This document shows positions 1 through 53,045 of a stretch of 53,045 bases of DNA, piece by piece. The stretch covers positions 1 through 53,045 of the forward strand of contig MQRK01249798.1 of NCBI GenBank assembly GCA_001938485.1, given 5' to 3'. Position numbers and translations under genes: made by a program. Numbering within the stretch: position 1 is the stretch's first letter; each line of letters opens with the position of its first letter. A model generated the notes under the pieces. It saw nothing but the letters and a program-made list of their open reading frames with translations, did no database searches and was not told the origin of the DNA. The stretch is from Girardia tigrina (taxonomy: Eukaryota).

Positions 1-112
1 GTTCAAAACAAAAGCACCAAATAGTAGGTGTAAACCAATATTGGGCGCCTTTTCAATTTTTTTTCCACCTACTATTAAAATAGTAGGTGTCCTACTATTT
101 CATGTTATCCGT
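1..112. mobile_element. Terminal fragment of a pogo/Tc2-like DNA transposon
   Basis: Subterminal repeats AATAGTAGGTG x2 and CCTACTATT x2, ending TATCCGT-TA. The same terminus is seen at the pogo element end at 34155-34163. Confidence 0.5.
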
Positions 113-1759
113 TAGTATCATTACAACTCTCTCAGAGATCTTTCACCGTTTTGCATCGTTCTAATTGATTTTATTATTTCTATTTTTAATCATGATTATT
201 CGAACAATTTTTCCAAATATTTTTAAAATATTTAATTTCTAAAAATATAAATTAAAAATTGTTAGGTTCTTGATCAATAGAAGAAGTCATTAACGCAAAA
301 CTTTATTTCTACCAAACAATGATTTTTTAAACAAATTTTTTGAGGAACAATGTTTCATTTTTAGCTCAACCAAATATCCTATTTGAAATATAAATGTCGA
401 TATATAATTTTATTTAATTTAAATTTTATACTTTAAGTATAATAAATTATAGCTTTAATTTGTTTAAGGAAATTAAATCCCAATCCTTATTTTTTATTTA
501 AACATACTTTTGTAACTTCTATTATAAATACATTTTTTTAAAAATAAACTTCTTTAATCATTCAAACTATTAAAAAAATATTCATTTTTTACAGAAATTA
601 CATTATTTTAAAAATTAATTTTACATACAGCAAACTTCATTAATAGTTCATTTTATTAAAAAAAATCATTTTAATTAGTAAAACATTATTTTGACTTATC
701 TTAACTATAAATATGGTTTTCAATTTAAAAATTTCCAAAAATTTAAAATTCACTAAAAAAATCGGAATATTTTAAATTGTTTGAATGTGTGAATGTATGG
801 ATGATGAGTTAAATAATTTGAGTTAATTTGAGTGTGCTGATCTTAAAAATACCACACCAAACATTCTGAAGAACTCAGCATATGCTCTGATCTTGGTCGC
901 AACGATAACAACTACTAAAGTATTGTTCTAAAATACCAAATTCTATTTTACAAAACATGTAATAAATAAACCACAGAAATAAAATTTGTAGGATTTTTGT
1001 ATTGCTGTGAAATTGTTTTTCGTATTATTTTTTATCTTGCCATGGAAATCAGCTTATGTTTCAGCTCTGTAACTGTAAGTAATTGGGATTTACAAAGGGT
1101 AAGACAACGTCAAGCAGGAAGACAAGATCGCAAGTAGAGTAGACCGCAGATAAAAAGAAATCAATATTAATAATATTAATAAGAGATCAATGAAAAATTT
1201 AATTATTTTTTTTCTTTTAAAAATTCTAAAAAGTGAGACAGTAAACTAAGGATACTGGAGAAACTGAAAAACTAAACAGTTAATGTTTGCTCATTGAAAC
1301 AGGATTAATTAAATGTAATCAAAGTGAGACAAAGAAAAATTCAAAAATATGTATAAAAAATGTTGTAAAAATCGACAATATTTTGACATATTTACTGAAT
1401 TTAATTATATTTGCAGATATTAAATAATTTTAGGGCATTTATTATATAATTAAATTAAATATTATAATCAATTAATTTATTTTATTCCGAAATTTATTGC
1501 ATTTCTAAATAATATAATTATATATAATTCCGATAAATGGCAAGAGAGACTAAACATGATCATCTAGTATGCTGAGACTTTGTTCACCAAGGTGATTTAT
1601 AATTAGAAGTATAAAAACATCTTATTAATATTGCCCTAAGTCTAGATTCTACAAATTGTTAGAGTTTAGTATTATAAATGTTTGCTCTGTTAACAGTAAA
1701 TTAAAATGCCTGTTCAGAAAATATTAAAAACAACTTGGGGCACGGTAGAACACATGAAC

Positions 1760-2830
1760 AGATATTGAAGAATTTGAATAAGAAATATATTGGGATATCA
1801 AGATTTGACAAAGGCAATGGCTTGGTTGTCTGGAACCAAAACGATTATGTTGGTACAATCATGAAACCGCTAGCACGGATAAATTTCAGACTTTCTCTTG
1901 AGGTGTCACAACGTAGGAATACAACTTAATAATTAAATAAGTCAGAACCAGTTATTGAATAGATTAGTAAAATAGAATTTGATGAAAAAGCAACTTTAAG
2001 TTGTTTTGAAACGTAAATAACCTGCAATGTTATATGAATTACGTAATGCCCATAAAGAAGGTTATCCTCTACAACTAGTGTTATCAACTACTCACTACAG
2101 AGTTTTTAAAATTCTGGATAGATTGATAAAACTTTTAATCTTAAACGAATTAGAAATTAAGGAGAGCTTTGAATTCAAAGACTTTATTTTAGATGGGTCT
2201 GTTAGAAGTGAAAAGGACCCAATGGTATTAATTGATGAGAAACGTTTGTTCATAAATGTTCGAATTGATGAAATATTAGAATTAGCAATAATTTGTGGAT
2301 TGAGACGGATGATATGATATGTAAAGCACAAGATTGAAAATTGAAGGCAGTAACATTGTTGGATCTTTCTGTATTTGCTACAAAGGATGTATCATTTGTG
2401 TTCGACAATTAGTAGTAAAAGAAAATAGATTGAGTTACAATGGGGTCTCCATTAGCACAAATTCTGACCTTCATTTTTATGCAATCCAGAGATAAACAAA
2501 CGTAAATTGAAACTGAAAATAAACATTTGATTTATAAGAGATATGTGGATGATATTTGCTTGGTTTTTGAAGAAGAATCTCATATAGAACCATTTTTGAA
2601 ATTCATGAATGAAAGACAACGCGATATAAAGTTCCCAATTGAGACTAAGTCTAATAACAGACTCTTTTCTTGATCTTCTTGTTAGAAGGATGAATACTAA
2701 TTACGAGACAAAAATCTACAGATAGAGAATTGGCACAAGACTATTTACTATGCCAAATATCTTTGTGAAAAAAATACAAAAATAAGGCAGATACACAGAG
2801 TGTGGTCTTCATCTTCAATATAGAAACCAA
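1760..2830 (+). mobile_element. Degraded Penelope-like retroelement reverse transcriptase
   Basis: Fragments ISRFDKGNGLVV, LYELRNAHKEGYPL (cf. LYGLPKIHKxxxP), MVLIDEKRLFINV (cf. SFDVKSLFTNV), TMGSPLA, RYVDDI and IKFPIE. Many stops and frameshifts. Confidence 0.85.
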
Positions 2831-3069
2831 ATAATATTATGTACTCTGATACTATATTTGATAAATGGTTGAATGACACACTAGACGAAGAGTATGATGA
2901 AAGTAAAAAATAGAAGATCAAGAATGATTAATAAAATGACAATCTCAAACCATTTGTGAAAATGCTATATTCTGATGGTTTTTTTTAAATTTTACTTAAT
3001 TGCTTTAACAAAGACATATAATCTAAGTTTTACACAAAAATTTGATATCATGTTTATAAACTCAAATGG

Positions 3070-3220
3070 ACTGGGAAAGTGTCCTTTCTCTGTTTTGTAG
3101 AATCTTGTTTTACAAAGACTTTCTGACTGTCCTCGAAATGTCAATTTGTTCTCTTTTGTCTCTCCCGATTTTCCATTCGTCTTTCTGCTTTCTCTAAATT
3201 TTCTCTAACATTGATTGTAG
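3070..3220 (-). mobile_element. Gypsy integrase C-terminal remnant
   Basis: Minus strand reads VRENLEKAERRM...FEDSQKVFVK, resembling the post-catalytic integrase region. Confidence 0.4.
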
Positions 3221-3484
3221 AGGCACATAATTTAAATATAATTTAATTTAATATAATTTAATTTCTTCATTTTGGGACTATTTAAATTTTTTTTACAATT
3301 TTGATATACCAATTTATTAAATTCCAATCACACCGTTTTGCCAGAGTGACTGATTTATTTGTATGGTATATTGGTTTTTTTATTTTGTTGTAGTTATTTT
3401 TGTTAGCGTGTGTTATTATTTTTTTTATATCTCAATCAATCACAATCAGTCGCAACTCTCTATCGATTTAAAGGGAGATTCTCT

Positions 3485-3653
3485 TATTACTGAGTTGGCA
3501 GGAATCTCCAAACCTACATCCTTACGATGACCCAAAGAAATTTACATGGAGGTTTTTTTTATTCAAGAGATGAAGGAATTTACAATTTTCGTCATACCAA
3601 CCACATCCAAGTGTATTAAAGTGTCTAGATATTTTTCTTTCAGTGTCACTCAT
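3485..3653 (-). pseudogene. Tandem CCCH zinc-finger pseudogene fragment
   Basis: MSDTERKISRHFNTLGCGWYDENCKFLH, then across a local frameshift KPPCK-FFGSS*GCRFGDSCQLS. These are two degenerate C-x7/8-C-x5-C-x3-H fingers. Confidence 0.65.
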
Positions 3654-4089
3654 ATTATAAACAAGAAAAGGAGTCAAGTGAAATTCCATTTATTATTGCG
3701 CTCATAGCTAAATTACTAAAAATGAAAAGGGAAAGGTACAAAAAATATCTCGTGAACGGAAAATATGATGTTTATTAGTCAAATAATAAAATTGCCCAAT
3801 CTTATCTGGCGAAATATAAATTAATATAATGACTCTAAATTAAAAATTTAAATAAATCAATAAAAATACAAATTGAAAATTACTTGACTACGACGATTTC
3901 AAATTAATAGAATTTGGTTTGGTTTTCTAACAATTGGTTTCCTCACTCGAAGTCATCAACTAACCGAAAATTGCAGTACGGCTGAAAGTGACCTTATTTA
4001 TATTCGTTAATTTAAAACTTTGATAAGTTTTGTCTGTAGTTTTTTAATTTTGTTAACATCAAAGTTGATTGTTGGTTTCAATATATTTA

Positions 4090-4095
<6 letters not shown>

Positions 4096-4127
<32 letters not shown>
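4096..4127. repeat. (AT)n microsatellite
   Basis: Seen directly. Confidence 0.95.
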
Positions 4128-4131
<4 letters not shown>

Positions 4132-4289
4132 ATCACACAACTAAATTAATCAGAGGTAGTTTCCTTTGATTAGTTTAATTATTTAGATTTTGGGTTATAT
4201 TTTAATAGTAGGCACTGTCACCCTTACATTGATCTTGATCACGTTTCTTTCTTCAGTGTTAGCTATTCCTACTGCCGCATGTAAGTTTT

Positions 4290-4753
4290 TTTTCTACCAA
4301 ACACAACTTCGAAGGTCGAATATCCGGTCGTACTCTGAACTGTAGTATTTAGACGGAACTTTATCTTTGGAACAATTTACCACCATGATCGTTTGTCTGT
4401 GTCTCCTTTGCTTGTTACTATTATGTTTCTCACTGTTCGAATAGCTCTTTCTGCTAGCCCGTTTGACTGATGTTGAAACGTGCTCTTAAATCTTTGTTCG
4501 ATTCCGTATCTCTTGAAAAAATCTTTAAATTTGCTAGTGTTTGCTAGTATTTTTTTGGCTTCCAATATCTATCTTCCAATAATATATATCGATTTTTATC
4601 AACTTGAACTATGGTGTCTTCGTCCTGAGCTCTAATCTCTGTCAAAGAGATGAATTTTGAAAACTGGTCCACTATGACCAATAAAGATGGATATATGTTA
4701 TTCTTGTCACCCAAATATGTGATGTTCATCACGACTTGCTCTAAAACTCGCAA
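4290..4753 (-). mobile_element. Gypsy integrase core (rve) remnant
   Basis: LLVIVDQFSKFI, HQSNGLAERAIRTV and LNTTVQSTTGYSTFEVVFGR; frameshifted. Confidence 0.85.
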
Positions 4754-6419
4754 CTACGTATATTAAATATTTGTGATCTCTTTAGAATACTTAAAAAAAT
4801 TAATAAATGATCATAACTTCAACAAAATGGCATCAAAACTATCATCGAGTAAAATCCACGATCATATGAAAACGTCGTGACCAAACATTATATAAAAGTC
4901 AAGAACGTATCGACACTTTTACAACACACAGCATTCCATTATCGCTACCTGTCACCAATTTAGAAACAAAAATTGGAACCACTCCCACCAGATATCCGCC
5001 AAACAGTTTGTAAGTAGCGTTTATACCACTTTTATTATTATCTGTATAAATTCTTGAACAGCTTTTTTTTCTTCTTGTGTTCAATATTATTATTCTGCTG
5101 TCCGGTGACTGATTTATTATCTTCATTATATTTACTAGGTTTAAGTTTTAATTATATTCCCTTTTATTTTTATGTATATTATATTATGTTTTATATATTG
5201 TATTTTATATTTCATTTAATTAGTCAGTGAATAGTGGAGTGGTGTTGGACAGAGAAGGGTGTTGAGATCAGGAGGGGGCTGTTCGGGGGTTTGTATTATT
5301 TATATTATTTATTTAATTTATTATGATTATTATATATAATAATTTATTATTTATATTATCTATTTAATTTAGTATGATTATAATATATTTTACTTGACTA
5401 CATTATGTAGTCAGGTTAAAAATTAAAATTTAAAAGTTAACAAATCAATTTATTATTGATTTGTTTAATAAAAATTTAAAATACTAATTACTGGTATTGT
5501 GAATTATTCCTTGTCTTATATTTTGAAATTTTCTCATACACATTGTTCTATCCGAATCAAAGGAATCCAATTATTCTCTAATCAAATCCAGACAATTCTA
5601 TTTTATCGAAATAAATTTTTACCCACAAAGACATTAATTTTTTGAAGCATTTTTACTCCGTCAAGAAGGATCCAATTTTCCTAATAAATCATCTCCGATC
5701 TTCAACAACATATTCTATACTATCGCATAAAATAATCCGATTTCGTTGTCATTATCGCAACAAGAGACATTATTCCAAGTAACTTTTTATTATTATTCTC
5801 TACTACCAGCTCCCTTTCTTTTTATTGTGATTAGTTCTTTTTTGTTTTTTTTTCTTGTCATATCATTAATTTTAAATTATATATATTGCAAATATTATTG
5901 TTTGTTTAATATTATAGAAGTAAAAATAACCTCAAGTTCCTAGGATTGAACTTTAGGTAATTTTTTCATTATCAAATTCCAAAGTCATAATTTAAGACCA
6001 CAAAATTTATTAATATCATTAATTCTCATATTTAAACAAATTTCGCCCAAAATTAAACCATTTAATTGTTTCGATTAAATTTTGAAATTTTACGAAATTT
6101 AAACCGTAAAATAATTTTACATTTTTGCGAAACTTTATCATAAAAACTAATTAATTTAAATTTATAATAAACCCTTTTATTAAAAAAATTATTTCTAAAA
6201 ATATTAATCTGTTAATTATTTATTTTAAAATTTATTTAAACTTATTCCATTACTTTTATTAAAATATATCAATTGTTATTACTGTAAGCATATTTTAAAT
6301 AAGTATTTATTTTATCATATTTTTACTCTACATTTTAGTTTTTTAATTTATTTCTTTTAAATTTTCAAATTAAAAAAATAATAAACTATTTTAGCGAAAC
6401 TTAAATTTAAACTAACCTC

Positions 6420-6500
6420 TCATACAGTTGAACAGGAATTCCTTGCACTTGAAAAATAGAGAGTCATACATCGTTCATCCTCACCCTGGGACACCCCGTT
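6420..6500 (+). mobile_element. Short Gypsy RT N-terminal fragment
   Basis: VEQEFLALEK*RVIHRSSSPWDTP (cf. IIRxSxSPWxxP). Confidence 0.55.
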
Positions 6501-6861
6501 AAACGTCGTAAAAAGTTGTTAGGTTTTACAATTTTAATAAAAGGTTTAACGTATCTAAATTTATATCGCAATACCGAGATTTTCAGAAAATAAGCGGATA
6601 TGGTCTGTTTTTTGCTTCCATATGAATTGCTGAGAAAATAATTGGTCAATTTTGAGATAAATTCGCAGTTTCCAAAAAAAGCACATGCGCCTATTTTTTG
6701 GATAAAGTGGAACACCTAAAGCCATAAAAACTAAATACATACGCATGTACTTATTTACGAAAATCCTGGTATATTTATTTAACAGTTTGTGCATAGAAAT
6801 TAATGGCCTCGGAAATTTCTTTAAAAAACAGAAATTTATATTGGAATAAAATTTTGAAATT

Positions 6862-7014
6862 ATGTCTAGCAGACATTGTCTACTCTTAATCTTGAGTTCG
6901 ATTCCAATATGAGTTCGTCAAAATGTCCAAACAACCCGTACAATGTACCGATCATTGGACAATTAAAAATAGAAAGTATGAGAGACCCTAAAGTAGACAT
7001 CGTCTAGTAGACAT
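6862..7014. repeat. Imperfect 23-bp inverted repeat pair (MITE-like remnant)
   Basis: ATGTCTAGCAGACATTGTCTACT vs reverse complement ATGTCTACTAGACGATGTCTACT (19/23). No TSD identified. Confidence 0.4.
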
Positions 7015-7199
7015 GTCTGCAATTAAAAAGATCCTTTTTCAGAAATTAAATTAAGGTTTGATTTAAAATAATAAAAAAGCGATTATTTTTACTAAATGCA
7101 TTTGTTGAGCTCGGACTCAGATCTTATAGAAATATCTATTTATTTTTATGAAAATTTATGAAAAAAGTCCAGCAAAAGGTATTTGATATTTATCGGTTT

Positions 7200-7213
7200 T
7201 ATAACCAATTATA
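7200..7213 (+). promoter_or_regulatory. Candidate GPCR promoter element TATAACCAATTATA
   Basis: The identical 14-mer starts 82 bp upstream of this GPCR ATG and 86 bp upstream of the paralog ATG. Confidence 0.6.
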
Positions 7214-7281
7214 ATTGAGCTCATCTTCTCATTGTTATTGTTGATGCAATTCAATTTTATTGTATTTTTCGTCAATTTTCC

Positions 7282-8235
7282 ATGTGTAAAATCCATTTTC
7301 CATCGGAATTCAAGATAAAACTGAACATTCTCTACACTGTTCTAGCTGTCCTGTCTTTGGTCTACAATGCGTCGTGTCTCATTGTTATCTTTGCTAACAA
7401 CATCCACCTCCATTCAAAACTAGCAACTCATATTATACGAAACCAATTTATATTCGATTTCTTCGTTCTTTTGCTTTTAGTTATTATGATCAATGAAGAA
7501 TGTGTCGATTTTAATATTTTAATCTTAGATAAAATCATTTGCTACTTGTGGCGAACTCAGTTTCCATACTGGGCAATGGTCTGTATGTCCATCGTTAATC
7601 TTGTTGATAATTGTATTGACCGGGTTATCGCCGTCCGGTGGGCGACATCCTATAAGGCAACCATGAACATAAGATTTAAATTATATTATATATTTTTATT
7701 TTTGCTTCCACTAGTGGCCTCATTTCCTATGATATTTTTTCAAAGATATGGTAATAATGATTGTGTAAATCGAAGGATAAACGGCACCAATGAGTACATT
7801 ATGTTTCGTAAATACTATACTTTTTTTTGGTTCATTGCTACATTTATCATTCCGGTAATTATTTCTTTGATAACCTTTACTATAATGCACGAAGTAATGC
7901 ACCGGACAGCCAGCCATGGTGGCGGCACCATGATGAGGAAATCTGAAATTCGTTATTCTGCTGTTACTTTCTTATCAATAGTTATATTTATATTTTCATA
8001 TGGTTTACAAAGTTTGTTCTTTATGATGAAAATATTTGATGGTTTTAAATTTGAAGATGGAAATCAAGTAGAAGAATTACTTATTGTTTTAGGGTCCATC
8101 TCGAGTATGTTAAATCCTTTGATTTTTAATTTTCTCTTAAAATATTTACGAAAAAAATGGATGATCTTTTGGGGCAGCTGCTTTCAAAAACAATGGCGGA
8201 ACGTCGTCAAACCAATTATCAGCACAAATGCATAA
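7282..8235 (+). CDS. Intronless rhodopsin-like 7TM GPCR (flatworm orphan/PROF1-like), 317 aa
   Basis: Seven hydrophobic segments, TM2 NQFIFD, TM3 C...CIDRV (DRY variant), ECL2 Cys, TM5 FIIP and TM7 NPLIF. Confidence 0.9.
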   Translation: MCKIHFPSEFKIKLNILYTVLAVLSLVYNASCLIVIFANNIHLHSKLATHIIRNQFIFDFFVLLLLVIMINEECVDFNILILDKIICYLWRTQFPYWAMVCMSIVNLVDNCIDRVIAVRWATSYKATMNIRFKLYYIFLFLLPLVASFPMIFFQRYGNNDCVNRRINGTNEYIMFRKYYTFFWFIATFIIPVIISLITFTIMHEVMHRTASHGGGTMMRKSEIRYSAVTFLSIVIFIFSYGLQSLFFMMKIFDGFKFEDGNQVEELLIVLGSISSMLNPLIFNFLLKYLRKKWMIFWGSCFQKQWRNVVKPIISTNA

Positions 8236-8471
8236 GATACAGGACTTTTAAATGAGTTTCAAGATTACTTAATTTCTGTATTAATATAAAAAATAAAGTA
8301 TATGTTTACAATTGTTTTACTTGATGTATTAATCAATCCTATTAAATTTACGTTCACAAGACTCAATAAAATATACATGTAAATATGACAAAATATCATA
8401 GTGAAACTCTTTGAATTATGTCAAACGTTATTTTCAATTATAATTAATAGCTATTTTGAAAATATCAGAAC

Positions 8472-8638
8472 TGTGAAGAACCGAAAGTGTCTTCACTTTT
8501 TAAAATAAAAATCCAAGAATAATACTCCAAAATTTATTTCGAACGCTTAACAATTTAACATTTTTATTTCGTCAATTTATTAATCAATTTAATTATATTA
8601 TAGGAATTAAATCCTATATCCAAGAGTAGGTCACTACA
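8472..8638 (-). repeat. 3' LTR of the boule-carrying element
   Basis: Direct repeat of 10336-10502, preceded on the minus strand by a PPT. Confidence 0.95.
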
Positions 8639-8652
8639 CAAGCCCCCTTTTG
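8639..8652 (-). other. Polypurine tract
   Basis: Minus strand AAAAGGGGG-CTTG immediately before the TGTAGT start of the 3' LTR. Confidence 0.8.
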
Positions 8653-8673
8653 TAAGTGGAGCGTTACGTTGTT

Positions 8674-10149
8674 TCAAACACTTTGAAAATTATGTTCGAA
8701 TCTTGATTTGATTTTGTTACGGAATTCGTTATTTAAATGTGTAAAATCAATTTCTTCAAATGATTTTTTTGCATAAAATCTGATTCGTTTCTGGTTTACA
8801 ATTGTTTCGATGCCATTTATGATCAAAAGGAAAGAGTTTTTTTGATTTTTCACAATTTTGTATGGTCCGTCGAATCCACCAAATAGGTTATCTCTGACTA
8901 AAGCTCCAAAGTCAGAGAAAGTATTTGTAAATGTTTCATTGATTTCCTCAGTTAACAATTTGTTGATATTCTTAATTTGACCTACGGAGGTGATGTTGTT
9001 AACTTGATTTTGTTTTTTTATAAATGGATGATATTCTTTTTGATAATCGTGTTTTATGCAACTGCTGATGTCTGTGGTGAAAGCCGTCTCTTGATTTGAA
9101 ATATGAAGATTTGTTTGACTAAGAACATGATTTTCTTTAATTTCCTCGTGTTGCGTGTAATTGTCCTTGTGGGTTCTGGATGATAAGTTTTCAGTCGAAG
9201 TGGTCTGTACTGTCTTGTTCTGAAATGTTTTGTTAAAATTTTTAACGTCATTTTGAGGAATATGTAGAATTTCGTGTCCTGGAGTCATTGGACTCAACAA
9301 ATGTGTTGTGGTAGGTGTTACATTAGGAGGAGAAAGATTCTGGGATTTTGTAGTAGCCACCCCCTTTAATGTTTGAACAGTCGTATTAGAACTATTATTA
9401 CTAGAAGATTGTAAAGGAGATTGAGGAGCTGCTGTTAATCCAGCTAATGTAACACATGGTGTTGCAGTGGTCGAATCAGTAGACTTCGGTCTAGTTTGTA
9501 GAGATGCCACTTGTTGTGCATAATTAGGGTTAGGAATTACGGTGGCAGGAATTTGATGAACGTACTGGGGTTGCGGTAAATACATCGTTGTGGTCGATTG
9601 AGGTAACATCATAGTTGCATATTGTGGAGACAACACTGTTAAAGCAGAATAATGTTGCACAGGAACCTGACATAAAGTTGATCCATTTTGCAAAGCATAT
9701 GGAACTGGTCTATTATATGAAATTGTTCCAGAAATTTCTTGTCGAGGATATAAATGTTTCTTTCTTACAGCTTGTTTAATGTTTAATTTTCTCTCTTTAA
9801 AGATCAATGTTTCAGATTCATTCTTGGTGAGTTTTTCAGCCATTTCTTCATTTTCAAAAGTCACAAATCCATAGCTTCTTTTCGATAATCCCGTACAATC
9901 ATTTATTATATTTGCGTATTTAATTGGACCATAATTCGAAAAGAAAATTTTTAATTCGTCCTCAGTTGTATTTGATGTGAGTCCACCCACAAAAATTCTG
10001 TTTGGTTTAAGTGTACCAATTTTCGGTATTGATACGTGAGAAAAAGAATTGAGCTGATTTATTTGATTGATCTTGTTATGCTTGACTTTATTTATAGTTT
10101 TAGAAATTCCCAATGCCAATAAAGAGTATTCAACATTTTTTTTGTACAT
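8674..10149 (-). CDS. boule: Chimeric Boule/DAZ-family RRM protein with Gypsy integrase C-terminal tail, 491 aa, intronless
   Basis: PKIGTLKPNRIFVGG...YGFVTFE...KLNIKQAVRK matches the Boule RRM signature (PRYGTVIPNRIFVGG...GYGFVTF...KLNIGPAIRK). Post-RRM PYALQNG resembles PYTYHNG. A P/Q/T/Y-rich region follows, then a C-terminal LVRD...FDGPYKIV...VNQKRIRFY integrase GPY motif. Confidence 0.88.
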   Translation of the reverse strand: MYKKNVEYSLLALGISKTINKVKHNKINQINQLNSFSHVSIPKIGTLKPNRIFVGGLTSNTTEDELKIFFSNYGPIKYANIINDCTGLSKRSYGFVTFENEEMAEKLTKNESETLIFKERKLNIKQAVRKKHLYPRQEISGTISYNRPVPYALQNGSTLCQVPVQHYSALTVLSPQYATMMLPQSTTTMYLPQPQYVHQIPATVIPNPNYAQQVASLQTRPKSTDSTTATPCVTLAGLTAAPQSPLQSSSNNSSNTTVQTLKGVATTKSQNLSPPNVTPTTTHLLSPMTPGHEILHIPQNDVKNFNKTFQNKTVQTTSTENLSSRTHKDNYTQHEEIKENHVLSQTNLHISNQETAFTTDISSCIKHDYQKEYHPFIKKQNQVNNITSVGQIKNINKLLTEEINETFTNTFSDFGALVRDNLFGGFDGPYKIVKNQKNSFLLIINGIETIVNQKRIRFYAKKSFEEIDFTHLNNEFRNKIKSRFEHNFQSV

Positions 10150-10321
10150 CGAAAAGCAGTCTTTCCATAGCGTTTAGTAGAAAATTGTATTTTACGTTTA
10201 ACTGCGACAAATTATCTGTTGATCTTGATATGTGGATAATAATTCCTGGATTAACTGATTGAAATTTCTTTTTGAAGAACTTTCCTTTTTTAATGGAGGC
10301 ATCTTCTTCTTTCTTTTTTTT

Positions 10322-10333
10322 CTTCTGACATCA
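10322..10333 (-). other. Primer binding site (tRNA-Leu-like)
   Basis: TGATGTCAGAAG starts 2 nt after the 5' LTR; 11/12 match to the Leu-type PBS TGGTGTCAGAAG. Confidence 0.75.
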
Positions 10334-10335
10334 AT

Positions 10336-10502
10336 TGTGAAGAACCGAAAGTGTCTTCACTTTTTAAAATAAAAATCCAAGAATAATACTCCAAAATTTA
10401 TTTCGAACGCCTAACAATTTAACATTTTTATTTTGTCAATTTATTAATCAATTTAATTATATTATAGGAATTAAATCCTATATCCAAGAGTAGGTCACTA
10501 CA
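10336..10502 (-). repeat. 5' LTR of the boule-carrying element
   Basis: Direct repeat of 8472-8638, followed on the minus strand by the PBS. Confidence 0.95.
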
Positions 10503-11074
10503 AGAACCATTTATTCTAAGGCTGGGTAAAATTATCTACATTAAACTCTGTATTAATATGAGGTGCCTCACATATAATTTATTTTCTTTATTTACAACAC
10601 ATGACAATGAGTATTTGTGAGGATTATTGAAGACTTAAATTTTCGAATTAACGCTAACAAAATATTTTAACTTAATATTAAAGAATAAAAGTAAAAAATA
10701 GAAATTTATTGTAAAAAAGTAAAGACGATAAAATGTGGGATAAAGTTACAATATAAATAATATTTAAAAAGAAATGTTTTAGATAAAATTTAAAGTAATA
10801 AAATTAATAAATTAAATAGTTTTGAAAATGAATTAAATATAAGATCTAAAAATAGTTAAACAGAATTTAGAAATATTGAAGAAAAAAAATATATGAAGAA
10901 AAATAAAATAAAAATAAAAAATTAATGAAACAATTATAATTTATCGAAGTTTAATAAAATGTTCATTCAAAAGAAAATACAATATTTCAAAAAATAAAAA
11001 ATTAATAAATAAAATATTTGAAAATAGTTTATTTTTCCATTATTTTTATTATTAGCTTACTTTATATACTTTAT

Positions 11075-11345
11075 GTAGCCATGGAATTTAGAAACCTATT
11101 TTGAAGGCCTTTTACTCAATCGATGCACTTGTGTCGTCCTTAATTTCTGCAATCAATAAAATTGTCTCAGACAAACAAAATTAATTATATAAAATTAAAT
11201 TGCAGTTAATCTTTTTAGAATGTGAACAACAAACAAATAACAACGACTGTGGTGCTTTTGTTTGTGGTTTCTTGGAGAAAATATTAACCAAAAAAATGTA
11301 CCTCTTCTTCGATATAGACATACCATATATTAGAATGCGATACAA
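11075..11345 (+). pseudogene. Ulp1/C48 cysteine protease C-terminal fragment (probably TE-borne)
   Basis: CEQQTNNNDCGAFVC catalytic motif (QxNxxDCG), upstream YSIDAL, downstream IPYIR. Confidence 0.7.
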
Positions 11346-11519
11346 CAAACTAATACCTCATGTTTCGAATAGATACAATAAACTACAAGGGAAGGAGATA
11401 ATCTCAGTTATACAGTGGTAAAACCAACAATATCCTCTAGAAAGGTTAGTCAAAGAAATTTTGAAAAATACAACAAAAAACGAGAAACTGTGACTAAACC
11501 TCTTATATTTGTGTACTTT

Positions 11520-11662
11520 CGAATGCATAATTTAATTAAATTTTTATAAAAACAAACGCCTCAATCAACGTTTGAAATTGCTAAAAATAATGACTTATTT
11601 ATTTAAAATCACATATCTTTCAAAAACTTTATCAAAATTGGTCGACTACTATGCCCACTGTG
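11520..11662. mobile_element. Possible Transib-type terminus
   Basis: Ends in GCCCACTGTG (reverse complement CACAGTGGGC). No partner end found. Confidence 0.4.
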
Positions 11663-11869
11663 TATTTCTGACTTTCAACGGATATTGATTGACTTTAACA
11701 GGGAAACTCAAACTACAACAATCTATAACTTATTAAAATCTCTGATAACTGACCAAGAAACAGCAGTTGAAAATCTAAATAAAAACCTACTCTCTTTCAT
11801 TAGAATTGAAGGTGCCAATTGGAAAACAAAATGTGCAGAAGATTTCACAGAGAGTGGTTATTGGGTGAC

Positions 11870-12032
11870 TGTGATATTAAAATGAATAATTAAAAAGCAT
11901 GATTAATTATAATTGAATATTTGTTTTAATAATTGATGTAATGTGGTATTTGTGAAATATATAAATTAATCGTCAATTACATTTATTGAATTTTGGTTAT
12001 CATATTATTAATATTATTGTGATAATATAACA
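11870..12032 (+). repeat. Gypsy 5' LTR followed by a tRNA-Ser-like PBS
   Basis: TGTGATATT...AATATAACA termini, immediately followed by TGGCGTCACGAGCAGG (12033-12048). Confidence 0.75.
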
Positions 12033-13103
12033 TGGCGTCACGAGCAGGTAAGAATAATTTTTTGGACGAATTTTTCTTTAGGGAAAAAGAAACAAAACTT
12101 TTCGTTTACAAAAAACATTCTGCAAGTTCAACCGCAATCAAGGAGCACGTAAGAAACGTTCAAGAGTTTGTTAAGTTATTTACATTGGGTGAAAAGAGTG
12201 AATTCGGAATTGAGTTATGTTGGAAAAAGGAAAATGATGAAATACCCGATCAAAATTTTCAGGTATGTAATTTAGAAGCAAGATTCGGCCGGAAAGTAAC
12301 AGACGAGGAACGATTTCAGAAAGCCAAAAATACGATGCATATCGCTGTTAAACCAAAGATAATCAATGTCGTAGAGAGGCATAAAAGAGTTTTCATGGCG
12401 GATAAATGGGATGCACGACACTGATAAAACACAGAATAGATACAAAAGGACCGCCAATTAATTTGAGACCACATAGACAGCCAACCAATCTAGAAGAGAA
12501 AATCAATGAAACTATAAAAAACCTGAGGGAAAACAACATTATAAGGAAGTGTAACTCTCCATGGAATACTCCGATGATATGCGTGTGGAAAAAGAAAAAA
12601 ATGATATCAGACTTTGCTTAGATTTTAGACAACTGAATCTAGTTACAGAGAGACAGGCATTTCCAATGCCAAATATGATAGAAATGATAGACGAGTTGTA
12701 TGGATCTAGTTATTTTACTTCGATTGATTTGGGTAATGCATATTACCAGGTAGACCTAGAAGAAGAATCAAAGCTGAAAACGGAGTTTTCGACGAAAGCG
12801 GGGCAATTTTGTTTTAATAAAATGCCGTTTGGTATTGCAGCGGCACGGTGGACGTTTCAAGAACTTATGACAAGGAAATTGGGGGATATAGAACAGACAG
12901 TAGTTTATTTGGACGATATCTTAATCTTCTCAAAATCATTAGAAAAGCATTACGAGATTTTAGACAGAGTATTGNATAGAATTGAAAAGGCAGGTCTAAG
13001 AATTAATCCAGAGAAATGTCATATTTTAAAAACAGAAGTCAAATTCCTGGGGCATGTAATCAACGAAAAAGGGATTCAAACAGATCCGTCCAAATTGTTT
13101 TAA
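12032..13103 (+). mobile_element. Internally deleted Gypsy element: gag start plus frameshifted RT
   Basis: HRIDTKGPPI, SPWNTP, RLCLDFRQLN, IDLGNAYYQV, MPFG, YLDDILIFS and FLGHVI. Confidence 0.92.
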
Positions 13104-13180
13104 CTGCAAGAAGATAGGACATATCGCTAAATTATGCTGTTGATGCGGATCGACAAATCACGTTCTTCGAGACTGTAACA
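13094..13180 (+). mobile_element. Gag CCHC zinc-knuckle pair remnant
   Basis: CFNCKKIGHIAKLC followed by C-*CGSTNHVLRDC. Confidence 0.8.
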
Positions 13181-13301
13181 TCAAACGATTAAGATATTTC
13201 CAAAAAGAAGAAGAAATTTTTAGTGATAGGCCACCGGAGACGGAAAATGTTGTATCAGAGGACAAACAGATTACTATGATTCACGGATCGGGATGGTGTA
13301 A

Positions 13302-15960
13302 GGGCTTGTTCGCATATTACGTAACGTAAAAAGGGGGGAGGAGTCAAAGATTTTGTTAAGTTTTGTTACAGGGAGGGGGGTGGTGGGTGAGATTTTGTTA
13401 CATAACATTTAATTCATATTCATGGCACTTGGAAGACTTTTAGATAAGTATCATATTTAGGATGGCTACACTAAATTTTTCTGTCAATTCAGTACCAAAT
13501 AAAAAGTCACCTAATTTAAAATTATTCGAAAATATTTTGAAATTAATTCTCCAACAATATATAAAATGTTTATTTCTTTAATATTGTTTCGTTTTTTCGA
13601 TGAAATAAAATGAAAACCCTAATAGTAGTACTAATGAAATTTGTTTAAATAAGTACAAAAGGGCATTAATTTAATTTTTTTTAAATCGACTCCGGAAATA
13701 TTTTTTTAATAATTTCAAAATTGGTAATTTTTATTTTTGTATATTTTTTTATTTAACATGAATTCTTTTCTATTAATAATTATATTTTATTTTCTAGTAC
13801 TGGTTTGTAATTAGTGTTACTAATTTATAATTTCAAAAGGATGAATATGAAAGTTCTTTATGATCAGCACTATAATGGATTTATGGTAACATATCCACAA
13901 AAATCAAAGCAAGAAAAACAGAAGATGTGCAATGATTATTGGAATTCAATTAAGGCTAATGATAATTTCATTCAATTATTTGATGAAAAATTGAGCGAGT
14001 TGAAAGATGTTAAAAAGCAAAGCAAAGAATCATTAAAAAAATTTTTTAACTTGCAGTCAAAAGCTTCAACATCAAAGAGCGAACCATCAACCTCTGTTTT
14101 ATCACAATTATTGACTACTCAAAATACAATTGCTGCAATCTATTCAGCTTCTAGTTCTGCAACATCAGTTGAAAACGTGATGAAATTTCCAAAGCAGTTC
14201 GAAATCAACAATAAAATAAAAATAGTCTACAATGATATAACTGGTTTGTATTTACGTGACAAAGCAAAAATGTTAGCTTTGGATGAAAGAGAAAGACCTA
14301 AAGCTTTAGAAAAAGAAAAGGCTTCCTTAAAAAAACAGATAAAAGATCTTCAAAACAACCAAAAAAAGACAAAAAGATTTCCGCTTTCAAAGAAAACGAA
14401 AACATAAAGAAATTTTACTCTCCAACCCGGAATTGGCATCCCAATTGAAAATTCATCCCAAGAAAGGCAAGCCTCCCATTTCGAAGGAATATCCAGAATT
14501 GTTGTCAATCATAATAAAAATTGCAATGCATGGAGCTGCAGCAGATGAAAAAAGTCGCTGTGAGAATTTACGTACCATGAAAACGTTGAATGATTTGACA
14601 AAAGCTTTACAAAATGAAGGTTTTGATATAGGATGATCAACTGTTTACTACCATTTACAGCCAAAAAATGTACGAACAATCGATGGAAAGAAACATATTA
14701 CGACTGTTCCGGTAAAGCTTATTAAGGCAGAAAAAGATCATCACAAGTCTCATCCAGACTCAATGTTTTGGACTGCAACCATCAATAATTTAATGGCACT
14801 GGTTTCTTTTCTTGGACCTGGTGAAGTTACAATAATAAACCAGGATGATATAGCAAAAGTTCATATTGGAATTTCAGCAGCAAATTGTCAAGCACCTGTA
14901 CTAATGAACTTGAATACCGTGTTAAGTTACCAGATCATAACTGGATTGTTACTGAAAACCATAAATTGATACCTTCAGTGTACGCAGCACTCATGTTGGA
15001 ATCTGAAGGATATGGTGATAGAAAATGTTTTCAATATTCAGGACCAACATATATTACAACAAGGTCTGGTAAACATTCAAAGTCTACTGCCTACTCACAT
15101 GCACGACACTTTGAAAGACTTTATGAAATTGATAGCTTCAAGCCTTTTTTGTTTAATTATTGAAGGGGATTGTAAGTCTATAGTAATTTTATTGGTTGAC
15201 GGTGGTCCCGATGAGAATCCAAGATACCAAAAAAACATTTAAATTGGAATCCATCATTTTATAAAACGAAATTTAGATGCCTTGAATATAGCAACAAATG
15301 CACCTCATAGATCTGCCTTTAATCCTGTAGAGAAACGCATGACATCTCTGTCAAGACAATTATCTGGTTTGGTTTTACCTTTTGATCATTTTGGATCTCA
15401 TTTAGATAATCGTGGCAGAACAACAGATTTAGCTTTGGAATATGAAAATTTTAAGTTTGCAGGTGAGATTTTAAGTGAAGTTTTTGGAAAAGTTGTTATT
15501 GACGAATTTGACACCTTTGCTAAATTTATTGAGGAAGAATATTCAGAGATCAAAAGGTCAAACATTGTTCAAAAATCTCAAGGTTGGATTTTTAATCATC
15601 TTAGGTCTACTCAGTACATGACTCAAATTGTAAAATGGAAAAATAGTTCATGTTGTGCATCTATACGAGGAAATTTGTAAAAGTAATTAATAATCAGTTT
15701 TTACCTGCTTCTATTCCTCTCGGTTATTCTCCAAAGATTGAATTTGTGACTGCTTCAAAATAGAAATTTAAGTATTCATCTTTGTTTCAACGTTTACATT
15801 TTGAGTCAAATGACATGGCGTGTGACACACATTGTGCAACATTAAAAGATTAAATAGATGAACGAACTTGTAAGATATGCAGTATTTACTTTGCTTCACT
15901 GACATTGTTAAAACAGTATCGAATTGTGCACGCCTTAAAAGAAAATCATTACGACAGAGA
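13302..15960 (+). mobile_element. Zator DNA transposon: left end and decayed transposase
   Basis: TAA|GGGCTTGTTCGCATATTACGTAACG terminus. Motifs QDDIAKVHIG, EYRVKLPDHNW...HKLIPSVYA, DGGPDENPRY, NAPHRSAFNPVEKRM and zinc finger RTCKICSIYFAS. Confidence 0.85.
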
Positions 15961-18879
15961 CACAATTATATAAACCCTTTCCTGTACTCTATCTCCCGAG
16001 ACATCTTCATATGAATCCTGCCCCGTACCCGACACCCCTTACGCATGAGAGCCGTGTTCCGTTTGTTTTGAGGATAGTCAAACTCGACTATCCTCAAGTG
16101 GTTTTAAATTGGCTCCCAGCTTTTCGGGATGTTCAGTCAGGCCAGGATTCCGGTCCGCTGCTCCCAATCCGTTTGAGTTGCTTGGAAAGCTAAAATCAAA
16201 AACCCTAATTAAAGATTTTAATTAATTAATTAAAAATTGAACTTACAAATTCTCTAATTGTTATTCGCGACGACCGATGCGAATCCAGGGACATCATGTT
16301 TGTCCCGATGTCGGCGTTGTTTGTTTGTTAATGCCAAGACGGTTCGGCCAGTGTCCGTCATAGAGAAACAGGATGCTGTATATGTAAATAAACAACGGAT
16401 GCATTTTGAGAACGTTAATATAATTAACCTCGCACAGTTGCTATCGCACAGTAGTGAAGTTTCAATTAACTACAACCAACGAAAAATTTTAATTTGAAAA
16501 TTCTAATTTGATTTGATTTAAATCTTACTCGATAATTTTCAATTAATTGTTTACAATTGTTACAGTTTAACCAAGCGACGAAACTATATTATTATTCCAA
16601 TATATTATTACAATTGTTGGCGTTTAACCAAGCGACGAAGCTATATTCATTAATTTACAAAAAAAAGAACCCGAAAGGTATTGTTTGGGTCTACGTATTT
16701 CGTTATATTTCAATTATCATTTTATTATGTTTGCTAATTATAATTGTATAAAATATATATTGATTTAAAATAAAATATATATTAATATTGATTTCGGTTC
16801 ATTATTTGATGTTGGTTTTTTTCTTCCTTATTTTAATTTAGTTCGGTTTCATCTATTTGTGCTAATAAAAGTTTGTCCGAGACGAATCAATAACCTCTTC
16901 ATTGATTTGAAATTTTACAGAATGTTGTTTATTAAATTATACAAATTGAAATATCATTATCAATAAAAGTTTTTGAGATATAATTTTGTTCATTTCTTAA
17001 AACGTGCATCGTAACATTAAATCGAGTTCGTCAATTTAATAGAGTCAAACGGACATGAAATACGAGTGGAACGGGCTAGTGGACGATGGTATGAATTTAG
17101 TTCACTTCTGATTTAAAGGGATCAGGAGGGGTGATCCTTGGGCCCCGATGTGTAATTGAATCGTCCGTTTTGTACATAATGTATATAATAGATTTATGGA
17201 AATATGTAACGTTAATGAAAAGCTAATTTGATAATAATGTTTTCACTATGGAATTATAATTATCAATATTATTACTGATTTATTATTAATATTTTCTAAT
17301 TTTCCTAAATTAATTTGTAAATAAAGTTATACTCCCTTAGCATACTAGCCTGTTGAGTTGATAATAATTTTTAATTTAGTTTGATCAATTTCTAATTTAA
17401 TTTGTAAAGTAGTAATGATTTCTTTCAAGTAGTAATAATTAATCTTTGTCGTTTAACTTTGCATTTAATTACTGAATTATGTTTCTGAAATACTTAAGCG
17501 AACATTGATGAAACGGTATACGAATAAACGGCCGAAACGAAATTGTAAATGGTACTCGGATAAATAATGAGGTAAAGCTGTATAAAGCCGGTTATTGACA
17601 CAAAGAGTACGAGAAAGTGTGAGACCTATAAAGGGCCATGAATGAATGAATATTGGTCATCTTTAGTACTACCAGAAGTGATTACGAGAATAAGATATGA
17701 ACGACGTATTCAATAGCATGAGCGATAATCACGAATTTTCGGAGAACATTCGTTTGAAAGCTGAAGTGTAGAGAATCTAGAATATGAGTTAATATAGACA
17801 AACCGAACACGGTTCGCATGATTGTCACAAATTGTTAGAAATGCGTGGGTTGAAATAAAATTTTGTTGTTGCTGGACTATTTTATAGGCTAATGATACGA
17901 GTATTGAGTAAATTTAAATTATTGCCGAGTAATGTCTCGTCCGTACTATGTTATGTTCCGAATATAAAGGTTATCAAAAGATAAATTTTTAATTAAAACT
18001 AATAAATATTAAACCAATATTAAAGTTTTATGAACAAATTAAAAAAAATTTTTTGCGTAAAATGTTCTAGTTTTGTTTTCGAAAAGGTATTTCAATTAAT
18101 AAACTGGTTTAAAATGAATTCTTCTGAAATCATTCAAAATATATTTTACAGAAAATTAGAAAACTAAAACACCTCGGCGATTGGTGTATAGTTATAGTAT
18201 TATTAAATTCCGAATATTTACGTGAGTATGGTTACACGATTTTGATCATAAATAGTTGGAGCATTCAAAACGTTGTGTGTCATTTCAATTTCTCGAATAA
18301 TAACTTTAATTTTAAATAAATTGTCGAATCTTCATTGCTACATAATAGTTACCACGAAATAAAGTTAGGCAATCATCACCGAATTTAGCATGGTCAATTA
18401 TATGTACACGAATACGAAATATAAAATGTAAAGACATATGAATCTATATAAATATAATAAATATGAAATATAATTTGAATATCACAGGGACAAGGACCTT
18501 CGGTAACGATGTAGGGTGCTCGTAGCATGCAAGGGTCACGCGGGCAGTCCGACGTTTGTTCCCGTAGGATTTTCTTTGCCTTTCAGTAATAACATAATGT
18601 GAAGTATAAATCCTAACTTGAATTAAAGTCATACCCTCCAGAAGCTGAGTTACTAGTCGGGTCGTTTTCGTTACTGGTTAAGAACCCAAATCGCTTTAAT
18701 GTTTTCACAACTCGTTGATGCAAACAAAGGAGGCGCGTCTACTCCCCAAGTGTAATGAGTATCTATACACAGAGATGGTGATTGCTAGAGTTGCCGTTGA
18801 ACTCTAAGAAAACGGATGGGGGCTCGGAGTCATCATTAATGTTGTTTGAAGGGGAGCAAGACACATGGCACAGCTGAAT

Positions 18880-19309
18880 TGAAACCAAAAAAGGATTCTT
18901 AAACGTCGTAATAAGGAAGTACTTGCAATCTTTGAAGAGACAAAAGGTTTTCAAAATGTCGAATGGATAGATGATAATGAAGTTCAAGATGTTTGTATGG
19001 AACCAGCAGAAGAAGAATTGACACATTTTCCTACAATAAACATCAAAAAGCACCTTGAATGCCCTTGGCAGAATGTATAATAATTTTTTTAAAATAATTT
19101 TTTAACTTTAATAAATTTTATTGGGAGTTTTATTTTCTAATTTTATTATTAGACCACCAACTTATGATTATGGAACTTTGCCGACCATTTTTAATATAAT
19201 AAGTTTAACCTATGATTTTTATATGGAAAAGAATTTGTTACGTTACATCCAGAGGGAGGTGGGGCTCCAAGAATTTGTTACGGTCTGTTACAAGGAGGGA
19301 GGGGGATTC
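18880..19309 (+). mobile_element. Zator transposase C-terminus and right subterminal repeats
   Basis: RILKRRNKEVLAIF...VEWIDD...HLECPW*. The TTTGTTAC/G-run repeats resemble those at 13350-13408. The terminal TIR is missing. Confidence 0.65.
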
Positions 19310-19493
19310 TGTTGGGTATATTAAATTATCTTTAATCTCAATATGCACTTTTTAAACACAATTCTTAAATCTTTATCTTTAATCGTAAATCTCTATTCTT
19401 TATTCTTTAATCAATAATCTTTAATCAATAATTCTTAATTAATAATCCTTAATCTTTGATCTGACTCCAATTAATCAGAAGGGACTTCCAACA
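19310..19493. repeat. Possible solo LTR with TCTTTAATC tandem units
   Basis: TGTTGG...CCAACA termini; no TSD. Confidence 0.35.
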
Positions 19494-20284
19494 TAAATAT
19501 ATGAATAATGAACACAAATTCTTTTATGAAACTTTCTTTCAAATAACAAAAATTAACAAGTCAAAAATAATAATAATAATTCAATTCTTGATGACAGAAC
19601 AAAACACAAAACAATATTTCGTACGAGTTAATAGATTACAGTAAAATCTGTGAATCTCCCAAAACGAACGATATTGTAATTTAAAACAAACTTTCTTCTC
19701 CCATACGGGGTACTCATGGTTTGAAAGATTAATATTTTAATAAAATAAAAATAAAATAAGTTTTTACGTTACTTGTTAACACGACTTCTTCTTGATTAAA
19801 TTTCTTGCAAATATTTTTTGGCAAACTAAAACAAAATTTGCTGCTGTTTATATAGCAGTTTTCATCAACCTTGAAAATTGATGAGATAAAACAAAGACTA
19901 AAATATTTATAATTTTTGATGAAGTAAAACAAATATTTATAATTTTTAATTCCAAGTTTTGTTAAACTAAATATTATTTTGTTTGAAATTAATAATTTTA
20001 CTAAAAGAATTATTTAAAAATTTTCCTTTATAAAATTTTATCAAGTGTTCATATGTATATTTCGAATCCCTAACAATTCTAAAAAATGATTTCTTCGCGT
20101 TACGTATTATGCGAACGAGCTCTAAAGAAAAATTGAAGATGATTTTCAACAAAAAGCCAACGTTGGAGGAAGCATATAACAATTACATTAACAACCACGG
20201 AGCACGTCCGAGAAAAAATTTATATAAATACGAACCAACATTAATATCGGAATCTAGACTAGAGAAAGCTAGAAACAATCGATC

Positions 20285-20685
20285 AATCGAAAGCAAGTTC
20301 TTCTACAACAAAACAATGCAAAACCGCACACCGCCAAACAAACATAGGAAAAAATCAAAAATCTCGACGCATTGGAACTTCTTCCACATCCAGCGTATAG
20401 TCCGGATCTTGAGCCATCCGAATATCACCTTTTCCGCTCTTTGGTACACTTTCTTCGTGGTCGCAGCTTCAATAATCTGGCCGAGGTCAAAAACGGGTGT
20501 CAACAGTTCTTCGCTTCTAAGAACAAGGATTGGTACCGCAGCGGGATCGCACAACTTGCCCAGAGATGGGTTCAAGCTATAGATTCGAATGGCCTTTACT
20601 TTGAAACTTAAATGTATTTTATTTGTTGTAAAATTATGTTTAAATTTTTAATAAAAAATACGAAAAGACTTTTGGTTCACCCTAA
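20285..20685 (+). mobile_element. Mariner 3' fragment
   Basis: QNNAKPH and LLPHPAYSPDLEPSEYHLFRSL; TIR ...CTTTTGGTTCACCCTAA followed by TA. Confidence 0.92.
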
Positions 20686-22019
20686 TATACGGATTATTAA
20701 CTATGATCGGAATATTTTAAATTTTTTATGTTGACTTGTGTATGTTGAGTTTAGTATTTTGAAATGTGTTTCTCTAAGCAGATGGAAAATTGGTGTCTTT
20801 TGATGTTCATTATGATTTATTGTTCGAGCATCATTTACATTTTAAATTATAACATCAAATATTTTAAAATTTAAATTAAAATATTAAATCTTTAAATATT
20901 TGAATATCAAAAATTTGGATAAAGTAAAATAAGATTAAACGGAATTTTAAATCGATTAAATAAACGTTTTTAAGTAAAACCATTTTTAAATTACTATAAT
21001 TTTTAGATAAAATTCTTGTATAAATTAAAAGTAAAATTTTAAAAATAAAATCTAAAAATAATTTAAATGTATAAAATGAATAATTGTTTAAAACGATTCA
21101 TTATTAAAAATCTTATAAATTTAGCTAAATTTCAAAGTACAAAAGCTTTAGTGAAAAACAATCGTGTAGACTGTCGCACAAATACAAAAGGTTTCAACAG
21201 GTCTCTCGCTAACATTGTAGCCAGTGTATGTAGCCACCCATCGCATCAAAGTCTAACAAGTAATTTAGTTCACGCATTTATTAAACAAGTTAAGTATTAT
21301 AGTATGGATACAAAATCTGTTTTAAAAAGTTGCTTAAATATTTTTTGTTTATGATATAATTATTACGGAAGCGAGCTAATGAGGTCGAAGAACCTTATTA
21401 ACTCGTTTATGCAACTTTGTAAATACAATGATAAATAAAAAGAAAATATAAAGTATTGAATATTATAATTGTATATAACAATTAACGGAAAAAGATTGGG
21501 ATAAGAACAAAAGAACTATTGGATCACAAAAGAGGATAGAGTCACAAGAGTGAAAAAAATATCACAAAATTTAACACAGAGGTATAAAATATCAGTTTAC
21601 TTTTGAGTCCGAATTTGTGAGTCACTCTTCGAAGTTACGTGTTCCACGACTGATTGTTTCCGGTTGGTTGGATATCGTACCAAGTAAGAGAATTGGTGGA
21701 TCGGTATCGATTGTCTTCGGGTTGGCTGTAGTAGCAGATAAGAGAGTTTTGTGGATAAGTGTAGTCTGCCTCCGCGCTCAGAATGTGATCACGTAAATTA
21801 ATAAAATCGCTGATCGTCGAAGATCGGAAGCGGGAAGTTAATTTTCTTGGCAATTGACCAAGTATCAAATGCTGAGTATGAAAATTGAAATTTAATTGTG
21901 ATCGATAAAATCGATCGTTTTTTGAATTTCATAATATTGCCATTGGCAATATTAATAATACTTCCATATTAATTTAATATTAACATTAATATTAATATAC
22001 ATTAATATTAGCGACCATG

Positions 22020-22300
22020 ACTTTTTATTTATTTTGGAACTTTTTCTTTATTTTCCTATAACTTATGCCAAAGCTGTTTTGACAGACAATGATATTCTTC
22101 TTCTTGGAGGATTTGTCCTCGTTTTTTAGTAGGTTTCACGAGTTCTGAACCCAAATATTTAAGAAAGTTGATCTTGTCAGCATACATATGTCATAGTCTT
22201 TCTCGTATCAATAACAAAGTCCATTATTTAAAAAAATAAAGAACTTTCATGTTTTTTTTCTTCACTTTCGCATGTATCTCACTCATGTTCAGATGAAATA
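22020..22300 (-). mobile_element. Possible piggyBac transposase C-terminal remnant
   Basis: RSTFLKYLGSELVKP (cf. RRxFLxxLxxELxxP). Confidence 0.35.
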
Positions 22301-22730
22301 CAAAACAACACAAAAAACATACGAAAAAAATAAAAGAACAGTAGTTTGCAGGCAAAACAAAATTGTTACAGACCAGAAACAAAACTACACACACACACTC
22401 AACACCCAGACGGAATGGTACGTCGGTCAAAACCAAAAGTCCGCAATAATAATAATAAGCGCGGGAATTTTTATTATTGATAAGTATTTAAATTGTGGGC
22501 AAAATAAAACTGTTATTGTTTTAATAGTTGAAAATAAAGCTCGAGTTTTGAATCGGGGTTGTCGTATAAATAAAGTATTTTTCAATTTCATTGAAATTTT
22601 AGCGCAACAAAATTTATCATTTCTTTCACTTTTTTATGGAAAATTATTATTTGGGACGGGTAAATTTTATTAGGTTTTTCATAAAATGATAAAAATATAT
22701 TTATAATTTATTTTGTAATTCAGTTATATT

Positions 22731-23228
22731 TGTGAGGAATATTTTAAATTGTTTGAATGTGTGAATGAATTGATGTTGTGTTGATTTAAGTACGTTGAAC
22801 TTAGAATGGTGATTCTCCCACCCAGATGGAAATTGGTATTTCTTTTATATTTAAAGTGATCGATTATTCGAACACAATTAAAATAATAATTTGATGAGTT
22901 TATATTTTTTAAATTAACAATTAAAATTAAGTTAATAATTTTTAATAAAATTTAAATTAAATTTAGTTTCAATAATTTGATAATATTTTTTATTATTTGG
23001 TGTTTTTATTAATAAATAGTTTAAATTATTATTTTAATTAATATTTTTAAAAAATAAATATTTTAAAAAGATTTTGAAAAATAGTTCGACTAATCATGAT
23101 TAAAAATAAAAATAAGAAAACCAATTAAAGCGATGTCAAACGATGAAAGATCTTCTGAGTGTTGTAATGACTCTAAATGTGATTGTAATAAAAATTCAAA
23201 TGAGTTTTGTCTCAATGTTCTTAAATAA
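22731..23228 (+). repeat. TGTGAGG-terminus / Cys-rich micro-ORF repeat module, copy A
   Basis: TGTGAGGAAT...TCTCC...CAGATGG, then ORF MSNDERSSECCNDSKCDCNK (23133-23228). Confidence 0.7.
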
Positions 23229-23771
23229 TATTAATTTCAATTTATGTTAAATATATGAGAGAAAGTAAAATTAAACAAAAATGAAACTCACGTAACAGTA
23301 AAATTTACATATTTATCACATTTGTGATTTATATAAATATTTTTCAAGTGACAAAAGCAATTTTATTTTCTCATATATTTCGACATCATTTCCGTTTATA
23401 ATTAAACTTGTCGCGATCGTTGTCAGCGTACAATCGAAAGATTTTGGATTATAATTATTAAATATTTTGTTCCACTACTTTTTGTTCAAGAATTATGTTG
23501 TGTAAGTTTAATCTCCTCTGTTTTAAATTTATTTTTTATTCATAAAATCTTAAATATTATAAGGGTCCCTAGATACACATAATTTATGAACACGTTCTCT
23601 TTTTTGAAAAAAGCGTTATGAAAAAGATATTGTACTGAAACATTTTTATTATACAATTGTATCTCTTTTTCCGGAACAATTTGCTCATTTGCCGTATTTT
23701 CGGATTTTAAAATTCAAAAAATGAGAACTTTTAAAAGACATTTTGTTAATTAAAAAAGTATTAGTGATTAC

Positions 23772-23960
23772 TAGGGCAACCGGGTTGCAAAAAGTTGCAA
23801 AATTTGCAACTCTTTGTAACTTCTGCAACTTTTTAATATTTTCGCAACTCTTTTTTAACTTTATTATATATAAATGAAAAGAATTCATATATATATATAT
23901 ATATATATATNNNNNNNNNNNNNNNNNNNNNNNNNNNNNNNNNNNNNNNNNNNNNNNNNN

Positions 23961-24011
<51 letters not shown>

Positions 24012-24649
24012 TATAATTTAATTATTCATTAAACTTTGTTTTAAAAATCAGGATTTAATTGAAAACAACATATTTTTTTAAAATGAGTCTTAGGAATTGA
24101 AAGAAAAACAATAAAAAATAAGCCGATATATGCACATATATTGATAATAGGCTAAATAGGAATGATGTCGGAAAAAGAGCATTATCGAAAAAGGATTTAC
24201 TTTCTCCATCTAAATATCTAATTTTTGGAAATTGTCCTGCAACTTCACTAGCTGTATAAAGAAGTTTTTCAATGCTGAAAAATTGTAATAAAATATTTCA
24301 TGATTTATTACAACACATTATCATTTTCTGATAATACAAAAATAATTGAGGAGTATTTGTCTGGTTGGTCGAGTCATTTAGAATACAATAAAAATTACCA
24401 AATCATCTTTTTACTTTATGAATTTTACTTTGATATGAATAATCTATATTTAACTGAGACGTTTTTTTATGTTTATGTTAAAGAACAAAAATAACAGATG
24501 CAGTATCTGAACAAATTTACCATTTTCTAATAAAATGTTAAGCAAATCTTGATATGTTTAAAATGAACAAAAAGTTGCAAATTTTTAAAATTGATTTGCA
24601 ACTTTTACAACTTTATTTGAAACTTTTTGCAACTTTTCCGGTTGGCCTA
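23772..24649 (+). mobile_element. Non-autonomous hAT element
   Basis: TIRs TAGGGCAACCGG / CCGGTTGGCCTA; 8-bp TSD GTGATTAC / TTGATTAC; internal PATSLAV*RSFSMLK dimerization-domain remnant. Spans an (AT)n/N gap. Confidence 0.85.
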
Positions 24650-25539
24650 TTGATTACCGTTGCTGCGTTACTTACCAACATACACTAACAATTTCAATAC
24701 CAAAAATCAATTAAAATCTTAATATCAATTAAGAAAAAATATCAAATAATAAGAAACAAAAAATTAATACAAATATAAAATAAATATCGAAACGATTTAA
24801 TTTAATTTTGTTTACAAAATCAAAAAATGGGTAAAGCATGGTGTTCCATCCGATTTATAGGTTGCGCATAAGACCGGACGGGGTAGCAGAGACATGGTAC
24901 TCGGGAATTGCGTGCTGAGTCCATGTTATATTATTCAGACTGATCATCATGAAAGTGGTTTACTAAAATTTGGCAAGTAAAATCAAATTCAAAAAAATCA
25001 AGTTCAAAATCATTTAATTTCCGTCCCAAATCATGAACAAAGTAAATTCGTACAAAAATATTCGTTTTTAAAAAAATGTGAATTCGTTCAGACGGTTCGA
25101 TTTAATCGTTAGACCAATAATTCGTGTAATAATATCACTAAAATTCAAAATGTTATTTCATCTAACAAGAATTTCAAATCGATAAAATGTCACGGAAAAA
25201 CATATTTATCTCAATTCAATAAAAATTAGTCAAAGAAAATTCTTTGGCACAGCAATTCATAAATATTTTTTTAAAGTAATTAATTAATTTAATTTCTTGT
25301 ATTTTTTTAAATTTTCGGCTATTTCTGAAGCAGTTATTGTTGGTTTCCTTCTTAGAAATTGGTCGATAGCAACAGTATCGCCCTTTTTAATTTCTTTTGG
25401 AAGACTAACCTCTTTAATTTTTTCTAAAGGAATATTATTTTTCCATTTCTTTATAATAAAACTTGATATTACTTGTTGGAATATTTGTTTTTCTCGAAGG
25501 TTCCGCGAGATTTAGAGTTTTTTCCCAAAAATTACGGCT

Positions 25540-26009
25540 GGAAAATAGAGGAACGACAATTCAATCTGGAAGAAATAAGGACATTGGAAGTATTAACAAC
25601 ATCAATATGAGTTTTACAACATTTATTAATACCACAACCGCATTCACTATTTGACATCTCTCTTGATCAATATTTTTTTCTGCCTTCAAACTAATTAAAT
25701 TCAATAAATGAAAATCTGTTAATAGCAATTATTAATTATAAGAATCTAATTGGTTAAAATTAAATCTAAACATTTTTTTTAAAAAATAGAACATATTAAA
25801 TTAATATATTAAAATTTTTAATTACATTAAAAATAAATAATACATGCAATAATTATTTAAAAATCTTTTTACTTTAAAATTAAATTAAATTATTTTTAAT
25901 TAGTATAAATCAAAGAAAATATCAATCATCTATCTGTGCAGGAGAGACACAATCCGAATCAACATTCTACATGCACAATATGAACACATAATTCAAAACA
26001 TTCCTCACA
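25540..26009 (-). repeat. TGTGAGG / Cys-rich module, copy B
   Basis: Terminus at 26009; ATG at 25657 gives MSNSECGCGINKCCKTH. Confidence 0.65.
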
Positions 26010-26440
26010 GGAAGGTTCCGGAAATCCCTAATGAATATTTGGAAGATATCTCGTATGATTATCCTGACGTTGAGACCATTTTTCAGCAATTGAGGAGTTT
26101 GTTAGAGATACCTAATGATGTTCTTTCAGAAAAGTACTTTTCTGCAGATGACTGCAGATTGGAATATCTGGATAATTAAGTCATAATGAAATCGTTTCCT
26201 CCTTGGCGAGAGGATCTCTGAGTGAGCCCTTGAACTCTGAATTAGACTGCTAAGAAGAAAACAACTCCAGCAGTAACTCAATCAACTTCCAGAGATTCTC
26301 TTAAAGCAATAAAAAAGTACGAATCTTCTTCTTCTTTCTCTAACCCACTGAAAGCTTTGAATAATATCTAAACAATCATTCAACAAGCAGTTTTTGAAGA
26401 ACAATACAAAAATTAATTCTTGATCATTTTCCGTGCTTGT
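26010..26440 (+). mobile_element. Tigger/pogo transposase C-terminal remnant
   Basis: Acidic region EKYFSADD...DSLKAIKKY...LNNI, typical of pogo tails; many stops. Confidence 0.4.
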
Positions 26441-27529
26441 GATCGTAATAAAATGTTATTCACAATATTTTAAAAATTATAGTCTAATAATGTTTATTAA
26501 TAATATTTTCAGCATTATTCATTGTTTATTATGCATATTAAAAAAGCTTTTTCAGCAAAGATTTTTTAATTAAAAATTATATTGTAAAATTTATTTAATA
26601 AAATTCATCACGTGAGGATTGTCCTTTTATCATTATCACAATGGTTGATAAATTGCTGCGTCTTAGGTAATGGAAGGTGGTGCTATGGCTATATCGAACT
26701 ACGGCTATATCGAAATTTATTTTACCAAATGGCACTTCGACATATGCAGAGTCCACAGTATATATCACCACCCGCTCTAACTGTACCATTTGGTCCATCG
26801 ACGTTTATTGGAGAAAGGTTGGACCTAGATTCTCTTCCTTACTGTCGTTTCTCGATACTTTAAGATTTGATTTAATGTCCGACTTTGTCCCACTTAAAGC
26901 ATGGAGTGTCCAAGCTGATCGCATCCGATACATTGAAATTTGTTGTGAATCATTACAACCACTGGGAGAAACTTTTGGATGATTGACCTAATCTGAGTCA
27001 TATTTGCCGTTAATTAAATTAATTAACTTTTATGTTTTTAGTAAAATTTTTAAAATGAGTAATTTAATAATAAATAAGCAAATGAATATTTAATATGTAA
27101 ATTAAAAATTCGTTTTTGCGATTACCTTTGATAAAGTCGGTATTGCTTATCAAAGAAATAACTATTAACTGTTATAAAAGAAACTACTAATTAGACTATT
27201 AATTATTAAGTTTAAATGTTTGATAATTATTTTTAAAAAGTTTAGTTGTTTTTTAAATGTAAAAAAAACAATTGTTTAAAGGAAACATAAAAAGCGGAAT
27301 CATCGCACAATTTTTTTAACAAAATTATTGATAAAAATTATTCTTGGTTTGTAAAATTTGATATTGTCGAAATTATCAAAAGATTTCAATATCACGCCAA
27401 TTAGCGATAATAGTGAATTGAATAGTTAGAGTGAAGAAATAAATCTTTCACATCAACGATCTTGTATTCGGATTGATAATAAATGATAATCGAAATCAAG
27501 CTATTACAAGACAACCGACAGGAAACGGA

Positions 27530-28037
27530 AAGGAAATATAAAAGAGAATGAGAAATGGTCCTTGTAAGGGCCACAAATAATGATTGGATGAGAAATGCGG
27601 CTACTTACTTCTTTGTTATGTTGCTGAGGTGATATCTTTTTAGCCATGTTGACTACACTTTGAATTTTAAATCATCGTCCAATCTTGGCTGTACCAAAAT
27701 GCTTCGATCGGATCATAATGGCATGTTGTTTGATTTAAGCAACTGAAACATCCAAACGATCATACAGTATAATTTTCTTTTTATCAAGAAGTAGCCATGC
27801 ATCAGATTTGCTCAAACTTAACACTCGGTGCAATTCTCTTTTAATTTTCTTAGCAATTCTTTAATAATCCTTCGAAAATATATTTCACGTGTCATATGCC
27901 CGGTCGTCTAAAAACATAACCAAGATTAAGTCATTTTTCCATTAAATCATCCACCTCAATGCAAAACTCGAATTTTCGACCCAACACTCGACATTCTCTC
28001 CACTATCGAATTTATTCAGATTTTTGATTACTTCCAT
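27530..28037 (-). mobile_element. Degraded gag-like ORF
   Basis: MEVIKNLNKFDSGENVECWV-KFEFCI...LDDRAYD; frameshifted. Confidence 0.45.
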
Positions 28038-28711
28038 TGTTACGATCGTTTGTTACAAATCGATAATTAGATTTTTAAAAGTGATTTATTTCTATTTACA
28101 ATAGTTGTTCTATTTAAACAAACATAACACCAAAAATTTAATTATATTTTTAATTTTTTTATGTTAGAAAAAATATTTGTAAAATTTCTTGCTTAAAGAG
28201 GGAAAATTATACGTAAAAACCATTAAGGTTTTTGTTTTAAAATTGTTTGAATTGAGTGAATTTATTTTTCGGTATTAAAATTTCAATTATATGTAAAATT
28301 ATATGGCGAAAAAATAATTTGTTGTTAAAAATAGAGTTATTTTGAATTAATAGAGGATCTTTTGTTTTGATAAATATAATTATTATAAATAAGAAATATA
28401 TCATACAAATTATGAAAGTGTATATTTGAACTACGACAGTAAAGTTTTATGTAATGAGTTTATCTTATATTGTCTTCATAAAAACAAGATGTACAATGAA
28501 GTGAACCTGAGAGACGGTTTGAAAGACTGTTTGAATAAAAAGGTCGAATGTATGTTTTATTTTTTGTAGAAGGTTGAGATTGATAAAATCACGAAAGCGG
28601 ATTTAAATAAGAATGTTTGGTACGTTTAAAAGAGTGAGCTAAAACCGGTCAACCAATTTATATTACTTCTTTTTAAACGTAATTTTTAATAACTAATTAT
28701 TTTATAATTAA

Positions 28712-28932
28712 CCCTAATTACCATGGGACGAGTCTTCGAAACTCATTTCAAAATTACCTTTTTTTAATAACTCTAATTTTTTCCACAAATATTTTGCAAT
28801 TTTTAATATTTTTGTATCAATTGAATTTTTCAAATATATGGATTTAATAAATTTTCTGTGTTAATTTTACTATGAGTCTAAAAGACTCGTCGTAGGGTGT
28901 TACGCATATAAAATGATCCAGGGTAATTAGGG
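28712..28932. mobile_element. piggyBac-type MITE (221 bp)
   Basis: TTAA|CCCTAATTACC...GGTAATTAGGG|TTAA, plus internal inverted GACGAGTCTT / AAGACTCGTC. Confidence 0.9.
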
Positions 28933-29389
28933 TTAATATATTATTGAACTGTATAATTTAATGTATTTACTTACTTTGTAAATACTTTCTTAAAACTATT
29001 TTTTTAATAAAAAATAATATTTAAATATTTCATTTTTTAGAAAATCTCATTTTAAAGGATTAATTTTTCACATTTTATCTTAAGAGTAAATATCTATTTA
29101 ATATAATTTATATGGTATTAGATAATATTATTGTATTTATTATTAAAATTCTTACACGTAAAAGAAAATATTTTAAAAATATTGAAGAAAATATTATTTA
29201 AATATACAAAAATTTGTATTCATTAATTTGCTTAGATAAACATTTGTAATTTTTGAACACAAAATTGTTCAGTTTGGTAATAAAGACTAAAGAAAACAAT
29301 TGAGCTCACAAATACAAATATTTGAATTATATTTTTTATACTATATTTTCTCAAGACAAAATGATTATCAAACTTTTATTTATACTATA

Positions 29390-29849
29390 TGTGAGGAATA
29401 TTTGGTGTGTGGATGTTTTTGTGTAGTTTTTGCATGTTTAAATATTGTATGTTGATTTCGGATTGTGCCTCTCCTAACCAGATGGATTATCAATATTTAA
29501 TTTCTTATAATCTGAAACTAATTTATTTAAATTTAGATTTAATATTCAAATTTTTAATTTTTATTATTGCAACTTTTAAATAAGTTTACTGATTTTATTT
29601 TTGTAAATTTTTAAATAATTAAAATCAAATTAATGTTTAAAAATGGCTATAGAAATATTTTATTTCAGCCAATAAAATTTAAAGTAAATGTTCTTAAATA
29701 AAATAATCTTCTCAAGTATAGTTCAGATTATGACGGGAGATATTGAAAATTGATTGATGGATCTAAGTGAAAGCAATACTATTGGTCATCATAAAGATGA
29801 TAAAATTTGTGAATGTAATAAATGTTCTGTCAAATGTGTTTTCTCTTAA
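29390..29849 (+). repeat. TGTGAGG / Cys-rich module, copy C
   Basis: Terminus at 29390; ATG at 29757 gives MDLSES...KICECNKCSVKC. Confidence 0.65.
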
Positions 29850-31049
29850 CACTATATAAAACATATTATTGAAATTAATTAAATAATTCAAAGAATAATT
29901 TTGTTGGATATAATAATATTATTATTAATAATAATACTTTTTATCAGTACTGTCATTATATTTTTACTATTTATTTTATAAAATAAATATTGGTTATTGA
30001 AAATATAATTCTGTTTATATTTTGTTCAATAATATATTTTGATGTCATCAGAATTCCAATAATGAGGGTTGTTGGAATCTTTAAACAAAATATTATATTT
30101 ATATACGTATTTTATATACATTTATATACGTAATTAATCGCGTACGTTAAAGTGTATTCGCTTTTTCTCTATTGAGAGTGATTTGTTTGAAGGAACCCAA
30201 TTTTGATGATATTATCAACTAATGCGCATGAATCAATACAAGAAAAATTAAATTAAAATAAATTCATATTATTCTTTATTTTCTTTGTTTATAATTAATA
30301 ATTTAAGTCTCCTGTCCCTTAATTAAATCAAATAATTTTATACATTTTAAGAATTTTACATTGTTTATATGAGTAGATCGTAGTTCATAAAAAAGATTTT
30401 GAAGGTATTTTGCTCAATTCGGATATTTACTAAATACAAAATGTGATCTTCAGAGATATAAAGTGTGTAAAAGAATTAACTGAACAAATTAAAGTTTAGT
30501 GAACTCTTTTAACGACTAAGATGGATAAATAAAATATAAGTAATAAATTTTAACTAAACTCTATTATATAAAATGGTAAATAGCTAACATATAGCAATAA
30601 TATATCGAGTTTGGTGATATAATTGTTTGACCGACCTAGAGAGAAATTCTTGGAATAAGAATTGGTTGTGGCTTTTGTGGAATTTGTATTGTAGAAATTG
30701 AGGAACGGCCAAGGGCAGTGTATATCAGAAATTAAGGTTGTTAAATTGTCAAACATTTATATCACAAAAAATGTATTAAAACTCCTTGTTGACAGTTGTA
30801 TAATTCCATGGTAAACTTCTTTTGGAAACTGAGATAAATTGGAAAGTTGATAAACCGACACAAAGAAATCCGAATTAAAATATTTCTAAATAGTATTTAT
30901 TAATTTATATTTTATTGATCCATATTATCTATATATAATTTATATATATATATATTGGGTTTTATATTATTTTAATTTTATTACTTTGTTGTACTGAGTG
31001 TTTAATTTGACCCAACATTTTATTTGGATTTGTCTCTCCTCTAAGTGTC

Positions 31050-31552
31050 TCTAACTCAAACTTATTAGAGATCCATATCGTACCCCATCAACTCCATCTG
31101 GCCTATTAACAGCATCACAATTTGAATGCAAACATTTATTTACAACACAAACAGATTCTTCACAACAATTTTCATTGGTCATCTTTCTTTGATTGATATA
31201 GTTTTTTGTTAATATATTCAAATCTAAAAAAACAAGGAATGGGAAAGTTTAATAATAAATTTTAATTTCTCATAATTTTTATTGGATAAAAGTCATTACA
31301 TAATTTTTAAATAAACATTAATTTTTAAAATATATTACATTTAATAAGTTAAAATCATTTAATGAAAATATTATTAAAATTCATAATTATCAAACTTTAA
31401 TTAATTAGTATTTAAAATTAATATCATTAAATTAATATCATTAGATTCAAATAATCAATCAATAAACATATCAATCCCATCTGAGTAGGAGAGTCACAAA
31501 TCTAAACAGCATACAAACAAAAAACTTACAACATTCCAAATTATCCCTCACA
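31050..31552 (-). repeat. TGTGAGG / Cys-rich module, copy D
   Basis: Terminus at 31552; ATG at 31182 gives MTNENCCEESVCVVNKCLHSNC. Confidence 0.7.
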
Positions 31553-32439
31553 TGGCCCTTTAATCTCGCCAGTGAAGTTGATGAAGTACCTATTGGGTTC
31601 TACATTTTATTTAAATATATTAGGTCTATGAAAGTTGACTTATGCTACTTCTATTTAATTAATGATTATCTTATATTTTCTCAGCATGTTTCTTTTTGAT
31701 TTGATTATTATATTTTTTATCATGATTTTATCATTTTTATACCAGATATTAAAGTTAAAAGAACATGAGTAAATTATATATAGACATTGTTTTATTAAAA
31801 TATAACAAGAAAACAAAAGAAAATGCTTATCAAAAGCAATCCACTCATCGTCCTTAGTCATCCAAATCTGATAGATTTACAAACTCTTCACCTTTACCAG
31901 TTGTGATAGAGCGGAACTGTAGGCGGTCACGATTCACCTTCTGAATCTTAAGTTTTGACTTGAGATCCAGACATTCTTGTTGTTCTATAGTCTCATGGAA
32001 ATAATTTGTTGGGAAAAATAACGAAATTTGATTAGAAGTATCAAAATCAGAAGACTCTCTTTGACTGGTGTCATTTCTGATTACTGTCTTTCCATCTTGG
32101 ACCTCAACCTCAATACGACTGGTTTTAAAAACAGCTTGCAGCTCACTCTTGGCCTGTTGAAACATTTGAGCTTTTCGCTTCCACTACTCATGCCACTTCT
32201 CGGATCTGCTGAGCACCTCAGAGGAAGATGATGCCATATCTTCTTTCATAATTGACCCATAAATTTTTGGGTTCATCACCAGAGGTTTCTTTTCCAAATT
32301 TAACCCAATATTGTTTGCTGTGTCTACAATTAACTCCGGTTGCTCTTCTGAGACTTTTTCTATCACCTTCTTGTAGTAGCTAGACATATTTTGCTGAATT
32401 CTCATCTCGGTGACCTAGTTTTTCAAAGACTTTATTTTT

Positions 32440-34161
32440 TGTTGTCCTAACAAATTTTATCCATAACCGGTTTATGAATTGATAGAGGAACTGAATGTTT
32501 TCTGTAGTCCTCAAATTCGGTTGTCATTATTAAACAGTTGTCATTTAAACAGTCTTCATCCTGATCATCTACATCTTCCCCGGAAATAGACTCGTAGGGA
32601 AATTGTTCAATCTGGTTTGAAACAGCCAAGTCTCGCAAAACTTTCTACCATACACATCATGGTTTGCTATATGCCAATCGTCAGGGTTCGAACTAAATCC
32701 TGATGATATTATTGAGTTTTGTATGGTTTCGGTATTCAATTCATTCAAAGATTCTCCGACCCATGAATTAACCAATTCCTTCGATGGTGGTTTTGGATTA
32801 CCCTTTTTGGTATAAACAACAGAATCAGAGTTCTTCCATTCATTAATGCAAAAATATATCAAATTTTTCAAGGAACGAAAAATTCCTATATCTTTTGCTT
32901 GTAGATAAGGTGTCAATCCCCCTGGGATCACGATCATTTCAACATTTCTCTTAACACAATGTTCTTTTACTTGTAGGCATAAATGAACTCGACACGAATC
33001 CCAAATGATACAATTACCGTTGCTTAAATCAATCAAAGGAAACATGGTTGATCCACTTTATAATTAACTCTTGGTTAACCCAGGATTTTGATTGAGTAGT
33101 ATACAAAATACGATTTTGTTTACAAATAGGACTTCCATCCTTTCCTTTATGGATCACCAAAGGTATTGTCTTCCTACCATCTGACCAAATAGAAATCAGT
33201 GCTGTTACTCTCATTGAACTAAAACCAGTTGATTTCATTACTACACGGCGTGCTCCGAGTAAATCCACAATATTTGTCTGGCATGCTCAAAAAATACTGC
33301 AGTTTCATCTATCATTAAAGTCTTTTTAATATTTAAATAAGTAAGACGATTTTTTAAATATTTTATATAATTAACAGCACGTAAAATTATGTCAGAGTCT
33401 GACAATGTTGTTAAATTGGTAGTTCACCTAAGTGTAAATCCATTTCTCTTCATAAACTCTTTTATCCAATTTCCAGTAGCCTTTAATTTAATATTAAACT
33501 CTTTACTCAATGCCACTGCCCTTTCAGAAATACAGGAGTGGCCATAAGTCGCTTTACCCAGTTTTAATAATAATAAACACAAAATTCTAAATGAAACAAC
33601 TTTTATTTAATCATTTAAAACTGGGTTAAGCGACTTATGACCACCCCTGTATACTTCCGACTAAATTTCCTTTTCGTATTCTAAGATCTATTATCTCATC
33701 ACAAATAATTTGTTCTATAGTTCCCAAACTGGTTTTCTTTCCTGCTCACAACGCCCTTTTCATTGATGGTTTTTGATTAGCAAGTTTGTCTCTGTTTCTA
33801 AACCCCTGTTGAAACATTGAATGATCAGATATTTCCCCGTTTTTAACTTCGAAATGCTGTTTTCCAGCATAACACGTTTTACCTTGCAACATAAACTCGA
33901 TTACTTCTTTTTTGAAAGTGATTGTAAACGATCATTTGGCCATAAGAATTTTTAAAATGGAATATTTATTAACATTAAAACAATTTAATTGAATGATTTT
34001 AAAAATTAATGATTTTTTTAAGTGATTTATAAAAACTTAAATAGTGATACTAATAGAGTCGTGATACTATTTAAATATTATCATTACAAATTTTTTGAAT
34101 TGGTGATATTATTTGGGTCGTGATACTATATGGGTTGGTGATACCAATTGGCGATATCCGT
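32440..34161 (-). mobile_element. pogo/Tc2-like (CENP-B HTH + DDE_1) transposon, decayed
   Basis: KATGNWIKSFMKRNGF, DETAVF, SDGRKTIPLVIHKG, QSKSWV, IIWDSCRVH and IPGGLTPYLQAKD; GTGATACTA subterminal repeats and TATCCGT-TA end. Confidence 0.9.
33533..33649. mobile_element. Tc1/mariner-type MITE (117 bp) nested in the pogo element
   Basis: TA|CAGGAGTGGCCATAAGTCGCTTTACCCAGTTTTAA ... TTAAAACTGGGTTAAGCGACTTATGACCACCCCTG|TA. Confidence 0.9.
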
Positions 34162-34386
34162 TAGTGAGGCATTGTAATCAAGAACGATGTTTTACTACGA
34201 AAGGTTTGTGTAGAGTTGTTTTGAAGGCAATTCGAGTTGTAATGTCAATAAAAGTAGTTTCAATCATATTTATATTTTACTTGTAAATTAATAGCTAATA
34301 ATTATCAAATATTATCTAAACTGTTAAAAATAAATTTAAATAACAAAAAATATATGTACTATTTATTTGAATTTGAAAATATGAAA

Positions 34387-35835
34387 TCAAAATTGGTAAT
34401 TTTTAACTTCATAAACTGAAGAATCATTTAAATCCTCTGCATTCTCCTCCAATTCAATTAACTCGTTCAATTCGTCATATAACTTGGAGCCTTGGTCCGT
34501 GAGATGAAATCCCGTCTGTTGAATGACATCCGTGATACAGCTTTCAGTGATCAATTCTCTCGGAATATCACTCTCTGGGTGTTGCATTAGGGTTAAGATT
34601 AAAACATCCAGAATCACGAGGAAATTTGTAAAGTCTTTTGTTAACAAAATTTGAGAGAAAACATCAAGCATTTCTCGATTAAACCAAAATTTCATCTGTG
34701 ATTCGGAACAAAATTTTGTTAAAAGACTCAAAAATACTAGAGCTTCTTCTTGGATTCTCGGTGGTCCTTTAGTCAGAGAGACCATAATAAAAGATATGAT
34801 ATTTGATGATAAAAAATGCTCAAATCCATCCGAATCCTCACTGGCCATGTTTGATAAGAATAAGAGCACCTCTTTCCAAGTATTGTTATCAACTAATGTG
34901 AACCTACAATCTATTTGTTGAATAATTTTGAATCGTAAAAGGAGTTGAAAGAGGTTTTTGATATCAAAGTAAACAGTATTAAACAATTTAAATATAGGAT
35001 AAATCATTTTTGGATGGTTTTCGGACATAATCTTTGAAAGGGTCTCGAGTACATAGTCGTCAGTTAAGATGTCTTTATATGTCGAAGTATTCTCTAATAA
35101 ATAAATCATTCCTAAAATTATATTTCCCTTCGATTTATAACAGCTTTTAACTAAAATAAGTTTTGATGTTTCCAATAACCTTGGAATGAAGGGTTCCAGT
35201 CTTTCAGAATTGAAATTAAATACATCTTTTATGATTTCGGATAAACATAATTCAAAAGAAGGGAAATAGAAACTTGTATGAAGGTTGTGTAAAAGATCGA
35301 CTATATTCATTTCCGTGAAAAAGAAACATACATCCTCCGAATGAGACGTTAATTTAGATACGAGTTTCAAAGTTGAAAGAAGAATTCCAAAATCATAGGT
35401 TTGAAATAGTAATTGTATAATCTCTTTAAAGGAATCATTGAAAAGTTTGGATATGGATCCCCATGAATTGGTGAAAATATTTGACAAATTATCTAAATAA
35501 TAAATTATATTTAAGGGATCAGTGTTGGATTTTACTTTAAACCAAAAAATATCTATTATTCCATTTTCGACGAAAAAATCCACGCTGTTCTCATAAGACT
35601 GGGAAATAAGTTGTAGAGTATTAAATGCCACTTCGTTTTGATCTTTGTTATCAACTTCCAGTAAAAATCTTATATAATTTATTTCTTGTTCCGAAGGGAG
35701 CGTTTCCGAAGAGTTAATATTTCGGTGTTTTTCTCTCAAAACTTCCTTGGATCTTAATCGGTCTTGGACAATTTGATCCTTGAATTTACGTTTAGATAAT
35801 TCAACGTTTTTATTTTGATTTTTCCAATTTCTCAT
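34387..35835 (-). CDS. Divergent intronless importin-alpha-like ARM-repeat protein, 482 aa
   Basis: IBB-like N-terminus (WKNQNKNVELSKRK...REKHRNI), ARM-like helices (KEVLLFLSNMAS, IQEEALVFLSLLT) and an acidic tail ending in YQF. Confidence 0.7.
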   Translation of the reverse strand: MRNWKNQNKNVELSKRKFKDQIVQDRLRSKEVLREKHRNINSSETLPSEQEINYIRFLLEVDNKDQNEVAFNTLQLISQSYENSVDFFVENGIIDIFWFKVKSNTDPLNIIYYLDNLSNIFTNSWGSISKLFNDSFKEIIQLLFQTYDFGILLSTLKLVSKLTSHSEDVCFFFTEMNIVDLLHNLHTSFYFPSFELCLSEIIKDVFNFNSERLEPFIPRLLETSKLILVKSCYKSKGNIILGMIYLLENTSTYKDILTDDYVLETLSKIMSENHPKMIYPIFKLFNTVYFDIKNLFQLLLRFKIIQQIDCRFTLVDNNTWKEVLLFLSNMASEDSDGFEHFLSSNIISFIMVSLTKGPPRIQEEALVFLSLLTKFCSESQMKFWFNREMLDVFSQILLTKDFTNFLVILDVLILTLMQHPESDIPRELITESCITDVIQQTGFHLTDQGSKLYDELNELIELEENAEDLNDSSVYEVKNYQF

Positions 35836-35977
35836 TTTGATAATATAAATTTTTTTAAATGTTATTTAAACAAAAAAAATATTTATAAATTAAAAAAACA
35901 AAATTCACCTGTAAATAAATGCAAAAATTATATAATCATATTTTTTGTATTTATATACAGGTGAATTAATTGTTAAT

Positions 35978-36022
35978 CAGTGATCTGAAGATAACGGTTC
36001 ATCCATCGAAATATATTATTAA
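35978..36022 (+). ncRNA. Minimal type I hammerhead ribozyme-like motif (degenerate)
   Basis: CTGAAGA - T AACGG TTCAT CCATC - GAAA - TATA - TT; stem II has mismatches. Confidence 0.6.
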
Positions 36023-37094
36023 TAAATATTATTTTAAAATTGATGAATTTTGTTTTTCATAAAAAATTATCATCCGGATTTATGTTTATCAATTATAAAT
36101 TTAAATCATTTTTTGAAAATTTAAAATTAATTTATTATTAAAAAAAATATTAAGATATTTCAACTTTAAGTCGAATTTTAAAAAAATTACGAAACTTTAT
36201 TTTTTATTTTAATAATTACTTAAAAATTTATTCAATTTCAAGATCTTAACATAGTATTTTTTTAAGTCTCGCCATTTTTATTATCATGAATGAAACCAAA
36301 TAAAACAATACAGACGATTCAATTAGTTTTGAATGTTTAATAATTGCTCTCTCAGTGGACGATCCCCCGAGAGCGTAAGCAGAAAAATATTTCAGGGGAT
36401 TTAAAATTACATAATTTTCTTTTTTGATTTTTAATTTTTATAATTAAAATAATAAAATTTATTATATCATCGCAATAGCACTAATACAAGTAATACTACG
36501 TTATTAGGATTATAATTTAATTTTTTAGGGGGTGGTATTTTTTTAATTTGCAAAATATTAATTATTTTGGAAAGTTCATTTTTTAAACTTACGGATTTTA
36601 ACTTATTCTTATTATTCAGGTTAAAAACTGAAATGTAATTAAGATCATAATTCAAACTTTTCGGGGGAGGAAGGATTTATCCCCGTAATTAATAAATTTA
36701 TTAATTAATTTTTATTAAATATTTTAAAAATTATACATTTTATTTGAAATTGATTTAGTTTGTATATATAATAATATATTATATTTTATTGTCCATATGT
36801 TTTGGTAAGAATTAATTTTACTAATTAAAGTTTTATTTAAATTTAGCTTATAAAATTCAAATTTACCATTTAATTCAATATTTCTATTTTAGGGTTATTT
36901 AGTTTTAATATTTTTTTAATTGTAAACATTATAAAATTTTAAATAAAATAGCCTCTTAGTTGTATTACAATTAGGTTTAGAAGTTCGAAACCATATTATA
37001 TTATATTTAGTTATCCAGAGGGTTTTTTGTAAAAATTAGTTCAAAAAATTAAAATTTGAGTTTATTAATTTGTTATATATGAATTATTTTATTA

Positions 37095-37142
37095 ATCAGT
37101 GACCCGAAGATGGCGGTTAAACCGTCGAAATATATTATTATT
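37095..37142 (+). ncRNA. Minimal hammerhead-like motif with a core substitution
   Basis: CCGAAGA - T GGCGG TTAAA CCGTC - GAAA - TATA - TT. Confidence 0.6.
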
Positions 37143-37788
37143 AAATATTATTAATTTTGATGTTTCAATTTAATGTTTTTCATCTGTTAACCATACTTAA
37201 ATTTTATTTTTTTCTTGGCTTTTCTCGAATAGATTACAGTTTTTAATTAAATATTATTTAATATTATTATTTAAAATATTATTTAAATTATAATTTTTAA
37301 CATTAGCATTATTTATTTCATCAAAAAAATTATAATAATTTCTTTGACTATTGAAAAGGCAGTTGAAAATATAATTATAAATTTAATTAAGTAATTTAAA
37401 TATTATTATTAGAAATGAATATTGATCCAAATTTATTTTCAGTCATAAAATTTTAAAATATAAATTATTTAATAAAATTACATGAATTCTTCAATATATA
37501 TCAAAATAAATAAATTTTAAGGTGTTTTTTTTAAATTATGATAAATTTACTTCTTTATATTTTATTTTTTTTATTCAAATGAACAACTTATTTCAAATTA
37601 ATTTTTTAATAATTAATAAAATGAAATCAATATTAACATTTTCAATTTTTTATTTAATTAATTTATGAAAAGTTTTTGTTTGGTGATATTGACGGAATTA
37701 TATTCTTATTTTACAAAATAATTTATATATATATATATNNNNNNNNNNNNNNNNNNNNNNNNNNNNNNNNNNNNNNNNNNNNNNNNNN

Positions 37789-37826
<38 letters not shown>

Positions 37827-38744
37827 TTTTAATACTAAATAATTAAAAATTTTGTCACTAGATTTTAAATTTAATGTTTAAACTATTTGAAAAATTTCAA
37901 CCTGTTTAGTTCAATAAAATGTCGAGAAAAAGTTTCAAATAATTTAAGGTTTGACTACTTGACCGTTTTTAACTTAAAAATATTTTTTAAATTATCAAAA
38001 ATAAATGTTAATAAATATTATATTTTAAAATATAAAAAAATAGTTGCGAATATTTTAAATGAATATTTAAAACAACATTGTTTTCTGAATAAATTAATGA
38101 CAGAGAAATATATTTTTATACATCTCTCATTTAAGGGGCACTCAATAAAATATATATAGACATATTTAAAAACATTGTCAATATATGTTCATTATATAAA
38201 TCTACTTGGTTTCCAATGACGCGTTTACTTTTAAAGTATTTCATTAAAATAATGACGAGAACTTTCTGTTCACCATTAAAAAACAAATTAGTAACCAGAA
38301 TTCAAAAAACTGAATTTGAATATAAAATATATTTAATAATTTATAATTTAAAAAATTTTATATGATGCCCACTGCAATCTTTAGGTTAAATTAACATTAG
38401 TTTCACAGCTAATATATGACGAACTTTGTAATCAATTATGTCAACTGTTTTCAAATGGTCCATTTTGAAAAATGCAATTCAAAGTACGATGAATTTAAGA
38501 TTCTTGATCAATTCGACTAACGGTCGTTTCGATTAATCAAAACTTAAAATAATTAATAAGGTCGTGAAATGACTAATATATATTTATGTTTTAGGCTTAA
38601 AATTTATGCTTAACATTTTTAAGTATAGGTATTTTATTCATTAATTTTATTATTAAAAAATGAATTTTATTAAATAGATTCATATAAATATTTAAAAAAT
38701 GACGACAATGAATTTTTAAAAGTCAAAAAATATTCGTCAAAATA

Positions 38745-38793
38745 TATTGTGATTAATTTCGACGGATCAACCGTCATCATCAGACTGAATTAA
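38745..38793 (-). ncRNA. Minimal hammerhead ribozyme motif (inverted copy)
   Basis: Exact reverse complement of the 38923-38971 motif. Confidence 0.75.
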
Positions 38794-38922
38794 GAATGAT
38801 ATACTCGTGTTTATATATCAAAGCAATGTTTATGTAATCATTATGTCATTTAAATCATGAAATTTAAATCATGTGCTTTCAATAAAGTTGAAGAGGATGG
38901 TGTTTGGACATTGAATCAATTG

Positions 38923-38971
38923 TTAATTCAGTCTGATGATGACGGTTGATCCGTCGAAATTAATCACAATA
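38923..38971 (+). ncRNA. Minimal type I hammerhead ribozyme motif
   Basis: CTGATGA - T GACGG TTGAT CCGTC - GAAA - TTAA (palindromic stem III loop) - TC. Confidence 0.75.
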
Positions 38972-39284
38972 TATTTTGACGAATATTTTTTTTGACTTTT
39001 ATTAAATAGGTTAAAATATTTTATCAAAATTTAATTTGTTATTTTTTTTAAAATGTAATAAATTAATATTGTGGTTTTTAAAATAAGTTTTGATAACAAT
39101 AAAATTTTTTTAGTCTTCTCTATAAATTTTGATTGATTTTTTTTAAAAATGTAAAATATAGGTAATTTTATTTTTAAATTTATTATTTTTAATTATATCC
39201 AATCAGAATTCTGGCTGATTTCTGTGTTTTGATAGACTACTCAGTTATTGTTTATAAATGTTTAAATGTTTTCTTTCAATGGAC

Positions 39285-39328
39285 TAACCACCTGATGATG
39301 TTTTTGTAAGAATGAAACATGTTATATA
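39285..39328 (+). ncRNA. Possible hammerhead motif of a different family
   Basis: CTGATGA - weak stem II - GAAA - CATG - TT. Confidence 0.45.
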
Positions 39329-39830
39329 TTATAGTGAATTAATAAATGCATATTCAAATGATATTATATCATTATTAAATATCTGAAAACAATTATAAAT
39401 ACATTTATTTTTTTAAAATAATTTTGTTAAAGCTTTTTTAAGAAATTGATTTTTTTCCATATTTCAAAATTTCATTTTTCATGATCAGCAATTATAATGT
39501 AACGTGTAAGATAATAAAATGTTTATTAATAGATTGTAGTGTCTTTTTACAATGTAACCAAAGATCAAGAGATTTACTCGATCGACTTAATTGTGAATAT
39601 TAACTAATCATGGTTTTTTAATAATGATTTTCTTTATATTCCTCTAAAGAACAATCAAAATAAATGATTTTTTTCTTTTTTAAATATTTTAATTATCCGA
39701 TGAATGAGAGAAACATAAATTTATTTGGTGGTTTAAATATATCGACAGTCAGAAAAATCTTAGTCGAAACGCAATCTTATAATTTTTTCCCAATCTTATA
39801 AAATTAGTGATATGTTTAGAAATAATTTCC

Positions 39831-40235
39831 TCAGTTTCTTTTTGGATCTCGTTTATAAATATATTTGGAGTGTAATGTTGCATACATTGAAGATACTTCT
39901 CGTAATCTCTGTAAATAAATCAAAGAACAGGATGATCGGATAATTGGAATTATATTTCTAAATATAATTTGTAAAATCAATAAACATTGATTTTTAGGAC
40001 CATTAACGAACAAATATTTTTCACCGTGGATGATGACATAAATGTCATTATTAAGAGCACAGACACAATTACTATGCAAACATTTATTACTATAACATTT
40101 AGAGTCTTCACAACTCTCAGAAGTTCTTTCAACATCGGTCATGATTCTAATTAGTGTAGTTTCTGAATTTTTAATGATGATTCTTCCAACAAATTTCCAA
40201 ACATTTGTTATTCTTTTAACTTTAAAATATTTCAT
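39831..40235 (-). repeat. Cys-rich module ORF copy (longest reading frame)
   Basis: MTDVERTSESCEDSKCYSNKCLHSNCVC from ATG 40142; shares NKCLHSNC with copy D. Confidence 0.65.
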
Positions 40236-40387
40236 AAAATTATAAAAATAATTAAACTAATTTTAAAATTATTCAAACCTCTAAAATGTCTTTAATCATG
40301 TTTATTTAAACATGTTTAACATTAAACATTAAACATGTTTATTTTAATTTTTGAAAAATATTACTTATATTAGAAATTATCCTATAT

Positions 40388-40452
40388 CAGGGGTGGCGAA
40401 ACCGTGACATACGTGCTACAAATAGCACGTTTGAAAATTTTGATGGTACACT
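40388..40452. mobile_element. hAT (Charlie/Buster-like) terminus
   Basis: CAGGGGTGGCGAAACCGTGACA...GCACG start; other end not found. Confidence 0.5.
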
Positions 40453-41640
40453 CAAAAACAAATAAATAGAAATAAATTAAAAATTATTAATGTACACTTA
40501 ATTTATAATTTATGATATAAATTTGCAGTACTGAATACTGAATATGGTAACGATTACTGTCAAATAATACATTTTATTATTAAAATACCACATGAATTCT
40601 CTCGAAGAAATGAAGATAAGCATTAAATAAATTATTTTACGTATATAGTTTCGCCTTCTAATGGTATTGCATGTTGTTGCCGTCCCAGCACTCGAATTAG
40701 GCGACAGACTGAATTATTCAATTTTAGTAAACTGTCGTCTTTCAAACTTCAGGGACTTGTTAAAAAATATAACTGTTTATTGTAAATAGATATTTTTAGG
40801 TAAGTATTTTTACATATTATTTCATATTTTATATTCTGTATTCGTTTGCAAGAACATATTTCGTCACGACAGAAGTTTTAACCTGTAACAACCTTAAGGT
40901 AATAAAAGTTAGTAGACATAATTTATTTTGCTTATTTTTAACAATAAAATACTTTAATATTATAAGAAATTATTTTATCTGTCGGTGCCCATAACCAAAA
41001 CGTATATTTTCTAGAATAATGTATTTGTATTTTTATTAAAATAGTTCAAATTGAAATTTAAAAATAACAATTTGGATCGACTTTTATGAATGTAATAAAC
41101 CAAAAATTTTATTATGATTATTAATGTTAGTTGCGTTCATATTCAATTATTCAATATCGTTTTCCATATTTGTAGTAAAATTCAATTTTAATAGCACAAA
41201 TTAATAATTTTTATTTTAAACAAATTTGAACAAATTTTCAACCTTCTTTTAATAATCAATTCACTGACTTTTAACTTAAAATTCAAATTCTGATTAAATT
41301 TCTAAAAACTGAATCTTAAAAATAAAATCTAAATCAATTAAAATTTATTCTAAAATAATACATATTTTAAAAAAATAAACAATTCTTTTCAAAATATTTA
41401 AAATCTTTTCTAATTTAAATTTTATTCAATTTATTTTAAAATAATATTAATTTTAAAATATAAGAATACATTTTATTTTATCATATTAAAAATTAATTAT
41501 AACTCAAATTTATTATTTACAAAAATTAAATACTTTAAAATAGATTCTATTTTAAGAATATTATTAATCTTGAAATCAAAATTTAATTCAAAATATTTTT
41601 TTAATTTTAAAATTATGTTTAAATATGTTCAAGAATTATA

Positions 41641-42934
41641 TTAGTTTGAGGAATAAGTTCCCGCCGTTTTTTGAATTTTTAATCAATTTAATATTTAAAT
41701 CAAATTTTTTGAAGTTATGTTATATGTTATTTGAAAGCTATTGTTTTGCTCTAAAAAATGGTATTTTGTTTTTTTATTCAGATTAATTTTTGTCGATTTT
41801 TAGACCATTGAAATGGAGTGTCAAGTCGACAAAAATGCGCATTTCCGACACCATCTATTGTTTGCGTATAATCGAGGCGCCAAAGCCGCAGACGCTACCC
41901 GAGAGCTTTGTGCTGTATACGGAGAAGGTGCTATAGCTGATAGAACCGCTTGTGATTGGTTCGCAAAATTTAAAATTGGCAATTTTGACCTCAAGGATGC
42001 ACTTCGTTCAGGACGACCAAATTAATTCGATGAAGAGCGTTTGAAAAAACTTTTGCATGAAGACGCGCGTCAAACCACTCGAGAATTGGCGGAACAAATG
42101 GATTGTGATCAAAAAACTGCCGTGAACCTCCTGAAATAAATTGAAAAAGTTCAAAAAATGGGAACTTGGGTCCCACTTCTTTTGACCGTAAACAACAAAA
42201 ACCAGCGATCCACAATTTCGGCGAGTTTGCTTGCCCGTCATCGCTCTACTCACGGTCATAAGCAACAATTTCTTTATCGAATTGTAACGGGTGATGAAAA
42301 ATGGTGCCTGTACTTCAACATAAAACAGCGCAAAGAATGGCGTAGCCGAGAAGAACAATCGACACCGCGAGCAAAACAGGATCTTCATCCACGAAAGACA
42401 ATGCTATGGGTTTGGTGGGGTTGGGAAGGGATTATTCATTATGAATTGCTTCCTCGAAACCAAACAGTGAACGCAGAACTTTATGTTCAACAGCTGCATA
42501 GACTCAACGCCGCTATAAGACAAAAACATCCGGATCGACAACATGGCGTTATTTTGCAATACGACAATGCACGTCCTCATATTGCCAGAATGACAAAAGA
42601 AGCCATACAAACGCTTGGTTGGGAAGTGGTACCGCACACTCCGTATTCACCTGACTTGGCTCCATCTGATTTTCATCTTTTCCGTTCGCTTTCTAACGCT
42701 TTGTGTGGTGTTTCGTTCAACAATGATGAAGAACTGCAAATTTGGTTGACTGAATTTTTCAAGTCAAGACCGAGCGATTTCTACCAAAGAGGCATTGAAA
42801 AACTCGTTGAACGTTGGGAAGAAGTCGTGAACAATGGCGAGATTATATTTGTGATTAATTTGTAGTAACTTTTTTTGTTAAAAAATAAAATTTCAATTTT
42901 TCAAAAAACGGCGGGAACTTATTCCTCAACCCAA
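41641..42934 (+). mobile_element. Full-length mariner (1294 bp, DD34D) with interrupted transposase
   Basis: 34-bp TIRs with 2 mismatches and TA flanks. WVP, TGDEKW, YDNARPH and YSPDLAPSD motifs. ORF split into 41813-42025 and 42158-42865. Confidence 0.97.
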
Positions 42935-43199
42935 TATAAAAGATGCTTTAATCAAACTACATGTTTATTCCATAATATATTTTAAATTATTCAGTAATAT
43001 ATTTAAAATTATAAATAATTAGATTATTAAACAACAAAAGACAAATATATTTATTACAATATGTAAAAAAAATAAAAATATTCAAGTTTAACGAAATAAA
43101 ATCCTGTCTTGTAAGTGCTAATTGAATAAATATTCTTACATTTCTGTACCAACCCGTAAAATTCACATTTTGATCCTTCAAAATTTAAATTATTTTTTC

Positions 43200-44120
43200 T
43201 TTAATTTGTGCTCTTATTATTTGTACTGACAAGAAAGCGGCAAGTTTTCTTTTAAAAAAAACTAAAAAAACTCCTTGATCGGATTTAATTGTGGCGAATA
43301 CGGTGTTGTAAATTTATATGTAATATTTTTTTTCTTGCAATAAACTGATTACATCTCGTCTATGATGAAATCGACAATTATTCATTATCAGATTATCATT
43401 GGAAAAAGATACAAAGTGTGGAGCCATGTTCGAATGAATAAATTCGATGAAAGTTGTACCATCAAATGATCCATCTTTAATTTTACAATAAACTAAACTT
43501 GTCTTTTTTATTCGCAATCATGAAACTAATATTACTTCTTTTACTAGGCCTAACTAGTTTATAGGATTTTGAATTTTTTGGCGAGTAACCACCATTTCTT
43601 GTTATTTGTAAATTGATACCTGTTTCATCCAAACAAAGTAAATTATCGTTATCAATATGTTCAATCGAACGAGCATAAATTTGTCTCATTTCGATATTTT
43701 TGCGTTGTTTCTTTCACCTATGTTTGTAACGAGCCTTTTTCGTGTGAATTCCATTTCATTTAGTGTTCTGCGAATGTTACTTTGACTTTTTAAAATACCA
43801 TTCAAAGCCAGCTCACCCATAAATTCTTTTTTGTTATAACTATTGTCTCTAAGCAAAACCTGAGACAGTTTGTTTTTAATTTCTGAACGGGGGGTGATTT
43901 TTCTTCTTTTTCTTGACCATAAAATTTCCTCGTTGTTCATGTTATTGCTAATTTTGTTATTATATTACATGCAGTTTTTTTGTGTAATGTCACAATCTTC
44001 TACTATTTTTTTATCGATTTTTTACCATTCATTTGCGTATTTTTTTTAAAAATTTGTCGGTAAATGTTTGTCTCTTTTCTCGGTTTTTCACTTGATCTCC
44101 TTCATTTAGATCCAACACAT
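43200..44120 (-). mobile_element. IS630/Tc1-like transposase remnant
   Basis: FTRKRL, LDETGINL, LIMNNCRFHH and PYSPQLNPIKEFF; frameshifted. Confidence 0.85.
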
Positions 44121-44931
44121 CGTCATATTCATTAAAATCGTTATTAAGAAATTAAAATTTTTATTTACTGTGTTTAAATTTCGATTATTCAAACCTATTA
44201 TTTCTAAAAATATTATTGAATAATTTTTAATATATTATTCCAAAACCATGTATATTTTAAAAATATTAAACTTGCGTTCACAAGACTCAATAATAATATA
44301 TATGAGTGGTTAATTTAAATTTGCATCTCGACAAAATAATTTATTATTTTATTTAATTTAAAAGTTAAAATATTTCTATGTTTATATGCTTATTAAATAT
44401 TTTAAAATTAAAAATGATATAATAAAGCAACTATTAAATACGTATTTAAAAATAAAATATGTTTTTAATATGTTTACTAAATATTTTAAAAATTAAAAAT
44501 GATATAATAAAAGAACATCATTAAAAATTAAATACTTATTTAAAAATAAAAAATATATTTTATTAATGTATCTATTAAATATCTTAAAATTAAAAATTAT
44601 AAGAAAACAATTAAATATTTATTTATAAATAAAAATATTTTTACAGTCATAACAATTTCTATATTTTAATAGAAGTTATGAAACAATTTTAAATAAATTT
44701 TAAAATAAATTTTTAGTTTTATTGTGAAAATTAATTAATTAATTTAATAAAATTTGCTAAATTTTAAAAATCGAATCGAAAAGAATTTTATAGATTGATT
44801 ATGGTGAGATAATTGAATTAACAGGAAAATTTGATTAAATAAATATTTGAATTGTTGTTATATTAATAAATTGTGGTGTTAAATTATGAGTTCTGAATTT
44901 GATAATAATAATAGTGGCATAAACGCTACTT

Positions 44932-44934
<3 letters not shown>

Positions 44935-44976
<42 letters not shown>

Positions 44977-45950
44977 NNNNNNNNNNNNNNNNNNNNNNNN
45001 NNNNNNNNNNNNNNNNNNNNNNNNNNNNNNNNNNNNNNNNNNNNNNNNNNNNNNNNNNNNNNNNNNNNNNNNNNNNNNNNNNNNNNNNNNNNNNNNNNNN
45101 NNNNNNNNNNNNNNNNNNNNNNNNNNNNNNNNNNNNNNNNNNNNNNNNNNNNNNNNNNNNNNNNNNNNNNNNNNNNNNNNNNNNNNNNNNNNNNNNNNNN
45201 NNNNNNNNNNNNNNNNNNNNNNNNNNNNNNNNNNNNNNNNNNNNNNNNNNNNNNNNNNNNNNNNNNNNNNNNNNNNNNNNNNNNNNNNNNNNNNNNNNNN
45301 NNNNNNNNNNNNNNNNNNNNNNNNNNNNNNNNNNNNNNNNNNNNNNNNNNNNNNNNNNNNNNNNNNNNNNNNNNNNNNNNNNNNNNNNNNNNNNNNNNNN
45401 NNNNNNNNNNNNNNNNNNNNNNNNNNNNNNNNNNNNNNNNNNNNNNNNNNNNNNNNNNNNNNNNNNNNNNNNNNNNNNNNNNNNNNNNNNNNNNNNNNNN
45501 NNNNNNNNNNNNNNNNNNNNNNNNNNNNNNNNNNNNNNNNNNNNNNNNNNNNNNNNNNNNNNNNNNNNNNNNNNNNNNNNNNNNNNNNNNNNNNNNNNNN
45601 NNNNNNNNNNNNNNNNNNNNNNNNNNNNNNNNNNNNNNNNNNNNNNNNNNNNNNNNNNNNNNNNNNNNNNNNNNNNNNNNNNNNNNNNNNNNNNNNNNNN
45701 NNNNNNNNNNNNNNNNNNNNNNNNNNNNNNNNNNNNNNNNNNNNNNNNNNNNNNNNNNNNNNNNNNNNNNNNNNNNNNNNNNNNNNNNNNNNNNNNNNNN
45801 NNNNNNNNNNNNNNNNNNNNNNNNNNNNNNNNNNNNNNNNNNNNNNNNNNNNNNNNNNNNNNNNNNNNNNNNNNNNNNNNNNNNNNNNNNNNNNNNNNNN
45901 NNNNNNNNNNNNNNNNNNNNNNNNNNNNNNNNNNNNNNNNNNNNNNNNNN
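44935..45950. other. (AT)n microsatellite followed by a 974-N assembly gap
   Basis: Seen directly. Similar AT-flanked 50-N gaps occur at 23911-23960 and 37739-37788. Confidence 0.98.
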
Positions 45951-46267
45951 AAGTGAAACAGTAACACCCTTTTCGATTTGAATACAAGTTTGTAATGATT
46001 TAAGAGTTGTTGAAACATCCAATTCAATTTTGTTTTTATAAAAGTTTCAATGTCGGTTGTTATTTTTTTTGCTTTTGGAATACGAGCTTTCACAGATTCT
46101 ATTCTTCCAAATTTTAAATACATCCTAACTACGCTTCTAACAGTTTCATACTTAACATCGTATTTCGTAGAAATTTCTTTGAATGACAATCCTTCTTCGT
46201 ATTTTTGTACTATTTTTCTCCTGGTTTCATCACTCATCTGTTTTTGTTGCTTCCCACTATTTTGCAT
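45951..46267 (-). mobile_element. IS630/Tc1-like transposase N-terminal HTH
   Basis: SDETRRKIVQKYEEGLSFKEISTKYDVKYETVRSVVRMY; truncated by the gap. Confidence 0.75.
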
Positions 46268-46489
46268 GGATACAAAAAAATTAATTAAAATCTATAAATT
46301 GTGTATGTATATATAAGATTTTTAATTGTTAATCGAATCGAATTATTAATTTAGAATCGAATTGTTAAAATAGTTTTTTTATTTGTTAAAATAGATTTTT
46401 TATGTGAGAAACCCTGTATGTAATGGTATGGGTATTAAAAAGATGTCATGCTTTAAGATTCTAAATGGTAAAATAAAATTGTTTAAATA

Positions 46490-47698
46490 TTCTATTGGGT
46501 CAAAAGTTTTGAGTCACTTTCAAACTGTCGTTATAATTAAAATTTATAAATTGTTTTGTTTCGAAAGGATAAGTATGTTTTATGCCATAAATTATATTAA
46601 TATATAAGTAGAAAATGACCAAAATATCTGAACTGAAAAGATGGAAAATTGTTGATGAAATGAAAAACAAGAAATCTCAAAGACAAGTTGCAGAAGAATT
46701 TAGAGTTTCGCGAAGAAGTGTACAGAAAATATATGAAAAATTTCAAAACACTACGTCTGTAGCGGATAGGTACAGATCAGGCCGTTCTTCAAAGACAACT
46801 CTACGAGAAAGACGTCATTTGATAATAATGAGCAGGAAAAAACCTTTTCAATCTTCAACAGTTCTTCAAAAAAAGTGAATTAGTAGAGAAACAATCTTTA
46901 ATTCAACAGTCAAACGAATCTTACGACGATATGGTTTGTATGGACGAAAAGCCGTTTTGAAAACTCACTTAACAGCAAAAGCAAATCAAAACGCGAAAGC
47001 ACTGGTGTCATCAGTAAGCGACGAATATTGCAAAAAAAATTTTCTGATGAAACAAAGATTTATTTATACCCAAACCGTCGTGTATATGTCAGAAGAAGCA
47101 GAAAACAACGATGTCACTCTAGGAATGTAAAGTCTTCAATAAAATCTGTAGGGAAATCTCTAATGATATGGGGATTCATTAAATCGGATGGTTCTCGCGT
47201 TTTTGTTAGATGCAGCAATTAGATGAATTTCACTGAATATATATCACTGCTGCAAAATGAACTTATCCAAAATTATTATTCCGACGAAATTTTTCAACAG
47301 GACAGTGCTTCTTCTCATAGAAGTAATCAATCAATAATATTTCTTGAAGAAAATGCAATCAACTACATTTGTGATTGGCCACCATAAAGTCCTGATTTAA
47401 ATGTAATTGAAAATATGTGGTCTTATGTAAAACAGAAACTATATCTTACTGAATTTAACAATATCAATGAACTTTAAAAAAGAATTTTTCGAAGTCCCGA
47501 ATGACTATATACGAAATTTATATGCTTCATTTAAGACAAGGATAAATGCTGTTTTAGCCGCTAATGGAGGAATAACAAAGTATTAAACGAATTATTATAT
47601 TCATTATTCGAATAATAAATGTTCTTTATGGTTTTCATTTTGTGAATTTGAATAAAATAGTAAAAAAGTAAGGGTGGCTCAAGACTTTTGACCGCATA
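46490..47698 (+). mobile_element. Near full-length decayed Tc1 element
   Basis: TIR cores GGTCAAAAGTTTTGAGTCAC / GTGGCTCAAGACTTTTGACC; RSGR, FSDETK, MIWG, FQQD and SPDLNVIENMW. Confidence 0.92.
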
Positions 47699-47699
47699 A

Positions 47700-47867
47700 A
47701 AAAGGAGTACCTGTTCAAAGGCCATTTTGTGTTGCTGTGTTTGCATATCGTATTTGATATTATTATGAAAGCTTCATATACAGCGTTTTCAACTTTATCA
47801 AACTATAAATTTCAATTTAAAACCATTACTTTTAAAAGTGTAAGGGGTGGCTCAAGACTTTTTACCG

Positions 47868-47873
<6 letters not shown>
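47700..47873 (+). mobile_element. Second Tc1-family right-end fragment, followed by (AT)n to 47917
   Basis: GGGTGGCTCAAGACTTTTTACCGGTACTATA. Confidence 0.7.
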
Positions 47874-47921
<48 letters not shown>

Positions 47922-48025
47922 ATATTAAAAGATCTAAGGAAATTTTTTATTTCATATTTTCAATGAACAAAGTAAATCGTGTCTTTTTTTATTAATTTAT
48001 TTTAATTTGTATAAAGTTATTTATC

Positions 48026-48982
48026 TTATGTATTCGAACTAGATATAGATCTAACGACATTTATCCAACGTTTTTTTCTCAAAAAAAAGAGCCATATATA
48101 AACCCACTGGGTTCTCAGACCCTTCAAAATGATAGTATACATTCCCGCATTTATCATACTGGAGATTGATCCAAGCATCATTAGCAATTGCTTGAAGGGA
48201 CTGTCCCTTGGGACTGCCATGACATTGAACCAGCTTAATACATACAGCATACTTTGAAAACCGTATGTAAATACAAATACAAAAATCGTCGCAAACGTCA
48301 CTAAAATAAATCGTATTTCCGATTTTCGTAGAGCCACACCTCCATCAGATTTGGATGTTTGATGCATGAATTTATAAATTATGACAAAACTAATTAAAAG
48401 TATAATCAAAGGAATGATCACTGTTGTAATGAACCAAAATGTTGTATGAAACTTATGAAAGGTTTCGAAAATGACTAAAGAATTATTCTTTCTATAAATA
48501 CAAGTATTGTTGACGAATTTCGTATCAAAAACAATTGGAAGGGAAATAAATAATGGAATCAAAATTAGGAAAATATAATATAACTTGAATCGCTTGATCA
48601 TTGATACTTTATAAGCTGTCGCCCAATACGTCGCCACGACTCTGTCAATGCAGTTGTCCACCAGATTTAGTATAGACGCGAAGATCATCGTCCAGTACGG
48701 GAATTGGGTTCTCCAAAAGTGGCAAATAATCTCATCGACTATTTGATTATTGAAGCTTTCGCAACTGTCACAAAGTATAATCATTAAAAAAAATAAAACA
48801 AAAAAGTCAATGATAAATTGGTTTCGTATAATGTGAGTTGAGAGTTTCGAGTGTAAGCGAACTTTCTTGACGAAAATGACGACGATACACGACACATTAT
48901 AGGCCAAAGACACAAACGTTAACACCGTATAAAAAATGTTCAATTTATTCGCCCATTCCACTTCGAAAACGACTTTGCACAT
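48026..48982 (-). CDS. Intronless rhodopsin-like 7TM GPCR, 318 aa, paralog of 7282-8235
   Basis: Shares LHSKLxTHIIRNQFI, WRTQFPYW, NLVDNCIDRV, RKSEIR and LGSISSM with the first GPCR. Confidence 0.9.
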   Translation of the reverse strand: MCKVVFEVEWANKLNIFYTVLTFVSLAYNVSCIVVIFVKKVRLHSKLSTHIIRNQFIIDFFVLFFLMIILCDSCESFNNQIVDEIICHFWRTQFPYWTMIFASILNLVDNCIDRVVATYWATAYKVSMIKRFKLYYIFLILIPLFISLPIVFDTKFVNNTCIYRKNNSLVIFETFHKFHTTFWFITTVIIPLIILLISFVIIYKFMHQTSKSDGGVALRKSEIRFILVTFATIFVFVFTYGFQSMLYVLSWFNVMAVPRDSPFKQLLMMLGSISSMINAGMYTIILKGLRTQWVYIWLFFLRKKRWINVVRSISSSNT

Positions 48983-49054
48983 AAAATATCGTTCAAAAAA
49001 CGATGTTCTTGAAAAGAAAAAATCGATAGAAATAAATGAAGAAATCCACTGTGA

Positions 49055-49068
49055 TATAATTGGTTATA
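49055..49068 (-). promoter_or_regulatory. Candidate GPCR promoter element TATAACCAATTATA
   Basis: Identical to 7200-7213, in the same orientation and at nearly the same spacing relative to the ATG. Confidence 0.6.
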
Positions 49069-50252
49069 GAAGTATTAATTACAATTATTAACAAAAGAAT
49101 TTCTGTGAAAAATTATTTATTATTTTCCTTAAATGAAAATTATTGAGTTCTTGATCAAAAGACGTTGTCATTAACACAAAATTTTATTTCTACAACAATT
49201 TGAGTTTTGTAAACAAATATTTTCGACGAACTTTTGCACTTACTTTTTACGCAAACCATTATAAATAAGAATTGATATAAATATTAATATGGTTATTGTA
49301 TTTTTTACGAATTAAAATTCTATACTTTTTTTTAAAAAATTATAATGTGAATTAAAATTTTGTCACAAAGATTTTGTTGCGTCTTTTATTAAATTTCAAT
49401 TTTATTGTACATTTAAATTTACCTGTTTCTCAATTAAATTTCCCAATTCTATACAATAGCATTTTTCATTTCGTTTTCATAAAAAATTGCTTTAGATTTA
49501 GTAAAATAATGTTTTGAAAATAGAATTTAAAATCACAATTTCGTTTAATTTAACAACTTTTAAATTACCCCTTTTTTACATAAAAAATAAAATTCTATTT
49601 CCATTAATGATTACGTTTTCCAAAATAAAATTAAAATCGCATTTTCATTTAAGTCGATTTAATTGTTTTACAATGATATTTTTTGATTCCAATTACAACT
49701 TACAAAAAAATTATAATTACATTTTTAATTTACTTCGATTTAATCGTGTAAAATAAAGTTACGAAAAAAAATAGTTTAGTTTATTTTCATTTTGCGATTA
49801 AAATATTAAATTTTATATTACTTTTGATTTTATTTCAATTAAATATTTTCATCAAAATTGAAATTAACTTTTTTACTTTATAATAAATCTTTGCATAAAT
49901 CTTTTAATAAACCTGCCGTAAAATTTATTTTATTTCTTACATAAATTAATTTTTACATTAAATTTCTGAAAATTTTATTTTAACATATATTACAATATTT
50001 TACGGAATTTATTTGTTTAATTATTACTTTGATCAGATTGTAAATTCAAAAATTTTATGAACTCAACAACGCTCCCAACAATAATAAAAAACAATTTCAT
50101 TTATGACAGGAATTTTTTTTTGTTTTTAAAAATTAATCGCTTTTTACAACACTTATTTAATCTCACTTCGTCAGTTGGTTTGTGTGTGTGCTACAAATCT
50201 TGCAAACGATTTTTTACTTTCTGATTGAGGTACAATTTTGCACATTTGCTTA

Positions 50253-50281
50253 AAGGGCTCATTCATTTAATACGTAACGTG
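50253..50281 (+). mobile_element. Zator-like terminal sequence
   Basis: AGGGCTCATTCATTTAATACGTAACG resembles the 13302 terminus. Confidence 0.5.
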
Positions 50282-50793
50282 AAATGTAAAGTGTAAATCA
50301 TTACTTTTCTATATAATTATTTACATAAACTTATATATATTTCATTTATATATACATATAAATTTATTAATATATAATGAATATTATTTATTATAGTAGT
50401 TTAAAACAAGGAATTAAAAAAATCAATAAATTATTATAATTATTTACCACGAATTTATTGTCGAGATTTCTTGTCCTGACTTATTAATACAATTTTGATT
50501 ATATCTTCCCAGGACATCAATCATCAGTTTTCCAAAATAAATTCTAATTGACAGTCCCATCAAGTCAGAAGACCATTGAATGTTTGTCTCAAAAATTTCT
50601 ACCACAATCAAGTTACAATTTCGTCTATCAGCTTTCCTACTTAAAACTTTGAAGAGATTCGATAACTTAGATTCGAAGATCCAGATAAAATTAATTCAAT
50701 CCGTAAGTCAATTTCTGTGTCAACCAAATAATTCAAAGATCAAAACGTCGAATAACCCGTCCATTCAATTTTATTCTATACTGACTGATTCAC

Positions 50794-50846
50794 GGGTCTA
50801 CGACAAAACGCCGCGAACAAAAACGCCGCGTACAAAAACTTTCCGA
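50794..50846. mobile_element. MULE-like terminus with tandem subrepeats
   Basis: GGGTCTACGACAAAACGCCGCG / ACAAAAACGCCGCG / ACAAAAAC. Confidence 0.5.
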
Positions 50847-50849
50847 TAA

Positions 50850-51126
50850 TTAATGATCTCCTGCAGGTCCTGAATAAGAGATGATGGTCTTTTAAAAACC
50901 TTCCGGAGTCTGTCCGCAAAACTTATAATTTTATTATCGACGTTTTTGTAGGTAACCAGCAAATCCCGATGCAAAAAAAGCTTTTACCACAATCGGCTGT
51001 ATTGTTTCACTGATTTGCGAAACTTCAAAAAATCTCTGACACTCTGCGATGAATTCCTCCACATCGCTATTTCCGTCAAAGATCTGCGGCGCCAGGTTGT
51101 TGAGGATACTTGGCCTGGTCGCCATG
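50850..51126 (-). mobile_element. Gypsy gag N-terminal remnant
   Basis: APQIFDGNSDVEEFIAECQRFFEV. Confidence 0.7.
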
Positions 51127-51319
51127 TAAGAATGTTCCATTTCTAACAAAAACAAAATCCGATTATCAAAATTTATTTAAATTCAAAAATTGATCAATTC
51201 TGATTATTTAAACAAATCAAGAATTTCATAAAATTAAACTGGATCCTTATAATAATTTATAATATAAATATGAAATATGATTATTTACTATAAATATCAA
51301 TATAACAAATTAATTATCT

Positions 51320-52114
51320 TCACAGGCCCAATGACACATTTCCATCTGCGGTGCAAGCCTCGACGATAATTTGTGTTTTTGGAATACTTTGATGAATTAA
51401 ATCATATACAGACCACAGAAAAAGTGAAAATAATTGAGGTGATCTAATTACAGTACCATTATGAAGATGTCTTCTAACTCTTCCATGTACATAATTTTCG
51501 TCAAACCATCTCATAAACTCATTTGCATCACGGTAAATATGAAGCTTTAACACTTTAAATGCTTTAGATATTTCTGAAGGTTGGATAAATGCAAAGGCGT
51601 AAAGTTCTTTGACATTGAGACTGAAACTTTCATTAGATTCATATTTAGAAGCTTATACGTTACTTAAAATTTTTCTCCATAAGCATTGAACGAAATGAAA
51701 GAAACATATTTTATTTTGAGCTTTTGAAAATTCAACTTTCACTGAATTTATTGCCGCAAGTTCTAGATCTGTCATAATCACAGATGAGTTTAGATTAATT
51801 TCATTTTCTCCTTCAGTCTATTTAATCTCCAAACATCCGTTTATAGTTATTTTCTCTTTTGTTTGTTATTAACGAATATTTCAATGGTAACACTCTCAAA
51901 TTTTAATTGCCTACAGGACCATGATAAAATGCATTCGGAACAGTTTAAAAGTACCGTCTATAATCCAGTAGGATGCCGATGACAGTCGAGTTATGTTTTC
52001 GAATTTTTGAATTTTAAATTTGTATTATCATTAAAACATTTATTTCTATTTCTATTTTTTCTGTCGATGTTTCGGCAGTCAGTGTTTTGGCTGTCGATGT
52101 TCTTTGATACACCC
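51320..52114 (-). mobile_element. Mutator/MULE transposase remnant with terminus
   Basis: WIIDGTFK, IMTDLELAAINSV, CFFHFVQCLWRKI, WFDENYV and PKTQIIVEA; terminus GGGTGTATC with tandem ACATCGACAG units. Confidence 0.88.
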
Positions 52115-52269
52115 AGACTATACTTATGTGCTTTCAAGACAAGTGGGACGGTGATAAAGTAATTTGAATGGTTGTTAAATACTTTGTAGTAGATTATGGG
52201 AGTTAGAATATAATCTTTTACCTGCATCTTTAATATGATTATTTAGAAAGTGTGTATGTTACTCAATAA

Positions 52270-52340
52270 GGACCTCTCTCTTACCCCTGTAACGCTTCGT
52301 AACGAAGACGTGACTGCCTTCCCTTGCTCGTTACATAATT
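52270..52340 (-). mobile_element. Zator-like subterminal remnant
   Basis: CCCCTGTAACGCTTCGTAACG...CGTTACATAATT. Confidence 0.4.
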
Positions 52341-53045
52341 TAATCCTGATGACAACACATGAATCAATTGAAATATTTACTAACTGATTTATTAATAATT
52401 CGTGTTTTGGAAAAAACGATTACAATTATCCACTTGTTTTTTGAAAACGAAATTAATGTTTCAAGATGATTATATTAGTTTTTAGTTATCGAACTAATAG
52501 AATAGAACTGCCGAAAGTTATGAGCATTTCCTTGTAAAGTACAGGCATACCTCGTTTAGCGCTCATATTGCGTTCCTGAAAATTGAGCGTTTACAGAAAC
52601 AGCGTTAAAAGAGGTGGAGGGGAATCCGTGTCTCCACGTTATTTTTGAAAGGAGACGGTAATAATCGCCTTTCATTTTTAAGAACACTTTAATGAGCGGA
52701 ATTCCATCTCGTTTACGCAATTTAAATTTACAAAGGTCTTCACTAACACATACAGTCTTAGTATCACTGGAAATTGTTAAATCAGTTTTTACGGAATTAT
52801 TTTGGTCATTAGAATCTTTTGTATTCTCAGAATCTTCACAACATGCAATAATATCGATATTTGGTAGATTATTTTGTTTACGATAATTACAGTTTTCAAA
52901 ATCATTATTAAGTAATTCAATACAATCGGCTCCGACATTAGATTCCAAATCTGCGATTAGAACCAAAACATTAAGCATGTACCTTCGTGATTCAGAACCA
53001 AAAAGTCTATCATATAGATTTAAAGGTGAATTTTTTAAATCAAAT

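What the first reader, a model, noticed from the sequence alone, without database searches (positions are those of the whole stretch)
8467..10507. Young miniature LTR retroelement whose cargo is an intact, intronless boule (germline RNA-binding regulator) ORF
Seen: 167-bp LTRs with only 2 mismatches, a perfect AGAAC TSD, a Leu-type PBS and a PPT enclose a 491-codon stop-free ORF with a Boule-type RRM, co-oriented with the element. There is no RT, RNase H or integrase core. Established: Boule/DAZ proteins control meiosis and gametogenesis, and cellular boule genes normally contain introns; LTR elements can capture mRNAs by template switching. Inference: a spliced boule mRNA was captured and the chimera then transposed as a unit, mobilised in trans. 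It may be a family that spreads a germline translational regulator. That could favour the element's own germline propagation or RNA packaging, or perturb host sexual development.
Basis: partly seen in the sequence, partly recalled or inferred. Interest (0 to 1): 0.93.

Follow-up and report, generated by a model that had tools for sequence, protein, structure and literature searches.

The report
Jumping element carrying a boule gene
A small, recently inserted retrovirus-like jumping element in a planarian-type genome carries a spliced copy of the fertility gene boule, fused in frame to leftovers of the element's own proteins. Related copies in other public datasets show that this hybrid has been copied repeatedly with its RNA-binding domain kept.

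Summary
Two 167-nt LTRs (2 mismatches, TG..CA ends) lie at 8472-8638 and 10336-10502, flanked by a 5-bp AGAAC duplication. They enclose a PBS, a polypurine tract and a 491-codon ORF on the minus strand. The ORF is a three-part fusion, not plain boule. Residues 1-38 come from the element's Gag. Residues 39 to about 305 are a Boule1-type RRM protein, 79-82% identical to Schmidtea mediterranea Boule1 and uninterrupted at five conserved intron positions. A spacer follows, then an integrase C-terminal-domain-like SH3 tail. Public metagenome contigs hold at least four more boule-bearing copies in two subfamilies. One has the identical Gag|boule junction and a 90-91% identical LTR. RRM-less relatives with the same Gag start and tail also exist. 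Between subfamilies the RRM shows dN/dS 0.13. This is LTR-mediated retroposition followed by secondary spread as a non-autonomous element. That is a known kind, but the cargo, the in-frame architecture and the persistence are unusual. The PBS tRNA type, expression, copy number in the source genome and the function of the fusion remain untested.

The parts
8467..8471 (.). Target-site duplication AGAAC (downstream side of the element as it is oriented).
   Evidence: identical 5-mer directly outside both LTRs.
8472..8638 (-). 3' LTR, 167 nt, TG..CA.
   Evidence: 165/167 identical to the other LTR; 90% identical to the LTR of L007.
8639..8654 (-). Polypurine tract region (A4G5 run on the minus strand, 4 nt from the LTR).
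   Evidence: conserved in L001, L003, L004 and L007, together with the LTR start.
8674..10149 (-). 491-codon fusion ORF (stop codon included).
   Evidence: P about 1e-16 by chance.
8677..8919 (-). Integrase C-terminal-domain-like SH3 tail (aa 411-491).
   Evidence: homologous to the extreme C-terminus of Pol fragment P0035 (RNase H, integrase zinc domain, rve core); the model (pLDDT 78) matches retroviral integrase C-terminal domains in PDB (E 7e-4, TM 0.67-0.82 on the target).
8920..9234 (-). Asn/Thr/Gln-rich spacer (aa 306-410) of element origin. It is absent from the L007 subfamily.
   Evidence: 31% identical to P0019 aa 271-386 (RRM-less relative); dN/dS 0.18 against L004 (p 0.004).
9235..10035 (-). 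Boule1-derived segment (aa 39-305): RRM, a segment conserved with other Boule proteins, and a low-complexity middle part.
   Evidence: 79-82% to S. mediterranea Boule1 in the RRM; 48% over 217 aa to the S. rodhaini homologue; no interruption at five conserved intron positions.
9811..9996 (-). RRM proper (Pfam RRM_1, aa 52-113).
   Evidence: dN/dS 0.13 against L007 (aa 51-130).
10036..10302 (-). Gag-derived N-terminal coding part. The last 38 codons are in frame with boule; the upstream part is disrupted in this copy.
   Evidence: 94% nt identity to L001, L002 and L007, ending sharply at 10036/10035; 2 frameshifting indels relative to L007 and L001; in the RRM-less relatives this part continues into a Cys/His knuckle.
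10323..10333 (-). Primer-binding site, 2 nt from the LTR.
   Evidence: L001 and L007 have a TGG-starting 11-mer here; the window copy differs at one base. The cognate tRNA was not identified.
10336..10502 (-). 5' LTR, 167 nt, with TATA-like and AATAAA-like motifs.
10503..10507 (.). Target-site duplication AGAAC (upstream side).

Best explanation
This is a 2,031-bp non-autonomous LTR retrotransposon of a Ty3/gypsy-like lineage in a planarian-type genome. An ancestor of it acquired most of a spliced boule1 mRNA, most likely by template switching during reverse transcription. The capture replaced the Gag zinc-knuckle region, and everything up to the last domain of Pol, with boule sequence. It kept one reading frame: Gag N-terminal helix, Boule RRM and middle part, then an integrase C-terminal-domain-like tail. 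Shown: the anatomy, the intron loss, the shared junction, and the existence of diverged copies with homologous LTRs. Inferred: the hybrid was afterwards copied many times by proteins supplied by autonomous relatives; it recombined with sister elements; and the window copy is one young insertion (LTRs 1.2% apart). Most likely role (inferred, about one chance in three): the fusion serves the element itself as a Gag-like RNA-binding protein. In that reading the RRM stands in for the lost zinc knuckle, and the helix and the SH3 tail tie the protein to the helper's particles. Acting on host germline mRNAs as Boule does is the main alternative.
For: Anatomy: LTRs, TSD, PBS and PPT.
Fusion parts: the Gag start is 94% identical to RRM-less elements L001 and L002, and homology ends at one base. 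Those relatives continue into a Cys/His knuckle, which in P0039 is followed by a protease-type DTG motif. The tail is homologous to the C-terminus of Pol fragment P0035 and folds like an integrase C-terminal domain.
Boule origin and intron loss.
Family: L007 has the identical junction, a 167-nt LTR 90-91% identical, the same PBS, and an intact 452-aa fusion ORF. L003 matches L007 at 96%. L004 and L008 match the window at 91% and 95%, PPT and LTR start included.
Constraint: RRM dN/dS 0.13, dS 0.75, p 6e-9. Three RRM residues are shared by both element copies against Boule1 and the outgroup.
Architecture: the P0042 model shows a long helix, an RRM, a disordered linker and an SH3-like domain.
Mechanism known from the literature: PMC5131818.
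Against: All other copies come from short, low-coverage metagenome contigs of unknown species, so the copy number within one genome is unknown. L007 may thread through more than one copy.
The low dN/dS of the RRM could partly reflect constraint in the cellular gene, if elements exchanged sequence with boule1 mRNA after the capture. The LTR and Gag parts are much more alike (92-94%) than the RRM's synonymous sites, which shows mosaicism.
The segment after the RRM and the middle part evolve at dN/dS 0.6-1.1.
The window copy has a disrupted Gag start and a PBS mismatch. L004, L008 and L003 carry frameshifts or stops.
No autonomous element with this LTR was found. No expression data were available.
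Confidence: 0.75

Rival explanations
1. A one-off LTR-mediated retrocopy: a boule cDNA was trapped once between LTRs and never copied again; it is a dead by-product.
For: LTR-mediated retrocopies of this build are common in animals (PMC5131818). No second copy lies in the 53-kb window. This copy shows small defects.
Against: Four other contigs from separate datasets carry the boule-plus-tail or the full structure with homologous LTRs. The junction is nucleotide-identical in L007. Between-copy divergence is 5-30% against 1.2% between this copy's LTRs. RRM dN/dS is 0.13.
Confidence: 0.05
2. A domesticated host retrogene: a boule paralogue born by LTR-mediated retroposition, now kept for host germline function, with the LTR serving as promoter. 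The other copies would be its orthologues or a few paralogues in related species.
For: The RRM is strongly constrained. There are intact long ORFs in the window and in L007. Flatworms keep several boule paralogues with germline roles (PMC6225667).
Against: An old fixed locus should have LTRs as diverged from each other as from those of its orthologues, yet they are 98.8% against 90-91%. The mosaic pattern fits exchange between co-packaged element RNAs. Several copies are decayed. PBS and PPT are conserved among copies. RRM-less siblings share the same frame ends.
Confidence: 0.15
3. Same element history, different role. The fusion keeps Boule-like activity on host or element mRNAs in germ cells or stem cells, acting as a translational activator or a competitor. 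It thereby raises the element's germline expression or disturbs host gametogenesis, rather than acting as a packaging protein.
For: The RRM is 79-89% identical to Boule1 and constrained. The segment conserved among Boule proteins after the RRM is still present.
Against: That post-RRM segment and the middle part, which in DAZ-family proteins carry partner contacts (established knowledge), evolve near neutrality between subfamilies (dN/dS 1.09 and 0.64). The true Boule1 C-terminus seen in P0001 is replaced by element sequence.
Confidence: 0.3
4. An assembly artefact that joins a boule cDNA-like contaminant to repeat sequence.
For: The window contains gaps (four N runs), though none lies near the element.
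Against: The same junctions were recovered by independent JGI and ENA assemblies. A precise TSD and matched LTRs are present.
Confidence: 0.02

Closest known systems
LTR-mediated retrocopies / 'pseudo-LTR retrotransposons' of animals (Tan et al. 2016, PMC5131818) and maize Bs1
   Same: A host mRNA segment without introns sits between parts of an LTR retrotransposon. It arises by template switching, is often in frame, is driven by the LTR, and is capable of secondary retroposition with the switch points shared among copies.
   Different: Here nearly a whole coding region of one germline regulator is carried. It is fused at both ends to element protein parts. Two subfamilies differ by a synonymous distance of about 0.75 in the cargo, and the cargo's domain is under constraint. 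Microsimilarity at the switch points could not be checked.
Acutely transforming retroviruses with gag-onc fusions (established knowledge)
   Same: A replication-defective LTR element has the Gag N-terminus fused in frame to a captured, spliced cellular gene. It depends on a helper for its enzymes.
   Different: This is not an infectious virus: it has no env and is a genomic retrotransposon of a flatworm. The cargo is an RNA-binding germline factor, not a growth-signalling gene. A Pol tail is retained.
LINE-1 ORF1p (coiled coil, RRM, C-terminal domain; PMC11662928 and PMC6501352 for background)
   Same: The order of parts in the predicted protein is the same: a long helix, an RRM, and a small C-terminal domain. 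ORF1p is a retroelement's own RNA-binding protein.
   Different: There is no homology. The RRM here is of recent host origin, the C-terminal domain is integrase-derived, and the element class differs. This is an analogy of working, not membership.
Ty3/gypsy elements that gained a host domain (e.g. the m6A demethylase domain in orchid elements, PMC9289625)
   Same: It is a rare fixation of an extra host-derived protein domain in LTR retrotransposons, thought to serve the element's cycle.
   Different: Those are autonomous elements with the domain added to an intact pol. Here the domain replaces most of gag-pol in a non-autonomous element.
TRIM / LARD non-autonomous LTR elements (established knowledge)
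   Same: Short LTRs (167 nt), a PBS and a PPT, and no RT or integrase core. Mobilisation in trans is presumed.
   Different: Classical TRIMs and LARDs are non-coding inside. This one has a 1.7-kb interior almost filled by one ORF.

Membership tests
LTR retrotransposon (structural definition) | Two near-identical terminal direct repeats with TG..CA ends | tested here: met
   167 nt, 165/167 identical.
LTR retrotransposon (structural definition) | Short target-site duplication | tested here: met
   AGAAC on both sides.
LTR retrotransposon (structural definition) | PBS next to the 5' LTR and PPT next to the 3' LTR | tested here: met
both are present and conserved among relatives. The window PBS has one deviating base.
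Autonomous Ty3/gypsy element | gag and pol with protease, RT, RNase H and integrase core | tested here: not met
   only an RRM is detected. Gag start and integrase C-terminal-domain-like remnants only. Relatives L005 and P0035 carry RT, RNase H and an integrase core.
Boule/DAZ family | Single RRM of Boule type, closest to bona fide Boule proteins | tested here: met
   79-82% to S. mediterranea Boule1; other named hits are boule-like proteins of molluscs and fish and trematode homologues. RNP1 block invariant. The PDB sequence search alone is not specific. No formal tree was built.
Boule/DAZ family | DAZ motif after the RRM | tested here: inconclusive
   A segment collinear with the conserved post-RRM part of Schistosoma, mollusc and fish proteins is present at aa 136-175. 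It evolves at dN/dS about 1.1 between element subfamilies. No motif model was available.
Boule/DAZ family | Germline expression and a role in gametogenesis | not testable with these tools
   No expression data were at hand.
LTR-mediated retrocopy (Tan et al. 2016) | Intron-less host sequence between retrotransposon parts | tested here: met
   with 39, 40, 43: five conserved intron positions are spanned without interruption.
LTR-mediated retrocopy (Tan et al. 2016) | Microsimilarity at the switch points | not testable with these tools
   The nucleotide sequence of the parental boule1 mRNA was not available.
LTR-mediated retrocopy (Tan et al. 2016) | Secondary retroposition with shared switch points | tested here: met
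   identical 5' junction in the window and L007; diverged copies, against a young LTR pair in the window.
Retroviral-type integrase C-terminal domain | SH3-like beta-barrel fold at the end of Pol | tested here: met
   sequence homology to the Pol C-terminus of P0035; fold match to integrase C-terminal domains. Pfam gives no hit.

The most novel reading that the evidence does not exclude
A retrotransposon lineage has swapped its nucleocapsid zinc knuckle for the RNA-binding domain of the host's meiosis regulator Boule. It has kept that domain under purifying selection through many rounds of copying and recombination. On this reading the element carries a working germline RNA-binding protein for its own benefit (packaging or germline translation of its RNA). 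It would be a natural gag-oncogene-like capture in a non-viral element of a regenerating, facultatively sexual animal.
Probability: 0.35. Interest if true: 0.85.

Novelty: new variant of a known kind. Interest (0 to 1): 0.74.

Why it matters
Capture of host genes by LTR elements is known mostly as one-off retrocopies, or from transforming retroviruses and maize Bs1. Here the captured gene is a deeply conserved germline translational regulator, built in frame into the element's own protein. The hybrid seems to have lived on as a mobile family long enough to split into subfamilies while its RNA-binding domain stayed conserved. If element-level selection is confirmed, it gives a clear natural case of a retroelement recruiting a host RNA-binding module. 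It also offers a testable link between transposon biology and the germline/stem-cell programme of planarians, and a ready marker (the junction) for asking where and when such elements are expressed.

Tried and rejected
Both scans of JGI metagenome contigs returned nothing, even for L001 and L002: one used protein patterns, the other the 21-nt conserved block before the junction.

Exact look-ups of the window's own proteins found nothing.

Pfam does not recognise the tail, the spacer or the Gag start.

The PDB sequence search of the RRM ranks hnRNP-type RRMs above DAZL, so it is not diagnostic.

Testing the 'Leu' PBS failed. No tRNA genes lie in the window or in nine loci. A literature string search hit only unrelated sequences.

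The RT fragment next door (12.0-13.1 kb) is not the partner. It is 39% identical to the RT of L005, has no LTRs and no match to the tail.

L005, the Pol-bearing relative, shares a PPT/LTR-start motif by eye but has no alignable LTR.

A search with the neighbouring GPCR to name the organism gave only unnamed 37-51% hits.

The idea that the RRM-less L001 type is a boule element that lost its RRM was rejected. Its middle has no boule similarity and carries the Gag knuckle.

Iyer et al. 2016 (PMC4922153) is not held.

Full report
**Observation**

The window is AT-rich (26.8% G+C). Two 167-nt direct repeats lie at 8472-8638 and 10336-10502. They differ at 2 positions, begin TG and end CA, and are flanked by AGAAC on both sides. 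No other copy of the repeat or of the interior lies in the window.

The interior holds one ORF, 10149..8674 on the minus strand: 491 codons with one Pfam RRM_1 domain at aa 52-113. Stop codons make up 7.2% of all triplets in the window, so such a run has a chance of about 1e-16.

Read on the minus strand, an A4G5 purine run sits 4 nt before the 8638..8472 repeat. A PBS-like 11-mer sits 2 nt after the 10502..10336 repeat.

**The ORF is a fusion**

- *5' side.* Window 10275..10036 (leader plus the first 38 codons) is 94% identical to two JGI metagenome contigs, L001 and L002. Their ORFs, P0019 and P0029, have no RRM. Homology stops at one base, 10036/10035. In those relatives the sequence continues into a Cys/His knuckle. 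In a third relative, P0039, the same knuckle is followed by a protease-type DTG motif. The shared start is therefore Gag-derived.
- *Middle.* Residues 39 to about 305 are Boule. They are 79-82% identical to S. mediterranea Boule1 over the RRM. They are 48% identical over 217 residues to the Schistosoma rodhaini homologue, well beyond the RRM. Boule-like proteins of molluscs and fish are the other named hits.
- *3' side.* The last 80 or so residues match the extreme C-terminus of P0035, a Pol fragment with RNase H, integrase zinc domain and rve core. A model of the tail (pLDDT 78) matches integrase C-terminal SH3-like domains in PDB.
- *Spacer.* Between boule and the tail lies a spacer of about 105 residues, related to the spacer of P0019.

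**Spliced origin**

The S. rodhaini gene has at least nine coding exons. Five of its introns fall inside the part aligned with the window ORF, after window residues 60, 91, 111, 137 and 173. At exactly the first three positions, two UniParc gene models of S. mediterranea boule1 (P0037, P0001) carry 3-5 extra residues relative to the cDNA-derived Boule1. I read this as mis-set splice sites at conserved introns. The window ORF is continuous over all five positions. The parental planarian gene itself was not available, so intron loss rests on this comparison.

**A family, not a single copy**

Cluster look-ups and contig look-ups gave four more boule-bearing pieces.

- L007 (JGI, 1,791 nt) carries an intact 452-codon ORF, P0042. 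It has the full Gag start (89 residues), the nucleotide-identical Gag|boule junction, RRM, boule middle and tail. A PPT follows, then a 167-nt LTR 90-91% identical to the window's, then the PBS.
- L003 (ENA) matches L007 at 96% from the boule middle into the LTR.
- L004 and L008 (ENA) match the window at 91% and 95% from the boule middle through the tail and the PPT; L004 extends 40 nt into the LTR and L008 only about 6 nt.

The copies thus form two subfamilies. The L007 type lacks the spacer.

The window's two LTRs differ by 1.2%, whereas copies differ by 5-30%. This insertion is therefore far younger than the splits among copies, which requires copying after the capture.

Identity between the window and L007 is uneven: LTR 92%, Gag start 94%, RRM 84%, boule middle 70-78%, tail 70%. 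I take this mosaic as recombination among related element RNAs; that is an inference.

L009/P0039 contains a piece 81% identical to the RT gene of L005. This links the non-autonomous forms to a Pol-bearing lineage. No element with the window's own LTR plus pol was found.

**State of the copies (counts only)**

- The window copy has 2 frameshifting indels in the Gag start relative to L007 and L001, so its open frame begins at an internal ATG. It also has one deviating base in the PBS.
- Relative to the window's frame, L004 has 4 frameshifting indels and L008 has 3 plus one stop. L003 has at least one stop in the boule frame.
- These contigs have 1.5-3.4x coverage, so some of these differences may be assembly errors.

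**Selection**

Window against L007:
- RRM core: dN/dS 0.13 (dS 0.75, Fisher p 6e-9).
- Residues 136-175: 1.09.
- Boule middle: 0.64.
- Tail: 0.36 (p 7e-4).

Window against L004:
- Spacer: 0.18 (p 0.004).
- Boule middle: 1.2.
- Tail: 0.46 (not significant).

In the RRM, three residues are shared by both element copies against Boule1 and the trematode outgroup. The window lineage has 9 private changes and L007 has 3. Pfam scores of the two RRMs are equal (62 bits).

Two caveats apply. Because the copies are mosaic, part of the RRM divergence could have accrued in the cellular gene if elements exchanged sequence with boule1 mRNA. The tail's constraint may date from its time inside a working pol.

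**Mechanism**

What is shown: a non-autonomous LTR element whose single ORF joins a Gag helix, a host RRM protein and an integrase C-terminal-like domain, and which exists as diverged copies.

What follows from established knowledge (PMC5131818): such chimeras arise by template switches between element RNA and a co-packaged mRNA, are transcribed from the LTR, and can be copied again.

What is inferred: dependence on helper proteins, and a role for the fusion. The capture removed the Gag knuckle and put an RRM in its place. The P0042 model shows a long helix (aa 14-63), the RRM (pLDDT 85-93), a disordered linker and the SH3-like domain. That is the same order of parts as LINE-1 ORF1p. I therefore favour a Gag-like RNA-binding role for the element itself. 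A Boule-like action on germline mRNAs is the main alternative.

**Organism**

The closest Boule is that of S. mediterranea, the base composition fits a planarian, and neighbouring genes gave only unnamed hits.

**Comparison and novelty**

This belongs to LTR-mediated retroposition with secondary retroposition (Tan et al. 2016; maize Bs1), and it resembles gag-onc captures. I found no report of a boule-carrying element in the library searched.

New here are the cargo, the double in-frame fusion that replaces a nucleic-acid-binding module, and the persistence with a constrained RRM. I rate it a new variant of a known kind.

- N runs were left as they are.
Relatives L005 and L009 are partial contigs reached by look-up from hits of the finding's own protein, and were only compared.
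- Two slips in my reasoning. I began to recall a tRNA end from memory while thinking about the PBS. While reading L003 I also saw where a stop lies. I recorded the count only.
- Tool-printed alignments show indels as they stand.

Noticed in passing
L003:84-146 compared with P0036 (UniProt Smed Boule1): The last 19 residues of the deposited 154-aa S. mediterranea Boule1 match the boule part of an element copy read one frame off the conserved frame. The switch falls at the conserved intron after window ORF residue 137. The deposited protein may be a short, RRM-only splice form or may carry a frame problem. The element copies keep the long, Schistosoma-like frame.
   Followed up: partly
window 34387-35835 (-): A 482-codon intron-less ORF, the second longest stop-free run in the window. 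It has a basic N-terminus and a helical-repeat look. It has no Pfam hit and no flanking LTRs. It may be another retrocopy or a lineage-specific gene.
   Followed up: partly
window 7282-8235 (+) and 48026-48982 (-): Two intron-less rhodopsin-type GPCR ORFs (Pfam 7tm_1). The first ends 232 nt before the element. The nearest database relative is only 51% identical and unnamed.
   Followed up: partly
window 12032-13103 (+): A reverse-transcriptase fragment (RVT_1, E 3e-31), 39% identical to the RT of L005. The surrounding ORFs have no domains and no LTRs were found. It is a decayed, different retroelement.
   Followed up: partly
window 42158-42865 (+), 44930-46267 (-), 32569-33045 (-): DNA-transposon remains: a mariner Transposase_1 fragment; a Tc1/mariner-type HTH ORF that runs into the 974-N gap at 44977-45950; and a DDE_1 (pogo-like) fragment.
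   Followed up: no
L007:1-126 and 1653-1791: In this contig the PBS-plus-leader repeat is 99% identical between its two occurrences. The partial LTR end upstream is only about 71% like the complete LTR downstream. The contig may thread through two different copies or a tandem pair.
   Followed up: no
L003:1-75: The first 75 nt or so of this contig are G+C-rich and unrelated to the element. This is probably a chimeric join in a low-coverage metagenome assembly.
   Followed up: no
P0035 (L005:1388-3349): The Pol fragment carries two successive GP[YF]-type SH3-like motifs after the integrase core. All non-autonomous relatives retain the second one.
   Followed up: no
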